Part shown: positions 1 through 25,417 of the stretch, one piece after another
How positions within the stretch are numbered: the first letter of the stretch is position 1
Layout: the number at the start of each line of letters is the position of its first letter
Virus record (IMG/VR): IMGVR_UViG_2571042636_000001
Location: 1-25,417 of that record
DNA from: a virus
Lineage: Duplodnaviria > Heunggongvirae > Uroviricota > Caudoviricetes
DNA length: 25,417 bases
Reading direction: 5' to 3' (one strand)
The notes under the pieces: generated by a model
What the model saw: only the letters and a program-made list of their open reading frames with translations
Told to the model about the DNA's origin: nothing
The model's database searches: none
Made by a program: the position numbers and the translations under genes

Positions 1-84
1 CTCACACAGCGAACCGTGCAGCATCCAGATGATGAGGATTGCCGTTACGCAGAACGTAATGGCCGTAAGCGATTTTTGCGACAT
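1..84 (-). CDS. hok: Hok/Gef-family small membrane toxin, N-terminal part; the gene runs off the left edge of the window
   Basis: Reverse-complement of 1-84 translates from ATG (complement of 82-84) as MSQKSLTAITFCVTAILIIWMLHGSLCE: a short polar N-terminus, one hydrophobic helix, then the S-L-C-E motif typical of Hok/Gef toxins. An AAGGAG Shine-Dalgarno (complement of 93-98) lies 8 nt upstream. Family assignment is from memory of Hok/Gef sequences, not a search. Confidence 0.7.
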   Translation of the reverse strand, partial: MSQKSLTAITFCVTAILIIWMLHGSLCE

Positions 85-92
85 AGCGCTTG

Positions 93-152
93 CTCCTTTT
101 TCAGGGAGGCGCTAACCTATCACTTGTCTAGGGTAGATGGTTAGGGCCTCGG
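93..152 (-). promoter_or_regulatory. Structured hok mRNA leader: Shine-Dalgarno plus an imperfect 12-bp inverted repeat just upstream
   Basis: On the plus strand, 106-117 (gaggcgctaacc) and 139-150 (ggttagggcctc) are inverted repeats with one mismatch and a 21-nt spacer, directly 5' of the hok ribosome-binding site in mRNA sense. hok-family mRNAs are known for extensive leader structure and antisense control; the antisense RNA itself was not resolved. Confidence 0.35.
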
Positions 153-344
153 TTAAACAAAAATGTTTTCCGGGGCCTTTCCACATTCGGCCTTCAGGTA
201 TTCCCTCCAGCCATCAGCCGAAAGGCACCCGCGCGAATTCTAGCCTGGTTTTTTCCCTTGTTTCAATCCGTTGAGGCCTGTCAGCCTTTTGATATAAAAT
301 TCCCGACCGTAGACATTATTCAGTCACGCATTTGATACATGCTT

Positions 345-371
345 CCGCCGGCGTTCGCGCCGGTTTTTTTT
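345..371 (+). terminator. Rho-independent terminator (GC stem, TTCG loop, run of 8 T)
   Basis: CCGGCG-TTCG-CGCCGG followed by TTTTTTTT read directly on the plus strand. The upstream transcript it serves is not identified. Confidence 0.55.
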
Positions 372-850
372 CGCCCTGTTGCTGTGTAGATCGTCATGCG
401 TGATCGAGGCGCGGTATTGATCCTTTTTTCAGTTTAATTTTGACTCTTAATTTTACACAGGCCGCGCCGCGTCTGGCTTCGTTGTTTGACGATTTTTTGA
501 TGCGATCCTTTCGTGATCGTTTCTCGTCTCGCGTAAAGTATGAAAACTCTTTTAATATCATGCGGTTTTATTGCTCCTGCCATTTGTGCGATCGTAAAAA
601 CCACTCTGAAAACTGCAAAAAATTTCAAAGCGTGAAATTTCAGATCTTCGCTTTTCCCTTAGTTACTGCGCGGGCTGGCTGTCATTTTTGCACGGCAGAA
701 AACTGAAAAACTGTTTCGACACAAAACCCGCGGGTTGGAGGGGGTAGCGCGGTTTACGTCACCTCACGCTTTACGTCACGCCGTTTGCGCGGTGTGCGCA
801 TACAGCGCCAGAATGGCACGCAGAACGATTAATCAGGTGGCAGATATGAA

Positions 851-878
851 AACGCACGGCCGGGACCGTGCGTTGCGT
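851..878 (-). terminator. Candidate intrinsic terminator ending the late tail operon
   Basis: 9-bp inverted repeat 851-859 / 866-874 (aacgcacgg / ccgtgcgtt) with a 6-nt loop; on the minus-strand RNA it is followed by a short U-rich tract, about 40 nt downstream of the stop of the 913-2610 gene. Confidence 0.45.
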
Positions 879-912
879 GATGGGGCGTTTATGTGGCTTT
901 TATGTCTGGTGT

Positions 913-2610
913 TCAGGCGATAATGTCGCCGTATTTTTCGCGCAGGCTCGTCGCCTGCAGGGCATCTGCGGCAAGTTCGCTGCTGTTCATTGGTGCGCCA
1001 GTGTTGCTATGGGTGTGGTTTGCTGTATGTGTGGCCAGTAATTGAATCAGATCCAGAATATCGATCAGCAACGTCAGCAGGTTAAGCCCTGACTTTTCCC
1101 GCGAGCCGCCGCGACCAATAAATACTGTCGGAGCGGTAAACTCCAGACCGCCGTCCGCTCTGCATGTTCTGCGGCCTCCCACGTTTTCGGTGAGGTCATG
1201 CTCAATGGTGGATATCGCCCCTTTGAGTTGAGTCAGCAAATCCTGCGCTACCATCTGGATATGCTCACCGGCTGCGATCGCATAATTGCCGGTAGTAAGG
1301 TGTTCTGTCTGGCCTGTCATCAGTTTGCTGGTACCAAGAACACTGGTTATGTCGTTTGCTTGGACTGTTGTTGTTCTGGTTGTTGTTGTGCGTTCTTCCT
1401 GATCGCTGTTAATGGTTCGCCTGGCTGAATGCTCCCTGATTTGCTGGTCGGTTTCTCTGTGCCAGCTTCCGTCAGTCGTGACGCGCTGAAACACTTCTGC
1501 GCGCTGTTGCTGCAGCTGTTCGCCGGGCTTTACATCAGGCAGGTTATGGCCTGCGGGTAAGATTTGCCTGATGACAGGTTTATCCGGTCGTCCTTCAATG
1601 TTGGATATTTCCACGATGGTGCCAGCCGGCGGGTAGGCAAAACATCCCGCCTCGCTACCAGCCATCGGGACGGGGAGTGGTACTGCCGGATAAACAGGCG
1701 TATCGCTTTTATCGTTGCCGTTCTCATCAAGCAGTTGCACATCGACGGCGTAGCGTGGGCGGAAACTGTCGGCAACATCGCCCAGGGTGACGGATTCCGT
1801 TGGGGCAATGACGCGCGCCAGCCTGGTATGTAGAGTACCGCTGGCCAGTTCCGGGAACTGTGTTTCCATCTGTCTGCGTAATGGTGATTTGGAAACAGGG
1901 CTACCCGTGGTGGTAAGGCGTTCCCATGTCAGGGTCATTTTCTCGTTGTTGAGGGCTACACGGGTAATGCGCCCGGCTGGAAGGTTCACGCCCGGTCGCA
2001 CAGTTTCCATAAACATGATGTCGATGCTGTTTCCGCCGCTTTGCCCGAGTGTGTACTGTTGCGGAATATCCGGCATGGTAATACTGGCAAACCGTGAATC
2101 CGATGCGCTTCCCACAAATACGGAACCGTCCGGCATTGGATGCCAGACGTAATCGCTGATACTGAATGCTCGCCCCAGCTGGCTAAGCAGTTGTGTTCCG
2201 CTGCCGCTGTGGGTGATGTAAGGTGTCGGAGTACCGACGTAATCCGCGTCTGGCGTGATGAAAACGATGCCGCTTTGTTTACCCAGATTATCGAGTACAT
2301 CCCGTAACGTTGGATGTTGCATGGAGCAGGGGAAATCAAAATCCAGCACGGCAGCTGCTTCACGGATAAAAAGGCGGCGTGAGCCATTTTCGGCGGGTTG
2401 ATCGCGTTCAATGTAGCCGGAGAAATAGCGCCATGCCTCACCATTACGGCCGAGATCAATTTGTATCATTGCGCCGGCAAGACTTTTTTTGGGTGGCAGA
2501 TTATTAACAGAAATGAAACCACGACCGGCAGCATTCAGGGTAAGAACAAGGCTGATATCGGCAATTTCCGCCAGCTCGCCATTAATCATACAGCGTTGGA
2601 TTAATTTCAT
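913..2610 (-). CDS. Putative baseplate central spike/hub protein (gpV / Mu gp45-like OB-fold region, histidine-rich C-terminal tip), 565 aa
   Basis: ATG at complement of 2608-2610 with a strong GAAGGAGGAAGG ribosome-binding site, overlapping the upstream stop (ATGA). The mid-region RYAVDVQLLDENG...PVYPAVPLPVPMAGSEAGCFAYPPAGTIVEISNIEGRPDKPVIRQILP fits the spike OB-fold pattern (G-x-V-x-V-x-F-x-x-G-D with flanking prolines). The C-terminus LLATHTANHTHSNTG carries an H-x-H type motif like metal-binding spike tips. Assignment is by motif recognition only. Confidence 0.45.
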   Translation of the reverse strand: MKLIQRCMINGELAEIADISLVLTLNAAGRGFISVNNLPPKKSLAGAMIQIDLGRNGEAWRYFSGYIERDQPAENGSRRLFIREAAAVLDFDFPCSMQHPTLRDVLDNLGKQSGIVFITPDADYVGTPTPYITHSGSGTQLLSQLGRAFSISDYVWHPMPDGSVFVGSASDSRFASITMPDIPQQYTLGQSGGNSIDIMFMETVRPGVNLPAGRITRVALNNEKMTLTWERLTTTGSPVSKSPLRRQMETQFPELASGTLHTRLARVIAPTESVTLGDVADSFRPRYAVDVQLLDENGNDKSDTPVYPAVPLPVPMAGSEAGCFAYPPAGTIVEISNIEGRPDKPVIRQILPAGHNLPDVKPGEQLQQQRAEVFQRVTTDGSWHRETDQQIREHSARRTINSDQEERTTTTRTTTVQANDITSVLGTSKLMTGQTEHLTTGNYAIAAGEHIQMVAQDLLTQLKGAISTIEHDLTENVGGRRTCRADGGLEFTAPTVFIGRGGSREKSGLNLLTLLIDILDLIQLLATHTANHTHSNTGAPMNSSELAADALQATSLREKYGDIIA

Positions 2611-3182
2611 GTTTTCCCTTCCTCCTTCACGCTCCCGATGCCAATCCAGTCCAGACCGGAGCCAATACCATCATTGATATTTTTCCAGAAAGTCTCCTGG
2701 GTATTCATTCCTTTATCCGGTACCTGCTCACTGCCGTTCTGTGTCTGCTGCTTTGCGATTGTTTTCTGTGAGCCACTGCGTGCCGATGCTTTTTCCGGCA
2801 CGCTTAATTTTTCCCTGAGGGTAAAGGTGACCTGCCAGTGCATCTTGCCCTGTTGTTCCGTGGCATCGATGCCGCCCGAAAAAACACCCTGTCGCATATT
2901 AATCGCCTTAGCAGTAGCGTTGGCGATGCGGTATGTTTTTTTGGCTCCGTTGCTTTCTGTTGCCTCCGCAAGCTGAAAAATACGGGTCAAAATAGCTTCA
3001 TCGTTAAAATCAATAATCCCCGACACGCGCAGCTCTTTGGCCTTGTTTCCCTGCTGGGCGCTCGTGGTGCTGGTTGATTGTCCGGACATATCTTTGTCCG
3101 GTAGTTGCATGGTGGCGCTGACGGTGATGTTGCGCAGCAGAATGGCTTCCCCGTCAAGCGCAAGGACAATCATCTGGGTCAT
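2607..3182 (-). CDS. Hypothetical protein, 191 aa, translationally coupled to the spike-like gene
   Basis: ATG at complement of 3180-3182 with an AAGGGA ribosome-binding site; its stop overlaps the downstream start. It sits in the late operon between the second tail fibre and the spike-like gene. No family recognised. Confidence 0.5.
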   Translation of the reverse strand: MTQMIVLALDGEAILLRNITVSATMQLPDKDMSGQSTSTTSAQQGNKAKELRVSGIIDFNDEAILTRIFQLAEATESNGAKKTYRIANATAKAINMRQGVFSGGIDATEQQGKMHWQVTFTLREKLSVPEKASARSGSQKTIAKQQTQNGSEQVPDKGMNTQETFWKNINDGIGSGLDWIGIGSVKEEGKT

Positions 3183-3876
3183 GTAGTGTTTCCCTTAGTG
3201 ATGAGAGATTATCGCCGACGAACAGCATCACAGCTGTAAAAACCCATTCGGGGTGTGGGATGTTTTTTTGTATCAGCACTGCGGCCTGGCTAAGGGCTCC
3301 CTTGTGGCAAAAGCGCCACACCGGGCAAAATTTTTGCCGGAGTGCGGCCTGCTGATCAGCGATTTCCTGTAAGGCTTTATCTCTCGCATTCATGAACTGA
3401 CGCAGTGATGATGACAATGTTTCCGGTGATGTGACGGCAGGAGTGGCTGCCTGTGCAATGGTTGCCGCCAGCGACATGCTGCGAGTGGTCTGTGTCGATA
3501 GCATTATCGGTTCCGGAAGTGATGTTACCGGTCTGGCGGGGATTTGCATTCTGCTGATGGCCAGTGAAAACTGGCTGGAGATCATGCGGGACATTCGTCC
3601 CACCTCTGGTAACGGAAATGCGCCTGAAAATTGCCTGGCGAGTGATAAAAACTCGCCAGCAGACGGGGCGCAAAATAACAGCGCCACAACGTCTTTTTCT
3701 GTGTTTTCTGTCAGATAAGGTAAAAGCGCGGATACAGCATTATCCGGGCTGAGGTAACGCCCTGATGGTGTAATGTTTCCCGTATTTTCTGACCATGGGT
3801 GGAGGCAAACCATTGAACAGGTAATAGCTATGGGGGCTGGTCGCAAAACAGAGCGTATCCATGTTGAATTGTTCAT
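3154..3876 (-). CDS. Hypothetical protein, 240 aa, immediately downstream of the second tail fibre
   Basis: ATG at complement of 3874-3876, preceded by AGGAAG 6 nt upstream and 24 nt after the fibre-2 stop. The protein is Ser/Thr/Ala/Pro-rich and lacks the usual tail-fibre-assembly C-terminal domain. No family recognised. Confidence 0.45.
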   Translation of the reverse strand: MNNSTWIRSVLRPAPIAITCSMVCLHPWSENTGNITPSGRYLSPDNAVSALLPYLTENTEKDVVALLFCAPSAGEFLSLARQFSGAFPLPEVGRMSRMISSQFSLAISRMQIPARPVTSLPEPIMLSTQTTRSMSLAATIAQAATPAVTSPETLSSSLRQFMNARDKALQEIADQQAALRQKFCPVWRFCHKGALSQAAVLIQKNIPHPEWVFTAVMLFVGDNLSSLRETLHDPDDCPCA

Positions 3877-3900
3877 TTGTTCTTCCTGTGTGTCCGGATA

Positions 3901-5457
3901 TTACCCCATTCCGTTCTGGCGTAATGTTGTTCCCGCAAATATTTTTGCCACCACAATACAGGGAAGAGGTCCATTTTTTGCGCTGGCTGTCTCCTCCAGT
4001 GTCGATGTATCCAGTGCATAGTAAGGTGTGTCTGGCATCACCACCCGTATTCTTACTGTTATTGTGCTCGCGGTAGCCGAGACAGAACCGACAAAATACT
4101 GAGCAGGAATGTATTGTCGGTTCTGATTCATGTAGAGATAACGTGGTTCGAGCAGAGCAGAAACAGCGATACCCACTCCTCCAACAGAGGATTTCCTGAC
4201 AGGATTAGATACATCCAGTTCCATAGCATAAATACGTGAACCATCCGGCAGACTTTTAAATGAATCCAGGTTGCTGTTCAGGGTACTTACAGCCACCTTT
4301 GGAATGACCGGATGAGCGCCATCAACAAATAAGTCTCCGGATTGTTGTCTGGACAGTAAATTGGTCGGCGCAGAAGAAATTTCGGGACCCTCTGGTGAAG
4401 TGGTGTCAAGAGATTCCATCTGTTTGCGAACAAAGGCCACACTGGCAATTTCATTACCTGCTGCATCATCCGGCGGTGTTGGTGTAGTCGGCTTTCCTGT
4501 GAATTCCGGGCTTTCCAGAGGAGCCCTTGTTTCAATAAGTTTCCTGAGTGCAACCTCGTTTACTTTCAGGTTTTCCCAGCCAGTCAGCCAGCCATTACCA
4601 GTGGACCAGTAACGGTTGTAATAAATATTGCCATTAATGCCGTAGAAAATAATGGCCTTTGCTGTATGTAACGGAAGTGGTGGGTTATGGTTTGCTTCCA
4701 GCCAGCGGATACTTATCACCCCCTGAAAAACAATGCCGGGAAGTACACCGTTTGCCCCATCCACATAATATTCTCCTGGCTCCACATATCTTGCCCATGC
4801 CAGAAAATCAGCTTCAGATTTAAACCTGACGGCCTCCCCCGGAATAAACCTGTGACCAAAACCAAATGCACCAGGTGTCGCCAGACGACCTTCAGAACGG
4901 TCACGGATACCATTTTGAGGTTCCATTGTGGCCGCTTTTTTTAGCCCGAGATTATCGCGTGATTCCTGTTGTGCCTCTTTGCCCTCATCAGCAATTTCTG
5001 ACAGGCGATTAGGTGCTTTCAGTGCTGTTTTCAGTTCCGGAGTGATATCCACCTGCCAGCTCTGCGGAGGGGCCGTGACTTGTGCAGACTGAGCAATGCC
5101 GCTGTATATAATCGTGAAATTACGAATAAGTGACTCGCCTGTTACTTTTTGTCGAACAGGCGTTTTTATTACGCCGCATAGTGTTCCGCTGGCCTGATGG
5201 ATGAGACAAATCCAGTCATAACTGAATGCACAGTCATCAGGAACAACCGCGCTACACACAATATTGTTCGGGCTTAACAGGCCGTAGGTCAGTTCATTCA
5301 CAGCATATGTAATTTTTTCTTCCGGAACGGTATTATCTTCGTGCGTTGGTTCCCGCTCCATCAGGGCAAAAATAATAGTGTCAGGGCGTGCAGGTAAATT
5401 ACTGGCTGTGCATTCAGCAACCCACTTTTCAAATGCTTTCGTCAACAATGCGCTCAT
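3901..5457 (-). CDS. Second tail fibre protein (shares the N-terminal domain of the first fibre, different distal part), 518 aa
   Basis: The first ~150 aa align by eye with fibre 1 (LPARPDTIIFAL vs GKPARPDTFVFAY; TYGLLSPNN vs QYGLLSPNA; FSYDWICLIHQASGTLCGVIKTPVRQK vs FEYNWIGLLNEESGVLCMIAHTPRQQK; WQVDIT vs WQIDFT). It has an internal collar-like motif (TGKPTTPTPPDDAAGNEIASVAFV), and the C-terminal half is unrelated to fibre 1. Confidence 0.7.
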   Translation of the reverse strand: MSALLTKAFEKWVAECTASNLPARPDTIIFALMEREPTHEDNTVPEEKITYAVNELTYGLLSPNNIVCSAVVPDDCAFSYDWICLIHQASGTLCGVIKTPVRQKVTGESLIRNFTIIYSGIAQSAQVTAPPQSWQVDITPELKTALKAPNRLSEIADEGKEAQQESRDNLGLKKAATMEPQNGIRDRSEGRLATPGAFGFGHRFIPGEAVRFKSEADFLAWARYVEPGEYYVDGANGVLPGIVFQGVISIRWLEANHNPPLPLHTAKAIIFYGINGNIYYNRYWSTGNGWLTGWENLKVNEVALRKLIETRAPLESPEFTGKPTTPTPPDDAAGNEIASVAFVRKQMESLDTTSPEGPEISSAPTNLLSRQQSGDLFVDGAHPVIPKVAVSTLNSNLDSFKSLPDGSRIYAMELDVSNPVRKSSVGGVGIAVSALLEPRYLYMNQNRQYIPAQYFVGSVSATASTITVRIRVVMPDTPYYALDTSTLEETASAKNGPLPCIVVAKIFAGTTLRQNGMG

Positions 5458-5463
5458 TACTTC

Positions 5464-6015
5464 TTAATTCTCGCTAATGTTCTGCGGTAATTCTGGCCAT
5501 ACAATCGCGGCATACGATGCTTTATCTGTAACTTGGCTGAATGTCATCTCCCGTAACGTTTTTGTATAAATACGGCAGGCTTTCAGTTTTTCCCTGTCTT
5601 CGTCGCTGATTAATCCCAGCAGCAGGTCTTTTTCCCATTCGCTGGTCATGATGCTGGCCTGTTTTAACAGTGCATCACGCTCATCTTCCGCTTTAAGTTT
5701 GTAGTCGAAGATAAAATTGCCATCGCGGTAAAACCAGTAACCAGGCACGGTAATACGGCGATTAGCGGTAATATCCGGAACTTCAATAACACTGGCGTTA
5801 CGGGGTTCAATGCCTGTCACATCCTTACCGACCCACACCACGCGCCCGTCCCCGGTGTAAACCATTTTTATTGTGTCGCTGGCAAAGTTCTTCTGTTCTT
5901 CATACCAGTTTTTGTCGTCTTCCGAAAAAAGCCAGGTGACACCATATTGTTTTGTCATATGATATTGTTCTGCGGTTTTCGGATTGCCCGCAGTAATATT
6001 TTTTAAATGCAACAT
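5464..6015 (-). CDS. Tail fibre assembly chaperone (P2 gpG-like), 183 aa
   Basis: ATG at complement of 6013-6015, starting 2 nt after the fibre-1 stop. Size and position are canonical for a fibre assembly chaperone directly 3' of a gpH-type fibre gene. Confidence 0.65.
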   Translation of the reverse strand: MLHLKNITAGNPKTAEQYHMTKQYGVTWLFSEDDKNWYEEQKNFASDTIKMVYTGDGRVVWVGKDVTGIEPRNASVIEVPDITANRRITVPGYWFYRDGNFIFDYKLKAEDERDALLKQASIMTSEWEKDLLLGLISDEDREKLKACRIYTKTLREMTFSQVTDKASYAAIVWPELPQNISEN

Positions 6016-6017
6016 TG

Positions 6018-7718
6018 TTAAACACTCGCCACGTTATACCAGGTGCCGTTAATCAGTTTCTGAAGCGGTCGGTAATACACGCCGCCGATGTTATCTGCCG
6101 AATTACTTCCGGTTTCCTGCACATTAATACCAGATAATCCATGGCCTGAAGGTGAGCGAAATGTCCAGGATATCTGGTTACCTCCCGGGTTGTAATACAT
6201 TTCGGAACCATAACGCACATCCTGCACGCCGCCTGTTTTGGTCTGGTAACGGGCATCAAAGTTTCCGTAGTCTGACGGTGTTACTCGCCCGGTAACGTTT
6301 ACAGGTTTATTACTCTGAATGCTGCCACTCTGAAAACGCAACACATGCACGCTATTGGCATAAACATCCAGCAGGCCATCACCATTCTGTTTCAGGCCGG
6401 TATCGTTATCCCCGAAAGCAATTGAGTTTCCGCCCAGCGCATTCTGAACGCCGATACCCAACGCACCGTTAACTTTCGAACCACCGCCAACAGATACTGC
6501 GTGTGACATGGAAACTTCACCCGTCCGCAAATTAATAGTGAACGGACGCAGGGGGCCAATATCGCCATTTTCCCCCTGGTTTTCCTGTGTTGGAATAAGG
6601 TGCAGGCACTCTTCCGAACGACGAAAAATCAGACCAAAGGCTTCGTTGAAAATCCTCAGCGCATTAACACCACGGATTTTCAGTTCCCCGCTCATGGTGT
6701 CGCCGTCACGCTCAACGGCGCCTTTTGCCTTATCCATTGCGGCTTTTACTGCCTTTGATGTGGCGGCGCGGTCTTCTGCGTCGCTGTCGGTGGAGTTGCT
6801 GTACTGCGCAAAGCCTTTCTCCTTCAGTGTTGCGTCCGGATGATGGCGGGATTTTTCGTGCTCTGCCAGTGCATTGCTTTGTTCTTCGTCGGGAGTCTCC
6901 GGGCGCAGGTCCTGTGGGCCGTCTCCTGTCATTTTTGCAAGTGGCGCGACAAAGTGTCGGAAGCCGTTACCGTCTGTATAAGACGCATGTTCCTGGCGGG
7001 CGCAGAACGTAAAAACGGTATTCCATTCGCCGGTAACAAATCCCTGCCAGCTTGCATCAATCCAGAGGGTATCCCCGACCGCAGCCGGCAGGCTGTAAGG
7101 TTCGCGCAGACTGACGCGCAGACCTCCCACATAACCCACGCCGGCGGCAACAGTAGCGGTACCGTCCTGATAGCTGACCTGAAAACCATCCCCCAGAAAA
7201 GCGGCTTCACCGTAGTGATCAAACGCCAGCAGCCGGCGGGCCTCATCCATTCCTGCAAGGCGTGCAGTGAAATCAATCTGCCAGACATCAGCGCTGACAT
7301 CGATATGCATTGCTACGGCTGCGCCGTCAAACTCCATGGAAAATGTGCGGATCAGGTTGTTTCCCTGCACGCCGTTCGCTGTTTTAATTTTTTGCTGACG
7401 AGGTGTGTGTGCAATCATGCAGAGCACGCCGCTTTCTTCGTTCAGCAGACCGATCCAGTTGTATTCGAAGTCGCCGACTGTCGTGTCCAGAATGATGGAA
7501 AACGCGGTCGCGTTCGGCGACAGGAGGCCGTACTGGGTGACCGGCGCACGATACTGAATCATGGATTCATCAGGGAGTATCTCATCGCGGGGGATCTCTG
7601 CGGATTCATCCTGTCCCGGAATATATGCAAAAACAAATGTATCCGGGCGCGCAGGTTTTCCACTGATGATTTGATTTGCGCACCAGTGTTCGTACTGTTC
7701 AGTAATAATCGTGCTCAT
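6018..7718 (-). CDS. Tail fibre protein (P2 gpH-like), 566 aa
   Basis: ATG at complement of 7716-7718, overlapping the upstream stop. It has motifs typical of enterobacterial P2-type fibres (HEKSRHHPDATLKEKGF, TSKAVKAAMD, NALGGNSIAFGDNDTGLKQNGDGLLDVYANS) and the C-terminal LINGTWYNVASV. Confidence 0.8.
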   Translation of the reverse strand: MSTIITEQYEHWCANQIISGKPARPDTFVFAYIPGQDESAEIPRDEILPDESMIQYRAPVTQYGLLSPNATAFSIILDTTVGDFEYNWIGLLNEESGVLCMIAHTPRQQKIKTANGVQGNNLIRTFSMEFDGAAVAMHIDVSADVWQIDFTARLAGMDEARRLLAFDHYGEAAFLGDGFQVSYQDGTATVAAGVGYVGGLRVSLREPYSLPAAVGDTLWIDASWQGFVTGEWNTVFTFCARQEHASYTDGNGFRHFVAPLAKMTGDGPQDLRPETPDEEQSNALAEHEKSRHHPDATLKEKGFAQYSNSTDSDAEDRAATSKAVKAAMDKAKGAVERDGDTMSGELKIRGVNALRIFNEAFGLIFRRSEECLHLIPTQENQGENGDIGPLRPFTINLRTGEVSMSHAVSVGGGSKVNGALGIGVQNALGGNSIAFGDNDTGLKQNGDGLLDVYANSVHVLRFQSGSIQSNKPVNVTGRVTPSDYGNFDARYQTKTGGVQDVRYGSEMYYNPGGNQISWTFRSPSGHGLSGINVQETGSNSADNIGGVYYRPLQKLINGTWYNVASV

Positions 7719-8350
7719 GCTTCATCTGCCTGTAATGTGTAATGTTCCACGGACAGGCCGTAATGTCCTGCCTGTAGCGAAGCGGTTAACCAGATGGTGT
7801 CCTTTCTCACCGTTGCTTCTGCTGTGTGATACCTGTAATGGCCATCGAATGTGCCGGCTGTCAGCCGGGCAGTGGTTGTATTGATTACCTGAAAGAAATA
7901 GCGCCTGCAGGTACGACCATACTGGCGCACGAGCTGCATCATCAGTGCGTTGTTTTCACTTAACTGTGTGTCATTAATACGCAGTAAAATAACGTCCCAG
8001 TCATGCTGCAGTTGCCGTTCCAGTGTTTTAACGTCTCCCACGCTAAGACGCTTAAAGATGCGTTCGAAGCCGGCGCGTTCGCCAGAGTCCTGAGCGTTAA
8101 TAAACGCGTGTTTCACTCTTAAGCGAAATAACGAAACCGGCTCACCTTTAAATCGGGTGATATTGCGCTGATAAGCCAGCAGGTTAAGTAAAGGCTCTGC
8201 GCAGGTGTCGACATCAATCTGCTGTAGTGGCCACGTCAGCCAGCTGTATACCTTTTCCCAGTAGCGATGCGATGAATGTGCCAGCGTTAACGGCTCGCCT
8301 TTATTCATCCAGGTGGGGAGCGGGAATTCAGGGATCTCCGGAAGTTTCAC
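7715..8350 (-). CDS. Baseplate/tail protein (P2 gpI-like), 211 aa
   Basis: GTG start at complement of 8348-8350 with a GGAGGTG ribosome-binding site, overlapping the baseplate-J stop (GTGA). Position between a baseplate-J gene and the tail fibre, and size, match gpI-type proteins. Confidence 0.5.
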   Translation of the reverse strand: MKLPEIPEFPLPTWMNKGEPLTLAHSSHRYWEKVYSWLTWPLQQIDVDTCAEPLLNLLAYQRNITRFKGEPVSLFRLRVKHAFINAQDSGERAGFERIFKRLSVGDVKTLERQLQHDWDVILLRINDTQLSENNALMMQLVRQYGRTCRRYFFQVINTTTARLTAGTFDGHYRYHTAEATVRKDTIWLTASLQAGHYGLSVEHYTLQADEA

Positions 8351-9531
8351 GCGCTCACCTCCACAGTAAGGGATTCCAGACGAGGAACAGCCAGATCACT
8401 GAGAATATCCGGAAGAGAAAATGTAACCGACTCCACCTGTGGAAATACCTGGTGGATCTCTTCGCCCAGTCTGGACATGCTGAAACGGCTGTACGGCCAT
8501 GTTTTCTGAACGTCATAATCGCTGTTTTCGCGAAATGCACAGCGAACCAGATTTTCCACATTGCGCAATAACGTCTGAATTTCCTCATCGCTGAGGTTCA
8601 GCGTTGCATACAACCAGAGTGTCACGGTCAGGGTGTGGCGTGTTTCAGGCATGGAAAAACAGCGCAGATCATCACCGTGTCCGTGATGACCTTCATCGTT
8701 AATGAATGCGTTTACGGCATCAACGAACGGTTCGGATGCGATGCCGGTATCCAGCAGAATGTAAGCATTTGCTGTGCCGGGGCCGCGTGGTGCGTCATGC
8801 AGAAAATAGATGCGGTCGGCACTGATACCGGCAACGCCGGCAATTAACCCCCGGTAAACGGCATCGGTGTGATAAGCGCCGGCAAGATTAAACTGATTGC
8901 GAACACGATCACGCAGCTCGTCATCGCTTTCTTCGTTGGCACCCGGTGTGGTCAGCCAGTTTTCATCGTTCTCAACACCGGCAATACCATCAATCGCCAC
9001 CGGAAGGATGCGGTAATATCCCGGCGCAAGGTTAAAGCCGGCTCCGGCCTGTTCCGCAGAAACATCGATGTTCATGCTGAGTGTTCCTGCCGGAATAACG
9101 GTATCCCTGACAACGGTCAGCGTATAAATCACGCCGTTAATGCGTTCTGTCTGAATCTGCGTACCGGCCGGCACGGTAACTGCGCGATCAATGTCGTTTT
9201 TGGTGAAACGAATCACGCCGGCTGCGTGCGTGGCGGCCTTGCGTTGCAGGTTTACCGCCCAGGCAAAAACATCAACGAATACACCGCTGGCATCAGCCAG
9301 AAACAGGTTTTTCATCACCACATTAACCAGCGCATCTTTCAGCCACATCACGGGTTTTGTGGTGATAGCTGTAATCAGTCGCCAGAACGGTGACATGCGG
9401 GATGTGTTGGTGATAAGCCCTTCGTCTTTGACAATGGCTTCAAATTCAGCGCGCGCCTGTTCTTCTGTTACCGGCATGCCGTTATCAGCCAGAATGCGCT
9501 CGTAATCTGCGGTAGGTTTGCCGTTAATCAT
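8347..9531 (-). CDS. Baseplate J-like protein (P2 gpJ / Mu gp47 family), 394 aa
   Basis: ATG at complement of 9529-9531 overlaps the end of the upstream gene (ATGATTAA); the ORF track's TTG at 9534 is a less likely start. Sequence character (GVIRFTKNDIDRAVTVPAGTQIQTERINGVIYTLTVV...) and position fit the Baseplate_J family. Confidence 0.65.
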   Translation of the reverse strand: MINGKPTADYERILADNGMPVTEEQARAEFEAIVKDEGLITNTSRMSPFWRLITAITTKPVMWLKDALVNVVMKNLFLADASGVFVDVFAWAVNLQRKAATHAAGVIRFTKNDIDRAVTVPAGTQIQTERINGVIYTLTVVRDTVIPAGTLSMNIDVSAEQAGAGFNLAPGYYRILPVAIDGIAGVENDENWLTTPGANEESDDELRDRVRNQFNLAGAYHTDAVYRGLIAGVAGISADRIYFLHDAPRGPGTANAYILLDTGIASEPFVDAVNAFINDEGHHGHGDDLRCFSMPETRHTLTVTLWLYATLNLSDEEIQTLLRNVENLVRCAFRENSDYDVQKTWPYSRFSMSRLGEEIHQVFPQVESVTFSLPDILSDLAVPRLESLTVEVSA

Positions 9532-9874
9532 CAAGAGATACCGTAAAAGTCAGGGGTTCAAAAAAATCTTCGGTGTGGGCGCTAATCAGCAGGCGACCAG
9601 AAAGCGGGGTTTCTTCTGTCACACTGACCGTGCCAGGTGTGATGCGCTCATCATCTTCAATCAGCAGTGTCATCTGCATCATGATGTCGGCACGAAGCGT
9701 CGGGCTTTTTTCAGCCAGCAGGCGCGTTGCCAGTCCGCTCTCAATGATGGCGTGCTGGCAGTCCTGGGCAATACTTTCTCTGTTGTTGCATAACACCGGC
9801 TCACTGGCGCTGTTCAGCGTGAGATTGCGGCCGGTGATGAGCAAATCAATGTAAAGCGGTTTATCAGTATGCAT
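9524..9874 (-). CDS. Putative small baseplate protein (gpW/gp25-like by size and position), 116 aa
   Basis: ATG at complement of 9872-9874 overlaps the tape-measure stop. At 116 aa and directly 5' of the baseplate-J gene, it is where a gpW-type wedge protein is expected. Sequence similarity is weak. Confidence 0.35.
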   Translation of the reverse strand: MHTDKPLYIDLLITGRNLTLNSASEPVLCNNRESIAQDCQHAIIESGLATRLLAEKSPTLRADIMMQMTLLIEDDERITPGTVSVTEETPLSGRLLISAHTEDFFEPLTFTVSLDD

Positions 9875-11960
9875 GTAGCTCCATCCACTCGTTGAGGCGG
9901 GCAGGGGATGGATCCTGCACATTGACGTTGACCACGCGACGGGAGTTGTCGATTGTGGTCTGGTTTTCGCTGTTGTTCTGCATTTCTGCCGCAATGCCAC
10001 CAGGCCCCGCACTGATGGCTTTACCGCCGGTTAATACGGAGCCTTCGCCACTTCCTGTGCTTTCTGATGTGCCGATGTTAACGCCGGGGATCATGTTGAG
10101 TTTGTCCACAATCCAGCCCCATGAATCACTGAATGACTGTTTCACCAGTTCCCAGAGGTTACTGAAAATGTTCAGGATGCCGCCCGCGAGATCCTTCAGG
10201 GCATCCAGTGGTGAATGCGTGGAAAAATAGTTAACCAGTGCATTCCAGCCGTCCTGGATTGTGTTCCATGCATTGCCGAACCATGTCCCCATACTGCCGA
10301 CCATTTCAGCCACCCACTGAAAGGCGGCGGTATCCATCAGCGCGGCTTTAATCTCATCCCAGCGGGTGATCAGGAAATAAATGCCCACCCCCAGCGCAGC
10401 CAGTGCCAGGATGATTAATGTGATGGGGCTGAAAAGTAACTGTGTTGCAATAGCAGCTCCGCTGGTGACTGCGGTGTAGATTTTCATTGCTATGCCGGCG
10501 GCACCCAGTGCAACAGAATAAAGCCAGAGTCCGGCGCGCTGTAATTTCAGCAGCGCCAGCTGAATTTTTGCTTTGACGTTGTATGTTCCCATGGCAATGG
10601 ACATGGCCAGATACAGCGCCCTGACCGTTCGGGCAACTACAGTGAATGCCCACATGGTAGCCGTCAGTGTGCGTTTCAGCAGAATGAGAATCTTCAGCGG
10701 CGCAACGGCTGCCAGCCAGACCAGCCGCAGTCCTGTCCAGACAAACTTCGCCACACCCACCATAATGTTGACAACAGCACCCACTGCGGCAATGCCCAGC
10801 AGGGCGGCAGACAGTAAACCAATGGCCCGTGTGATATTGGGATACAGACGTAACCAGGCAACAAAGGATTTACCGCCTTCGTTGCTTTTCTGGATAAACG
10901 GGTACAGAACAGGCAACAACTGCGTGCCAATTTCAATGCGAATGCCGTTAATAATTGCAGCGGCCTGTTCCCATGGATCGGCCATGGCTTGTGCCATTTC
11001 GACAGCCTTATCCATACCTTTAATATTGCCCAGCGTGGCGATATTCTTTTCAAGTCCGCCAATGTCCGCATTGAGTAATTTAATCATGGCCACAGCTTCA
11101 TCGGAGCCAAAGGCGCTTTTCAGCAAATCGGAATCAGCCACTTTTGACAGATCACCAAATTTGCCCCTGATAAGTTTCATGATCTCGACAACACTTTTCA
11201 TCGTGCCGTCTTTATTCACGAAATTAAGCCCCAGCTTTTTCTGGGCGCTGCCTACTGCGGCAAGAAATGCTTTGTACTTTGTCCCGGCCTCGCTGCCACT
11301 CATGGTGGCCTGCAGTTGTCCCAGCACAGCGAACTGTTCAGCCGCATCAATACCGGCCGCTTTTGCACTGGCACCCAGCGTGGTGAACGCCGCTGACATG
11401 TTATCGCCGGTTGTTTTAAACATTTGCACGGCGGTGGCGGTTTGCCCGGCGACCTGCTCCACCCATTTGCTTTTTCCCATGGCATCAGCCTGGTCTTTAA
11501 AGATGCCGTACATGGTGCCCATGTAGGCGGTAATGGTCTGGCTGCTGGATTTGGTTGCTGCTGCCACCGTTGCTGATGCGGTGGTGAAGCGGGACAGCTC
11601 ATCGTCAGTTAACCCGGCAATGGCTGACTGGATGTCGTAAGAAGCACGCACAAAATCCTGCGCAGCCCCGCCGTATTCCATAGTGAAATCAACGGCGGCG
11701 CGGCTGAGTTTACGCAATCCGGACTCTGCGACGCCCAGTGATTTCACCTCACCGAGCGCCCTGTCCATTTCAATGGCTGGCATCAGTGCCCCCTGAATGG
11801 CTGCACCTACTCCCCAGAGCGCAGCGCCTCCGGTAGCAATGTCCCGAAAGGCTCCCCGACTTGTTGCAGCAAATCCCTGAACCTGTCGCCCGGCTGCACG
11901 CAACGGCCTTGTCAGGCGGTCTGTCAGTTCAAGAAGTAATTCAAGGCGCTGTTGTGACAT
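9864..11960 (-). CDS. Tail tape measure protein, 698 aa
   Basis: Long ORF right after the chaperone frameshift pair. It is Ala/Gly-rich and helical in character with central hydrophobic segments, typical of tape measure proteins, and its ATG overlaps the stop of the frameshifted chaperone frame (TAATG). Confidence 0.8.
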   Translation of the reverse strand: MSQQRLELLLELTDRLTRPLRAAGRQVQGFAATSRGAFRDIATGGAALWGVGAAIQGALMPAIEMDRALGEVKSLGVAESGLRKLSRAAVDFTMEYGGAAQDFVRASYDIQSAIAGLTDDELSRFTTASATVAAATKSSSQTITAYMGTMYGIFKDQADAMGKSKWVEQVAGQTATAVQMFKTTGDNMSAAFTTLGASAKAAGIDAAEQFAVLGQLQATMSGSEAGTKYKAFLAAVGSAQKKLGLNFVNKDGTMKSVVEIMKLIRGKFGDLSKVADSDLLKSAFGSDEAVAMIKLLNADIGGLEKNIATLGNIKGMDKAVEMAQAMADPWEQAAAIINGIRIEIGTQLLPVLYPFIQKSNEGGKSFVAWLRLYPNITRAIGLLSAALLGIAAVGAVVNIMVGVAKFVWTGLRLVWLAAVAPLKILILLKRTLTATMWAFTVVARTVRALYLAMSIAMGTYNVKAKIQLALLKLQRAGLWLYSVALGAAGIAMKIYTAVTSGAAIATQLLFSPITLIILALAALGVGIYFLITRWDEIKAALMDTAAFQWVAEMVGSMGTWFGNAWNTIQDGWNALVNYFSTHSPLDALKDLAGGILNIFSNLWELVKQSFSDSWGWIVDKLNMIPGVNIGTSESTGSGEGSVLTGGKAISAGPGGIAAEMQNNSENQTTIDNSRRVVNVNVQDPSPARLNEWMELHAY

Positions 11961-12441
11961 TACGATCCCTTAAAAGCACGGATAATGCCGTTATTGACGG
12001 CGATGCTCATATTTTCCCAGTAGTGGTTATCCAGCCAGACGGCGGCAGCCAGTGACTGCGGCGAGTCATCCTCGCCGGGCAGCCAGTGGCGGCGCAGAAT
12101 CAGCATCCGGGTAAGGTCATTGCGATCAATGGCCCCCAGATGGCTTTTTATTTTTTTACGGTGATTTCCACTTCCGGCACAAACTCGTTATTCACGGCTG
12201 TTGCCAGGCTGGCCGGCATTCCTGGTTTTTCCAGCAACTGGTTCAGCAGATCGCGGTGCTCTTTAATCACGATACGGCGCAGGTAGTTTTTCAGCGGTGC
12301 AATTTTATTGTCCGGCATGAAGTCGTTCTGCAGGTCGTTGTAGTCTTTCACCGTCGGGATAAACGTCAGTTCATGCTCGCCGACCTGTAAAGTGATGGCG
12401 TTCTCTGCGGTGGTTTGGGGGTTTTTATCGTTCATCATCAT
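11960..12441 (-). CDS. Frameshift-extended tail assembly chaperone (gpE+E' type, about 159 aa) made by programmed -1 slippage
   Basis: The -1 frame entered at the heptamer A AAA AAA (complement of 12151-12157) stays open for 63 further codons (IKSHLGAIDRNDLTRMLILRRHWLPGEDDSPQSLAAAVWLDNHYWENMSIAVNNGIIRAFKGS) and stops at complement of 11960-11962, 1 nt overlapping the tape-measure ATG. Translated by hand from the sequence. Confidence 0.55.
12148..12441 (-). CDS. Tail assembly chaperone (P2 gpE-like), 97 aa
   Basis: ATG at complement of 12439-12441. Small acidic protein immediately 5' of the tape measure gene; it ends ...VEITVKK-stop on a slippery A7 run. Confidence 0.7.
   Translation of the reverse strand: MMMNDKNPQTTAENAITLQVGEHELTFIPTVKDYNDLQNDFMPDNKIAPLKNYLRRIVIKEHRDLLNQLLEKPGMPASLATAVNNEFVPEVEITVKK
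12151..12157 (-). other. Slippery heptamer A_AAA_AAA (programmed -1 ribosomal frameshift site)
   Basis: Run of 7 T on the plus strand (7 A in mRNA sense) in the last two sense codons of the chaperone ORF. The chaperone/tape-measure frameshift arrangement is conserved across tailed phages. Confidence 0.55.
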
Positions 12442-12505
12442 GTCCTGTTAATGTCAAGAATAAGAGGGCTTAATAAGCCTGCAGGAAGGCTTATTAAGCG
12501 TAAAA

Positions 12506-12847
12506 TCAGCGCACACCGTCGTGCTCAAGGCTGAAATGATTGCCATCTGCGCGGTTTTTAAAACGACCGCCCCATGAGCCGCCGAGGGATTCCCAGTACT
12601 CGCCCAGTTCGCGGTAAGCCTCTGTGCGGGTCTGGTATTCACCGTTAATAAACAGATTAAAATCCACCGCCAGTCGCTGGCAGTGCAGACTGTTGGTGAT
12701 GCCTGATCCCTTTTGTGCGTTGAGTTTTGCCTGCTCTGGCGTGCGGTACGCCTCACCGAACGTCAGGCCATAACCGCGCTGATGGGCAAACTGGATGAGT
12801 TTTCCGATCATGACGGTAAATTGTTGTTGCTTATCGGAGAGTTTCAT
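12506..12847 (-). CDS. Peptidase M15-family endolysin (L-alanyl-D-glutamate peptidase-like), 113 aa
   Basis: ATG at complement of 12845-12847 with an AAGGAG ribosome-binding site. It has the metal-ligand pattern H-x6-D (SLHCQRLAVDF) and a C-terminal DGNHFSLEH, characteristic of M15 cell-wall peptidases. Confidence 0.7.
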   Translation of the reverse strand: MKLSDKQQQFTVMIGKLIQFAHQRGYGLTFGEAYRTPEQAKLNAQKGSGITNSLHCQRLAVDFNLFINGEYQTRTEAYRELGEYWESLGGSWGGRFKNRADGNHFSLEHDGVR

Positions 12848-12956
12848 TTTTGCTCCTTACGGGGTTGTTGAGGTTTACGCAACCAGCGCCACAACGCCCG
12901 GATAATTTTCCAGACAATGGCAGCGGCTTTCTGATCCCTGCGGGACTGCATTGCGG

Positions 12957-13253
12957 TTACTCCTCTTTGTTCTCTTTTTCGTCCAGCTTCCGGCGCATGT
13001 GGCGCAGGAAGATTTCCACAATCTGGTAACCGGCAACGCCCATTGCGGTACCTGCGCCGGCAATGGCCAGTGGGTCAAGATTCGGGTAGCGAACCAGCAG
13101 GGCGGCGGCAGAAACACCCAGCGCGCTCCCCAGCAGGGTTCGGCCCACAAACAACCGCAACGTAATCGGTTCTGCGCCAGCCAGCACCCGACTTGCGGCA
13201 GCGATTCCGCCCAGAATGCCCAGGGTGATGATGGTGCGTTCATGCTCCTGCAT
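12957..13253 (-). CDS. Putative holin, 98 aa, three predicted transmembrane segments and a charged C-terminus
   Basis: ATG at complement of 13251-13253. Three hydrophobic stretches (IITLGILGGIAAASRVLAG, LRLFVGRTLLGSALGVSAAALLV, LAIAGAGTAMGVAGYQIVEIFL) are followed by the tail RHMRRKLDEKENKEE, and the gene lies just upstream of the M15 peptidase. Confidence 0.55.
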   Translation of the reverse strand: MQEHERTIITLGILGGIAAASRVLAGAEPITLRLFVGRTLLGSALGVSAAALLVRYPNLDPLAIAGAGTAMGVAGYQIVEIFLRHMRRKLDEKENKEE

Positions 13254-13256
13254 GGT

Positions 13257-13712
13257 TCACCCCATCAGCCCGCGCACGTCGTTCTCTGAGAGAACGGGCA
13301 CGCCGTTGATACGTACAAAGTCAGGGCTTGCCACCACGTACTTGATTTTGTGTGTGGTCAGATCCGCGCTCTCGGTGTCAATGCTTAACAGGTTCGAAAG
13401 CATCAGCTCACACCCGAAGACTTCAACGCGGATTTCTTCGGTGCCTGTGTTGGCGTAGAACACAAAATCCATTGATGGCAGGTCACGCCACGATCCCGCC
13501 TGAGCGGCTGCTTCCCCGAGCTGGTTAAAACTGCGGGTACTCATTTCGATTTCACCTTCGGCACTGACGGGACCGCGCAGTTTGCCGTCAGGGATGCCAC
13601 GGGTTTTGGCCACGGCGCTTTCGTCGCTGATATCCAGCGAAATGTTTTTTACGCGGATATCCGTTCCGCCAACATAAACATCAAAGGCCATGCCGTTAAT
13701 GCGGGTTGTCAT
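13257..13712 (-). CDS. Tail tube protein, 151 aa
   Basis: ATG at complement of 13710-13712 with a GGAGGAG ribosome-binding site, overlapping the sheath stop (ATGA). Size and position directly 3' of the sheath gene are canonical. Confidence 0.7.
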   Translation of the reverse strand: MTTRINGMAFDVYVGGTDIRVKNISLDISDESAVAKTRGIPDGKLRGPVSAEGEIEMSTRSFNQLGEAAAQAGSWRDLPSMDFVFYANTGTEEIRVEVFGCELMLSNLLSIDTESADLTTHKIKYVVASPDFVRINGVPVLSENDVRGLMG

Positions 13713-14857
13713 GCGTTCTCCTCCAGAGATTTGTCCAGCTGAATGCCCACTTTGATGGTTTTGGGGCAGGCATAAGGGCGGACAACAATGCTGATGCTGA
13801 CCGTCTTTTCGTCCTGCCAGGTGATGGCCACATCGCCTTTTTGTGGCGATTTCACTTCGCCCGGAAAGGTGACACCGTTAATCTGCGTGGATTTCGCCAT
13901 GGTACGCAGCGGGCGGGCAAACAGCGTTTCATGTGCGGCAATGCTGCCCGGTGTGCTGTTCAGTGAGCGATCGGCAATTTTGGGGATGGCCATCAGTCGT
14001 ACGCGGCGCGCCACCTTATCAGCAATGCGGACATGTTCGATGACGTTGTAGTCCCCGCCTTCCACCTCAAGTGTCACGCCGTCGGCCCAGTAAAGGCCGT
14101 CATAGTCGGCATACCACATGGGCACGCTGTAGCGGGCGGTTGCCAGCGCCTGCAGGGTGGCGAGATCAATTGCCTGTTCCGCGCTGTCCTTCGGGCGCTC
14201 TGTGGTTTTCAGTGCGGACAGCGCCCCGGTTGCCACACGTGCCGGACTGTCAGCAATGGTGACGGCGCTGTTACACAGGCGACCAGCAAGAACGCCCGGT
14301 TCAAATCCAAAAATCTCCGGAACCAGCATGACCTGCGGGGCTGCAATGCCTTTCTGTAGTGCGGTCAGTTCGGCAACGTATTCCGCCCAGGTTTTGCTGT
14401 TGTTGTTGGCGGCGATGGTCAGGATGAACCAGATGCGGCGCTGATATTTATTGATGATGGTCTGACGTAACGCCTGCATGGCGTTGATGTCATCCTTTGC
14501 GCTGACCGGCTCGGTGATCACCACGCCTTCAACTGAAACAGTTTCCTGAGCCGCTAGTATGGCGTTCTGCCATGCCTTGCAGGCTGGCGTTGCTTCTTTG
14601 CCTTTGCCGGCTTCCGGCAGAACGGCAACATAGAAAAAGGCATTCTGTCCGGCATTGGTCAGCGCAGACTGAAGGAAACTCTTCAGCGGGCTGGCGTTTG
14701 TTCCCAGTAGTTCATCCAGATCGCTGTTGGCATTAACCGGCAGAACCTTACCTTTGTTGTTTTGTGCATTGCCCACAAACAGCAGCGTATTTTCCACGCC
14801 GTCCGGCGAGCTACTGAACGTGTTGTACTGTTCAATCGTGACAGATGGCCAGGTCAT
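13709..14857 (-). CDS. Tail sheath protein, 382 aa
   Basis: ATG at complement of 14855-14857 with an AGGAG ribosome-binding site 7 nt upstream, chosen over the ORF-track start at 14941, which would overlap the upstream gene by 64 nt. Large protein directly 5' of the tube gene. Confidence 0.7.
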   Translation of the reverse strand: MTWPSVTIEQYNTFSSSPDGVENTLLFVGNAQNNKGKVLPVNANSDLDELLGTNASPLKSFLQSALTNAGQNAFFYVAVLPEAGKGKEATPACKAWQNAILAAQETVSVEGVVITEPVSAKDDINAMQALRQTIINKYQRRIWFILTIAANNNSKTWAEYVAELTALQKGIAAPQVMLVPEIFGFEPGVLAGRLCNSAVTIADSPARVATGALSALKTTERPKDSAEQAIDLATLQALATARYSVPMWYADYDGLYWADGVTLEVEGGDYNVIEHVRIADKVARRVRLMAIPKIADRSLNSTPGSIAAHETLFARPLRTMAKSTQINGVTFPGEVKSPQKGDVAITWQDEKTVSISIVVRPYACPKTIKVGIQLDKSLEENA

Positions 14858-14876
14858 AATTTGTCTCCTGATTTTG

Positions 14877-15590
14877 TTATCTCGTGCCGCCGTAATGCAG
14901 GCTGCGCAACTGCGCTTCCAGAATGCGGGCAAATTCAGCATCGCTGGCTCCCAGAAATGCGCGGGAGGGGATTTTTATTTCCCATACACGCTTTTTCTGC
15001 TCGCCTTTCAGAATGCTGATCACCAGCCCGGCCTGCGCCATACTCATGTTTTCCATAATCCATTTCAGGGAAGGCTTTCTGCGTCCCCTGCGTCCGGTTT
15101 TTTTGCTGACTGCGCCGACGGGGGCCCGAAAGCCCAGAGAAAGAAGGCGTTCTGCCTGCCGTCGTGTGGCGGGACGGGTACGCATGGCTTCGCTGTCCCG
15201 GCGTTTTGTGGCGCGGCCTTTGATGGTTGCGCCGTGCTGTTGCACCCACGCGACCGCCCCACCATGAGAGCCGGTGTTGTAATCCCCTTTTTTGAAGAAA
15301 AGACGGACACTTTTCCCGCTGCCGTCAACCCTGATGGCCAGCAGTTTCGGCAGTCCCAGCAGCATTTTGTTTTTATACCTGCCGCTGGCTTTATCCGGTC
15401 TTTTTCGTGGTGCCCAGGCTACCCCCTCAGGTGTTCGCTGTGCTTTCACATTGCGTCGTGCAGCTGGTATCAGGCCGTATTTCGCAATGCGAACCAGCAG
15501 CTTTCTGGCCTTTGCCGGCGGAAGTTCTGCCTCTCTGATGGCGCGACGAACCTGCCGGAGTTGTGACTCGTTAATCACGGGGCGCGTCAT
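14877..15590 (-). CDS. Tail completion / virion morphogenesis protein (P2 gpS-like) with a basic internal insert, 237 aa
   Basis: ATG at complement of 15588-15590 overlaps the upstream stop (ATGA). Motifs RTPEGVAWAPRKRP and FLGASDAEFARILE resemble the gpS family; an extra Arg/Lys-rich stretch (RATKRRDSEAMRTRPATRRQAERLL...KKTGRRGRRKPS) makes it longer than typical. Confidence 0.55.
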   Translation of the reverse strand: MTRPVINESQLRQVRRAIREAELPPAKARKLLVRIAKYGLIPAARRNVKAQRTPEGVAWAPRKRPDKASGRYKNKMLLGLPKLLAIRVDGSGKSVRLFFKKGDYNTGSHGGAVAWVQQHGATIKGRATKRRDSEAMRTRPATRRQAERLLSLGFRAPVGAVSKKTGRRGRRKPSLKWIMENMSMAQAGLVISILKGEQKKRVWEIKIPSRAFLGASDAEFARILEAQLRSLHYGGTR

Positions 15591-16060
15591 GGCATCACCT
15601 GACAGTGAAGCTGATGCGCCTGAGCCACCCAGATTTCAGGTTTTTCCAGCCGGTAACGTTTCCCGCCTCTGGGGATGGGGCCGTTTTCGTCCTCAACCAG
15701 CGTGATGGGATCAACCAGCGGCAGACTGATTTCCAGCCATGCCACTTCATTTTCATCATCCACTTCGACGTCAACGGCTGGCGCATCTGGTGCCAAGCGC
15801 TGGCGCAGGTCGCCGCCGTTATCTGCCAGCCAGGCTTCAACCAGAGAAAACACCAAATCTGGATTGAGCTGACGATAGGGCCATGCGTCCCATCGCAGAA
15901 AAGCCGTATATTTTCGGACCTGCGTACATAACTGCCCGTGCCCCAGCGACTTCGTAAACGGAACGAGCGTGATGTCATCCATGTCACTGGTGAACGGAAT
16001 GTGTGCGCGTGCCGGCAGATTGTTTTCAATGAATGCCGTCAGGCTTGCGAGTTGCGTCAT
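15587..16060 (-). CDS. Putative tail completion protein (P2 gpR-like), 157 aa
   Basis: ATG at complement of 16058-16060 with an AAGGAA ribosome-binding site. Size and position between head completion and gpS-like genes fit gpR; sequence similarity is weak. Confidence 0.4.
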   Translation of the reverse strand: MTQLASLTAFIENNLPARAHIPFTSDMDDITLVPFTKSLGHGQLCTQVRKYTAFLRWDAWPYRQLNPDLVFSLVEAWLADNGGDLRQRLAPDAPAVDVEVDDENEVAWLEISLPLVDPITLVEDENGPIPRGGKRYRLEKPEIWVAQAHQLHCQVMP

Positions 16061-16069
16061 ACCATTTCC

Positions 16070-16627
16070 TTAATCAATCAGCGCGATGGATGCACGCGGT
16101 CGGCCCAGCAGCGCCCGCACCGCCATGGCCGCTTCAGCCAGCAACGTCCGGCGGCTCTCGCTGGCTTCTGATGATGGCTGCGCCTCACGCCGCCCCACGC
16201 TGGCAGATTCCGGCAAAAGATCGGCCTTTGCGCGGGCATACACAGCCTTGGTGTACAGTGCTGTAATGTGGTTCTGCATCCGTTCAGGTTGTGCATCCGT
16301 ATTGCGCGGCTCTGGTTGCAACACGGTGTAACCCGGAATATCGGCGGCCCGGGTGTGACCCTGTTCCTGCCAGTATTCACGGCGTGCAGCCAGTTCGGTG
16401 TTAATCTCTGTTACCGCGCAAAGCAGCGCCGTCAGCACCGTTTCGTGTGACGTGACGGCGGGGATGCTGCGGCTCTTTTCAAAATCGCCGGCATCAATAT
16501 CCGGCCAGAATCCATCGTTCTGAATAATGGCCTGCTGATAGTGAATGCTTTTCCCGTCAAACATGTTCACTCCGGGGAAAGGCGGGCTGACCGGTTTCCG
16601 CAGTGTGCTGATGGCTTTTGCCGGCAC
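16070..16627 (-). CDS. Head completion/stabilisation protein (P2 gpL-like), 185 aa, or 164 aa from the internal ATG
   Basis: ORF directly 3' of the small terminase gene. Start is either GTG at 16627 or ATG at complement of 16562-16564 with a GGAG ribosome-binding site. Assignment is by synteny and size. Confidence 0.5.
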   Translation of the reverse strand: MPAKAISTLRKPVSPPFPGVNMFDGKSIHYQQAIIQNDGFWPDIDAGDFEKSRSIPAVTSHETVLTALLCAVTEINTELAARREYWQEQGHTRAADIPGYTVLQPEPRNTDAQPERMQNHITALYTKAVYARAKADLLPESASVGRREAQPSSEASESRRTLLAEAAMAVRALLGRPRASIALID

Positions 16628-16662
16628 ACCTCCACCGCGCCCGCCCGGTTGTTGGGAGTCGT

Positions 16663-17373
16663 TTACGTGCCCTGCAACGCGCGCAGTCTTGCGGCAATGC
16701 GCTGGCGCAGAGTTTTCACCTGAATTTTTGGATGCAGCCAGGCAGCCCGCTCCAGATACTGATCAGCCTGTTGCAGTATCCCCGGATCATTAATTGCACT
16801 GGCCAGTGGTTTGCCGTCATCGCCGCGCAGCAGCTGGACGCCTGCAAAGCGCCAGTAGCGGGCAGCAAGACGTTCATTCACACGCCATTTGTCACGGATT
16901 TTTTCAAACACCTGCTGAAAATATGGCGCGATACTGTTCCCGCGTTCAGCTTCGGTTTCGGCCCATTCAAGAATGAAATGGGCTACAAACGTTGGCAGCT
17001 CGCTTTTGAAGTTCTCCGGCGTCTTCTGTCCCTGCTCAATGGCAATGTCAGTCCACCGCAGCGCCAGCTCAAACTGCCCGGTATCGAACAGCCAGATGAT
17101 GCAGTACACCAGAATGGGATTCTGATAGACGCGTTCCCCCTCCAGATAAGCCTGTGCGTGTGGCAGCCAGCGGGGCAGCAGCGTGTTCCGCTTGAATTCC
17201 AGCTTGTCAGACAGCAGCTCCATGTTGTGCAGTTGTCTGATGTCGTTATTCAGTGCCAGCAGCTTAATGTGCTGGCTCTCTGTACTGACGGCGTTCCCGT
17301 CCGTTCTGGTCATGAGTGCTGCACGGCGCTCATCCATCTGTCGGGCACGTTGTCGCTGCATTGGCGTTGGCAT
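16663..17373 (-). CDS. Terminase small (endonuclease) subunit, P2 gpM-like, 236 aa
   Basis: ATG at complement of 17371-17373 with an ACGGAG ribosome-binding site. Position 3' of the capsid gene and size are close to P2 gpM. Confidence 0.6.
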   Translation of the reverse strand: MPTPMQRQRARQMDERRAALMTRTDGNAVSTESQHIKLLALNNDIRQLHNMELLSDKLEFKRNTLLPRWLPHAQAYLEGERVYQNPILVYCIIWLFDTGQFELALRWTDIAIEQGQKTPENFKSELPTFVAHFILEWAETEAERGNSIAPYFQQVFEKIRDKWRVNERLAARYWRFAGVQLLRGDDGKPLASAINDPGILQQADQYLERAAWLHPKIQVKTLRQRIAARLRALQGT

Positions 17374-17390
17374 ACCATGCGCTCCGTTTA

Positions 17391-18404
17391 TCAGGCGATG
17401 GTTACCGCAGACTCATCCACGGCAGCATATAAATCCGGATCGCCCAGGGCGTAACCCTCATAACGCCAGTATGAGTTTTCGAACTGTTTGCGATCGCCCA
17501 CATCTTCTGCCTTACGACGGCGGGACCCCTTCAGCGTCAGGATCTGCAGGTTTGGCAGCATGGTCACCACCATACGCTTGCCCGGCATAAACGGCGGAAT
17601 GATGGCCTTGCGGCCAGCGATGTTCTTCGTCAGCAACTGTGCGGCCACTTTTTCGGTGGGCTTGTCTTCTTTGTTGTAGAGGCGCAGTTCTTCAGCAGCC
17701 ACAAGGTCTGCGCCAACCAGCACGGTAAGGCGAGGATCGTTGTGATATTGCGCCGGGATGTAAGTGCGGATCAGGTCTGAGGCCATGGCATCAAGGCCGA
17801 CATAATCACCGCCTTCGCCCAGGGTAACGGCGTCCGTCAGAATACGGGAGGTATTGCCGGGCTGTTCTCCCCATTTTTTGGCGATTTCATGCCAGCCGAT
17901 GTTGACGTCTTCACCGTTCGGGTTACTTTCAGGATCGGAGTTTTCTGCGGCTGTTTTACCGTTAAAGCCAATGCGCAGCATATCCAGCGCAAAGTTGGTG
18001 ACGGCGGCGGAGTTCATCAGGTTGAAAAATTCCTGAGGGCTGCCGGCATTCGCCCAGATGGCGAGTTGTTCCCAGGTGATCACGCAGCAGGAATCAGTTT
18101 CAACGAGTTTGAATTCGTTGCCTTTGATGCCCGAACCTTTGGCGAAACGACCGCTTTTCACGCGACCGGTGCGCAGCGTGGATTCGCCCACGGTGACGAC
18201 CTGCCCCTGTGGGTGCGGAACGTCCATGCAGGTGATGAAGCTCAGAAATTCCGTGCTTTCCAGCAGGGCTTTACGCAGGGCAATGCTGCGCGGTTCGGTC
18301 AGGGAAAAAGTGCGATCGCCTGAGACAGCGCAGTCACTGAATGTTTTTTGCAGTTCGCTGAGGTACTGGTTAACCAGCTTTTGTGCTTCTGGTGTCATGT
18401 TCAT
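17391..18404 (-). CDS. Major capsid protein, P2 gpN-like, 337 aa
   Basis: ATG at complement of 18402-18404 with a GGAGAG ribosome-binding site, directly 3' of the scaffold gene. Size and sequence character fit the P2 capsid family. Confidence 0.75.
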   Translation of the reverse strand: MNMTPEAQKLVNQYLSELQKTFSDCAVSGDRTFSLTEPRSIALRKALLESTEFLSFITCMDVPHPQGQVVTVGESTLRTGRVKSGRFAKGSGIKGNEFKLVETDSCCVITWEQLAIWANAGSPQEFFNLMNSAAVTNFALDMLRIGFNGKTAAENSDPESNPNGEDVNIGWHEIAKKWGEQPGNTSRILTDAVTLGEGGDYVGLDAMASDLIRTYIPAQYHNDPRLTVLVGADLVAAEELRLYNKEDKPTEKVAAQLLTKNIAGRKAIIPPFMPGKRMVVTMLPNLQILTLKGSRRRKAEDVGDRKQFENSYWRYEGYALGDPDLYAAVDESAVTIA

Positions 18405-18418
18405 TGCGTTCTCTCCGG

Positions 18419-19315
18419 TTACACCAGGTTAAAAGTTTCGCCACCGGCCGGATTGTTACCCGGCAGCTTCGTGGCATCCTTGCTGAGTTCAGCAAATGCG
18501 GTTTCCATACTGGTGACTTTCTCCGCGATGGCGTTCACCGTGGAGAACAGCTTTTCCCCCTGCTCAGTGGTCAGCGTGAAGGTTTTGTCGTCCTTGCTGT
18601 TCTGTTCTGCGTTGTTCTGCCCCTGATCGCCGGCGCTGCCTTCCGGCTTGTTATCACCGCTATCTTTCGTGGCATCCTTCGCGCTGAACTGCGCGACGTT
18701 TTCTTCCAGCTTGTCCAGGCGTTCGCTGGTTTTATTAATAGCGCCCATTAACTGGCTGAACTGTTCTTCGTTCATGGCTTGGTAGATTCCCTGTTGGTGG
18801 TTGTCAGATGAGAAGAAGCGGGAGAAGAAGTTGCGCTTTGCCTGCTCATCATCAGACTGCAGCGTAAAATTCAGCGCCTCTGCGTTGCCCATATGGATGG
18901 TTTCCCCCATGGAAAACTGCAGGCGTGTGGTGTTAACGCTGGCCGGGGTATCCGTCACGGCGATACCGGACACAAAGAATTTGCCCGTGCCCAGATAGTT
19001 TTCCCGCACCTCAATGGAGGTAAAAAGTTTCTGCCCGGCCTTATTGGCTTCAATCAGGAAGCGATTTGGGATCAGGCGTGCTTTAAGCTGCACCTTGTCA
19101 CCAAATTTTTCGACTTTCAGGGCATCAACAAGGCCGTAGTTATTGGTGAAGGCACGCCATCCGGAATCAGCGTGATATGGCCAGAGCATGGCGGCTCGCT
19201 CGTCCGGGTTATAAACCTCGGCGGCATCTGTCAGCCACTTCGGATCAATTACCCGACCGTCGATGGTGGGGCCTGATGTGGCAACCACAACCCAGTCTGT
19301 TTTCTGCTTCGTCAT
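18419..19315 (-). CDS. Capsid scaffolding protein, P2 gpO-like, 298 aa
   Basis: ATG at complement of 19313-19315. The N-terminal DGRVI motif, the KAGQKLFTSIEV...GTGKFFVSGIAVTDTPAS block and a C-terminal charged coiled-coil-like tail resemble the gpO scaffold family as recalled from memory. Confidence 0.8.
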   Translation of the reverse strand: MTKQKTDWVVVATSGPTIDGRVIDPKWLTDAAEVYNPDERAAMLWPYHADSGWRAFTNNYGLVDALKVEKFGDKVQLKARLIPNRFLIEANKAGQKLFTSIEVRENYLGTGKFFVSGIAVTDTPASVNTTRLQFSMGETIHMGNAEALNFTLQSDDEQAKRNFFSRFFSSDNHQQGIYQAMNEEQFSQLMGAINKTSERLDKLEENVAQFSAKDATKDSGDNKPEGSAGDQGQNNAEQNSKDDKTFTLTTEQGEKLFSTVNAIAEKVTSMETAFAELSKDATKLPGNNPAGGETFNLV

Positions 19316-19535
19316 CTGAATTAATCCGCTGATAAAAATTAAACTGGCGTTATTTAACGGAGAAATAAAAACGTCGTCATCTGATTAATTTCCGGTACTT
19401 TCGGATATGCGCATATATCCGAAAAATACCGAAAACAGATAATCGTTAAAAAAATGCCTGCAGCAAATAATGGGATGTTACGGAACGAACCGGAAAAAGA
19501 TGAAAACCCATTAAAATAAATTCCACAGGTAGTTT
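19316..19535. promoter_or_regulatory. Divergent late-promoter region between scaffold and terminase operons, with a ~24-bp imperfect palindrome
   Basis: 220-bp AT-rich spacer between divergently transcribed operons. Near-palindrome TTCGGATATGCGCATATATCCGAA at about 19400-19423, followed by two CCGAAAA repeats. No promoter elements were mapped. Confidence 0.4.
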
Positions 19536-21323
19536 ATGGCTTATTCTGATGAAGTTATTGCCGCAGCAAAATCACTCTATCTAAAAAGGCACACCCCAAA
19601 AGAAATACAAAAGAAGCTCGGACTGAACAGCCCGCGAATTGTTTATTATTGGGCGACAAAGTTTGAGTGGTACACACAGCTTAATACTGAAGGCGTGGAG
19701 GATGTTATCGCCCGGCGTCTCGCTGTACTGGCGGAGCGTGACCATAAAACGCCGGAAGAACACGATGAACTCGATCGCCTGATTGGCCACCACGTCAAAC
19801 TGATGTCGGTCAGAAACAAGCACGCGGAGCGAATGGCTGAGATTGCACGAATGGGTGCGGACATTCCCCAGCCTGGTCGTTATGGAAAAGAAGAACGCGG
19901 AGAAAAAGGTGCAGGTAAGAAAGAGCGCCCCCGTAAAGCTAATGACGTTTCCGGGCTGACTGCTGAAAGTTTTGAGCCGTTTACCAAAAAACTGTTCGCT
20001 TATCAGTTGCACCTGCGTGAAAACAAATTCCGTCGTGTGCGCAACCTGCTTAAATCTCGCCAGATTGGGGCGACGTATTACTTCGCGTTTGAGGCGTTTG
20101 AAGATGCGGTATTAACCGGCGACACACAGATATTTTTATCGGCATCAAAACGTCAGGCCGAAGTGTTCCGCACCTATATCGTTAAGATTGCACAGACGGA
20201 ATTTGGCATTCCCATTAAAGGCAACCCGGTTAAGTTAAGTAATCTTGCTGAACTGTATTTTCTGGCGACCAACAGCAATACGGCGCAGTCAAACAGCGGC
20301 CACCTGTACATTGACGAATATCTGTGGATCCCCGCTTTTCGTCGCCTCAATGAAGTGGCGTCCGGTATGGCCACCCACTCGCACTGGCGCATTACTTACT
20401 TCTCCACGCCGTCATCCAAAACACACCAGGGCTACCCGTTCTGGTCTGGTGATGAATGGCGCAAAGGCGACCCGAAACGAAAAGGGGTTGAGTTCCCGTC
20501 CTTTGATGAACTGCGCGATGGCGGGCGCGAATGCCCGGATGGTCAGTGGCGCTATGTGGTGACAATGGAAGATGCCATTGCCGGCGGCTTTAACCTTGCC
20601 AACATTGACGAGCTGCGCGAGCGATATAACGAAACAGCATTCAATATGTTGTATATGTGCGTGTTTGTGGATGACAAAGAGAGCGTCTTTAAATTCGATG
20701 ACCTCGTGCGCTGTGGCGTTGATGTCAGTACGTGGGAGGATTTTCACCCGGAAGATGCCATGCCATTTGGAAACCGTGAAGTGTGGGGTGGCTTTGACCC
20801 TGCGCGCTCCGGCGATAACGCCACGTTTGTGGTGCTGGCACCGCCGCTGGTTGCGGTCGAACGATTCCGCGTGCTGGAAAAACACCACTGGCGCAGCATG
20901 TCATTCCAGTTTATGGCAGAGCGTATCCGCAGCATTAAGGCGCGCTATAACATGACGTTTATCGGCATTGATGTTACCGGGCTTGGCTATGGTGTCTTTG
21001 AGCTGGTTCAGGGATTTGCCCGCCGTGAAACAGTGGCCATTCATTACAGCGTTGAATCCAAAAACCGCCTGGTGATGAAGATGCTGGATCTGATTTACGC
21101 CAACCGTATTGAGTGGGATGAAGAAGCCACAGATATTCCGGCATCGTTCCTGGCCATTCGTCAGGAATCCACCAACAGTGGCAATAAAGTCACTTTCACC
21201 GCCGAACGTAGCGAAGAAACCGGGCACGCAGACATCTTCTTTGCCATTGCCCATGCCGCAAGTAATGAACCCCTGAACTATAAGCACAGGCGCAAATCAA
21301 CATGGATCCTGCCAGATGAGTAA
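19536..21323 (+). CDS. Terminase large (ATPase) subunit, P2 gpP-like, 595 aa
   Basis: ATG at 19536-19538; the size matches gpP and the gene is followed by, and overlaps, the portal gene, as in the P2 P-Q operon. Confidence 0.8.
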   Translation: MAYSDEVIAAAKSLYLKRHTPKEIQKKLGLNSPRIVYYWATKFEWYTQLNTEGVEDVIARRLAVLAERDHKTPEEHDELDRLIGHHVKLMSVRNKHAERMAEIARMGADIPQPGRYGKEERGEKGAGKKERPRKANDVSGLTAESFEPFTKKLFAYQLHLRENKFRRVRNLLKSRQIGATYYFAFEAFEDAVLTGDTQIFLSASKRQAEVFRTYIVKIAQTEFGIPIKGNPVKLSNLAELYFLATNSNTAQSNSGHLYIDEYLWIPAFRRLNEVASGMATHSHWRITYFSTPSSKTHQGYPFWSGDEWRKGDPKRKGVEFPSFDELRDGGRECPDGQWRYVVTMEDAIAGGFNLANIDELRERYNETAFNMLYMCVFVDDKESVFKFDDLVRCGVDVSTWEDFHPEDAMPFGNREVWGGFDPARSGDNATFVVLAPPLVAVERFRVLEKHHWRSMSFQFMAERIRSIKARYNMTFIGIDVTGLGYGVFELVQGFARRETVAIHYSVESKNRLVMKMLDLIYANRIEWDEEATDIPASFLAIRQESTNSGNKVTFTAERSEETGHADIFFAIAHAASNEPLNYKHRRKSTWILPDE

Positions 21324-22350
21324 AAAGAAGAAATATTCTGTGACACACGATGCCGGAGCAAAAAAAACGGCCGGCAAAATGACGTTTATTGAATTTGGTG
21401 ACCCCGAACCGGTTGCTGCATGGGGCTGTTATTACGGCTCGCTGTGGGATGGCTATAACGGCTGGTACACGCCGCCCATTGAACGCATGGATCTCGCCAT
21501 GTTGTCCAATATCGCACCGTATCACGGCGCGGTATTGCGTGCGCGCGTCAATATGATCATGCAGGGTTTTCGGGGCGGTGGTGGTATGACACACGCCGCC
21601 ATGGCGGCAGCGGTGACCAATCTGCTGATATTCGGGGATATGGGGCTGCTTAAAGTACGTAACGGCTTCGGTCGGGTGGTGCGTCTGCATACGTTGCCTT
21701 CTCTGTACCTGCGGCGTAACAACGAGGGAGGCACGGTGATTGTGCAGGCGGCACTGGAAGATCTCGTGTATCCGCCAGGCGAAGTGGTGTTCGTGGCAAT
21801 TTATGACCCGCAACAGCAGGTTTACGGTGTCCCGGATTATATCCACGGGATGGAATCCGCCATGCTGAATGTGGATGCCACCCGCTTTCGCCGCAAGTAT
21901 TACAAGAACGGCGCACACCTCGGTTATATCCTGTATTCCACTGACCCGGATATGACTCCCGAGCTCGAGGCGGAATTCCGTAAAAAGATAGAGGCGTCAA
22001 AAGGGGCGGGCAATTTTAAATCCATGTTTATCAATATACCTGGCGGAGACAAAGAAGGCGTTAAGGTGATCCCTATCGGGGATTCAGGTACAAAAGATGA
22101 GTTCCTGAATATAAAAACCATCAGTGCCCAGGATCAGCTCGTTGCGCACCGTTTTCCACCCGGACTTGCCGGCATCATTCCCGCAAATACGGCCGGGTTG
22201 GGTGACCCACTGAAATCCCGCGAAGCATATTACAGGGATGAGGTTATCCCGATGCGCCGCCTGATTATGGAGGGGATCAACAGCGATCCGGATATCAGAC
22301 GACTGGGGGAGGTGAAATTTATTCTTGATTTTGATGAACCCATGGAGTGA
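21316..22350 (+). CDS. Portal protein, P2 gpQ-like, 344 aa
   Basis: ATG at 21316-21318, overlapping the terminase stop. Length is the same as recalled for P2 gpQ, and the gene sits 3' of the large terminase. Confidence 0.8.
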   Translation: MSKKKKYSVTHDAGAKKTAGKMTFIEFGDPEPVAAWGCYYGSLWDGYNGWYTPPIERMDLAMLSNIAPYHGAVLRARVNMIMQGFRGGGGMTHAAMAAAVTNLLIFGDMGLLKVRNGFGRVVRLHTLPSLYLRRNNEGGTVIVQAALEDLVYPPGEVVFVAIYDPQQQVYGVPDYIHGMESAMLNVDATRFRRKYYKNGAHLGYILYSTDPDMTPELEAEFRKKIEASKGAGNFKSMFINIPGGDKEGVKVIPIGDSGTKDEFLNIKTISAQDQLVAHRFPPGLAGIIPANTAGLGDPLKSREAYYRDEVIPMRRLIMEGINSDPDIRRLGEVKFILDFDEPME

Positions 22351-22415
22351 TGTGCGGTATGGGGAAAGAGCGGGTAAAATCGGCGGCAGTAAAACGCTGT
22401 TCCGGGAGGTGGAAA

Positions 22416-22673
22416 ATGCGCAGACAGAAAGCGCGATGTCATTGCTGCGGTGCACATGCAGTGATTGAGAAAACAGCCTGGAAAACCGATCAGTTTGCTG
22501 ATGTGTATTACCGTTGCACTCGTCTCGAGTGCGGACATACCTGGGTGATGAACCTGACCTACTCGCACACACTGGTGCCCAGCGGGCTGGAGAATGGTGT
22601 GTTAAAGCTGTTGATTGAACGGATGCGCCCGGAAGAAAAACAAATGGCGCTGGAGTTGTTGCAGGCCGGATAG
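22416..22673 (+). CDS. ogr: Ogr/Delta-family zinc-finger late transcription activator, 85 aa
   Basis: ATG at 22416-22418 preceded by GGGAGGTGG. Cys pattern C-x2-C ... C-x4-C (RCHCCGAHA ... YYRCTRLECGHTW ... TYSHTLVPSG) aligns by eye with Ogr of P2 and B of phage 186. An in-frame GTG at 22347 is a possible alternative start. Confidence 0.65.
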   Translation: MRRQKARCHCCGAHAVIEKTAWKTDQFADVYYRCTRLECGHTWVMNLTYSHTLVPSGLENGVLKLLIERMRPEEKQMALELLQAG

Positions 22674-22695
22674 CTGACGCGCTTCGCTTGTCCAA

Positions 22696-22745
22696 CCCGG
22701 AACGGGCGCACAAAGAATTTGCGCACCCGTTCCGGGTTTTCTTAT
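22696..22745 (+). terminator. Intrinsic terminator after ogr (11-bp GC-rich stem, T-tract)
   Basis: CCCGGAACGGG (22696-22706) pairs with CCCGTTCCGGG (22726-22736), followed by TTTTCTTATTC. Confidence 0.55.
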
Positions 22746-22794
22746 TCAACGGCAGACAGCTGATAATCTGCGTCTTCCTATGGGCTGGGCAGCT

Positions 22795-23001
22795 CTAAAT
22801 ACGCTTCACAATACCCACAAGATTGCCAGGTGACAGTTCTGCTGTGCGTTTAATATCGTCCACTATGTACGATGCATGTTCACGGTTAATCGCATAGATA
22901 TAAAATGAGTATTTCCGTTCATCTGCCATAAAGTCGACAGAAAATAATTTCCATGTACGCCCCTCGACTTCAACCTGTAACGGCATATTTATTCCGCTCA
23001 C
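22795..23001 (-). CDS. Hypothetical small protein, 68 aa (63 aa from the internal ATG)
   Basis: GTG at complement of 22999-23001 with AGGAG 7 nt upstream. Last gene of the minus-strand unit, convergent with ogr. No family recognised. Confidence 0.45.
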   Translation of the reverse strand: MSGINMPLQVEVEGRTWKLFSVDFMADERKYSFYIYAINREHASYIVDDIKRTAELSPGNLVGIVKRI

Positions 23002-23027
23002 GCATAGTCTCCTTTTGAAAATTCTAA

Positions 23028-23405
23028 TTAAATATTTTCGTTACGAAGCATGGCTGCGCGGCAGGCGTTCCAGCCTGTAGCGTATGCAGCCGCTTTGCTG
23101 CTGCCTTCAACTGGCGCATCCTGCCAATACATTTCATCCGGCACTACCGGTGCTGGCAGCTCGCGATACAGCGGGATTACACGACGCGAGTCTGCGTATT
23201 TATCTGGCGGACACTGAAATATCTCACCAAAACCATACTCCCTGACATCTTGCAGTTCCTCGTCATCAGTCCATGCCACCGGTTCTGCTTCCAGCGAGGC
23301 TAACGCTATTTCATAAGCCCGGCGCTCAATATTGTCTCGCACGTCCAGGCTGCCTATGCGCTCTTTGATTTCTTTAATCAGTTCTTTGTCGGTGAAAGTT
23401 GTCAT
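23028..23405 (-). CDS. Hypothetical acidic protein, 125 aa
   Basis: ATG at complement of 23403-23405 with an AAGGA ribosome-binding site. No family recognised. Confidence 0.5.
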   Translation of the reverse strand: MTTFTDKELIKEIKERIGSLDVRDNIERRAYEIALASLEAEPVAWTDDEELQDVREYGFGEIFQCPPDKYADSRRVIPLYRELPAPVVPDEMYWQDAPVEGSSKAAAYATGWNACRAAMLRNENI

Positions 23406-23470
23406 GTGTTAGTCCTTATTCTGCTGTGCTTTCAACTGATGAGGGGAACAAAATCGTTTTAGTGCGTTGG

Positions 23471-23494
23471 CATCAGGGCGGATGCGCCCTGATG
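23471..23494. promoter_or_regulatory. Perfect 10-bp inverted repeat (CATCAGGGCG-n4-CGCCCTGATG) just 3' of parR
   Basis: Read directly from the sequence; it lies between the parR stop and the start of the downstream 125-aa gene. Could be an attenuator/terminator hairpin or a protein-binding operator. Confidence 0.4.
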
Positions 23495-23499
23495 TTGTG

Positions 23500-23811
23500 T
23501 TATTCGGGAAATAACGCCCGGATATTCCCGGCCATCTGGCTGGTTATCTGTGTGGTTGGCGTTGGAGGTGTCGCAGGGCGTTCTGCTCTGGTTTGTGTCA
23601 CTGATAACGCTTCATCATCAGCCCATGCAGCCAGTCGGTAAGCCTCTGCCGGATTCATTTTCAGAAGTGCCAGCCCGGCCAGAAAAGCCACGCGTTGGCC
23701 GCTTTTGCGGGCTTCTGGTGTAAGGCTGTCCAGCCAGGCGCATGCTTCGCCTTCGTTCTTGACGGCGGCGGGCTTCAGATAGAAACTTATCCGTCTGGTT
23801 GGTGTCGTCAT
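23500..23811 (-). CDS. parR: ParR (StbB) centromere-binding adaptor of a type II partition system, 103 aa
   Basis: ATG at complement of 23809-23811, overlapping the end of parM. Sequence RRISFYLKPAAVKNEGEACAWLDSLTPEARKSGQRVAFLAGLALLKMNPAEAY aligns by eye with plasmid R1 ParR as recalled from memory. The longer 148-aa ORF in the track is an upstream run-on. Confidence 0.8.
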   Translation of the reverse strand: MTTPTRRISFYLKPAAVKNEGEACAWLDSLTPEARKSGQRVAFLAGLALLKMNPAEAYRLAAWADDEALSVTQTRAERPATPPTPTTQITSQMAGNIRALFPE

Positions 23812-23815
23812 TGGT

Positions 23816-24775
23816 TTACTCCTTGTCCATTGCGTACAGCCCATTAACCAGAGCAAACTGTGGCACCCCGTCCGCGATGAAAGTCGCATTAACTCCGCAG
23901 GCTTCGCGGATAGCGGGTGCCACAATCTCCGCCCCGCCACCGACAACCATCACCCGCCCGTAACCCGAAAAACCCGCCAGCGCGCGGATCACGCGTTGTT
24001 TCAGTGTCTCTTCCTTTTCACGAATAACCGCCATCAGGCTGTCGTAATGCGCGCCATTGTGGATGTGCTGGCGCAGCCAGGCTTCATCATGGCGATGTTC
24101 AATAATGGTATTAGCGATATGGTGACTGGTGCGCATACCGTTGGTGGCCATCACCGACAGCACGGCATCGGCCATCAGGGAAACGCCTACGTGTGGATCG
24201 CAAAACACCTGGCTGATACCTGCCAGTTGCCCCTGAACCTTTGCCACATCCAGCGTGGTTCCGCCTAAATCAACAATAAGCAGGGATTCAAACGGACTCA
24301 TATCAGCCAGTGCTTTAAAGCCAGCCGGAATGGATTCAGGCATAACCCGCACGTTACGGATAGTGAATGCCTCACCGTTCTGGTACTCCACCGGGCGCAT
24401 AACGTTCGCTTTTTTGCGGTTGATGTTGGCCATATCCGGCTGTGCGTTTGTATCGAAATACTCGCTCAGTGGCAGGGTGACAACCACATCCACCTCCTGT
24501 GGTGTGATGCCTGATTTGACCAGCGCGTGGTGAATGGCGATTACATTCACATCGCTGTACTGGTATTGCGTGTCGGTCGTCTGGATAAAGCGATCGCTGA
24601 CCGGATCAAAACCATAGCGCACGCCATCAAGCATGTAGTTCGCAGGCTGCGAGCCACCGAACGGCGCAGACCATTCCGACTTGAAGCTGTTCGGGCTGAT
24701 GGCGTTGCGGCATTCGCCGTTCTCAGTCCATGCCAGCTTGATGTTGGTGGAGCCGTCGTCGATACAAATTTTCAT
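23816..24775 (-). CDS. parM: ParM (StbA) actin-like segregation ATPase, 319 aa
   Basis: ATG at complement of 24773-24775 with an AAGGAAAA ribosome-binding site. The N-terminus MKICIDDGSTNIKLAW, and ISPNSFK, YSDVNVIAIHHAL, VMPESIPAG, LIVDLGGTTLD, FSGY..VMVVGGGAEI and LVNGLY match the actin-fold phosphate and adenosine motifs of plasmid R1 ParM. Confidence 0.9.
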   Translation of the reverse strand: MKICIDDGSTNIKLAWTENGECRNAISPNSFKSEWSAPFGGSQPANYMLDGVRYGFDPVSDRFIQTTDTQYQYSDVNVIAIHHALVKSGITPQEVDVVVTLPLSEYFDTNAQPDMANINRKKANVMRPVEYQNGEAFTIRNVRVMPESIPAGFKALADMSPFESLLIVDLGGTTLDVAKVQGQLAGISQVFCDPHVGVSLMADAVLSVMATNGMRTSHHIANTIIEHRHDEAWLRQHIHNGAHYDSLMAVIREKEETLKQRVIRALAGFSGYGRVMVVGGGAEIVAPAIREACGVNATFIADGVPQFALVNGLYAMDKE

Positions 24776-24806
24776 GTCGCTTTTCCTTATGTTGGTTAAT
24801 TAACCG

Positions 24807-24917
24807 TTTACGGGATTTTTAAATCCCGCTTTCGCCTGTTTTGTGCGCGCTTCATATATCGCGGCGCGTTTTTTGCTCATTTACGGGATTTGTGAATCCC
24901 GTTTTTGTCTGTTTTTT
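24807..24917. repeat. parC-like centromere/promoter region: two ~39-bp direct repeats, each with a CGGGATTT..AAATCCCG inverted-repeat core
   Basis: Repeat 1 is about 24807-24845 (tttacgggatttttaaatcccgctttcgcctgttttgtg) and repeat 2 about 24879-24917 (tttacgggatttgtgaatcccgtttttgtctgttttttg). They flank a TATAT-containing spacer immediately upstream of parM. Confidence 0.65.
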
Positions 24918-25417
24918 GTTTCCACTGGTCAGGCCACCCCGCAGCAGGTCTGCTTTGCGGCGGGCGCGTTCAGTGGTTTCACTGATTCTCTGTGCGTGCT
25001 CTGCGTCGCGGATGGCGCGCAGCATGTCAGAAAGCACGGTAACGGGTGTTTTCATGGTGTTCTGGTCCTGCTGAAGAGCGGATGCCAGGCGTGCGGCGGC
25101 TTCAGGGGCTGATGCCCCCAGCTGTGCCAGATAGCTGGCGACCGGGTTATGGCGGATCTCCGTGCTGCTTACGCCATGATTACGGCTCAGGCGCTGCCAG
25201 AGCTGCGTGATTCGGCTGTCCGGGCGGGTATCCGGTTTGCGTACAATTTCAAATCCCTGCGGTGCAATGATGCTGCCGTCAACGTACAGACTGCCGCCCC
25301 GTAACAGGTGCTGCATCTGCTGTTCACCGATATGCAGGCCGAGAGATTCAGCAGACTCCCGCCATTCTTTAGCGAGTAATTCGTGGTTATCAGGCAAAGG
25401 CCGCTGCTGTTTGCGGC
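24852..25417 (-). CDS. Hypothetical protein, C-terminal part (ORF open to the right edge); possibly replication-associated
   Basis: The reading frame stays open upstream of the TTG shown as start in the ORF track, so the 5' end is outside the window. Its 3' end overlaps the parC repeats. No family confidently recognised. Confidence 0.35.
   Translation of the reverse strand, partial: RKQQRPLPDNHELLAKEWRESAESLGLHIGEQQMQHLLRGGSLYVDGSIIAPQGFEIVRKPDTRPDSRITQLWQRLSRNHGVSSTEIRHNPVASYLAQLGASAPEAAARLASALQQDQNTMKTPVTVLSDMLRAIRDAEHAQRISETTERARRKADLLRGGLTSGNKKQTKTGFTNPVNEQKTRRDI

What the first reader, a model, noticed from the sequence alone, without database searches (positions are those of the whole stretch)
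1..371. Hok/Gef-type post-segregational killing toxin at the left flank
The left edge encodes the start of a Hok-family toxin with a structured leader. Together with parMRC on the right flank, the phage structural block is bracketed by the two classical plasmid R1 stability modules (partition and post-segregational killing). Hok loci can also act in abortive infection, so this may have a defence role.
Basis: partly seen in the sequence, partly recalled or inferred. Interest (0 to 1): 0.65.

Follow-up and report, generated by a model that had tools for sequence, protein, structure and literature searches.

The report
Prophage hok/sok toxin-antitoxin cassette, cut off
[quoted passage not shown] It sits at the end of a P2-like E. 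coli prophage.

Summary
Window 84..1 on the minus strand encodes MSQKSLTAITFCVTAILIIWMLHGSLCE, the N-terminus of a 46-aa Hok/Gef peptide. A viral contig that matches window 1-300 at 299 of 300 bases supplies the rest of the ORF and the 3' fold-back element.

Upstream lie:
- a sigma-70-like promoter (266..237);
- a ~146-nt leader that matches the Rfam hok/sok model (E 4.6e-9, below the gathering score);
- a hairpin that masks the Shine-Dalgarno sequence;
- on the plus strand, a Sok-like gene (promoter 90-118, RNA ~125-181) built like the one in plasmid R1.

Diverse copies keep the predicted mRNA fold, with compensatory base changes. In the near-identical relatives the 5' end pairs with the 3' end, as in R1. 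No overlapping mok frame exists.

The cassette is a discrete ~385-nt module, about one third of which lies beyond the window edge. The same peptide is annotated in RefSeq (WP_000078916.1), in phage P88, and in PHROG 251.

ParM and ParR are real on the right flank. However, every close relative checked is an integrated chromosomal P2-like prophage, not a plasmid.

This is a known kind of element and of low interest. Its role (addiction, lysis aid or phage exclusion) is untested.

The parts
1..84 (-). hok coding sequence, codons 1-28 (ATG at 84..82). The remaining 18 codons, the stop codon and the 3' fold-back element lie beyond the left edge of the window.
   Evidence: Translation. Pfam HOK_GEF: 16.1 bits for the fragment, 29.9 bits for the full length from a relative. 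PHROG 251 at 80.6 bits. L015 is 299/300 identical to window 1-300 and gives the 46-aa ORF.
93..98 (-). hok Shine-Dalgarno sequence AAGGAG, 8 nt before the ATG.
   Evidence: Read from the sequence. GGAG (the last four bases, 96..93) is invariant in 9 diverse cassettes.
86..112 (-). Hairpin GCGCCUCC...GGAGCAAGCGC, which pairs the Shine-Dalgarno sequence with an upstream anti-SD.
   Evidence: MFE fold of the full-length mRNA from relatives L001 and L015; the truncated window-only fold does not form this hairpin. Helices 6 and 7 are 100% paired in 9 cassettes.
112..186 (-). 24-codon leader ORF (MWKGPGKHFCLTEALTIYPRQVIG). It is in frame with hok and its stop codon abuts the anti-SD arm. It does not overlap hok and is not conserved, so it is not a canonical mok.
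   Evidence: The same ATG opens ORFs of only 8 codons (933W, pB39) or 1 codon (L004, pUMNK88).
85..230 (-). hok mRNA 5' leader. The 5' end GGGUGCCUUUCGGCU (230..216) is the tac element that pairs with the 3' fbi element in the full-length RNA.
   Evidence: Rfam RF01794 over the full model at E 4.6e-9. 5'-3' closure in the folds of L001 and L015. In the window-only fragment the 5' end pairs instead with GAAAGGCCCC.
237..266 (-). hok promoter: TTGAAA, 18 nt, TAGAAT. It puts the start at about G230.
   Evidence: Promoter scan, 10 of 12 matches. Homology between cassettes from different contexts begins at the -10 box.
90..118 (+). Candidate Sok promoter: TTGCTC, 17 nt, TAACCT. The -35 box overlaps the hok SD region on the other strand.
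   Evidence: The hexamers and spacing are invariant in 25 unique leaders. The layout parallels the R1-type TTGCGC-17-TATCCT. It matches the consensus at only 6 of 12 positions and the scan did not call it.
125..181 (+). Candidate Sok antisense RNA, ~57 nt. It has a short 5' recognition part and a long terminator hairpin followed by UUU. It is complementary to nt ~50-106 of the hok mRNA.
   Evidence: Fold of -23.3 kcal/mol, z -3.7. The hairpin is kept with compensatory changes (helix 5). The 5' part is the most variable stretch of the leader. The ends are inferred.
271..371 (+). Not part of the hok cassette. It holds a plus-strand promoter-like site (271-300), an invariant 60-nt block (311-371) and an intrinsic terminator (stem 347-364 plus T8).

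Best explanation
This is the 5' two-thirds of a hok/sok-type type I toxin-antitoxin cassette, carried as a small self-contained 'moron' at the end of a P2-like, P88-related prophage.

Proposed mechanism, by analogy with plasmid R1:
1. A constitutive promoter (266..237, minus strand) makes a stable mRNA of about 360 nt.
2. In that full-length RNA the 5' tac element (GGGUGCCUUU) pairs with a 3' fbi element (AAGGCACCC, about 125 nt beyond the window edge). The Shine-Dalgarno sequence is locked in a hairpin, so the RNA is not translated.
3. Slow 3' trimming removes fbi. The 5' end then refolds onto an internal GAAAGGCCCC and the RNA becomes translatable.
4. A short, unstable antisense Sok RNA (plus strand, ~125-181) normally pairs with the leader and blocks translation or triggers RNase III cleavage.
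5. If the DNA is lost or transcription stops, Sok decays first. The 46-aa Hok peptide is then made, inserts in the inner membrane and kills the cell.

The most likely net effect is addiction: stabilising the prophage and its variable end.

What is shown here: the ORF, the promoters, the predicted pairings and their conservation. What is inferred from the R1 paradigm: transcription, RNA processing, toxicity and the biological role.
For: - Hok N-terminus with the family's conserved C..T and LCE motif (residue logo in 10.1101/2025.08.07.668861).
- The full-length relative passes Pfam HOK_GEF at 29.9 bits against a cutoff of 22 and matches PHROG 251 at 80.6 bits. It is 39% identical to R1 Hok over the core.
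- The Rfam hok/sok model covers the leader at E 4.6e-9. The same model matches an R1-type locus on the hok-sense strand at 87 bits.
- The full-length mRNAs of L001 and L015 fold with 5'-3' closure, at z -7.5 and -4.9.
- In 9 diverse cassettes, 96.1% of structure cells are paired, against 40-44% when partners are slid. Twelve pairs show changes on both sides, against 0-6 in the slid controls.
- The Sok-like hairpin has z -3.7, and its promoter hexamers are invariant in 25 unique leaders.
- Cassette homology starts at the -10 box and stops right after fbi in many different contexts.
- All five differences from L001 inside the window's hok coding part are synonymous.
- Among 80 viral loci encoding the identical peptide, 16 coding positions vary.
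Against: - The last 18 codons and fbi lie outside the window, so intactness in this particular genome is inferred from relatives that are 95.7-99.7% identical over window 1-300.
- The Rfam score of 46.3 is below the gathering score of 59.
- The Sok promoter matches the consensus at only 6 of 12 positions and the scan did not call it.
- There is no overlapping mok frame, so the R1 translational-coupling step cannot apply as such.
- The tac-fbi helix shows no compensatory change, only invariance.
- The 80 identical-peptide loci were chosen by identity, so they do not measure selection on their own.
- Chromosomal hokA, hokB and hokC loci were reported unable to mediate post-segregational killing (cited in 10.1101/2025.08.07.668861).
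Confidence: 0.85

Rival explanations
1. The molecular identity is the same, but the selected role is to help the phage's own lytic cycle. On induction Sok disappears, Hok damages the membrane early, and progeny release is faster or larger.
For: This was shown for the Stx2 prophage Sp5: deleting hokW-sokW delayed growth arrest by about 40 min and halved phage release. Sok RNA vanished after mitomycin C in a RecA-dependent way (PMC8621323). The cassette here is prophage-borne, and hok is enriched in prophages (10.1101/2025.08.07.668861).
Against: The Sp5 hokW encodes a different 51-aa Hok paralogue; the primers show MKQQKAM and a different leader. The effect there was only two-fold. Nothing in the window links hok to the late or SOS circuits. 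The window's phage is P2-like, and P2-type phages are generally not SOS-inducible (general knowledge, not tested here).
Confidence: 0.2
2. The molecular identity is the same, but the selected role is abortive infection. An incoming lytic phage shuts off host transcription, Sok decays, and Hok kills the cell before progeny mature, which protects lysogen kin.
For: R1 hok/sok on a high-copy plasmid protected against T4 (cited as reference 15 in 10.1101/2025.08.07.668861). The slot to the left of hok holds variable cargo in relatives, including a BRCT-domain protein with a weak PADLOC PDC-S48 hit.
Against: Hok has no PADLOC model match. The survey found hok no closer to defence systems than random, 12% against 9.4%. 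The T4 effect needed high copy number, whereas a prophage is single-copy. Other cargo in the slot is not defence-related: an acetyltransferase and com/mom.
Confidence: 0.12
3. The cassette is an inactive or decaying relic that hitch-hikes on the prophage and does nothing measurable.
For: Chromosomal hokA, hokB and hokC loci failed to mediate killing. One relative, L004, has a mutated tac (GGACACC) that no longer pairs with fbi, and a 1-codon leader ORF. E. albertii plasmid L010 carries a deleted ORF. The window does not show the 3' third of the cassette.
Against: In the window's own sublineage every element is intact: both promoters, tac, the SD hairpin and the Sok hairpin. The five coding differences from L001 are all synonymous. 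L015 is 299/300 identical to window 1-300 and has a complete ORF and fbi. The identical 46-aa peptide is encoded by 17 different coding sequences in viral contigs.
Confidence: 0.12

Closest known systems
hok/sok of plasmid R1 (parB locus), the paradigm type I toxin-antitoxin system
   Same: The layout is colinear. It runs from a 5' tac element, through a leader with a hairpin that doubles as the Sok terminator on the other strand, to an AAGGAG Shine-Dalgarno sequence, a small hydrophobic Hok with the SLCEIR core, and a 3' fbi element complementary to the 5' end. The antisense promoter has a 17-nt spacer and its -35 box overlaps the SD region: TTGCTC/TAACCT here, TTGCGC/TATCCT in the R1 type.
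   Different: Protein identity is only 39% over 31 residues, and the peptide is 46 aa rather than 52. There is no overlapping mok frame. The leader scores 46 bits on the Rfam model, against 87 for the R1 type. The cassette sits on an integrated prophage rather than a plasmid.
Hok/Gef family protein WP_000078916.1; P88 gp52 'MokW-like host killing' (YP_009113095.1); PHROG 251
   Same: The first 28 residues are identical to the 46-aa WP_000078916.1. The DNA of window 1-242 is 91-94% identical to the P88, Chuche and Xuanwuvirus loci. In P88 and Chuche the cassette sits at the same position, just past the last tail gene at the att-proximal end.
   Different: The sequence upstream of the -10 box and the neighbouring genes differ. 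P88 and Chuche have gpD or ogr next to hok. The window has 650 bp of non-coding DNA and an HP1-type baseplate block.
E. coli chromosomal HokA (NCBIfam NF007290)
   Same: It is the best-scoring named subfamily. Both cysteines are hard-coded (C27 and C44), so the TadA editing needed by HokB is not required (10.1101/2025.08.07.668861).
   Different: The score is 34 bits against an equivalog cutoff of 89, so this is not HokA.
hokW-sokW of Stx2 prophage Sp5 (Takada et al. 2021, PMC8621323)
   Same: It is a prophage-borne hok/sok locus with experimental proof of toxicity, of Sok antitoxin activity, and of RNase III and Hfq dependence.
   Different: It is a different paralogue: 51 aa, starting MKQQKAM. 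The Stx-phage copy that is homologous to the window (81% DNA identity) is a second locus next to lom, left unannotated in the original 933W record.

Membership tests
Hok/Gef toxin family (Pfam PF01848) | Profile score above the Pfam gathering cutoff (22 bits) | tested here: met
   The window fragment (28 aa) scores 16.1 bits, below the cutoff only because it is truncated. The full 46-aa protein scores 29.9 bits, E 4.1e-7. It is read from L001 and is identical in L015, which matches window 1-300 at 299 of 300 bases.
Hok/Gef toxin family (Pfam PF01848) | Conserved residues of the family logo: Cys and Thr in the helix, then Leu-Cys-Glu | tested here: met
   C12, T14 and L26-C27-E28 are present in the window's own 28 residues. 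The logo positions are taken from 10.1101/2025.08.07.668861. The later E and second Cys (E37, C44) are seen only in relatives.
Hok/Gef toxin family (Pfam PF01848) | Membrane toxicity of the peptide | not testable with these tools
   This needs an expression experiment.
hok/sok type I TA locus (R1 paradigm) | Long-range pairing of the mRNA 5' end (tac) with a 3' fold-back element (fbi) | tested here: met
   tac (GGGUGCCUUU) is in the window at 230..221. fbi (AAGGCACCC) lies outside the window but is present in L015, L001 and the other cassettes. The MFE folds close 5' to 3'. Helix 1 is 93.7% paired in 9 cassettes, with no compensatory change.
hok/sok type I TA locus (R1 paradigm) | Cis-encoded antisense Sok gene in the leader, with its own promoter and terminator hairpin | tested here: met
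   TTGCTC-17-TAACCT at 90-118 is invariant in 25 unique leaders. The hairpin RNA at 125-181 has z -3.7. The layout parallels R1. Only sequence features were tested; the promoter is weak against the consensus.
hok/sok type I TA locus (R1 paradigm) | Sok RNA is actually transcribed, is unstable, and neutralises hok | not testable with these tools
   No expression data are available for this locus.
hok/sok type I TA locus (R1 paradigm) | mok reading frame that overlaps hok and couples its translation | tested here: not met
   No frame with a start codon crosses the hok ATG. The only leader ORF (186..112) stops 27 nt upstream and shrinks to 1-8 codons in sister cassettes.
Rfam RF01794 (sok / hok leader) | Covariance-model score at or above the gathering score (59 bits) | tested here: not met
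   The window scores 46.3 bits at E 4.6e-9. Sister cassettes score 35.6-50.5 bits and the R1 type scores 87.2 bits. This is a divergent sub-family of the model.
HokA (NCBIfam NF007290 equivalog) | Score above the equivalog cutoff (89 bits) | tested here: not met
   34 bits.
   ParM at 23816-24775 (minus strand): StbA_N 274.7 bits and the ParM C-terminal domain 229.2 bits. ParR at 23500-23946 (minus strand): Plasmid_stab_B 84.1 bits.
   Only two 39-nt direct repeats with a palindromic core were found (24807-24845 and 24880-24918). This is not the array of ten 11-bp iterons in R1 (from general knowledge).

The most novel reading that the evidence does not exclude
This Hok sub-family may have replaced mok-hok coupling with a different control. 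In one version, a leader ORF stops exactly at the anti-SD arm, so a terminating ribosome would unmask the hok Shine-Dalgarno sequence. In another, there is no leader translation at all. Separately, in this prophage lineage hok may be paired with an undescribed ~65-nt plus-strand small RNA or insulating terminator (271-371), transcribed divergently from the hok promoter. The cassette would then anchor a variable cargo hotspot at the prophage end.
Probability: 0.15. Interest if true: 0.35.

Novelty: already known. Interest (0 to 1): 0.12.

Why it matters
This matters little beyond correct annotation. It confirms that the window begins inside a hok/sok cassette, so the gene looks truncated only because of where the window was cut.

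It also corrects the suggestion of a plasmid-like element. The host element is an integrated P2-like prophage that carries hok/sok at one end and parMR next to its replication gene. That combination is already visible in annotated P88-type phages.

Three modest points of interest remain:
- this Hok sub-family lacks a mok frame;
- it falls below the Rfam gathering score;
- it sits beside a slot whose cargo changes from strain to strain.

Tried and rejected
- Rfam at gathering threshold over the whole window found nothing. Only the permissive search showed the hok/sok match.
- The weak rseX and mir-31 hits (E 4-9) were rejected as chance. The rseX hit is carried by the terminator.
- An exact 48-mer search of one-genome-per-species contigs found nothing, so the source record was not identified. 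The viral collection gave three near relatives.
- A search for an overlapping mok frame in all three frames of 8 cassettes was negative.
- Equating the locus with the studied hokW was rejected, because the Sp5 hokW is a different 51-aa paralogue.
- HokA membership was rejected at 34 bits against a cutoff of 89.
- PADLOC has no model matching Hok, ParM or the 125-aa neighbour.
- A distant DNA search of window 262-912 against 50,697 phage records found no match. ORFs in 394-923 have no PHROG hit.
It was rerun with a 6-sequence alignment.
- The phage-plasmid reading was rejected for the relatives. Every one of the 42 places carrying the lineage-specific block is chromosomal, and a full relative has an integrase and chromosomal flanks.

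Full report
**What is in the sequence**

On the minus strand, window 84..1 reads ATG TCG CAA AAA ... and translates without a stop to MSQKSLTAITFCVTAILIIWMLHGSLCE. It runs off the left edge. The fragment has a short polar head, a hydrophobic helix and the Leu-Cys-Glu motif typical of Hok peptides.

- The fragment scores 16.1 bits on Pfam HOK_GEF, below the cutoff of 22, because 18 residues are missing.
- The complete 46-aa protein of close relatives scores 29.9 bits, above the cutoff. Its first 28 residues are identical to the window's.
- That protein also matches PHROG 251 'MokW-like host killing' end to end at 80.6 bits.
- It is closest to HokA among NCBI's named families, at 34 bits against an equivalog cutoff of 89, so it is not HokA.
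- It is 39% identical to R1 Hok across the conserved core.

**Recovering the missing part**

No record identical to the window was found among one-genome-per-species contigs. A 48-mer from the window does occur in three IMG/VR viral contigs.

- L015 matches window 1-300 at 299 of 300 bases. It continues into a complete ORF, MSQKSLTAITFCVTAILIIWMLHGSLCEIRMSFWGAEFAAFLQCKQ, followed about 85 nt after the stop by AAGGCACCC.
- The best complete E. coli genome match is 98.5% identical over window 1-3000. It annotates the same ORF as Hok/Gef family protein WP_000078916.1.
- The window's five coding differences from that genome are all synonymous.

**The RNA layer**

- *hok promoter.* A promoter scan calls TTGAAA-18-TAGAAT at 266..237 on the minus strand, matching 10 of 12 positions. 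This places the start near G230.
- *Leader.* Rfam's hok/sok model RF01794 matches 230..71 over its full length at 46.3 bits and E 4.6e-9, below the gathering score of 59. In an R1-type locus the same model matches the hok-sense strand from the mRNA 5' end to the Hok ATG at 87 bits. It is therefore effectively a hok-leader model, and the window's sub-family is a divergent member at 35-50 bits.
- *Full-length fold.* The mRNAs of L001 and L015 fold with the 5' end GGGUGCCUUUCGGCU paired to the 3' end. MFE is -158 and -156 kcal/mol, with z -7.5 and -4.9.
- *Truncated fold.* In the fragment that lacks the 3' partner, the same 5' end pairs with an internal GAAAGGCCCC. This is the kind of alternative pairing on which the R1 refolding model depends. 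That model comes from established knowledge and was not tested here.
- *SD masking.* The SD AAGGAG (98..93) sits in a hairpin with an upstream CCUCC.
- *Conservation.* In an alignment of nine cassettes that are 76-93% identical, taken from phages, plasmids and chromosomes, 96.1% of structure cells are paired, against 40-44% when partners are slid by 1-3 columns. Twelve pairs carry changes on both sides, against 0-6 in the slid controls. The covariation score is 0.174, against 0.03-0.06. The tac-fbi helix itself is conserved but shows no compensatory change.

**The antitoxin**

On the plus strand, TTGCTC (90-95), a 17-nt spacer and TAACCT (113-118) precede a ~57-nt RNA (about 125-181). This RNA folds into a long hairpin followed by UUU, at -23.3 kcal/mol and z -3.7.

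- The hexamers and spacing are invariant in 25 distinct leaders.
- They mirror the R1-type TTGCGC-17-TATCCT, including the overlap of the -35 box with the hok SD region.
- The promoter matches the consensus at only 6 of 12 positions, and the generic scan missed it.
- The stretch opposite the 5' part of this RNA is the most variable part of the leader. This fits a recognition region that differs between cassettes.
- The ends and the expression of this RNA are inferred.

**What is missing compared with R1**

No reading frame with a start codon crosses the hok ATG, so there is no canonical mok. A 24-codon ORF (186..112) lies in the leader, and its stop codon abuts the anti-SD arm. In principle that would allow coupling by hairpin melting. 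However, the same ATG opens ORFs of only 8 codons in the 933W and pB39 copies and 1 codon in the L004 and pUMNK88 copies. I therefore do not treat it as a conserved gene.

**The cassette as a unit**

Homology between copies in unrelated contexts begins at the -10 box and stops a few bases after GGCACCC. This defines a module of about 385 nt, of which the window holds about 258 nt.

Eighty IMG/VR loci encode the identical peptide from 17 different coding sequences. Many predicted prophage contigs end exactly at hok. That sample was ranked by identity, so it is not an unbiased measure of selection.

**Context**

The window is the late region of a P2-like phage:
- HP1-type baseplate proteins, tail fibres, tape measure, sheath and tube;
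- a P2-family capsid, scaffold, terminase and portal;
- ogr, then ParR and ParM, then the 3' end of the gpA-type replication endonuclease.

A relative that covers 94% of the window at 94.8% identity is a complete prophage integrated between raiA and pheL. Its order is mom/com, hok, about 830 bp of non-coding DNA, tail, head, ogr, parR, parM, gpA, and so on to int.

A lineage-specific marker next to hok occurs in 41 of 5,426 complete E. coli genomes, always on the chromosome. P88-type phages already carry and annotate both hok and parM.

But it describes a known integrated phage family, not a plasmid.

**Function**

I commit to a Sok-controlled, R1-like addiction cassette as the mechanism. My confidence in the identity and architecture is about 0.85 or higher; my confidence in addiction as the selected role is about 0.5.

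The alternatives keep the same molecular identity and differ only in role:
- *Lysis aid on induction.* This was shown for the different paralogue hokW in Sp5 (PMC8621323).
- *Abortive infection.* R1 hok/sok at high copy number excludes T4. However, a 2026 survey found hok no closer to defence systems than chance, although hok is four-fold enriched in prophages (10.1101/2025.08.07.668861).
- *Inert relic.* L004's copy shows a broken tac-fbi pairing, so decay does occur in this family. The window's own sublineage has every element intact.

**Verdict**

The element is already known and annotated, and interest is low.

Noticed in passing
window 271-371 (+): A promoter-like site (TTGAGG-18-TAAAAT, 271-300) faces away from the hok promoter. 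It is followed by a 60-nt block (311-371) that ends in a strong intrinsic terminator. The block is 100% invariant in five relatives, even where L004 diverges sharply just upstream. It could be a ~65-nt small RNA or a back-up terminator for antisense read-through. It matches no Rfam family, is never annotated, and occurs in only 41 of 5,426 E. coli genomes.
   Followed up: partly
window 372-912: About 540 bp between hok and the last baseplate gene hold no credible ORF. There is no PHROG hit and no match in 50,697 phage records, yet the stretch is 91-95% conserved in L001 and L004. P88-type phages have ogr or gpD at this position instead.
   Followed up: partly
L001 11173-11745; L004 10743-11691; L015 1-1206 (all just left of hok, outside the window): The slot between hok and the prophage end carries different cargo in each relative. 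L001 has a hexapeptide acetyltransferase. L004 has a com/mom-like methyltransferase pair. L015 has a 401-aa BRCT-domain protein with a weak PADLOC PDC-S48 hit. This looks like a variable cargo hotspot bordered by hok.
   Followed up: partly
window 23500-24918: ParR and ParM homologues lie directly downstream of the gpA replication gene. Two 39-nt direct repeats with a palindromic core (24807-24845 and 24880-24918, the second inside the gpA coding end) may be the centromere. They are unlike R1's ten-iteron parC. The role of a partition system in an integrating P2-like phage is unexplained.
   Followed up: partly
L004 11875-12278: The hok copy in the otherwise ~95% identical prophage of strain FHI_NMBU_10 is only 82.5% identical to the reference cassette from L001. 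Its tac (GGACACC) no longer pairs with fbi, and its leader ORF is 1 codon long. It is either a swapped or a decaying cassette.
   Followed up: partly
L005 1379-1758 (phage 933W, next to lom): Stx phages carry a homologue of this cassette at 81% DNA identity, immediately downstream of lom. It is left unannotated in the original 933W record (AF125520) and several other older Stx-phage records. It is distinct from the 51-aa hokW studied experimentally.
   Followed up: no
L012 332-503; window 71-230: The Rfam family RF01794, named 'sok antitoxin', matches the hok-sense strand from the mRNA 5' end to the Hok start codon. In practice it is a model of the hok leader rather than of the antisense RNA's own strand.
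   Followed up: yes
L001 16421-16942; L004 16964-17953: RefSeq annotates a 'shikimate transporter, incomplete' pseudogene inside the tail-fibre region of relatives of this prophage. It is probably an annotation artefact or a captured fragment.
   Followed up: no

Follow-up and report, generated by a model that had tools for sequence, protein, structure and literature searches.

An orf33-family protein, a predicted tube initiator and a fused hub-spike protein at the tail-operon end of an HP1-like prophage

The three genes at positions 913-3876 of the 25,417-nt stretch of viral DNA analysed here (the window) are the ordinary, conserved last tail-operon genes of an HP1-like prophage. We consider it very likely that they form the tail-operon terminus of an HP1-subgroup prophage and encode its central baseplate: a hub-spike protein of 565 aa, a tube initiator of 191 aa and a minor protein of 240 aa. 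The window carries the complete late region of an HP1-subgroup Peduoviridae (P2-like) prophage. Genes of P2 type encode the portal, terminase, scaffold, capsid, gpL, gpR and gpS; an HP1 orf23 (DUF2586) sheath, an HP1 orf24 tube, a tape measure, DUF2590, lysis genes, a tail assembly chaperone, fibres and wedge proteins resembling J and I are also present. The three genes are nearly always recorded as hypothetical protein in RefSeq E. coli genomes, where the names orf33-family protein, tube initiator and fused hub-spike can now replace that entry. The general understanding of contractile tails is unchanged by these assignments.

The three ORFs are consecutive on the minus strand and lie directly after the second tail-fibre gene (3901-5457), and their sizes and coupling agree with an earlier note on this DNA, which had described three coupled ORFs of 240, 191 and 565 aa following the second fibre. 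The 240-aa gene (3154..3876), a homologue of phage HP1 orf33 by its matches to phrog_1677 and phrog_31292, has an AGGAAG ribosome-binding site in the 24-nt gap upstream. It overlaps by 29 nt the 191-aa gene (2607..3182; HP1 orf34 family, PF25759), whose ATG is preceded by AAGGGA, and an ATGA overlap with GGAGGAAGGG immediately upstream joins the 191-aa gene to the 565-aa gene (913..2610, stop codon 913-915 included; HP1 orf35 family, phrog_2258). The matches to these families, along with database homologues numbering from dozens to more than 1000 per protein, indicate that the three ORFs are genuine genes. Megablast of 913-3876 against a phage collection gave no match, and relatives surfaced at the protein level; the nucleotide sequence was matched in 64 of 5426 complete E. 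coli genomes, and protein homologues are common across Enterobacterales prophages. Beyond the 565-aa gene, a terminator-like hairpin with a short U tract (849..874, minus strand) starts 39 nt past the stop codon, folds at -16.1 kcal/mol (z -2.83 versus shuffles) and probably marks the end of the late operon. It was spotted by eye and then folded, and we treat it as a weak candidate because a consensus terminator scan gave no report of it. E. coli strain CP131 carries a copy of window positions 1-5629 at 98.3% identity, and past the operon end come Hok/Gef and copA, a host gene; a separate gpV/gpD pair just outside the window, which the earlier note had named as a refutation, does not appear there. 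No further hub, spike or gpU candidate was found anywhere in the 25,417-nt window, and a search of the same window found no LysM glue protein of the P2 gpX kind.

For the 240-aa protein the likeliest role is that of an assembly factor or of a virion protein present in few copies and associated with the baseplate. Its family matches are phrog_1677 (E 2.8e-38) and phrog_31292 (E 6e-72), with none in Pfam or NCBIfam. A search of 1.84 billion proteins yields 73 representatives of the family, each a stand-alone protein of about 210-300 aa; HP2 orf33 aligns inside the family alignment, and the family profile reaches ACA1 gp46 with an hhalign probability of 96.5% (E 7.6e-10). Searches for a family relative of known function in PDB, Pfam and PADLOC found none: the alignment profile gave nothing meaningful against PDB, a Pfam scan of 49 diverse members produced scattered single chance matches only, a LysM fold or Phage_tail_X domain had no Pfam match in 49 of the 49 and no PDB match, and the PADLOC collection of defence systems matched 0 of the 3 proteins encoded here. 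A phmmer match to NDUEG3 in PDB was spurious, a paralogous relationship between orf33 and orf34 was rejected by profile comparison, and a possible metal site, whose Cys and His residues are kept in close homologues yet lost across the wider family, was dropped.

The alternative that this protein is not structural, and is instead an accessory specific to the lineage, an ejected cargo protein or a non-virion assembly chaperone that serves either the hub-spike or the fibres, falls somewhat short of an even chance. The protein has no fold or family assignment of known function, yet it is translationally coupled to orf34 through the 29-nt overlap, and no defence system claims it. Its family is small and fast-evolving, with three invariant columns only, yet it keeps company with hub genes rather than fibre genes in HP2, ESSI-2 and ACA1. 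The virion evidence, 2 spectra at 6% coverage for ACA1 gp46 (PMC10612066, Table S2), comes from a single distant phage, in whose virions this homologue was detected and other non-structural proteins were not. In Vibrio phage yong1 an orf33 homologue is absent at the corresponding position adjoining the orf34 homologue, so orf33 is not a universal core part. A baseplate-associated or assembly role nonetheless remains our preferred reading of the 240-aa protein.

The 191-aa protein belongs to a named family and has a predicted role at the hub. PF25759, the HP1_ORF34 baseplate complex protein, matches it at E 2.5e-53 and 180.8 bits against a cut-off of 27, aligning residues 2-174 to profile positions 2-176 of 180, and is present in all 75 of the 75 homologues listed. 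The modelled structure places it as a tube-fold baseplate tube initiator of the class that holds gpU, the pyocin ripcord and the Mu gp43 N-domain. Its C-terminal tail is disordered and ends in a helix. This family and fold displace the earlier description of the protein as an unknown that might be cargo or a chaperone, and identify it as a hub part. They also divide the earlier statement that there is no separate gpD or gpU gene: no other hub occurs in the window, but a gpU-type gene is present after all, because the 191-aa protein is a gpU/ripcord-class tube initiator by fold. At the sequence level, the P2 gpU family PF06995 gave no match at E up to 0.1; the orf34 family profile scored an hhalign probability of 0.1% against the single P2 gpU sequence, a weak test at low Neff; and against PDB, single-sequence phmmer returned nothing and the alignment profile nothing meaningful. 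HP1 orf34 has been described as tentatively gpU-like, with homology "uncertain" at 15% identity (PMC10612066). The relation to pyocin R2 ripcord PA0626, the Mu gp43 N-domain, XM1 gp11 and Pam3 gp17 is likewise one of fold only (7-14% identity), and the 191-aa protein differs from them in having no LysM domain and a shorter tail than the ripcord or Mu gp43. The closest similarity of its tube-protein fold is to hub-proximal initiators, and we regard another tube-fold identity (a second tube protein, a distal tail protein or a tube terminator) as unlikely.

The 565-aa protein is a baseplate hub and a cell-piercing spike in one chain. Residues 1-565 align to profile positions 1-544 of 544 of phrog_2258, a baseplate protein (E 1.3e-232), and the protein covers ESSI-2-type phage genes to 100% in tblastn, with 46% identity to Seongnamvirus ESSI-2 gp01 and 43% to HP2 orf35. 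Foldseek returned full-length matches of the AF2 model to Alg8 (7aef_q, 8.7e-17), Pvc8, VgrG and Afp8 (E 1e-12 to 9e-17), and matched its N-terminal ~300 residues to Mu gp44 (1wru, 1.1e-10), MuSo2 (3cdd, about 1e-10), E217 gp41 (8eon_E, 6e-9) and the pyocin R2 hub (6u5h_A, 1e-4), with T4 gp27 (1k28_D) also matching the N-terminal part at E 5e-5. Structure prediction, which the earlier note had proposed as a check, yields a predicted hub fold in the N-terminal domain (pLDDT about 76-95 over residues 1-240), and the gpD/gp27-like hub part is placed at residues 1 to about 235 (1906..2610, minus strand). In ACA1 the two parts are separate genes: gp48, gpD-like, matches residues 62-229 (37% identity, E 8e-34), and gp49, a separate spike, aligns with residues 241-564. 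The full-length VgrG-type fold matches, the N-terminal gpD/gp44/gp27 matches and the split ACA1 genes bear out the earlier suggestion that hub and spike are fused; its further points, that the gene has been relocated and that the protein is over twice the size of P2 gpV, also hold, the fused gene lying at the distal operon end and not at the P2 positions, and 565 aa being 2.7 times 211 aa. The novelty that it implied does not, since fusion of the HP1 gpD and gpV homologues is already given in a 2023 paper (PMC10612066, Table S1, footnote d).

It is very improbable that the true hub is encoded elsewhere in the prophage and that the protein is just a large spike with some other kind of N-terminal extension. 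The hub part of about 235 aa is short beside the 387 aa of P2 gpD and gpD has no sequence-level match to the family, but Foldseek pairs the well-modelled N-terminal domain with hub proteins (E 1e-8 to 1e-12), this domain is homologous to an ACA1 protein classed as gpD-like, and other hub candidates are absent from the late operon and past its end. The sequence comparisons with P2 are to be read with care, as hhalign of the family profiles against single gpU, gpD and gpV sequences gave probabilities below 1% at an Neff of about 2.3 with single-sequence templates, which is uninformative rather than negative; neither hhalign nor Pfam detected sequence-level similarity to P2 proteins for the three genes, and single-sequence phmmer of the 565-aa protein against PDB gave weak VgrG stretches only. 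Least probable of all, to the point of being scarcely credible, is a tailocin, eCIS or T6SS-like element with a VgrG-like spike. In its favour, eCIS and T6SS spikes are the best full-length structural matches and some E. coli copies are truncated remnants; against it, the window has P2/HP1-type genes for capsid, scaffold, portal, terminase and head completion, arranged in the normal order, and ESSI-2, HP2, phiO18P and K139, its nearest relatives, are isolated phages.

Downstream of the hub part of this fused hub-spike lie a linker and a probable OB-fold of the gpV/gp5/VgrG type (residues about 241-350; 1561..1890, minus strand), delimited by PF04717, VgrG models and phrog_4011. The OB-fold signature claimed earlier is a real signal, but its sequence score is below threshold (PF04717 on residues 310-347, E 0.019, 15.7 bits against a cut-off of 23.8). 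TIGR01646 VgrG matches at E 3e-4, VgrG models span residues 312-363, PDB profile matches to the VgrG OB fold cover residues 312-346, and the alignment of phrog_4011, a stand-alone spike family of 315 aa, begins at residue 243. AF2 confidence over this region is 48-75, and the full-length Foldseek alignments to VgrG and Pvc8 take it in. Beyond it, a Thr/Gly-rich stretch (residues about 395-500; 1111..1428, minus strand) presumably forms a triple-stranded beta-helix: family profile positions 408-498 match the T4 gp5 C-terminal beta-helix (4jiv_A) at E 0.005, and PF22178 Gp5_trimer_C scores E 0.053, below threshold. We infer this beta-helix rather than observe it, because the monomer AF2 model lacks confidence there (residues 353-500 disordered, pLDDT below 50).

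The chain ends in an apex, outlined by conservation and AF2, that consists of a hydrophobic helix, an HxH loop and an amphipathic helix (residues 509-565; 916..1086, minus strand), with helices predicted at 511-531 and 543-564 (pLDDT 82-89). The HTANHTH sequence that the earlier note had likened to metal-binding spike tips occupies residues 528-534, with the codons of H532 and H534 at 1009-1017. Its HxH matches the iron-cage motif of gpV, but the likeness is confined to H532 and H534, which are invariant in 30 of 30 homologues (47-87% identity), while H528 varies. To call the tip histidine-rich was an overstatement, because the protein has 13 His in total, 3 of the 13 within the last 50 residues, and there is nothing beyond the HxH. 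This motif is kept in HP2 orf35 (THTHRG) and, aligned, in ACA1 gp49 (NHGHTS), and its counterpart in P2 gpV, H197-K-H199, forms an Fe cage within an Apex domain of residues 191-211, HxH being diagnostic of the spike apex (bioRxiv 10.1101/2023.02.25.529910). Judged by sequence, H532 and H534 appear to be the HxH iron-cage motif of gpV-type spike tips and would bind metal. The short (~20-residue) gpV-type apex was not matched: P2 gpV has a 21-residue apex with 12 residues past its HxH, whereas 31 residues follow H534 in a predicted helix-loop-helix, or helical hairpin. A Gly/Pro-rich stretch after the C-terminal HxH is common to both.

A more speculative possibility, which we consider doubtful, is that the HP1 subgroup differs from P2 twice, by a putative helical HxH spike cap and by a putative replacement of LysM gpX by orf33. 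In such a cap, each chain may contribute the hydrophobic helix, the HxH loop and a return helix, and three chains may hold the metal cage in a six-helix-bundle-like arrangement; proteins of the orf33 family may stand in for the missing gpX LysM "glue", as a baseplate component of a new kind. The helical HxH cap, if true, would be a spike-tip structural type without earlier description.

In the assembly that we propose for the central baseplate, residues 1 to about 235 of three 565-aa chains would make up a hub of the gpD/gp27 kind, which would lead through the OB-fold and an intertwined beta-helix to the apex, where three HxH motifs (H532, H534) would enclose a metal ion like the cage of P2 gpV. 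In gpV-type spikes the Fe site is octahedral and built by six His residues of the trimer. The trimer would act as a rigid needle that sheath contraction pushes across the outer membrane. On top of this trimer, six 191-aa proteins would adapt three-fold to six-fold symmetry, and their ring would seed tail-tube polymerisation around the tape measure. The flexible C-terminal tail and terminal helix of the 191-aa protein probably contact wedge proteins, as may be compared with the gpU helix and the pyocin ripcord.

The closest known counterparts are Haemophilus HP1/HP2 orf33-orf34-orf35, which share the gene order and the late-operon-end position after fibre and fibre-assembly genes, and Cronobacter phage ESSI-2 gp05-gp03-gp01, with the same order and position. 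The HP2 proteins measure 255, 186 and 533 aa against 240, 191 and 565 aa here; HP2 and ESSI-2 have in common with the window PF25759, phrog_1677 and a conserved HxH, at an orf35 identity of 43-46%, and HP2 orf35 diverges from the 565-aa protein past residue ~452 (tblastn). The window differs in that its identity to any isolated phage is only about 46% and that two fibre genes lie upstream. ACA1 (Pseudoalteromonas) gp46-gp47-gp48-gp49 is a homologous module, with 35% identity between gp47 and orf34, in which hub and spike are two genes (gp48, gp49), whereas in the window and in HP1 they are one. The module is thus found fused (HP1, ESSI-2, the window), split in two (ACA1) and apparently in three (yong1), forms that illustrate the rise and break-up of VgrG-like single-chain spikes. 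Vibrio phage XM1, with separate hub and spike proteins and not HP1-like, was set aside as a structural reference. In the P2 baseplate, 3 gpD are joined by 6 gpU, which initiate the tube, and by a trimer of gpV that bears an iron site (bioRxiv 10.64898/2026.09.14.750843). P2 shares the functional parts, in part presumed here, of a trimeric hub, six tube initiators above it and a spike of OB-fold, beta-helix and HxH, but its D, U and V are separate genes in two operons, V first in VWJIHG, U and D last in FI-FII-E-T-U-D. VgrG of the T6SS and the eCIS proteins Afp8, Pvc8 and Alg8 combine hub, OB-fold and beta-helix in one chain, as the 565-aa protein does with its predicted needle. They lack HxH and carry a separate PAAR-type protein as their tip, whereas the apex of the 565-aa protein is built in; sequence identity to these spikes is 10-14%, and the context in the window is that of a DNA-packaging phage.

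The 565-aa protein encoded at the end of the tail operon combines hub and spike in a single chain, with the fusion junction at approximately residue 235. It matches the 'baseplate protein' family phrog_2258 over its full length (E 1e-232), and its C-terminal 320 residues also match phrog_4011, whose members are separate proteins of ~315 aa. Known-domain signals in the sequence are weak but consistent: the OB-fold model PF04717 falls on residues 310-347 at a below-threshold E of 0.019, the gp5 trimerisation model PF22178 gives E 0.053, VgrG models span residues 312-363, and the T4 gp5 beta-helix aligns with positions 408-498 of the family profile (E 0.005). An AlphaFold2 monomer model, for which 30 homologues were used, has high confidence at residues 1-240 and 511-560 and is disordered at 353-500, as would be expected when an intertwined trimer is modelled as a single chain. 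Foldseek searches of the PDB matched this model over its full length to the fused hub-spikes Alg8 (9e-17), Pvc8, VgrG and Afp8, and over ~300 residues to the hub-only proteins Mu gp44, MuSo2, E217 gp41, the pyocin R2 hub and T4 gp27. In Pseudoalteromonas phage ACA1, two separate genes hold what the 565-aa protein has in one: the gpD-like gp48 (234 aa) corresponds to residues 62-229 with 37% identity, and gp49, a 'cell puncturing device' of 317 aa, to residues 241-564. The main guess of the earlier note, that hub and spike may be fused and relocated, is right.

A predicted metal site at the spike tip is reasonable by analogy with P2 gpV, whose C-terminal end reads ...LHTHKHPGDSGGTTGSPL. There, three chains each contribute H197 and H199 to an octahedral cage around iron; an HxH at the C-terminus is accepted as diagnostic of a spike Apex domain (bioRxiv 10.1101/2023.02.25.529910), and the P2 virion likewise shows the iron site. 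Within HTANHTH at residues 528-534 of the 565-aa protein, invariance across 30 homologues is limited to H532 and H534, H528 being variable, and the motif is present in HP2 orf35 (THTHRG) and ACA1 gp49 (NHGHTS). A further 31 residues follow the HxH, which the monomer model places in a loop joining a very hydrophobic helix (511-531) to an amphipathic one (543-564). In contrast to the short apex of gpV, the apex would thus be a helical cap, a helix-loop-helix as predicted in the monomer model.

The 191-aa protein is a clear member of PF25759, 'HP1 ORF34 baseplate complex protein' (E 2.5e-53). The core of its model (residues 4-124) has a tail-tube fold with pLDDT mostly 89-94, except for a low-confidence loop at 27-46; beyond the core come a disordered stretch and a terminal helix (161-179) that is weakly predicted. 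The tube initiator of P2 consists of six gpU copies atop the gpD trimer, and a C-terminal gpU helix touches the wedge; by analogy, the 191-aa protein fits this role. At the sequence level it does not belong to the gpU family, and the literature grades orf34-gpU homology as uncertain. The earlier note's statement that no gpU-type gene was found, understandable from sequence alone, is incorrect in function given this fit: the protein it listed as unknown would be the tube initiator. The homologue in Vibrio phage yong1, 45% identical, is mislabelled 'tail-collar fiber protein'.

The 240-aa protein belongs to the HP1 orf33 family (phrog_1677), for which an exhaustive search returned only 73 cluster representatives, all stand-alone and 210-300 aa long. 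Conserved positions are few (W6, a YLSPxNA motif at 41-47 and P207), and cysteines kept among close relatives are lost family-wide. Searches of Pfam, NCBIfam, the PDB and PADLOC, including 49 members scanned singly, yielded no relatives. Its homologue ACA1 gp46 (hhalign probability 96.5%) is represented in purified virions by two spectra only. In yong1 the orf34 homologue directly adjoins the fibre gene, with no orf33 homologue between them, so orf33 is not a universal core part. With low confidence, we favour a low-copy baseplate accessory, possibly one that takes the place of gpX, the LysM glue protein, for which no gene was found within the window. A role as an assembly factor is nearly as likely. 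Paralogy to orf34 was ruled out.

All three ORFs lie on the minus strand directly after the second tail-fibre gene (3901-5457), at 3154-3876 (240 aa), 2607-3182 (191 aa) and 913-2610 (565 aa). The first has an AGGAAG ribosome-binding site and starts 24 nt past the stop codon of the fibre gene; the second starts 29 nt within the end of the first and shares an ATGA overlap, preceded by GGAGGAAGGG, with the third. The last stop codon is followed, 39 nt on, by a hairpin of -16.1 kcal/mol that has a short U tract. These positions, overlaps and signals confirm the three-gene arrangement originally described, with translational coupling at the last two junctions. Antisense ORFs also occur (e.g. 1787-2152 and 2638-2976, plus strand); they resemble 'hypothetical proteins' annotated in the RefSeq record of Cronobacter phage ESSI-2 (8290-8652 and 10111-10599), opposite its orf33/orf34 and orf35 homologues, and are most likely not genes.

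Past the operon end, positions 1-912 contain no long ORF, and this region marks a prophage boundary or small cargo region. In the near-identical locus of E. coli CP131, the stretch matching window positions 1 to ~84 is overlapped by a Hok/Gef toxin gene (19944-20084 of that locus), next to which come a serine acetyltransferase gene and, after it, host copA. Only Hok/Gef and host genes stand there as far as copA, and there is no separate gpD/gpV pair directly beyond this end of the window. The CP131 prophage (24421-28812) is a remnant that retains the three hub genes and fibre genes and is interrupted by an IS1A element; its RefSeq annotation places a spurious partial 'shikimate transporter' pseudogene within the second fibre gene.

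The whole late region of a P2-like (Peduoviridae) prophage of the HP1 subgroup is present in the window, with P2-type head and neck genes (portal, large and small terminase, scaffold, capsid, gpL, gpR and gpS), an HP1 orf23-type sheath (DUF2586), HP1 orf24 tube, tail assembly chaperone, tape measure, DUF2590, J-like and I-like wedge proteins, two fibres and one assembly protein. A lysis cassette sits among the tail genes, between those for tube and tail chaperone (12506-13243, minus strand), as in HP1 and HP2 and unlike P2; it comprises a Peptidase_M15_4 endolysin and an upstream 122-aa ORF without family match that is probably the holin. The two tail-collar fibre genes (518 and 566 aa) flank a single lambda-gpK-type assembly protein (3901-5457, 5464-6015 and 6018-7718, minus strand), and no dedicated chaperone gene accompanies the second fibre. 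Over its C-terminal 160 residues this fibre matches another family, phrog_33169, suggesting a swapped receptor-binding tip. At the other end, on the minus strand (23500-24775 and 24852-25397), there is an actin-like partition ATPase of the ParM type, with StbA_N and ParM C-terminal domains (E 1e-82 and 1e-68), and next to it a small 'partition protein' (phrog_2515). Both border the part that encodes the C-terminus of a replication initiator resembling gpA (phrog_91/6857, 'nicking at origin'). For an HP1-like prophage, having a partition system of plasmid type could reflect a phage-plasmid lifestyle or a stabilisation module.

Near-identical copies of the region are carried by E. coli chromosomes, with matches in 64 of 5426 complete genomes, 48 of them covering at least 80% of it. 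In nearly all of them the three genes are labelled hypothetical proteins, and the main use of our finding is in annotation. Phage records gave no nucleotide-level match for the region, and in the nearest isolated phages the largest protein is only ~46% identical. A hub-spike fusion at the operon end is the standard HP1-type arrangement, already noted before. The terminal orf33-orf34-orf35 triplet occupies the same place in HP2 and ESSI-2. In yong1 the hub-spike is apparently split over three consecutive ORFs of 229, 223 and 65 aa (with the orf34 homologue, within 1940-4036 of that record).

Follow-up and report, generated by a model that had tools for sequence, protein, structure and literature searches.

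A second tail fibre gene with a paralogous anchor domain in the tail module of an HP1-like Escherichia coli prophage

Tail modules encoding more than one receptor-binding protein are known from several phages. T4 has long and short fibres, the T5-like phage DT57C has LtfA and LtfB, and lambda has Stf in addition to J, so that two specificities are possible. The locus described here carries two fibre genes whose products start with related anchor domains, which raises the question of whether both fibres are mounted on one virion and how a baseplate would hold them. The window (the whole stretch of 25,417 nucleotides that was analysed) covers the late genes of a temperate, HP1-like myophage (Peduoviridae; HP1/P2 family) integrated in E. 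coli. Over orf33-35, E. coli 33-6 (CP050031) and CP131_Sichuan (CP053720) match it at 99.8%. From the tape measure gene to orf35, gene order and homology are like those of the tail modules of HP1 (orf27-orf35), ESSI-2, SI7 and vB_YenM_324, the standard HP1 order being tape measure, DUF2590, J, I, fibre, chaperone, orf33, orf34, orf35. These four phages have one fibre gene, whereas the window has a second one, whose anchor is paralogous, placed between the chaperone gene and orf33, where it breaks this order (Table 1). The host-recognition module is enlarged by an extra fibre slot; the late region is otherwise complete, with portal, terminase, capsid, sheath, tube, lysis and Ogr genes all found. 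Among 50,697 phage records there was no cultured representative of the lineage, the best orf33 match being 35% identical. A second fibre in Peduoviridae or HP1-like phages was also sought in the literature, with no relevant result.

Table 1. Features of the tail module, with window coordinates and the evidence for each assignment
Feature	Position	Strand	Evidence
HP1 orf35-type baseplate protein, 565 aa	913..2610	-	phrog_2258 E 1.3e-232
HP1 orf34-type baseplate complex protein, 191 aa	2607..3182	-	PF25759 E 2.5e-53
HP1 orf33 homologue, 240 aa	3154..3876	-	tblastn; phrog_1677 E 2.8e-38; synteny
Fibre 2, accessory tail fibre, 518 aa, intact	3901..5457	-	ORF; PF12571; homologues; dN/dS
Fibre 2 tip A, residues 358-518	3904..4386	-	phrog_33169
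Fibre 2 conserved collar motif RAPLESPEFTGKPTTPTPPDDAAGNEIASVAFVRK, tip-exchange junction	4423..4527	-	identity break vs 679-aa variant
Fibre 2 middle globular domain, ~residues 185-300, DRSEGRLATPGAFGFG motif	4558..4905	-	phrog_2636
Fibre 2 anchor, residues 1-145	5023..5457	-	PF12571 E 9.5e-12; paralogue of fibre 1 anchor
Tail fibre assembly chaperone (Caudo_TAP; P2 gpG / Mu U / lambda Tfa), 183 aa	5464..6015	-	PF02413 E 3.2e-22; phrog_136 E 3.9e-58
Fibre 1, canonical tail fibre, 566 aa	6018..7718	-	PF12571, Phage_fiber_2, gp37_trimer
Baseplate protein (P2 gpI / HP1 orf30 type), 211 aa	7715..8350	-	Tail_P2_I E 2.4e-4; phrog_1228 E 5.6e-81
Baseplate wedge protein (P2 gpJ / HP1 orf29 type)	8347..9534	-	Pfam Baseplate_J E 1.1e-31; phrog_6

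The canonical fibre is fibre 1, whose gene comes right after the gpJ-gpI wedge genes, with a start that overlaps the gpI stop. The fibre 1 anchor is orthologous to that of the single-fibre phages HP1, SI7 and ESSI-2 (40-49% identity) and 93-99% identical among relatives. The gpI-type protein can be aligned with HP1 orf30, SI7 gp19 and others. In phage E217 the subunit equivalent to gpI holds the fibre (PMC10329688), and by analogy the gpI-type protein of the window is likely the fibre-docking subunit. The orf35-type protein, which has faint similarity to the VgrG / gp5 OB-fold, is likely the hub or spike. Fibre 1 is built from the anchor (approximately residues 1-157), a P2 H-type repeat (297-335) and a Mu S / P2 H-like tip (342-566) that matches Mu S (PDB 5yvq, E 3.4e-19) as well as the P2 gpH C-terminus (E 7e-29). 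The Caudo_TAP chaperone gene starts 2 nt past the fibre 1 stop; among relatives its product varies along with the fibre 1 C-terminus, and its C-terminal third is conserved. Repeat, tip and following chaperone gene are like those of the P2 gpH/gpG and Mu S/U pairs; P2, however, has one fibre, and the window has two fibre genes.

The second fibre gene is found one gene beyond the gpJ-gpI-adjacent position, after the chaperone gene. According to the original prediction, the window encodes two fibres at 6018-7718 and 3901-5457 that share their first ~150 residues and have unrelated distal regions, with a gpG-type chaperone gene after the first alone. Each of these points was confirmed. Both ORFs are intact, lie on the minus strand and have exactly these coordinates, and the Caudo_TAP gene follows fibre 1 only. 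BLASTP aligned residues 1-154 of fibre 1 with residues 1-142 of fibre 2 at 36% identity (57/157, E 7e-26), and both proteins match PF12571 above the Pfam gathering cut-off of 23 (fibre 1: E 7.6e-29, 101.1 bits; fibre 2: E 9.5e-12, 45.6 bits). Beyond the N-terminal domain, no further BLASTP segment was obtained at E < 1. As judged from the alignment, the 'shared' anchor is homologous, not identical. The rest of fibre 2 consists of a middle globular domain, the collar motif, which is also present in P2 gpH, and tip A, the presumed receptor-binding end. In tblastn searches the middle domain matched fibres of Rac-SA53, Goslar and phiP27, and it is present twice in longer fibre 2 variants of 645-679 aa. 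In AF2 monomer models, the pLDDT of fibre 2 was 52 overall, with ~75 for the anchor and the middle domain and <50 for the tip. Foldseek with the anchor model gave weak matches only, to A511 gp105 and the phi812 arm (E ~0.02).

To place the two anchors, 160 HP1_ORF34 loci were surveyed. One anchor gene was present in 124 of them and two anchors in 11, all of the window's own lineage. The other anchors in the survey, 137 in number, were all of the fibre 1 type, and a fibre 2-type anchor as the sole fibre was never seen (0/137). None of 78 HP1-like phage records had two anchors in the module. Additionally, the arrangement with two fibres is kept in Salmonella and Yersinia enterocolitica. The fibre 2 anchor is 33-36% identical to fibre 1 anchors and 24-32% identical to those of single-fibre phages, and the anchors of the E. 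coli, Salmonella and Yersinia fibre 2 genes are 53-93% identical to each other. A recent tandem duplication was rejected: no DNA-level repeat was found between the anchors and the proteins are 35% identical, so the duplication is old. The fibre 2 anchor is an old, separate paralogue that occurs only as second fibre and only in this Escherichia/Salmonella/Yersinia lineage. It is under purifying selection with a dN/dS of approximately 0.15 (0.14-0.16 for the anchor and 0.18-0.19 for the whole of fibre 2, compared to relatives).

These data bear on how the second fibre would be attached. Both anchors might compete for the same six baseplate positions, giving a random mix per virion or a predominance of one fibre, as a form of host-range bet-hedging. 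Membership of one Pfam family and similar predicted secondary structures would fit such a competition, and on the side of the baseplate no lineage-specific change was found in gpI, while J and I share 74-79% identity with their counterparts in a single-fibre Edwardsiella outgroup. A C-terminal extension of gpI was considered as a docking marker for fibre 2; it is lineage-specific in an alignment of 7 sequences but equally long in 24/105 single-fibre loci and was discarded. Against competition for the same sites, the anchors have only 33-36% identity, yet both clades are kept distinct and differ in constraint (anchor dN/dS 0.04 for fibre 1 and 0.14-0.16 for fibre 2). Furthermore, if fibre 2 could fill the canonical site, occasional cases of a fibre 2-type anchor as sole fibre would be expected among the 137. 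We therefore consider a shared set of sites rather unlikely, though it deserves to be kept in mind. On the reading that we prefer, with both fibres mounted, fibre 2 does not simply replace fibre 1 at the six canonical sites; it would probably dock by its own contacts, either at an additional position of the J/I wedge or on fibre 1 itself.

A different view would be that fibre 2 is a recombination remnant without function which, expressed or not, is absent from particles. RefSeq lists fibre 2 as two pseudogene fragments and gives one of them the name 'shikimate transporter'. Additionally, fibre 2 has no chaperone of its own, and in E. albertii the slot holds a short 285-aa protein and a separate 352-aa ORF, so this slot is not uniformly occupied by one long fibre. 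A disrupting mutation in fibre 2, which would have spoken against the original prediction, was looked for and none was found. The reading frame is uninterrupted both in the window and in relatives, and a cluster of 43 sequences includes the same 518-aa protein at 94% identity; the RefSeq pseudogene calls are therefore annotation artefacts. Besides the intact ORF, a dN/dS of 0.14-0.19 and a two-fibre layout with orthologous anchors that is preserved across E. coli, Salmonella and Yersinia argue against a leftover. The same is true of the spacing of the genes: gaps of 6 nt (chaperone stop to fibre 2) and 24 nt (fibre 2 to orf33) with purine-rich ribosome-binding sites are tight within the late operon and suggest translational coupling. 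Taken with this evidence, a non-functional fibre 2 appears very improbable.

Models based on an invertible segment or on an internal promoter were rejected. An invertible segment of the Mu G / P1 C type would need inverted repeats around alternative fibre C-termini encoded on opposite strands, and an invertase. Long inverted repeats are missing (none exceeds 27 nt, and those present are 70-90% complementary), no plus-strand ORF of more than 85 aa lies inside fibre 2, and the tail module contains no recombinase. In Mu, the fibre is varied by inversion of the G segment, whereas in the window variation comes with a second gene and recombination, and neither inverted repeats nor an invertase are present in the module. 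An internal promoter was likewise dismissed, as no promoter-like or terminator-like sites were matched on the minus strand between 700 and 8400.

Recombination has shaped the distal part of fibre 2. In relatives, the protein varies in length from 285 to 861 aa and carries differing tips, and several of these variants come with a DUF4376 chaperone gene. The distal parts recombine at two junctions, namely the border between anchor and shaft and the conserved collar motif. At the first junction, mosaicism is seen against one relative (L001), with a dS of 0.23 in the anchor and of <= 0.02 over residues 151-518. At the second, the 81% identity to a 679-aa variant over residues 1-357 ends at the collar motif. 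Tip A itself is rare. An exhaustive search of 1.84 billion representative proteins yielded only 21 clusters with tip A at E <= 1e-3, always at the C-terminus, and a word-index homologue search with tip A alone found one protein. It is also carried by PF08400, collagen-repeat and YadA-type stalks. Two Mu-like enterobacterial prophages (L006 and L180) have the same layout of fibre, Caudo_TAP gene and second fibre as the window, with nearly identical tip A and middle domain. Their second fibre starts with a lambdoid PF08400 N-terminus, whereas fibre 2 of the window starts with a paralogue of the first fibre's anchor.

DUF4376 proteins were experimentally identified as fibre chaperones in Alteromonas phages, such as gp27 of V22 and gp9 of A5 (PMC7289586, PMC10579305). 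In relatives of the window, a DUF4376 gene directly follows several fibre 2 variants whose tip is a different one. The window differs from these systems: tblastn with four DUF4376 (PF14301) proteins gave no match below E 0.1 in the window, and no intact chaperone gene adjoined tip A in any context seen. In L006, a DUF4376 gene is reduced to its C-terminal half, and in a Mu-like prophage Com/Mom come after tip A. Tip A fibres of 350, 518 and 842 aa all stop 24-25 nt before orf33. We infer that tip A of the window folds without a dedicated adjacent chaperone; the fold of the tip and its independence of a chaperone are read from gene context, the AF2 models being poor. Alternatively, fibre 2 could use the chaperone of fibre 1 or a host chaperone.

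The original prediction had offered the 240-aa protein encoded downstream as a possible non-canonical assembly chaperone of fibre 2. In favour of this, the gene is immediately downstream of fibre 2 across a 24-nt gap, neither a fold nor a family function is known for its product (Pfam and NCBIfam gave no match), and the first ~10 residues differ according to the adjacent cassette. A test for membership placed it outside the Caudo_TAP family. In tblastn, the protein matched 26 phage records, including HP1 and HP2 orf33, at 91-96% coverage (E 3e-9 for HP1 and 3e-31 for ESSI2_ev040). In the single-fibre phages HP1, SI7 and ESSI2_ev040, orf33 directly follows the fibre chaperone, and it lies between the fibre and chaperone genes and orf34-orf35, overlapping the orf34 start. 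It is 79-98% identical to the window copy whichever tip fibre 2 has (79% beside a tip A fibre, 91% beside a tip B fibre). Furthermore, relatives with a dedicated fibre 2 chaperone use a DUF4376 protein whose gene is inserted before orf33, and in Mu-like prophages no orf33 is present close to the tip A fibres. We identify the 240-aa gene as the orf33 orthologue; it belongs to the core of the HP1-type tail block and is not specific to fibre 2. Considering its homology, its position in single-fibre phages and the lack of co-variation with the tip, the chaperone idea is unsupported and we regard it as most improbable. The original prediction had asked whether fibre 2 and the 240-aa gene behave as one swappable cassette: the distal part of fibre 2 is exchanged among relatives, but the 240-aa gene is independent of the tip.

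Overall, the data are probably best explained by an HP1-like late region with a canonical fibre 1 and an accessory fibre 2, which has a paralogous anchor and a swappable tip, both being mounted. Both fibres would be translated from a single late transcript and built into the virion, which would then have two receptor specificities; at the level of sequence, a dual-fibre virion is plausible. In T4, DT57C and lambda, the receptor-binding proteins have unrelated attachment domains or one branches off the other, whereas both fibres of the window have versions of the same P2/HP1-type anchor domain. More tentatively, one lineage of contractile-tail phages of the P2/HP1 type may mount two different sets of fibres together on a simple six-fold baseplate and use the paralogous anchor as a plug-in platform for varied receptor-binding ends, including a rare chaperone-free tip and, perhaps, an esterase tip as well as a split adaptor with a separate binding protein.

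Engineered tailocins and retargeted phages are mainly built on tails of the P2, HP1 and R-pyocin type, which have been assumed to carry one fibre type at six sites. If fibre 2 is mounted as proposed, the diverged copy of the anchor would show how such a baseplate holds two specificities, and it would provide a ready-made second attachment domain together with a tip whose folding seems to need no chaperone. As a putative determinant of host range, fibre 2 is invisible in current annotation, because RefSeq mis-annotates its ORF as pseudogene fragments.

The tape measure gene and the gene of a 565-aa baseplate protein delimit a closely packed series of ORFs, all on the minus strand, within which two tail fibre genes lie (Table). 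Elsewhere the window encodes a portal protein, both terminase subunits (large and small), a scaffold, a P2-type capsid protein, a head completion protein, gpR, gpS, a DUF2586 sheath, an HP1 Orf24 tube, a tail assembly chaperone, an endolysin and the late activator Ogr/Delta, whose gene immediately follows the portal gene. Because the late region is complete and proteins of the HP1 ORF34 family and of a PHROG baseplate family are present, the window is a full prophage of the HP1-like Peduoviridae. E. coli chromosomes contain prophages that match it at 93-99.8% identity, and the orf33-35 block was present in 48 of 5,426 complete genomes. A DNA-level search of phage records returned nothing close to the window except for the fibre 1 tip and its chaperone: positions 5567-6748 (fibre 1 C-terminus and chaperone N-terminus) share 87-94% DNA identity with phiP27 and with a record listed as Actinobacillus phage vB_Apl-pPE4; an E. 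coli-type fibre tip is unexpected in such a host. A ParM/StbA actin-like segregation gene adjoins the late region. The 162-aa mechanical ORF for DUF2590 is an overcall; since the protein has 116 aa in relatives and the Pfam match starts at residue 55, the gene probably starts near 9874 and overlaps the end of the tape measure gene. A 300-aa ORF antisense to fibre 1 is probably a by-product of codon composition.

Table. Genes of the tail fibre region and other features of the window
Feature	Position	Strand	Basis
Tape measure	9864-11960	-	ORF
DUF2590	9524-10012	-	ORF
Baseplate_J	8347-9534	-	ORF
P2 gpI-like	7715-8350	-	ORF
Fibre 1, 566 aa	6018-7718	-	ORF
183-aa protein, Caudo_TAP	5464-6015	-	ORF
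Fibre 2, 518 aa	3901-5457	-	ORF
240-aa protein	3154-3876	-	ORF
191-aa protein, HP1 ORF34 family	2607-3182	-	E 2.5e-53
565-aa protein, baseplate protein	913-2610	-	PHROG match
ParM/StbA	23816-24775	-	E 3e-82
Ogr/Delta	22347-22673	+	
300-aa antisense ORF	6840-7742	+	

Pairwise alignment bore out the original observation of two fibres with a common N-terminus and unrelated distal parts. BLASTP aligned residues 1-154 of fibre 1 with residues 1-142 of fibre 2 (36% identity, E 7e-26) and gave no segment at E < 1 beyond this one, and both N-termini match PF12571 in Pfam. The first ~150 residues, described as shared, are thus homologous anchors but not identical ones. Fibre 1 additionally carries a repeat of the P2 H type and a trimerisation region of the gp37 type; as originally noted, a gpG-type chaperone, the Caudo_TAP protein, follows it. 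The first 165 residues of each fibre were compared among relatives. Fibre 1 anchors share 93-99% identity across E. coli and Salmonella, and 40-49% with the single fibre that HP1, SI7 and ESSI2 each have. Across E. coli, Salmonella and Yersinia, the anchors of fibre 2 share 53-93% identity, but only 24-36% with all other anchors. By this pattern, fibre 1 is the orthologue of the canonical fibre and fibre 2 an old paralogue.

In a survey of 160 loci found via orf34 (80 from genomes sampled once per species, 80 from IMG/VR), 124 had one anchor gene and 12 had two. Eleven of these 12 belong to the window's own lineage (orf34 identity at least 94%), and same-lineage prophages of Salmonella and Yersinia enterocolitica keep the two-fibre layout. 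The remaining locus, from Morganella morganii (L053), repeats the whole J-I-fibre-chaperone-orf33-orf34 block in tandem (146-12225), with an ORF at 5201-6697 that fuses the orf35 N-terminus to J; it either arrived at two fibre genes by another route or is an artefact of assembly. In this survey, the 137 anchors located outside the second slot were all of fibre 1 type. Edwardsiella, the nearest outgroup (orf34 66%), has a single fibre, and none of 78 HP1-like phage records had two anchors within the module.

The 240-aa protein encoded after fibre 2 had been suggested as possibly its non-canonical chaperone, and comparison with relatives was to show whether the two swap together as a cassette. 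It matched no Pfam or NCBIfam family; its PHROG match is phrog_1677, and tblastn found homologues in 26 phage records (21-35% identity over >90% of the length), including orf33 of HP1 and HP2. The gene order in HP1, SI7 and ESSI2_ev040 is J, I, single fibre, chaperone, orf33, orf34, orf35. Homology and gene order together place the 240-aa gene in the core of the HP1-type tail block, and it is present also where there is one fibre. Among near relatives, how well it matches the copy in the window does not track the fibre 2 tip: identity is 98% beside the same 518-aa fibre and 79% beside a 350-aa fibre with the same tip, versus 91% beside a 679-aa fibre with a different tip. Variation is limited to the first ~10 residues, at the cassette junction. 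The chaperone role was therefore rejected, and the original interpretation is supported in part.

Exchange of fibre 2 itself was observed. Its forms in the lineage range from 285 to 861 aa with different distal parts: 350, 518 and 842 aa, all with the same tip (tip A, residues 358-518 in the window); 619 aa; 645-690 aa, in each case with a DUF4376 gene next; 861 aa, with genes for DUF4376 and DUF1353 proteins after it; and 285 aa, with a separate 352-aa ORF after it. Compared with the relative L001, dS is 0.23 in the anchor and at most 0.02 in residues 151-518, which places a recombination breakpoint at the anchor/shaft border. The 679-aa variant is 81% identical through residue 357 and loses identity afterwards, the loss falling at a conserved collar motif common to P2 gpH. 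Fibre 2 looks functional and modular; dN/dS is 0.14-0.16 in its anchor and 0.19 over residues 1-357 (fibre 1 anchor, 0.04). Among the E. coli contigs, one set (L016-L018) has a GDSL/SGNH lipase-domain gene whose N-terminus is off the contig and which ends 45 nt ahead of orf33; this may be a fibre 2 form tipped with an esterase. The 285-aa protein (E. albertii locus L019, 7307-9247; also L102) consists of anchor, collar and short C-terminal repeats, the 352-aa ORF matched no family, and the two may be a split adaptor and receptor-binding protein. RefSeq/PGAP splits the intact fibre 2 ORF into two pseudogene fragments (L001, 9524-10558; L002, 7064-8575, equivalent to window 3901-5457), one called 'shikimate transporter', which looks like a name-propagation error hiding the gene.

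Tip A is rare: a search of 1.84 billion representatives yielded 21 clusters at E <= 1e-3. It is C-terminal in all of them, on PF12571, PF08400, collagen-repeat or YadA-type trimeric stalks. Three lengths of tip A fibre occur in the HP1-like lineage, and all end 24-25 nt ahead of orf33. Com and Mom genes come next in one Mu-like prophage, and in another (L006) the DUF4376 gene after the fibre keeps only its C-terminal half. In Alteromonas phages, DUF4376 proteins have been demonstrated to act as fibre chaperones (PMC7289586, PMC10579305). No DUF4376-like sequence was found within the window, and variation of the Caudo_TAP gene follows the fibre 1 tip rather than tip A. From these gene contexts, we infer that tip A can do without a dedicated chaperone encoded next to it. 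The tail clusters of L006 and L180, both Mu-like prophages, run fibre, Caudo_TAP, second fibre; the latter combines a lambdoid N-terminus (PF08400) with a middle domain and a tip A nearly identical to those of the window.

Fibre 2 starts 6 nt past the chaperone stop and orf33 24 nt past fibre 2, with AAGAAG and AGGAAG, respectively, ahead of the starts. Neither promoter-like nor terminator-like sites were found on the minus strand from 700 to 8400, nor were long inverted repeats. Given these features, J to orf35 reads as one late transcript without an invertible segment.

In phage E217, a loop of the gpI-equivalent wedge subunit holds the fibre N-terminus (PMC10329688). The C-terminal 60 residues of gpI in the window, after a GRTCRRY motif, resemble a short aromatic repeat (…Y.YH.A…) present once or twice. 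Forms with two copies are seen in the dual-fibre lineage and likewise in roughly a quarter of single-fibre loci; as a lineage-specific docking change this extension was rejected, not being specific to the two-fibre lineage. In the surveyed loci the fibre 2 anchor is never that of a sole fibre, and its constraint differs from that of the fibre 1 anchor, which modestly favours docking of fibre 2 via separate contacts rather than mere competition with fibre 1 for the six canonical sites. At the gene level there is good support for two intact fibres, for the paralogy of the anchor, for the exchange of cassettes and for orf33 being a core gene, and we infer that both fibres are mounted on the virion. 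Multi-fibre phages and fibre mosaicism are well known. What is new here is that the second fibre of an HP1/P2-type tail is built on a paralogue of the same anchor; we found no description of such an arrangement in the literature.

Follow-up and report, generated by a model that had tools for sequence, protein, structure and literature searches.

Does the tail-assembly chaperone gene of this phage yield one protein or two and, if two, what carries the reading from one frame into the other? In long-tailed dsDNA phages, as with lambda G/GT, the tape-measure gene is directly preceded by two overlapping ORFs, and this tail-chaperone frameshift arrangement is conserved despite low sequence similarity (Levin 1993; Xu, Hendrix and Duda 2004, 2013, 2014; summarized in PMC5009743). 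The DNA analysed here, called the window throughout, is the stretch of 25,417 nucleotides that makes up positions 1 to 25,417 of the Caudoviricetes virus record IMGVR_UViG_2571042636_000001. An initial annotation had proposed that a run of seven A's at the end of a putative chaperone ORF allows a -1 frameshift into an extension ending at the start of the tape measure gene. Our analysis indicates that the prophage concerned, an HP1/P2-like myovirus (Peduoviridae), very probably uses programmed -1 ribosomal frameshifting to express its tail-assembly chaperone gene.

Gene context and the frame junction

The two genes flanking the junction, named from the sequence alone in the initial annotation, were identified as such by profile matches, and the elements between them are as follows.

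12148..12441, minus strand: tail-assembly chaperone ORF, PF10963 (Phage_TAC_10), E 1e-24; analogue of lambda G and P2 E
9864..11960, minus strand: tail tape measure gene, 698 aa, PhageMin_Tail E 7.5e-29, phrog_28 E 1.9e-91
12151..12157, minus strand: slippery heptamer A_AAA_AAA, in phase with the chaperone frame (GT-A AAA AAA)
12148..12150, minus strand: 0-frame stop TAA, candidate 'shifty stop', directly abutting the heptamer
11960..12151, minus strand: -1 extension or 'T' domain by translation and DUF6890 match, 63 codons IKSHLGAIDR...IIRAFKGS plus TAA
11960..12441, minus strand: putative 160-aa fusion product (chaperone plus DUF6890 domain), with two Pfam matches

The genes run from sheath through tube (13257..13712), holin, endolysin, chaperone, -1 extension and tape measure to baseplate, an order that follows the P2 layout FI-FII-E-E+E'-T and places the chaperone/extension pair directly upstream of the tape measure gene and downstream of the tube gene. 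As read from the sequence, the chaperone ORF has 97 codons, its C-terminus is ...EITVKK, and its last codons are GTA AAA AAA TAA with the A7 run at 12157..12151, just as first described. Three tandem ATGs (12441, 12438, and 12435) open the gene; the spacing of an AGGA motif favours the third (12435), and the chaperone in database clusters is 95 aa long. The short product may be 95 aa (third ATG) instead of 97 aa (first ATG). A search by sequence for homologues of solved structure gave just chance-level helical matches to ATP synthase b.

The -1 frame is indeed open for the 63 codons claimed for it. The new codons run from 12151 to 11963 and are followed by a TAA at 11962..11960, the last A of which is also the A of the tape-measure ATG at 11960 (TAATG), and the junction reads KK-IKSHLGAIDR...AFKGS. 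In the fused 160-aa sequence, Pfam places PF10963 at residues 16-97 and PF21830 at residues 116-159. In the proposed mechanism, the majority of ribosomes would read GTA AAA AAA and terminate at TAA, giving the chaperone of ~95-97 aa, and a minority would slip back by one base on A_AAA_AAA, with tRNA-Lys able to re-pair perfectly in the -1 frame. The shifted ribosomes would then read ATA AAA AGC..., continue for 63 further codons and stop on the TAA overlapping the tape-measure ATG, giving the 160-aa fusion.

Conservation of the heptamer among relatives

The initial annotation regarded the arrangement as a conserved one and named loss of the -1 frame in related phages as evidence against it. 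Every one of the 62 distinct relatives keeps the -1 frame and an in-phase A_AAA_AAN, as do named phages from seven or more Peduoviridae genera, and the arrangement is conserved across phages of Escherichia, Haemophilus, Vibrio, Aeromonas, and Pseudomonas. By tblastn, 76 phage records matched the query, most of them as a two-piece, two-frame match and 52 covering at least 80% of it; a scan of genome contigs contributed just two loci. The heptamer occupies the same position in the distinct relatives, always in phase, as A_AAA_AAA in 20 and as A_AAA_AAC in 42, and enterobacterial lineages carry one or other of these two forms. Among named phages, HP1, K139, phiO18P, and YenM324 have A6C, yong1 and ACA1 have A7, and Pseudomonas phage phi3 has A_AAA_AAG. 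At the window locus the open -1 frame reaches back to 37 nt ahead of the 0-frame stop, and in some relatives that frame opens just 10 nt before the stop, so that the shift is pinned to the heptamer. Among the 20 genes of the window, the chaperone alone has its last two sense codons in an in-phase X_XXY_YYZ heptamer.

The A7, A6C, and A6G heptamers are all shift-prone by experiment or naturally used in E. coli (PMC4066793, PMC5009743). Frameshifting on AAAAAAA in E. coli amounts to 0.41% on the bare heptamer, rising to 0.82% when the IS911 stimulators are present and to 24.8% when the IS3 pseudoknot is (PMC4066793 supplement). A_AAA_AAA is only moderately shifty in E. coli absent a strong stimulator (0.4-0.8%), which counts against the frameshift reading.

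Candidate stimulators and the adjacent stop codon

A stimulatory structure had been suggested at about 12100-12150. Folding predicts one there.

12102..12145, minus strand: predicted RNA stem-loop with an inner CAUUG....CAAUG hairpin, candidate frameshift stimulator

The predicted stem-loop (12145..12102) begins 5 nt past the heptamer and its core helix 9 nt past. Over 71 nt the MFE is -23.7 kcal/mol (z -2.17, a value reached by 3 of 200 shuffles), and the predicted fold is retained in a 171-nt context. Covariation was not significant in the close clade, where a single compensatory pair was found and 149 of 500 shuffles reached the observed score. Of 12 close variants, 4 do not preserve one of the stem-loop pairs, and a synonymous CGG to AGG change breaks a stem pair in several close variants, which fold differently. 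Family-wide, the 50 nt past the stop have a mean fold z of -1.44 vs about -0.1 in three control windows; a single consensus structure for all lineages was ruled out, the helices differing between sub-lineages. A search of Rfam over 11900..12500 returned no family and no frameshift element at E up to 1. An SD-like stimulator (GGAG, GAGG, AGGA or similar) 6-17 nt upstream of the heptamer is absent in the window and in 54 of the 62 relatives.

The 0-frame stop adjoins the heptamer in all 62 distinct close relatives, representing ~30 lineages, whether it is TAA, TAG or TGA, and this adjacency is also found in HP1, K139, phiO18P, YenM324, and yong1, not in ACA1 or phi3. Adjacency requires the -1 frame codon ATA or CTA (or CTG then A), and ATA and CTA are rare codons in E. 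coli. The slip would probably be aided by the stop directly after the heptamer together with the stem-loop 5-9 nt downstream. One may tentatively entertain the possibility that the site is a 'shifty stop' device, where slippage competes with the release factor, and not a plain tandem slip. Were it so, termination kinetics, and hence host physiology, would set the chaperone:fusion ratio, and adjacency would have been kept in ~30 lineages at the cost of ATA/CTA codons in the -1 frame. The weak A7 and A6C heptamers would then depend on the stop, and phi3, with its strong A_AAA_AAG, would have dispensed with adjacency. The strict adjacency of heptamer and stop makes this family a small, clean natural system for the competition between termination and -1 slippage.

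Ribosome or RNA polymerase

The same fusion could arise if RNA polymerase stutters on the A7 run (template T7) and adds one A, as the resulting A8 mRNA would encode the same VKK-IKSH... sequence. The site in the window is a homopolymer, and E. coli genes contain fewer AAAAAAA than expected in each of the three frames, for which transcriptional slippage or indel mutation may be responsible (PMC4066793). The protein product is identical by either route, so mass spectrometry of the junction peptide is unable to separate the two mechanisms. The heptamer is A6C in 42 of the 62 relatives, as in the four named phages listed above, and A6G in phi3; such six-A heptamers preserve the X_XXY_YYZ re-pairing logic, and heptamers with just six A's favour ribosomal over transcriptional slippage. 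The phase of the run is constant and a stop adjoins it, both of which are irrelevant to a polymerase, and the RNA just 3' of the site is enriched in local structure. For E. coli RNA polymerase to slip appreciably, a run of about 8-9 or more is usually required. We infer that the slip is ribosomal; transcriptional slippage is improbable as the explanation of the fusion, though on A7 it may contribute.

The extension as a coding domain without its own start

The extension matches DUF6890 (PF21830) at E 4.7e-23 over the whole profile (1-44/44), and also phrog_7050. Among relatives its entropy by codon position is 0.69/0.56/1.42, and the median dN/dS over 584 pairs is 0.20; the other two frames of the region contain 3.4 and 6.0 stops per sequence. 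This pattern of substitution indicates purifying selection on the extension, confined to the -1 frame.

The extension could in principle be a gene of its own, with no recoding, expressed from the internal ATG at extension codon 16 of the window as a standalone 48-aa DUF6890 protein (MLILRRHW...). This is how existing records present it: the PGAP annotation of the closest E. coli prophage has two separate genes, a feature-by-feature check of it finding no joined CDS, and RefSeq lists a standalone 'DUF6890 family protein', with the same three product names under 56 of 56 matching complete E. coli genomes. Against this, 30 of the 62 distinct relatives have no ATG, GTG or TTG ahead of the conserved LRRH core. 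Conservation also reaches from the shift site past the internal ATG; conserved residues upstream of the window's internal ATG are A-I at 7-8 and N at 11. The GACCTTACCCGG upstream of the internal ATG is, by eye, without an obvious Shine-Dalgarno match. Among 1.84 billion proteins searched, the 43 representatives matching the extension are all fragments of 28-67 aa whose matches begin at query positions scattered from 6 to 34, as gene callers placed the starts, and none carries the extension within a longer in-frame protein. The in-phase slippery heptamer conserved at the frame junction likewise speaks against two independent genes, which we regard as very unlikely. The lone fused protein encountered, P0002 (Salmonella Montevideo), was rejected, as it arose by a deletion that brought together the LRR motifs of chaperone and extension.

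A coincidental A7 run and 63-codon -1 ORF, with the 97-aa protein alone of importance, has next to no probability: A7 runs are not over-represented in the window (12 observed vs 8.1 expected) and the -1 frame is open for at least 63 codons at 9.6% of in-gene positions, but this reading is effectively refuted by the Pfam match, by selection in the -1 frame only, and by an arrangement kept among the phages of all five host genera named above. Judged from sequence comparison, the combination is far beyond chance, given the protein-family match and the conservation in relatives. With a programmed ribosomal frameshift as the preferred reading, DUF6890 is the frameshift-encoded C-terminal 'T' domain of Phage_TAC_10 tail chaperones.

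Relation to characterized frameshift systems

The locus repeats, in another protein family, the arrangement known from lambda G/GT and P2 E/E+E'. The window shares with the G/GT-type class the position, an overlapping -1 ORF without a start, a conserved in-phase heptamer, and a chaperone family. Like the window, P2 (NC_001895) belongs to Peduoviridae and has the order sheath, tube, chaperone, -1 extension, tape measure; in both, the short product is ~91-97 aa and the fusion ~142-160 aa, the end of the extension overlaps the tape-measure start, and the extension has a Pfam family of its own (Phage_P2_GpE in P2, DUF6890 in the window). In contrast to P2, which has Phage_TAC_7 plus Phage_P2_GpE, the window has Phage_TAC_10 plus DUF6890; the P2 heptamer T_TTT_TTG lies six codons before the E stop, whereas A_AAA_AAA of the window lies directly before the stop; and the window has lysis genes between tube and chaperone. 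Membership in the P2 gpE/gpE+E' family was rejected (hhalign probability 0.15, different Pfam families), and the window pair is instead a functional analogue.

HP1 resembles the window more closely, with the same lysis genes between tube and chaperone and a chaperone end ITVKN, A_AAA_AAC TAA, corresponding to ITVKK, A_AAA_AAA TAA in the window. Like the HP1 orf26-type pair, the window carries the two domains in separate frames that meet at the conserved ...[TE]VK[KN] heptamer. True homologues, with PF10963 and DUF6890 and the same site, are HP1 orf26, HP2, K139, phiO18P, ESSI-2, YenM324, and ACA1; K139 differs in that tblastn aligned none of the query's chaperone portion to its site-bearing orf30 (192 aa).

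Lambda differs from the window in being a siphovirus and in its heptamer, G_GGA_AAG. In lambda it has been demonstrated that G binds the tape measure and T binds the tube protein, with a ratio of ~30:1 (PMC5009743). By extension from lambda, the two domains at the window locus would take G- and T-type roles. The shared N-terminal domain would coat the tape-measure protein and the rare C-terminal domain would recruit the tail tube protein, as in lambda G/GT and P2 E/E+E'; by the same analogy with lambda and P2, tail assembly would need a fixed low fusion:chaperone ratio and neither protein would stay in the virion.

Other bacterial -1 signals include A_AAA_AAC in IS1, A_AAA_AAA/G in the IS3 family, and A_AAA_AAG in dnaX (PMC5009743, PMC4066793). 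These share with the window heptamers of lysine codons read by the single E. coli tRNA-Lys, and a downstream hairpin is their usual stimulator. The window differs from them in having neither an SD-like upstream element nor an Rfam match, its structure being a predicted one.

Implications for annotation

The biology of such loci being well established, the value of the present finding lies mainly in annotation. A corrected annotation assigns a function to DUF6890 / phrog_7050, labelled 'unknown function', and a simple pipeline rule, A_AAA_AAN at the ...VK[KN] end of PF10963 genes, would capture it. A literature search returned no mention of DUF6890 or of an ESSI-2 frameshift, and most phage records, among them those of HP1, ESSI-2, phi3, and phiO18P, leave the extension unannotated or give it as a separate small ORF. 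In GenBank OR438928 (Pseudoalteromonas phage ACA1), the homologous pair gp36/gp36a is annotated as a joined CDS, a 'projected programmed frameshift analogous to that in phage P2'.

Frameshift site and its reading frames

The initial annotation had described a slip of -1 on an A7 run at the end of the chaperone ORF, and this description was exact, since the -1 reading with its junction peptide, as well as the TAATG overlap with the tape measure start, was reproduced in the sequence. The features of the site, whose neighbouring genes are all on the minus strand, are as follows.

12441..12148, minus strand: chaperone ORF (MMMNDKNPQ...VPEVEITVKK; last codons GTA AAA AAA TAA)
12157..12151, minus strand: A7 run
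12151..11963, then TAA at 11962..11960, minus strand: -1 extension of 63 new codons, KK-IKSHLGAIDRNDLTRMLILRRHWLPGEDDSPQSLAAAVWLDNHYWENMSIAVNNGIIRAFKGS
12145..12102, minus strand: predicted stem-loop, beginning 5-9 nt 3' of the heptamer
9864..11960, minus strand: 698-aa ORF (tape measure), the first base of its ATG being the last A of the extension's TAA

The short ORF is a Phage_TAC_10 tail-assembly chaperone (Pfam, E 1e-24, full profile), and the gene downstream of the chaperone pair is a tape measure (PhageMin_Tail; phrog_28). Taken alone, an A7 run with an open -1 frame is statistically unremarkable: A7 runs are about as frequent in the window as by chance (12 observed vs 8.1 expected), and the -1 frame is open for at least 63 codons at 9.6% of in-gene positions. 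An X_XXY_YYZ heptamer in phase at the last two sense codons is found in the chaperone gene only (1/20 genes). This gene starts with three tandem ATG codons (12435..12441, minus strand), with an AGGA motif that is just 2 nt away from the first and some 8 nt away from the third; the third-ATG start (95 aa) is used by many database clusters, and the true start is probably 12435.

Conservation of the heptamer and of the extension

The 104 related loci collected comprise 62 distinct sequences, or about 30 lineages at 90% identity. The initial annotation had made its reading depend on conservation of the -1 frame in related phages, and this frame is conserved, with the heptamer in phase over the final two codons of the chaperone, in all 62 relatives (A_AAA_AAA in 20, A_AAA_AAC in 42); in some, a -1 frame stop just upstream leaves a 10-nt space for the shift, heptamer included. 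Among named phages, A_AAA_AAC is found in HP1, K139, phiO18P and YenM324, A_AAA_AAA in Vibrio phage yong1 and Pseudoalteromonas phage ACA1, and A_AAA_AAG in Pseudomonas phage phi3. Thus the heptamer varies yet its X_XXY_YYZ logic is kept, and the majority of versions have just six A's.

The extension itself is under purifying selection as protein. In the conceptual fusion product, residues 116-159 align to all of Pfam DUF6890 (E 4.7e-23), with a further match to phrog_7050. Entropy in the -1 frame of the 62 relatives is 1.42 at the third codon position vs 0.69 at the first and 0.56 at the second, the median pairwise dN/dS of the extension is 0.20, and the other two frames contain 3.4 and 6.0 stops per sequence. 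In 30 of the 62 relatives, no ATG, GTG or TTG occurs from the chaperone stop up to the conserved LRRH core, and in E. coli prophages the conserved residues A-I and N lie upstream of the ATG taken as start by RefSeq. Scanning 1.84 billion representative proteins in full with HMMER returned 43 relatives, all of them fragments of 28-67 aa with matches starting at query positions 6 to 34, and none (0/43) within a longer in-frame protein. The extension is therefore a real protein domain without a start of its own, reachable solely via the chaperone frame. DUF6890 is identified here as the frameshift-encoded domain.

Two relatives deserve separate mention. In Vibrio phage K139 (locus L117, 232..810), an A_AAA_AAC TAA site and the DUF6890 extension are present, and the upstream ORF, orf30 (192 aa, ending ...GITITLKN), was not matched in tblastn by the chaperone portion of the query; this suggests a swapped N-terminal domain in front of a retained recoding site and extension. 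P0002, a 96-aa protein of Salmonella enterica Montevideo, is an in-frame chaperone-DUF6890 fusion (...KNYLRR|HWLPGE...). CTGCGCCG (Leu-Arg-Arg) is an 8-nt direct repeat with one copy in the chaperone frame and another in the -1 extension (window near 12277 and 12092, minus strand), and the fusion appears to have arisen through deletion between these copies, probably in a decayed prophage.

Slippage mechanism and candidate stimulators

Because the heptamer logic is kept with mostly six A's, ribosomal slippage is favoured over RNA-polymerase stuttering as the common mechanism. Polymerase slippage may contribute at the A7 version of the window, where it would give the same protein as ribosomal frameshifting, so that detection of junction peptides does not discriminate between the two. 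In E. coli, frameshifting on AAAAAAA is 0.41% without stimulators, 0.82% with IS911 elements and 24.8% with the IS3 pseudoknot (PMC4066793), and A_AAA_AAC is less shifty, yet is the natural IS1 site (PMC4066793; PMC5009743).

As to stimulators of ribosomal slippage, a 0-frame stop (TAA, TAG or TGA) lies directly 3' of the heptamer in 62/62 relatives, which depends entirely on the first -1 codon being ATA, CTA, or CTG with A after it; the synonymous ATT, ATC, CTC and CTT, which would abolish the stop, occur there in none of the 62. E. coli uses ATA and CTA rarely. This adjacency looks like selection for a 'shifty stop' (Weiss et al. 1987, as cited in PMC5009743), and through it termination kinetics may enter into the mechanism. 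Unlike the window and all 62 relatives, ACA1 and phi3 have a non-adjacent stop.

The downstream structure suggested by the initial annotation was recovered by RNA folding as the stem-loop at 12145..12102 (MFE -23.7 kcal/mol, z -2.17; fold kept in 171-nt context), but not by covariation, since the close clade has one compensatory pair only, which is not significant. In the set of 62 relatives, the first 50 nt 3' of the stop fold more stably than shuffles (mean z -1.44; 48% below -1.5), whereas three control windows of the same loci gave mean z between -0.06 and -0.17. The predicted helices vary from lineage to lineage, and no Rfam family matched the site region. The structure is likely but unproven. 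An SD-like upstream stimulator was looked for and is absent.

Relation to known frameshifts and annotation

The site is an instance of the conserved tail-chaperone frameshift, shown initially in lambda (G/GT) and subsequently in P2 (E/E+E'); PMC5009743 gives a summary, and the P2 frameshift is annotated in the P2 record. The layout of the window site is close to that of P2, but P2 has Phage_TAC_7 + Phage_P2_GpE where the window has Phage_TAC_10 + DUF6890, and hhalign detected no sequence relation between the pairs (probability 0.15). Given this layout with unrelated proteins, the site is P2 E/E+E'-like in its working and outside the P2 protein family; the pair is a genuine HP1 orf26-type one. 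For another pair of this type, that of ACA1, the GenBank record already contains a joined CDS with a 'projected programmed frameshift analogous to that in phage P2', citing PF10963.

Elsewhere, the extension is without annotation (HP1, ESSI-2, YenM324) or a separate small ORF (phi3, phiO18P, yong1). RefSeq (PGAP) gives the chaperone and a 'DUF6890 family protein' as two separate products in 56/56 matching E. coli genomes; in the closest E. coli prophage (L001, 3795..3941) the latter is a 48-aa standalone CDS from an internal ATG, and this one prophage, inspected feature by feature, has no joined CDS. The separate product is a recurring annotation artefact. With chaperone and tape-measure families confirmed, DUF6890 in the -1 frame and the heptamer kept in 62/62 relatives, both the initial observation and its frameshift interpretation are correct on the sequence evidence. 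The site is a previously unannotated example of a well-known kind of recoding signal.

Gene neighbourhood

Upstream of the chaperone are M15 endolysin, holin, HP1-Orf24-type tail tube and sheath genes, and downstream of the site are DUF2590, baseplate J and tail fibre genes; the remaining genes include portal, terminase, scaffold, capsid and head-tail connector. As in HP1, holin (12957..13253, minus strand) and M15 endolysin (12506..12847, minus strand) lie between tail tube and chaperone, whereas the spanin gene found between endolysin and chaperone in HP1, ESSI-2, YenM324 and phiO18P would have no room in the window. A 100-aa GTG ORF (12454..12756, minus strand) is embedded in the endolysin gene. 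The 64-nt gap from endolysin stop to chaperone ATG contains a terminator-like hairpin of 13 bp, GCTTAATAAGCC...GGCTTATTAAGC, with CCTCTTATTC after it (12468..12499, minus strand). Its effect could be attenuation of transcripts entering the chaperone and tape-measure genes, or termination of a lysis transcript.

A fibre-assembly gene (5464..6015) is flanked by two genes for tail fibres (6018..7718, 566 aa; 3901..5457, 518 aa), of which the second has its own tail-fibre N-terminus, and two ORFs without known function follow (3154..3876 and 2607..3182), all on the minus strand; 2607..7718 may represent a host-range module that is duplicated or alternative. Beyond the structural genes, 23816..25397 (minus strand) holds a gene for a partition-like protein (phrog_691) and, running across the window end, the C-terminal portion of a replication-origin nicking protein (phrog_91/6857), and therefore the window extends into the replication/maintenance module of the prophage.

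Follow-up and report, generated by a model that had tools for sequence, protein, structure and literature searches.

How lysis of a Gram-negative host is completed from a cassette with a holin and an endolysin and no recognizable spanin is the question raised by a locus in a 25,417-nucleotide stretch of Caudoviricetes DNA (IMG/VR record IMGVR_UViG_2571042636_000001), referred to below as the window. The third step of Gram-negative lysis is carried out by lambda Rz/Rz1 and other two-component spanins. To our knowledge, the disruptin of phage phiKT is the only demonstrated alternative to spanins, and since this sole demonstrated family has almost no homologues, disruptins are hard to predict. 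[quoted passage not shown] The phiKT protein, gp28, is a 56-aa polypeptide of charge +7 with a predicted amphipathic helix; it is able to complement lambda Rz/Rz1 mutants, and its action resembles that of LL-37 (bioRxiv 10.1101/515445).

The window derives from a prophage of about 36 kb. Its head genes are of the P2 type, and the terminase and portal genes lie on the strand opposite to the tail and lysis genes, all of which are on the minus strand of the window. Read 5′ to 3′ on this strand, the tail completion genes R and S are followed by the sheath, the tube, a 98-aa ORF, a 35-aa ORF, a 113-aa ORF, a hairpin, the tail assembly chaperone, a DUF6890 gene, the tape measure and the baseplate and fibre genes. 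The sheath (DUF2586; 13709..14941, minus strand) was identified by PF10758 (E 3e-129) and PHROG 907 (tail sheath); its longest ORF is of 410 aa, and translation probably starts at an internal ATG (~14857) to give ~382 aa, as annotated in the related prophage L001. The 151-aa tube (13257..13712, minus) belongs to the HP1 Orf24 family (Phage_HP1_Orf24, PF10772, E 3e-50; PHROG 1182). On the other side of the lysis genes lie the 97-aa tail assembly chaperone (Phage_TAC_10, PF10963, E 3e-25; 12148..12441, minus), the 48-aa DUF6890 protein in the interval between chaperone and tape measure (PF21830, E 3.5e-24; 11960..12106, minus) and the 698-aa tail tape measure (PF10145; PHROG 28; 9864..11960, minus). 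The element is an HP1-type, P2-headed (Peduoviridae) prophage with a late lysis cassette among same-strand tail genes.

A prophage copy with 94.6% identity was found in E. coli A2, where raiA and pheL flank the insertion. Of 5426 complete E. coli genomes, 42 gave a match to the 1.9-kb lysis region, and in 41 of them at least 80% of the region was covered, at 90–95% identity. No isolated phage of the lineage was obtained by megablast of the 1.9 kb against 50,697 phage records. Among the deposited phages, the best protein matches were of 56% for the tube and 59.5% for the holin, and none with a tube of more than 60% identity was found. An Rfam search of the window returned no family.

The initial annotation had placed the holin and the M15 peptidase inside the tail gene block, which is borne out by the sheath and tube genes upstream and the chaperone, DUF6890 and tape measure genes downstream, and had rightly described a tail order unlike that of P2. 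It had also regarded the placement as unusual, and on this point the synteny comparison with annotated phages showed otherwise, as the order recovered is that of HP1. The annotation of Haemophilus phage HP1 gives the sheath (orf23), the tube (orf24), hol, lys, an Rz-like gene (orf25), the chaperone (orf26) and the tape measure (orf27), while the RefSeq records of Yersinia phage vB_YenM_324 and Escherichia phage ESSI2_ev015 give the tube, the holin, a 342-nt endolysin gene, an Rz-like spanin, a short overlapping ORF and the chaperone; the short overlapping ORF after Rz is annotated as an O-spanin in vB_YenM_324. Evidently, the tube–holin–endolysin–chaperone placement is the norm of the family (HP1-type Peduoviridae order) and was already known. 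With all three phages the window has in common the order from sheath through tube, holin, endolysin and chaperone to tape measure, as well as the tube and chaperone families. With the two enterobacterial phages it also has the holin family in common and an endolysin gene of equal length (342 nt) at the corresponding position, whereas HP1's own endolysin gene is larger (561 nt). The three phages carry an Rz-like i-spanin between endolysin and chaperone, whereas in the window the spanin pair is absent and a hairpin occupies the gap. Moreover, the holin abuts the endolysin in the comparison phages, whereas in the window the 35-aa ORF is inserted there.

The 98-aa ORF (12957..13253, minus) matches PF04550 (Phage_holin_3_2) with an E-value of 5.5e-28 and the holin family PHROG 175 with 1.3e-32. 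The PF04550 match, of 97.6 bits against a cut-off of 25, covers residues 1–85 on a profile of 86 positions and hence runs from end to end. A Kyte–Doolittle hydropathy scan revealed three hydrophobic stretches at approximately residues 7–26, 35–55 and 61–83, which are followed by a charged C-terminal tail, RHMRRKLDEKENKEE. The earlier reading of this protein as a holin-like membrane protein found support in both analyses, and by its hydropathy the protein is not soluble. A 122-aa ORF in an alternative frame of the holin gene (12875-13243) was set aside as a chance ORF, its lengths in relatives varying between 128, 86, 74 and 55 aa.

The outer coordinates that the initial annotation had given for the pair (12506-13253) are exact. 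The 113-aa ORF (12506..12847, minus), a small M15 peptidase in that annotation, is an endolysin of the M15/LAS zinc peptidase type by its matches to PF13539 (Peptidase_M15_4; E 4e-11, 43.8 bits against a cut-off of 25) and to the PHROG endolysin families 1768, 465 and 2649. The metal site was examined in 22 homologues of 75–96% identity, in all of which H55, D62, D101 and H104 are invariant. These residues form the pattern H-x6-D ... D-x2-H, the zinc site of LAS peptidases, and align with the motifs of Ply500; the family profile also matches the catalytic domain of this endolysin of Listeria phage A500 (2VO9). The AlphaFold2 model has a pLDDT of 75.8, and the top Foldseek matches were 2VO9, Serratia ChiX (5OPZ), the T5 endolysin (2MXZ) and LysB4 (6AKV), with probabilities of 0.85–1.0 but modest TM-scores of 0.45–0.52 and E-values of 3e-3 to 6e-2. 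The model and the PDB matches thus lend the LAS fold moderate support. The window protein resembles these four in its zinc-ligand pattern and predicted fold, and differs from them in being shorter, in having no cell-wall-binding domain and in an identity of only ~20%. All four are L-alanyl-D-glutamate peptidases, and by motif and model the window protein is probably one too. Inspection of its N-terminus by eye revealed no hydrophobic stretch usable as a signal or SAR segment, so the enzyme should need the holin to reach the wall.

Within the clade of close relatives described below, dN/dS is 0.01–0.11 for the holin and 0.04–0.09 for the M15 protein, and this strong purifying selection indicates that the cassette is in use. 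As judged from their sequences, the 98-aa and 113-aa proteins are a standard holin–endolysin pair, and we regard the identity of the cassette as practically settled. Of the cassette as it was first described, the holin and the M15 peptidase stand, while the 35-aa ORF at 12844-12951 had been overlooked.

The spanins of relatives occupy the adjoining position, next to the endolysin gene. A set of 80 loci with M15 relatives, one genome per species, was fetched. Of these, 53, spread over many Enterobacterales genera, have the tube, holin and M15 genes in this order, then about 490 bp, then the chaperone. The ~490 bp were read in detail in nine loci and were found to encode an Rz-like protein of 109–132 aa (PHROG 1152, E 2e-32), the N-terminus of which carries a membrane segment, together with an overlapping lipoprotein of ~90–130 aa with a clear lipobox (Rz1). 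A lipobox scan in all frames and from all starts recovered the o-spanin in 51 of the 53 spanin-type loci, plus the host BamD in L001. When applied to the window and to L001, a related prophage that is complete, the same scan left no credible candidate, in agreement with the initial annotation, which had seen no Rz/Rz1-like lipoprotein nearby. Neither did tblastn with the Rz and Rz1 proteins of the relatives give a match below E 0.2, and with regard to a unimolecular spanin of the T1 gp11 type, which combines a lipoprotein signal with a C-terminal transmembrane segment, the window offers no lipobox ORF whatsoever. In comparison with two-component spanins, a lipoprotein, a membrane-anchored periplasmic coiled-coil protein and any homologue are all lacking from the window. 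A second endolysin or lysis set elsewhere in the element was also looked for. PHROG scans of the remaining large ORFs of the window returned only baseplate, fibre, fibre-assembly and partition proteins, and no second set is listed in the annotation of L001.

Several lipobox-like strings were considered and rejected. One of them is read in the +1 frame of the 3′ end of the M15 gene (AIISALSTTVC in the window, STTAC in L001). The string arises as a side effect of the M15 codons for DGNHFSLEH, which are invariant, a similar reading occurs in spanin-bearing relatives that possess a separate true o-spanin, and the window string has V at −1 and no basic n-region. The other strings in the window either run antisense to known genes or fall outside their reading frames, and most of them have poor start codons. 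Their sites are in the tail fibre, tape measure, gpL and terminase genes, at the portal junction and at the right-hand end.

The gap between the M15 and chaperone genes is only 64 nt in the window. The spanin-less state is common to every locus with a holin at least 67% or a tube at least 63% identical to that of the window, and in these loci the gap measures 15–116 nt, with the exception of a Plesiomonas locus (L123) that carries an unrelated 87-aa ORF. The spanin-less clade so delimited comprises loci from E. coli, E. albertii, Citrobacter, Yersinia enterocolitica, Plesiomonas shigelloides and Edwardsiella ictaluri. We are confident that the absence of spanins is a true, derived deletion common to the whole clade rather than a failure of detection.

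The 35-aa ORF (12844..12951, minus), with the translation MQSRRDQKAAAIVWKIIRALWRWLRKPQQPRKEQK and a net charge of +9, occupies the 109 nt that separate the holin gene from the M15 gene. The sequence AAGAGGAG is located 8 nt upstream of its ATG, the ATG itself is 5 nt past the holin stop, and its stop codon overlaps the M15 start as ATGA. The ORF is missing from the NCBI pipeline annotation; as recorded by other gene callers, it is a hypothetical protein whose 61 member sequences fall into two clusters at 90% identity and occur on hundreds of contigs. Aligning ORFs with the same coupling on both sides were found in the same slot of diverged members of the clade, where they overlap or closely follow the holin stop. 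The most distant clade members have similarly placed small cationic ORFs, of which the one in Plesiomonas L123 shares the WRWL motif. Over both groups, the ORF measures 29 aa in Yersinia, 31 aa in L108, 34–36 aa in lineages of E. coli and Citrobacter, and 35 aa in two Plesiomonas lineages, while L105 and L107 have 41 aa, or 28 aa if an internal ATG is used.

The pattern of substitution is that of a coding sequence under constraint. All indels across the clade are in frame, and W14 is invariant in eight aligned variants of the E. coli, E. albertii and Citrobacter lineages. The dN/dS of the small ORF, 0.10–0.45, indicates a constraint weaker than that of its neighbours and is clearly below 1; between the window and L110, for example, the synonymous change was 13.7 of 21.3 sites and the non-synonymous change 19.3 of 83.7. 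Among 23 close relatives the predicted helix (through residue 24) was never truncated, while the C-terminal tail was shortened in four. Taken together, it is likely, with little doubt on our part, that the 35-aa ORF is a real selected gene.

The peptide has neither a signal sequence nor a transmembrane segment, and lies within the bounds of the disruptin class, which is defined by function (less than 80 aa, charge of at least +4). Basic residues recur every 3–4 positions through its sole hydrophobic stretch, so the peptide is expected to be amphipathic and not membrane-spanning. AlphaFold2 gave a single helix at residues 5–24, followed by a disordered, proline-containing basic tail. The best 18-residue hydrophobic moment of the window peptide is 0.78, a value reached by 0.5% of shuffles; for comparison, the moments of phiKT gp28 (charge +7), LL-37 (charge +6) and melittin are 0.68, 0.89 and 0.55, respectively. 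Throughout the clade, the small peptides have net charges of +5 to +10 and moments of 0.51–0.78. High charge by itself is common among the small ORFs of the window, where 39 of 130 have a charge of at least +5, but only 4 of these also reach a moment of 0.58.

Inspection of the phiKT cassette revealed that gp28 is encoded between the endolysin and the holin, the latter annotated as holin family 2-like. The resemblance of gp28 to the 35-aa peptide is therefore one of both properties and position: each is small, strongly cationic, devoid of a signal sequence and predicted to form an amphipathic helix, and each is encoded between the holin and endolysin genes of a genome that has neither a lipoprotein gene nor a spanin gene. 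They differ in length (56 against 35 aa) and show no sequence similarity, the window peptide being rich in Trp and Arg with a wide hydrophobic face. The order of the cassette also differs, being holin–peptide–endolysin in the window and endolysin–peptide–holin in phiKT, as does the phage, a temperate myovirus in the former case and a virulent podovirus in the latter. No alignment between the peptide and gp28 was obtained by blastp or tblastn, no PHROG family was found for the peptide, and its tblastn search of the phage collection gave no match. If the 35-aa peptide works like gp28, it would represent an independent family.

The distribution of the small gene was compared with that of the spanins. 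The end of the holin ORF falls between −14 and +17 nt from the M15 start in each of the 53 loci with spanins, which leaves no room for a small gene, while most lineages of the spanin-less clade possess it, the slot being filled in E. coli, E. albertii, Citrobacter, Yersinia and two Plesiomonas lineages. Five loci (L111 and L115–L118) have neither spanins nor the small gene, and in these the holin overlaps the M15 gene directly. The Edwardsiella ictaluri relatives (L124/L125), with a GH108 endolysin, likewise have no small gene and no spanin, and an independent spanin-less contig (L034) is also devoid of the small gene. It follows that the peptide is not indispensable wherever spanins are absent. 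In neighbour-joining trees of sheath, tube and chaperone combined, of the holin and of the M15 protein, the five loci without the small gene are nested among carriers and the basal branches are all carriers, from which it follows that the ancestor of the clade had the gene and that its absence from the five is a later loss. Nevertheless, the complementary distribution of small gene and spanins counts as one observation and not as many, as the loss of the spanins and the gain of the peptide may have been a single event.

A lysis scheme which would account for these observations is as follows. The holin would open the inner membrane at a set time and release the M15 peptidase, which would then cut the peptidoglycan. 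The cationic peptide, made together with the other lysis proteins, would bind membranes and weaken the outer membrane, and would in this manner supply the third step of lysis in place of the spanins, as gp28 does in phiKT. By this analogy the 35-aa peptide is a candidate outer-membrane disruptor (disruptin-like). We put this role forward tentatively, since the function of the peptide is predicted, some members of the clade have neither spanins nor peptide, and loss and gain may have been one event. With equal reserve, the 29–41-aa peptides may be viewed as a second, sequence-unrelated disruptin-type family that replaced Rz/Rz1 in one clade of HP1-type phages of Enterobacterales. For the whole chain of explanation, including the predicted outer-membrane step, we see slightly less than an even chance.

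Other explanations have to be weighed against this scheme. The peptide might belong to lysis and yet have its site of action at the inner membrane, where it would modulate or time the holin in the manner of an antiholin or as a depolarising trigger, in which case there would be no dedicated outer-membrane step. It is cytoplasmic with no signal sequence, its gene adjoins that of the holin and is translationally coupled with it, and the clade members that do without it fit an accessory function. Small factors acting at the level of the holin are also known, such as the 65-aa Lcc6 of the Shewanella phage LambdaSo (bioRxiv 10.1101/2024.01.23.576932). Lcc6 and the classical antiholins are, however, transmembrane proteins, whereas the 35-aa peptide is amphipathic and not membrane-spanning, and none of the 53 spanin-bearing relatives, with the same holin family and the same endolysin, has the peptide, which would be odd for a general holin regulator. 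We consider this role unlikely. To the same degree improbable in our estimate is a clade that is spanin-less with no replacement at all, the outer membrane yielding to shear, to low divalent cations or to slow failure, and the small ORF serving as a coupling spacer or in an unrelated role. Such a state would agree with the ~13–15% of phages of Gram-negative hosts that have no identifiable spanin, and with the several members of the clade that have neither spanins nor the small ORF. A mere spacer would nevertheless not be expected to show purifying selection, in-frame indels and a charge and amphipathicity that are kept despite low identity, and members without the small ORF couple the holin to the M15 gene directly, so that a spacer is not needed.

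Two other rivals concern the state of the cassette and the role of its M15 protein. The missing spanins could instead be a sign of prophage decay, the element being a defective remnant in which the cassette is no longer needed. The clade is known here solely from prophages and metagenome contigs, with the deposited phages remaining below the tube identity given above, and the large terminase of the E. coli A2 copy is frameshifted. Yet the spanin-less architecture has been kept in at least five genera and down to a tube identity of 63%, the dN/dS of the holin and M15 genes is 0.01–0.11, the head, tail and terminase ORFs of the window are full length, and the element occurs in 42 of the 5426 complete E. 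coli genomes. The long-term purifying selection on lysis and structural genes points to continued transmission as a phage, and decay appears to us quite improbable. Least probable of all, and hardly to be expected, is that the M15 protein is a virion-associated entry hydrolase instead of an endolysin. Its gene does lie inside the tail block, but it directly follows the holin gene, and in relatives Rz/Rz1 follow it to make a complete lysis cassette. Moreover, the protein consists of a 113-aa catalytic domain alone, with no structural module attached, and the GH108 endolysin in the same slot of the Edwardsiella relatives is typical of endolysin module swapping.

The value of the locus for the proposed replacement of spanins lies in its close relatives. 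Those with and those without spanins differ by a clean swap, in which Rz/Rz1 are gone and a small conserved cationic gene is present, and the clade members with neither spanin nor peptide are natural controls. By analogy with gp28, the 35-aa gene can be named as a definite and testable candidate for a second disruptin family, which, if the outer-membrane role is true, would be found in temperate phages present in 42 of 5426 complete E. coli genomes. The clade would then offer a natural before-and-after case of the substitution of a peptide for spanins within one phage family, and a Trp/Arg-rich membrane-active peptide of possible antimicrobial interest would be added. Should the disruptor reading prove false, the clade would still be useful for asking whether spanins are dispensable in nature.

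The 64-nt gap downstream of the M15 gene, where relatives have Rz/Rz1, contains a perfect 13-bp hairpin followed by CCTCTTATTCTT (12468..12499, minus), which was detected in a scan for terminator-like elements. The RNA fold has a calculated energy of −21.1 kcal/mol with a z-score of −3.9, and the hairpin is kept across the clade with compensatory changes in the stem. From its sequence, it looks like a terminator or attenuator in the former spanin slot.

The 64-nt gap separating the M15 endolysin gene (113 aa, 12506-12847, minus strand) from the tail assembly chaperone gene (12148-12441, minus strand) contains a hairpin with a perfect 13-bp stem at 12468-12499 (minus strand), for which RNA folding gave -21 kcal/mol and a z value of -3.9. 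On its 3' side lies CCTCTTATTCTT. The hairpin is kept throughout the clade of relatives without an Rz/Rz1 pair at this position, with compensatory stem changes (e.g., L108, L105 and L115), and occupies the same place as Rz/Rz1 of other relatives. It may act as a terminator or attenuator, with the sheath, tube and lysis genes on one side and those for chaperone and tape measure on the other.

Two members of the spanin-less clade, L124 and L125 from Edwardsiella ictaluri, carry a 183-aa GH108 + PG_binding_3 endolysin (3767-4318) in place of M15, which is a case of endolysin module swapping inside this clade. Neither a small cationic ORF nor a spanin was found in these two loci. They represent a natural control for the hypothesis that the 35-aa cationic ORF between holin and M15 (12844-12951, minus strand) replaces spanins as an outer-membrane disruptor. 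In another spanin-less relative, a Plesiomonas shigelloides contig (L123, WEKF01000002.1), an 87-aa acidic ORF was observed between M15 and the chaperone (4197-4460); it has no Pfam family, lipobox or membrane segment.

Between chaperone and tape measure, a conserved 48-aa DUF6890 ORF was located at 11960-12106 (minus strand), its 3' end adjoining the tape measure start. In the window it appears as an ORF by itself, with its own ATG, though it may correspond to the product that other tail chaperone genes make by frameshift extension. Elsewhere among the tail genes, the longest sheath ORF (410 aa, 13709-14941, minus strand) overlaps the 3' end of the gpS-like gene (14877-15590, minus strand) by 65 nt. 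Since a related annotation begins the sheath ~28 codons further downstream, the boundary initially assigned to this ORF is probably too long.

Two records among the holin homologues were called as fusions. P0182 (169 aa, NCBI, on a 6.4-Mb contig) joins the holin to an IS1 transposase domain (PF03400 + PF04550), suggesting that an IS element has inserted into this gene in a single genome. P0079 (ENA), one 198-aa product of holin and M15, is probably an artefact of assembly or gene calling. Three contigs (L011, L034 and L069) belong to records titled as Bacillota, Bacillales and Saccharimonadales MAGs. Their M15 gene is of this enterobacterial type, accompanied in L011 and L034 by the adjoining tail genes. 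Their assignment to Gram-positive or CPR metagenome bins is most likely due to binning contamination.

In the related E. coli A2 prophage (L001, 27597-29385) the annotation marks the large terminase gene as carrying a frameshift, but in the window (19536-21323) it is an intact ORF of 595 aa, so that integrity varies between individual copies of the prophage. Next to its replication genes, the prophage encodes a segregation ATPase of the ParM type together with a protein for partition or stability (23500-24775, minus strand; 31478-32756 in L001). These partition genes are plasmid-like and lie in a P2/HP1-type prophage found integrated between raiA and pheL.

Follow-up and report, generated by a model that had tools for sequence, protein, structure and literature searches.

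A lambdoid 'ea' fragment as apparent cargo of the gpA-gpQ hotspot in a P88-like prophage of Escherichia coli

The two small genes that lie between parR and ogr in the prophage analysed here make up a cassette that our comparisons show, as far as DNA relationships can tell, to be a ~0.65 kb lambdoid 'ea' fragment that recombined into the gpA-gpQ cargo hotspot of a P88-like phage. The first gene encodes a 125-aa protein which alignments show to be one of many in-frame shuffled Ea-type variants with a 'beads-on-a-string' organisation, and the second encodes a 68-aa protein which, on the distribution of its homologues and the predicted fold, is evidently an autonomous, single-domain beta3-alpha protein. 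The window, by which we mean the whole 25,417-nucleotide stretch of IMG/VR record IMGVR_UViG_2571042636_000001, is a P88-like (Xuanwuvirus, P2-like) E. coli prophage. The function that we favour for the cassette, with a probability of roughly one half, is a service to the phage during its lytic phase, in which the 68-aa protein would, on its own, bind or inhibit a host factor or an immune protein.

The parR and parM DNA of the window is 95-97% identical to that of Escherichia phage P88 and of other Xuanwuvirus (Peduoviridae) genomes, and the cassette is absent from P88 and from the other Xuanwuvirus genomes matched in this way. One E. coli assembly contig is 100% identical to the window over positions 22301-24000. 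The genes and signals surrounding the cassette are listed in Table 1. Both ORFs lie where the sequence-only reading had put them, one encoding an acidic protein of 125 aa and the other a protein of 68 aa; each has a low dN/dS and a Shine-Dalgarno sequence (AAGGA 8 nt ahead of the ATG of the 125-aa gene, AAGGAG 7 nt ahead of the GTG of the 68-aa gene), and the gene map agrees with that reading in placing them on the same strand as parMR and convergent with ogr and the portal gene. A longer 'parR' ORF of 148 aa (23500-23946), which would overlap parM by 131 nt, was rejected as an artefact of an upstream TTG start; a protein of 103 aa is called in all relatives. Near parM there is also a 21-nt repeat containing a palindrome, with two copies 73 bp apart at 24807-24827 (TTTACGGGATTTTTAAATCCC) and 24880-24900 (TTTACGGGATTTGTGAATCCC), located just upstream of parM and with the second copy within the end of the gpA-like gene. 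These repeats are candidate ParR-binding (parC) sites.

Table 1. Features of the cassette and of the DNA on either side of it, with positions numbered along the window
Feature	Position (nt)	Strand	Evidence and remarks
Portal gene	21316-22350		Convergent with the cassette; the large terminase gene is also on that side
ogr/Delta-type zinc-finger activator gene, 85 aa	22416-22673	+	Ogr_Delta, E 1e-12; convergent downstream flank
Stem-loop, 21-nt arms, 90% complementary	22694-22738		Between convergent ogr and 68-aa gene; z -5.8; U-tract on +
68-aa gene, GTG start, phrog_10509	22795-23001	-	beta1-beta2-beta3-alpha; conserved motif SFYIYAINREHASY
Lambdoid exo-xis/'ea'-derived DNA block	22806-~23406		86-95% nt identity to L015-L024
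26-nt spacer between the two genes	23002-23027	-	Holds AAGGAG of the 68-aa gene; identical in 10/10 lambdoid loci
125-aa acidic mosaic Ea-type gene, ATG start	23028-23405	-	ORF; PHROG matches
Linker and C-terminal helix ending ...GWNACRAAMLRNENI (aa 81-125)	23028-23165		Part of the 125-aa protein
Small alpha/beta middle module (aa 43-80)	23166-23279		Part of the 125-aa protein
N-terminal helical hairpin module (aa 1-42)	23280-23405		Part of the 125-aa protein
10-bp GC-rich hairpin	23471-23494	-	Just past the parR stop; last conserved P88-backbone element before the cargo
parR, 103 aa	23500-23811	-	Plasmid_stab_B, E 6e-24; upstream flank of the slot
parM	23816-24775	-	StbA_N, E 3e-82; upstream flank of the slot
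gpA-type replication endonuclease gene, C-terminus	24852-25397		phrog_6857/91; further upstream of parM

The interval between gpA and gpQ is the cos-proximal hotspot of P2-like prophages, for which 1,650 arrangements have been described among 18,150 loci (Rousset et al. 2022, PMC9122126), and a 2026 preprint (10.64898/2026.02.27.708500) confirms this hotspot. With the order gpA, parM, parR, cassette, ogr, portal, the cassette occupies the gpA-to-gpQ position. It had been suggested from the letters alone that this is a variable cargo hotspot of P2-like phages and that a comparison of related phages would reveal whether the slot varies; the suggestion holds up in that comparison. We fetched 80 IMG/VR loci with ParM, and the 64 of these P88-like loci that have a complete parR-to-portal slot display 35 distinct arrangements, with slot lengths from 994 to 4175 bp. 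The genes that follow parR differ among P88, P88_4B11, Shae_phiSM, STEC316, STEC2018-607 and 266917_2. Recognised defence systems are present in the same slot of some relatives, namely IetA/IetS (in L102), AbiL (L044), an RmrA-like gene accompanied by a second gene (L105), PDC-M04A (L074), and PDC-M11A together with an ASCH-like gene (L095), and sequence inspection identifies Doc/Phd-like modules in some P88-like slots, such as the pair in L114. Small co-oriented genes bearing Ea-type signatures, which we counted as the ClpX-type zinc-finger protein, Ea22-like N-termini, ASLEAEP-type linkers and CRAAML-type ends, are found in 35 of the 64 slots. The presence of both lambdoid-type Ea genes and defence systems means that the slot serves as a defence hotspot and also extends the early gene string.

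The portal-proximal side of the slot also merits description. A conserved element, covered only by spurious-looking ORFs, is present there in 58 of the 64 P88-like slots (L043-L122); this element is possibly the cos/packaging region. The corresponding part of the window, 22351-22794, does not have this element. Six loci without it carry ogr and a terminator hairpin at that place, as the window does, and two others (L090 and L092) have both ogr and the element. The 19-mer of P2 cos was searched for in the window and is absent, and an Rfam scan of 22300-24000 returned no match. In L007-L014, which are otherwise 96-99% identical to the window, approximately 218 extra bases (4733-4950) are inserted immediately after the ogr stop (22673), ahead of position 22674, and inspection of this insert for ORFs found none that was convincing.

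The source of the cassette can be read from the loci that match it. Ten loci (L015-L024) align to positions 22806-23406 of the window, and in one of these, L024, the match extends to 23459. In the loci that have diagnostic flanks (e.g. L015 and L017), the genes are situated between recombination genes (Rad52/RecT, SSB, Anti-RecBCD_p2) and xis/int, that is, in the early-left accessory ('ea', exo-xis) region of lambdoid/P22-like prophages. On one side of the block the P88-type backbone, here common to P88, resumes at or beyond 23458-23471, and on the other side it resumes at or below 22788 with DNA common to STEC316-type prophages, whose cargo differs. The right-hand junction falls within the final codons of the 68-aa gene, where the lambdoid copies read ...GIVSSQDKE and all of the P88-slot copies read ...GIVKRI. 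This common end of the P88-slot copies points to one capture event, followed by spread. The G+C content of the 68-aa gene is 41.5%, compared with 52.7% for the whole window. The block would have entered at the far end of the replication-partition genes (gpA-parM-parR), in the orientation of that gene string.

A location at the end of this gene string also bears on how the cassette might be transcribed. A crude consensus search found no sigma70-like promoter on the minus strand of 22300-24900, and the two sigma70-like matches on the plus strand within the 68-aa gene are at the level expected by chance. Since no promoter of its own was found for the cassette, the simplest model is that it is probably expressed by read-through together with the early/partition genes (gpA-parMR). 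The hairpin that follows the parR stop has no U-tract on the minus strand. The stem-loop on the other side of the cassette is the predicted ogr terminator and is likely to act as a transcription barrier for the cassette as well.

The 125-aa protein (pI 4.48, with 25 D+E and 15 K+R residues) is unchanged on 19 contigs and matches phrog_5117 over residues 1-122 (E 8e-35), as well as phrog_660 and phrog_60. It has 2973 homologues, counted as clusters, some of which carry PF13935 (Ead_Ea22) or PF04448 (DUF551); the best 120 of these 2973 come nearly all from E. coli and its close relatives, and some are named Eaa, ead/Ea22-like or DUF551. The window protein carries neither the Ead_Ea22 nor the DUF551 signature, its sole Pfam match being HHH_8 at an E value of 0.11, and an NCBIfam scan gave no match. 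The sequence-only reading had recognised no structural, lysis or regulatory family for either protein, which agrees with Pfam, NCBIfam and PADLOC but is not quite right for the 125-aa protein, since it belongs to a well-populated Ea-type mosaic family. In the AlphaFold2 (AF2) model (pLDDT 81, pTM 0.43) the individual modules are predicted with confidence and are not packed together. Alignments place the in-frame shuffling of modules at two conserved linkers, ASLEAEPVA(W) and (P)LYxxPPAPVVP(D/E)E. In lambdoid loci the N- and C-modules of the window protein (the latter ending ...GWNACRAAMLRNENI) recur around either of two middle modules, or around both of them in tandem, and the alternative C-module seen in such loci retains the last residues only. 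Other combinations of modules are found in P88-like prophages: a 240-aa protein in E2855, a 148-aa protein in STEC2018-607 and a pseudogene in VCSW5. When compared with a relative that has all three modules, the 125-aa gene has a dN/dS of 0.14.

Two further observations concern this mosaic family. The linkers look like recombination joints that are common to lambdoid and P88-like phages (the window, L015-L024, L004 and L034). A homologue of the mosaic protein in E. coli E189 (L036 3723-4100, WP_411908229.1) is annotated as 'valyl-tRNA synthetase' and appears to be misannotated; it has the same N- and C-modules as the window protein, with 59 of 126 aligned positions in common, and the gene that directly follows is a 71-aa copy of the small one.

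The derivation of the DNA from the exo-xis region, and the Ead_Ea22 signature in relatives of the 125-aa protein, raise the question of whether the genes are modulators of the lysis-lysogeny choice or of induction, like lambda Ea22 and other exo-xis genes. Ea22 is reported to be pro-lysogenic and mosaic (PMC7093339, PMC10834534). We regard this explanation as rather improbable, because the window protein has no Pfam match to Ead_Ea22 or DUF551 and has only the linker and the N- and C-modules in common with such proteins, and because the 68-aa family is also present in virulent phages, which make no lysogeny decision.

The 68-aa protein is neutral (pI 6.76, with nine acidic and nine basic residues) and matches phrog_10509 with an E value of 3.9e-26, residues 4-64 aligning to profile positions 1-62 of 64. 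This family is a small one: a profile search gives 63 clusters (90% identity), and HMMER, run exhaustively, gives 127 representatives (50% identity); a giant CBM-repeat protein (P0257) among the profile matches was discarded as a spurious repeat match. The family core SF.IYA..REHA is near-invariant and the C-terminal segment varies. Homologues of 63-65% identity keep the MSGINM with which the long form begins, so we prefer the GTG start over the internal ATG. In the AF2 model (pLDDT 91) the strands b1, b2 and b3 are followed by an alpha helix and then by a C-terminal tail. The gene is evidently under strong purifying selection, with a dN/dS of 0.05 against the lambdoid copies and of 0.12 against a 76%-identical copy; beyond the latter, synonymous sites are saturated and the ORF is still intact.

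Pfam and NCBIfam scans gave no match for the 68-aa protein. The remote-homology searches that had been proposed for both proteins yielded no identification: profile searches of all PDB sequences found no match for either one, and a Foldseek search of the 68-aa model against BFVD returned unnamed phage proteins only, with no convincing fold match. No paper containing the peptide motifs turned up in a full-text literature search, nor do they occur in the supplements to two phage accessory-gene screens. One specific possibility, that the 68-aa protein inhibits host RNA polymerase in the manner of T7 Gp2, is very unlikely in the light of the direct comparisons. The hhalign probability was 0.1% (E 0.54), a PDB search with the family profile produced no match to Gp2, the 68-aa protein is neutral, and a C-terminal Arg pair is not conserved in its family.

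Whether the two genes belong together can be judged from the loci in which each of them is found. The CRAAMLRNENI end of the upstream protein, the identical 26-nt spacer and the 68-aa gene are found together in all ten of the close lambdoid loci, and a CRAAML-type gene is upstream of the 68-aa homologue in none of the nine distant loci. The loss of the pairing with distance argues for a recent linkage and not for a conserved two-gene system. The families are also of different size, with ~3000 clusters for the 125-aa protein and ~60-130 for the 68-aa protein. Homologues of the latter are encoded between the lysis genes and the terminase in Enterobacter lambdoid prophages, and phage SaltyDalty has one at this lysis-proximal site too. 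In Klebsiella Mu-like prophages they follow the major capsid gene, in virulent Kagunavirus they are between the lysin and the small terminase, and in the virulent Ackermannviridae phage IME250 (Taipeivirus) the homologue is beside nucleotide-metabolism genes. The 68-aa domain also occurs in fusions, joined to Ea22-like coiled coils, to an N-module resembling the one in the 125-aa protein or, in a single case, to a Lar restriction-alleviation domain (P0285, with 31.4 bits against a Pfam threshold of 28.6). It behaves as a further module of the same shuffled pool.

In one of the Enterobacter lambdoid prophages (L028 2343-2624), the gene directly upstream of a 64-aa homologue encodes an Acb2_Tad1_hairpin protein (PF24729), which we take to be of the anti-CBASS/anti-Thoeris sponge type. 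Unrelated small genes are present at this place in sister loci, which hints at an islet of anti-defence or accessory genes in the interval that separates the lysis genes from the terminase.

It had been noted, in the sequence-only reading, that small accessory pairs in such positions are often toxin-antitoxin, defence or anti-defence modules. Our results do not bear out a functional pair, given that the 68-aa family is without this partner in the distant loci and that PADLOC recognised neither protein. The version of this idea in which the acidic 125-aa protein is the antitoxin and the 68-aa protein the toxin of a type II system has some attraction, in that the genes are small, adjacent and co-oriented, are 26 nt apart and include one with an acidic product, and in that Doc/Phd-like modules were found by inspection in the same slot of relatives. 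It is nonetheless the least probable of the explanations that we have considered. Even close copies have the upstream partner in freely shuffled forms, the distant loci do not have it, and the 68-aa gene is found alone in virulent phages. No toxin or antitoxin domain was detected in Pfam, NCBIfam, PADLOC or the PDB sequences, and no autoregulated promoter was found.

The cassette is a rare cargo. At a nucleotide identity of >=95% the 68-aa gene is present in 6 of 5426 complete E. coli genomes; in five of these it is in P88-like slots with three different upstream arrangements, and in the sixth it is in a prophage with yfdP, yfdQ and yfdR, which we take to be CPS-53-like. It was found in none of the 64 IMG/VR P88-like slots. 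Among draft assemblies, its 90% cluster is represented on a few hundred contigs. In P88-like slots the gene is preceded by four or more different arrangements of upstream DNA, and the 68-aa ORF is intact in every copy seen. The low frequency, together with the decay of the upstream gene to a pseudogene in VCSW5, would be compatible with the block being hitch-hiking DNA that does nothing for this phage and became fixed through recombination, either illegitimate or mediated by linkers. This explanation is highly improbable; the intact ORF of the 68-aa gene and the strong purifying selection on it speak against it, as do its retention behind these several upstream arrangements and the number of contigs that carry its cluster.

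Annotation of this gene is inconsistent. Five complete E. coli genomes have an intact 68-aa gene for which there is no RefSeq/PGAP CDS, at L034 3508-3714 (E2855), L123, L124, L035 (VCSW5) and L004 3008-3214 (STEC2018-607), and elsewhere gene callers are divided between a 63-aa version starting at ATG and the 68-aa version starting at GTG.

With regard to function, the service in lytic growth that we favour would involve the binding of host proteins by both products. The 68-aa protein, small and acting alone, would inhibit a host factor or an immune protein stoichiometrically, in host takeover or counter-defence. Four lines of evidence lead to this reading: the presence of the 68-aa family in virulent phages, the varied accessory-slot positions in which it is found, the early-region origin of the DNA, and two associations of an anti-defence type. 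Of these two associations, the Acb2/Tad1 neighbour was seen in one locus and the Lar fusion in one protein. It also counts against the favoured reading that the parMR promoter may be active in lysogens, in which case the cassette would be expressed from the prophage. More tentatively, the 68-aa protein might belong to a widespread and so far unrecognised type of single-protein inhibitor that temperate and virulent enterobacterial phages alike use against an immune or housekeeping factor of the host, with the shuffled Ea-type protein as its modular partner or as a decoy in the same arms race, and part of what is called a 'defence hotspot' might be a counter-defence/early-accessory region common with lambdoid phages.

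The main rival, by virtue of the hotspot position, is that the cassette provides prophage defence or superinfection exclusion in the lysogen, like old/tin of P2. The gpA-gpQ hotspot (PMC9122126) in which the cassette is located holds IetAS, AbiL, RmrA-like, PDC-M04A and PDC-M11A systems in relatives. In the same vein, 6 of 8 P4 hotspot loci of unknown function gave protection when they were tested, and an antiviral role was predicted for 15-32% of unknown P2 hotspot proteins (preprint 10.64898/2026.02.27.708500). Exclusion genes are also found in lambdoid early-left regions and in some virulent phages, so that the occurrence of the 68-aa family in virulent phages is compatible with defence. 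However, no family in PADLOC-DB matched either protein at E <= 1, and the cassette has a lambdoid early-left accessory origin, is co-oriented with the early genes and has no promoter of its own that we could find. The presence of the 68-aa family in strictly virulent phages and in late/lysis-proximal slots, and the anti-defence-type neighbour in L028, likewise argue against defence, and we consider it unlikely.

These results correct the attractive reading of the genes as a toxin-antitoxin or defence pair and locate the origin of the DNA. The gpA-gpQ hotspot itself has already been published, and the cassette is an uncharacterised accessory cargo within it, whose origin is now explained and which is unlikely to be a two-gene system. 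The parR-to-portal slot of P88-like phages combines a defence hotspot with an early-gene extension that uses the same shuffled Ea-type pool as the lambdoid phages. Screens for counter-defence or host-takeover proteins could reasonably include the 68-aa family, which is small, well folded in prediction, under strong purifying selection, present in unrelated temperate and virulent phages, and routinely missed in annotation. Its interest would rise if it were true that the family is a new counter-defence protein.

Compared with known cargo of the gpA-gpQ hotspot, such as the old/tin locus (PMC9122126), the cassette is in the same place, between the replication endonuclease gene (here followed by parMR) and the portal gene, where contents are variable; it differs in having no recognisable defence gene, in being co-oriented with the early genes and in being a lambdoid import. 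About half of the P88-like slots (35/64) contain Ea-type genes instead of, or besides, defence systems. With the exo-xis proteins of lambda and Stx phages (Ea22, PF13935; DUF551, PF04448), the 125-aa protein has in common the N-module, the linkers and the C-module. Lambda Ea22 has 182 aa, and the 125-aa protein is much shorter, without the long coiled coil and without the Pfam signatures; the pro-lysogenic activity is reported for Ea22. Ea22 variants are acidic and modular (PMC10834534), as is the 125-aa protein. The 68-aa protein has the same length and the same core as the uncharacterised small phage proteins of phrog_10509, and differs from them in its P88-slot-specific GIVKRI end. T7 Gp2 binds the beta' jaw through an acidic surface strip and conserved C-terminal arginines, whereas the 68-aa protein has no significant sequence or profile similarity to Gp2, a neutral charge and no conserved C-terminal Arg pair. 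The Acb2/Tad1 sponges and Lar/Ral, to which it has no homology, resemble it in being small, encoded by a single gene and scattered in the accessory slots of unrelated phages.

Follow-up and report, generated by a model that had tools for sequence, protein, structure and literature searches.

The parMRC locus of plasmid R1 has the order cis site, parM, parR, and its centromere, parC, has two blocks of 11-bp iterons, ten in all, that flank the promoter. Type II partition is also found on a normally integrated element, the SXT/R391 ICE, where srpMRC is expressed only on activation and stabilises the excised element, being needed only in its transient rolling-circle state (PMC4489591). In the integrated Corynebacterium glutamicum prophage CGP3, the actin-like filament protein AlpC and its adaptor AlpA are induced early and bind the DNA upstream of the operon that encodes them, and the circular phage DNA does not replicate efficiently unless they are present (PMC4446434). 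The only other phage with the StbA-type ParM family described here, in a collection of 50,697 records, is the P1-like phage D6, whose ParM is 47.8% identical; D6 is a 91-kb plasmid prophage, whereas the relatives of the present phage integrate.

The 25,417-nt stretch of Caudoviricetes DNA analysed here, henceforth referred to as the window, carries essentially the same par locus as P88 (Xuanwuvirus, Peduoviridae), PhiSM, P884B11, 520873, vB_EcoM-569R5, Chuche and PhiR44_2. Across the 3' end of gpA, parM and parR the DNA is 94–97% identical, ParM is 98% identical, two palindromes stand at the same places, and the locus is annotated as ParM or partition protein. The window differs from P88 in its virion module, in that Ogr adjoins the portal gene, and in the accessory genes beyond parR. 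With R1 the locus shares the ParM fold and motifs, the Pfam family of ParR, the order of its elements, and a ParR whose DNA-reading strand at the N-terminus and putative ParM-binding tail at the C-terminus are homologous to those of R1. In place of the R1 iterons it has two 16-bp palindromes 73 bp apart, the distal one within the upstream gene; the ParR linker is ~15–30 residues shorter than that of R1, and the carrier is an integrating phage rather than a plasmid. The likeness to srpMRC is one of circumstance: SrpR has no recognisable homology to ParR, SrpM and R1 ParM are no more than remote relatives, and the carrier is an ICE for which function has been demonstrated, whereas a function in the window phage is proposed by analogy. 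AlpC and AlpA differ in actin-like family, in their Gram-positive host and in the order of the adaptor gene, and are a functional analogy only.

No experiments on this par locus were found in the literature searched, and whole-word searches returned no functional study of ParM in P2-like phages. Two large surveys of P2-like phages do not mention ParM or partition, and a paper on genome-encoded ParMs does not mention phages.

Identity and integrity of parM and parR

The features of the locus are listed in Table 1. ParM was identified by Pfam as StbA_N (3.1e-82) with a ParM C-terminal domain (3.3e-68), and its alignment with the PDB structure of R1 ParM (1mwk; E 2.3e-92) spans the full length, at 46.8% identity. 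The nucleotide-binding motifs DDGSTNIK, MPESIPAG, DLGGTTLD and GGGAE are all intact, and the protein matches PHROG 691, "partition protein". ParR matches Pfam Plasmid_stab_B, the ParR/StbB family, over residues 6–75 (2.5e-24) and PHROG 2515 over residues 1–103 of 103. A PDB sequence search with ParR gave no meaningful match among solved structures; in NCBIfam, ParM had sub-threshold matches only and ParR none. The original prediction of a ParM/StbA protein with a ParR/StbB partner is thus borne out by Pfam, the PDB alignment and PHROGs.

Table 1 Features of the par locus and its neighbours in the window.
Feature	Position	Strand	Description	Evidence
Two small accessory ORFs	22795..23405	(-)	125 aa and 68 aa, between parR and ogr	
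GC-rich hairpin	23468..23497	.	13-bp stem, just past parR stop	Terminator-like match
parR	23500..23811	(-)	Adaptor/DNA-binding protein, 103 aa	Pfam, PHROGs
parM	23816..24775	(-)	Actin-fold segregation ATPase, 319 aa	Pfam, PDB, PHROGs
Proximal candidate ParR site	24812..24827	.	Palindrome GGGATTTAAAAATCCC, in repeat 24807-24845	
gpA-type (P2) replication endonuclease, 3' part	24852..25417	(-)	Stop at 24852; cut by window end	
Distal candidate ParR site	24885..24900	.	Palindrome GGGATTCACAAATCCC, in repeat 24880-24918	

The stop codon of parM is separated from the parR start by 4 nt, and parR has its own ribosome-binding site, AAGGAG. The N-terminal strand of ParR, TRRISFYLKP, is invariant in 11 close relatives, and its C-terminal tail reads QMAGNIRALFPE. 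The C-terminus of R1 ParR, a peptide that binds ParM (PDB 4A62), aligns with the C-terminal N..L motif of the window protein, in which the N and the L are invariant.

Both reading frames are full length in 14 of the 14 loci compared. With pairs restricted to dS above 0.02, dN/dS was ~0.07 for parM (median 0.074, 55 pairs) and 0.38 for parR. ParR falls into two allele classes that are ~52% identical, beside ParM sequences that are 97–98% identical. parMR is a pair of intact type II (ParM/ParR) segregation genes under purifying selection. Because parM has a dN/dS of ~0.07 and the putative ParM-binding motif at the ParR C-terminus is conserved, the locus looks functional rather than remnant.

Genomic setting and distribution

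parMR follows the gpA stop codon after a gap of 76 nt. In both P88 and E. coli genomes, DNA matching the gpA part of the window carries the annotation "replication endonuclease", and the syntenic genes in three other loci (L007, L008 and L010) match Pfam Phage_GPA. The locus had been placed inside a morphogenesis region; it instead directly follows gpA, with the distal repeat lying within the gpA coding sequence, and so closes the early replication module in the gpA–portal interval. The hairpin past parR is likely the end of the transcription unit. The two small ORFs beyond it belong to PHROGs families of unknown function, and PADLOC returned no defence-model match for them; their stretch differs between the window, P88 and prophage L003 (described below), and forms the variable part of the gpA–portal interval, outside the par locus.

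The accompanying assignment to a P2-type myovirus with neighbouring portal and Ogr genes was upheld by Pfam and PHROGs. Portal (21316-22350), Ogr (to 22673) and large terminase were identified by Pfam and the tail sheath by PHROGs (3e-149). Together with the RefSeq annotation of L003, these searches account for a P2-type head and packaging set, comprising portal, terminase, GPO scaffold, P2 capsid, gpM, gpL and Ogr, with a contractile tail. The 19-nt cohesive end of P2 (cos) was not found in the window, allowing up to 3 mismatches.

No sense-strand terminator or consensus promoter was detected between gpA and parM in three lineages, so parMR most likely lies on the early lytic/replication transcript. 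The promoter scan was strict, and a weak ParR-regulated promoter could escape it, in which case expression in lysogens would be possible. Sigma-70 promoters sought by eye between and after the palindromes were poor matches only, and a claim of ParR autoregulation was dropped.

The parMR segment is present in 1303 of 5426 complete E. coli genomes (~24%), at 1449 chromosomal versus 2 plasmid places. Among the matches listed, all near-full-length relatives of the window lie on chromosome-sized records. The closest whole relative among these, prophage L003 (94.8% identical), lies in the chromosome between raiA and pheL, with an integrase, a C-type repressor and a DNA methylase at its ends. Integrase, repressor and Cox, which fall beyond the window, are present in L003, P88 and the Plesiomonas element (L007); the other cultured carriers also have integrases, and PhiSM integrates at a defined attB (PMC6456863). 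The virion module of the window is common to 41 E. coli chromosomal prophages, while no more than ~7% of the window has a DNA match in any phage record. The window thus joins the replication–par module of P88/Xuanwuvirus to a different P2-type structural module. Its par locus belongs to a common, chromosomally integrating family of P2-like E. coli prophages, already annotated in RefSeq and GenBank and with PHROGs families for both proteins, and the arrangement is not new.

A scan of genome contigs for ParM gave three near-identical loci; more distant relatives were obtained by protein homology search and contig look-ups. P2-like elements of Plesiomonas, Hafnia, Serratia and Enterobacter encode ParMs that are 54–63% identical, in the order gpA, 0–2 ORFs, parM–parR, variable genes, portal–terminase, and an integrase is visible at the Plesiomonas locus. 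In a neighbour-joining tree these ParMs and that of the window, five in all, fall within a single 11-leaf clade, set apart from the R1-type, IncI and Pantoea plasmid ParMs. In prophages of O111 and O157 that are damaged by IS elements parMR is intact, which could hint at a host-side role or merely reflect recent decay.

Candidate ParR sites upstream of parM

Upstream of parM, a 39-nt unit occurs in two copies that are 85% identical and 73 nt apart. Each copy holds one 16-bp palindrome, GGGATT-N4-AATCCC, of the general form GGG-N10-CCC; the proximal one starts 52 nt and the distal one 125 nt upstream of the parM ATG, the latter within the 3' end of gpA. In 11 close relatives the palindrome arms are conserved and the centre varies. 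The motif was found nowhere else in the window, even with one mismatch, nor elsewhere in three whole related phage or prophage sequences. Because of this uniqueness, the two palindromes are not a chance occurrence.

Exactly two GGG-N10-CCC sites stand upstream of parM in the window, in Plesiomonas (-131 and -59 from the parM ATG, spacing 72) and in Hafnia (-128 and -55, spacing 73), and no such pair arose in 20000 shuffles of each upstream region. The gpA C-terminal tails encoded over the distal site differ in peptide sequence while the DNA motif persists. The Serratia lineage is without the pair and has other repeats. The layout recurs in 2 of the 4 distant lineages, in a comparison of sites that covered Plesiomonas, Hafnia and Serratia; the two-site model holds for part of the clade only.

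The original prediction of an R1-type parC was right in placing a repeat upstream of parM and wrong in its type. No array of the R1 kind was found, in which some ten direct iterons of 11 bp, grouped in two blocks, flank the par promoter. L012, a genuine R1-type control locus with a ParM 99.4% identical to that of R1 in the PDB, displayed two blocks of 11-bp iterons in an 11-nt register; the window has only two 39-nt copies and no iteron array, and Tandem Repeats Finder reported nothing in the repeat region, so the R1-type label fails. Degenerate R1-like 11-bp iterons were also considered in the A/C-rich arm of the 39-nt repeat, where neither a repeat finder nor Tandem Repeats Finder gave an array. 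Two sites are far fewer than the ten iterons of R1, which casts some doubt on their capacity to build a filament-capturing complex.

Proposed role and alternative explanations

The preferred reading, to which we assign a probability of roughly 0.55, is that a working ParMR acts on the phage circle only while it is extrachromosomal, and that gpA–parM–parR is a long-standing part of the replication module in one clade of integrating P2-like (Peduoviridae) phages. ParR dimers, through the N-terminal strand, would bind both palindromes at the gpA–parM junction, which lie seven helical turns apart. The ParR tail (..NIRALFPE) would capture the ends of ATP–ParM filaments, whose growth would drive circular phage genomes apart or set their position. 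Expressed from the early lytic/replication transcript, parMR would be active only in the extrachromosomal stage, after infection or excision, when gpA is making circles and before integration or packaging; keeping a prophage as a plasmid would not be its role. What the phage gains may be the spreading or positioning of replicating circles, as AlpAC does for prophage CGP3, and/or that the excised element is not lost from dividing cells, as with srpMRC in SXT/R391 ICEs. Against this stands that P2-type replication makes many circles in a cell soon to lyse, where the need for segregation is not obvious.

It is unlikely that parMR is instead hotspot cargo serving something other than the phage's own DNA, for example by interfering with competing plasmids or P2-like phages that have the centromere in common with it, or through a host-side cytoskeletal effect. 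The gpA–gpQ interval is the main defence and accessory hotspot of P2-like phages (PMC13586616), and the authors of the PhiSM study list the gene as "fitness" cargo (PMC6456863). The intact genes in IS-disrupted prophages also fit such a role, and the two ParR allele classes beside near-identical ParMs are reminiscent of incompatibility-driven divergence. Hotspot cargo, however, turns over fast, whereas parMR is found beside gpA even where ParM identity has fallen to 54%, and it is the genes past parR that change (HicAB, KAP NTPase and DUF551 among them). Neither ParM nor ParR matches a PADLOC defence model, and the cis sites are on the phage itself. These sites also differ from R1 and IncI parC, which makes cross-reaction with common plasmids unlikely.

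A quite improbable explanation is that the palindromes are not a centromere, acting instead as RNA or DNA hairpins (in processing, as antisense terminators or as gpA replication signals), with the ParR target elsewhere or absent. In the window, 8-bp hairpins are indeed predicted at both sites (-10.7 and -11.0 kcal/mol, z ~-4), a terminator-like score was obtained on the + strand at 24883-24902, and the distal site is part of gpA, a gene whose protein works in cis on the phage DNA. The Plesiomonas and Hafnia sites, however, keep the GGG/CCC triplets, the 10-nt gap, the 72–73-nt spacing and the distance to parM but lose stable pairing (z -0.7 to -2.6, with folding at only -3.3 to -4.9 kcal/mol). 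This loss of pairing was counted in favour of the preferred reading and suggests a duplex site rather than a hairpin. On the sense strand the sites are not followed by a T-run, and no + strand gene there needs a terminator.

The original prediction went further and held that the prophage is probably a low-copy extrachromosomal circle stabilised by parMRC, instead of or alongside integration. A complete ParM/ParR pair under selection and the ParM of D6 agree with it, as does pZ1323PEC0009-2, a 34,461-bp circular "plasmid" record that is a whole P88-like genome with joined prophage ends; a 26.8-kb Shigella boydii "plasmid" also matches. The chromosomal residence of the E. coli loci (1449 to 2) and of the near-full-length relatives listed, the closest of which has an integrase, a repressor and flanking host genes, makes this reading very unlikely. 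For replication, gpA alone was seen, which encodes a rolling-circle initiator belonging to the lytic programme; neither P88 nor pZ1323PEC0009-2 showed a plasmid-type replicon. A chromosomal prophage of another strain matches the genotype of pZ1323PEC0009-2 at 99.9% identity, so the record may represent an excised or induced circle picked up during assembly; its own assembly is not among the top matches in the E. coli collection. The record shows that a circular form exists, not that it is stably inherited. Phage-plasmids of the P1, N15, SSU5 and D6 kind are marked by residence as an autonomous replicon and by a plasmid-type replication and maintenance module, usually without an integrase; the relatives are almost all chromosomal, and those inspected have gpA for replication together with an integrase. 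The window itself ends before the integrase/repressor region. A stable phage-plasmid lifestyle is not supported. The contrary outcome that the prediction had allowed for, chromosomal prophages with an integrase just outside the window and par genes that are inactive remnants, was observed in its first part among the relatives and not in its second.

A decaying, non-functional relic of an old plasmid recombination is scarcely credible: the protein database does contain clusters of truncated ParMs (261, 229 and 188 aa), each numbering hundreds of members, and some host prophages are IS-damaged, but the frames are full length in every locus compared, parM has the low dN/dS given above, motifs are conserved and synteny extends across genera, and a recent plasmid capture is also argued against because plasmid ParMs are all below 60% identical.

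The locus represents plasmid-type actin segregation genes kept under strong selection beside the replication gene of an integrating phage family, whose carriers span O157, O111 and ST131 strains among the ~24% of complete E. coli genomes. Knowledge of its role would put it beside SXT/R391 ICEs and CGP3 as a third documented example of integrating elements that actively handle their transient circle, and would show whether a two-site centromere suffices for ParM-driven movement. As a long shot, P88-type phages could be facultative phage-plasmids, in which gpA-linked ParMR and a minimal two-site centromere let the excised or newly injected circle persist and segregate for generations, in a carrier state or as lysogeny in hosts that offer no free attB. 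Linked to this, the two ParR allele classes could possibly define incompatibility groups among co-resident P2-like prophages. If true, a facultative phage-plasmid form would be a hidden extrachromosomal lifestyle of a classic integrating phage family.

The parM-parR pair and its genomic setting

The predicted ParM/ParR gene pair was borne out by Pfam matches to both products and by alignment with the crystal-structure sequences of R1 ParM. The 319-aa protein matched StbA_N (3.1e-82) and the ParM C-terminal domain (3.3e-68), aligned full length with the R1 ParM crystal-structure sequences (E 2.3e-92; 46.8% identity, 146/312 aligned residues) and has intact phosphate- and adenosine-binding motifs. 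The 103-aa protein matched Plasmid_stab_B (StbB/ParR family; 2.5e-24), and PHROGs holds "partition protein" families matching both. Alignment with R1-type and IncI plasmid ParRs showed that the N-terminal strand is kept (RRISFYLKP; R1, RRTIAFKLNP) and that the C-terminal tail, QMAGNIRALFPE versus EETKKNAMKLIN in R1, retains the invariant Asn and Leu, whereas the linker is shorter than in the plasmid proteins. The C-terminal peptide of R1 ParR is the ParM-binding element (PDB 4A62).

Features of the window, and palindrome positions upstream of parM in three lineages
Feature	Position	Strand	Remarks
parM ORF, 319 aa	23816-24775	-	own AAGGA(G) ribosome-binding site
parR ORF, 103 aa	23500-23811	-	4 nt after the 319-aa ORF; own AAGGA(G) ribosome-binding site
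Strong hairpin	23468-23497		after parR
39-nt repeat unit, two copies	24807-24845 and 24880-24918		73 nt apart; upstream of parM
GGG-N10-CCC pair, window	distal -125, proximal -52		spacing 73 nt
GGG-N10-CCC pair, Plesiomonas	distal -131, proximal -59		spacing 72 nt
GGG-N10-CCC pair, Hafnia	distal -128, proximal -55		spacing 73 nt
125-aa ORF	23028-23405	-	PHROG 5117/660, no assigned function
Ogr ORF, 108 aa	22347-22673		mechanical GTG start overlaps portal stop
Virion module	1-22700		P2-type head genes, DUF2586-type sheath, 698-aa tape measure, Ogr adjoining portal gene

The P2-type myovirus assignment also held, with portal, Ogr and terminase identified by Pfam and the tail sheath by PHROG 907 (3e-149). 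The segment running from the 3' end of gpA, the P2-type replication endonuclease gene, through parM and parR is 94-97% identical to Escherichia phage P88 (Xuanwuvirus, Peduoviridae); the same range applies to Citrobacter phage PhiSM and some eight further phages, cultured or induced. The genes of P88 run from integrase, C and Cox through the early genes, gpA, ParM, ParR and small ORFs to portal, terminase, head and tail genes. Outside the par segment the window is unlike P88, and its DNA-level match to any of 50,697 phage records amounts to ~7% of its length. At least 80% of the window was matched in 41 complete E. coli genomes, at ~95% identity and in chromosome-sized records for all matches listed. 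The best full-window relative lies between raiA and pheL, ending in DNA methylase, Com and Hok genes on one side and repressor and integrase genes on the other. Because the par segment is P88-like, the remainder is not and the best chromosomal relative carries an integrase, the window is read as part of the interior of an integrating P2-like prophage, in which a replication-par module of P88 type is joined to a P2-type virion module of another kind. As the virion module has almost no DNA match among the phage records yet is carried at ~95% identity by the 41 chromosomes, it seems to represent a P2-like lineage of which that collection includes no sequenced cultured member.

Two neighbouring ORFs were also noted. 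The true Ogr start is probably an internal ATG, since the protein annotated in the RefSeq relative has 85 aa and residue 30 is where the match to the Pfam Ogr_Delta zinc finger starts. The 125-aa ORF looks like an accessory gene that is exchanged widely; its DNA is 90-95% identical to hypothetical genes of conjugative plasmids, found by the hundreds in Escherichia and Klebsiella, and to Ea22/EaA/DUF551 regions of lambdoid and Stx phages.

Conservation of the gpA-parMR arrangement

Rather than lying inside the morphogenesis region, as originally described, parMR closes the early/replication module within the gpA-portal interval, the main accessory/defence hotspot of P2-like phages (2026 survey, PMC13586616). 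The nearest non-Escherichia ParMs (63-54% identity), from Plesiomonas, Hafnia, Serratia and Enterobacter, are all in P2-like prophages with the order gpA, 0-2 ORFs, parM-parR, variable genes (HicAB, KAP NTPase, others), portal and terminase. The next-ranked ParM checked (Pantoea, 53% identity) is on a Rep3/ParA plasmid. A neighbour-joining tree (no bootstrap support) placed the five ParMs verified as prophage-borne in a single clade of 11 leaves, apart from R1-type, IncI and Pantoea plasmid ParMs. Since the order is kept down to 54% ParM identity and the prophage ParMs form one clade, the gpA-parMR association is judged to predate the divergence of these lineages and to be steadier than the genes beyond parR.

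For ParR itself there are at least two classes of alleles, 103-104 aa long and ~52-54% identical to each other (compared in the window; L003, the closest E. coli prophage relative, 36444-36758; L014, from E. coli O157:H7, 1241-1555; and two further loci, L015, 1332-1646, and L004). The differences fall in the helices, linker and C-terminal tail and spare the N-terminal strand; beside the diverged alleles, ParM keeps 97-98% identity and the palindromes upstream have hardly changed. This dimorphism could stem from recombination within the operon, or from a pressure to diversify, e.g. incompatibility of co-resident prophages. Both the dimorphism and the location in the hotspot would suit cargo directed at another target, an explanation made unlikely by the fixed adjacency to gpA, by cis sites that the phage itself carries and by the absence of PADLOC matches.

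Paired palindromes upstream of parM

Each 39-nt repeat copy contains a 16-bp palindrome (GGGATTTAAAAATCCC or GGGATTCACAAATCCC), and no tandem array was found upstream of parM. A locus fetched as R1-type control, with ParM 99.4% identical to the PDB R1 ParM, displayed two blocks of 11-bp A/C-rich iterons, as expected; because a genuine R1-type locus has such blocks, the proposed R1-type label does not extend to the cis site. The distal palindrome lies within the last codons of gpA (stop 24852). With one mismatch allowed, GGGAYT-N4-AATCC occurs at these two places only in the window, and it is likewise confined to two upstream sites in whole P88, whole pZ1323PEC0009-2 and one 50-kb prophage locus.

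A scan of the 300 nt upstream of parM, covering the window and the Plesiomonas, Hafnia, Serratia, R1-type and IncI loci, found exactly two GGG-N10-CCC sites each in the window, Plesiomonas and Hafnia; the pattern was defined on the window, so the latter two are the independent tests. None of 20,000 shuffles per region gave a pair at 70-75 nt spacing. The pattern was absent upstream of parM in the Serratia, R1-type and IncI loci. The Serratia P2-like prophage has there (L010, 7887-7978) a perfect inverted repeat of 14 nt, together with ATTTCATGACC as two direct repeats 32 nt apart, and the absence of the pair alongside these other repeats suggests replacement of the cis site inside the same gpA-parMR framework.

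Comparison of 11 close relatives showed conserved arms (GGGAYT/AATCCY) around four variable central bases. In the window, both sites could form 8-bp hairpins (-10.7 and -11.0 kcal/mol), but a function as hairpins or terminators is distinctly unlikely, as the Plesiomonas and Hafnia sites keep triplets and spacing without stable folding (-3.3 to -4.9 kcal/mol, z -0.7 to -2.6). The features kept across lineages (outer triplets, 10-bp separation, seven-turn spacing, distance to parM) are what a duplex protein-binding site, not a hairpin, would look like. The ParR N-terminal strand is invariant in all E. coli-type alleles, which fits the conserved arms, and we infer that ParR binds these sites.

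Residence and predicted role of parMR

Of 5426 complete E. coli genomes, 1303 contain the 1.4-kb par segment, at 1449 chromosomal and 2 plasmid places. ParMs with 95% identity or more were limited to six of 72,556 plasmid records (large ones of 0.23-1.4 Mb and one 34.5-kb circle), and every other plasmid ParM among the 5000 best-scoring records is <60% identical. In the phage collection, this ParM family is found only in P88-like phages and phage-plasmid D6 (47.8% identity). The circle, pZ1323PEC0009-2 (34,461 bp), is an entire P88-like genome whose integrase end is joined to its methylase end, the excised/attP form; another strain has a 99.9% identical genotype in its chromosome. It was deposited as a non-mobilisable plasmid, and may be an excised or induced phage circle caught by long-read assembly, or a rare plasmid state. 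This single record keeps a stable phage-plasmid in consideration; the 1449:2 distribution and the integrase of the relatives make it very improbable. The original prediction was largely sound as observation and overreached in proposing a probably extrachromosomal phage-plasmid. An E. coli-type gpA-parM-parR (ParM 97% identical) was also seen on a 226-kb contig labelled as the Gram-positive Vagococcus sp. WN89Y (NZ_JBQPOM010000071.1), most likely contamination or a mislabelled assembly.

A relic has next to no probability, given full-length parM and parR in 14/14 loci, median dN/dS of 0.074 for parM (parR, 0.38; 55 pairs with dS >0.02) and the old gpA linkage. IS1203 truncates gpA in an E. coli O111:H8 prophage (L013) and lies directly beside parR in that of O157:H7; parM and parR are intact, unflagged ORFs in both damaged prophages.

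Neither a sense-strand terminator nor a consensus sigma-70 promoter was found in the gpA-parM interval of the window, Plesiomonas or Hafnia. A strong hairpin follows parR. On the simplest reading, parMR would be transcribed with the early replication operon, and so made when the genome is a replicating circle rather than in an integrated prophage under repression. ParR, bound to the two palindromes, would then link phage circles with ParM filaments while the genome is extrachromosomal; the candidate pay-offs are positioning as lytic replication proceeds, or inheritance, either ahead of integration or following excision. A probability of about 0.55 is assigned to this proposal as a whole. Two precedents fit the early-operon reading. 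The srpMRC system of SXT/R391 ICEs is expressed on activation only, binds its upstream region, stabilised a single-copy test plasmid and reduced loss of the excised element (PMC4489591). AlpC/AlpA of integrated prophage CGP3 are early-induced, tie circular phage DNA to filaments and are required for its efficient replication (PMC4446434).

The locus belongs to a class that is very common and has been annotated before, parMR of the P88 type, as carried by integrating P2-like phages. In the PhiSM paper the gene figures merely as putative "fitness" cargo (PMC6456863), and a literature search found no functional study of P88-type parMR. To this class, sequence comparison adds an old gpA-parMR linkage under purifying selection, a predicted cis element formed by a conserved palindrome pair overlapping the gpA end instead of an R1-type iteron array, and two strongly diverged ParR classes next to nearly identical ParM. 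The main interest of the locus lies in the role of parMR, so far a prediction from sequence.
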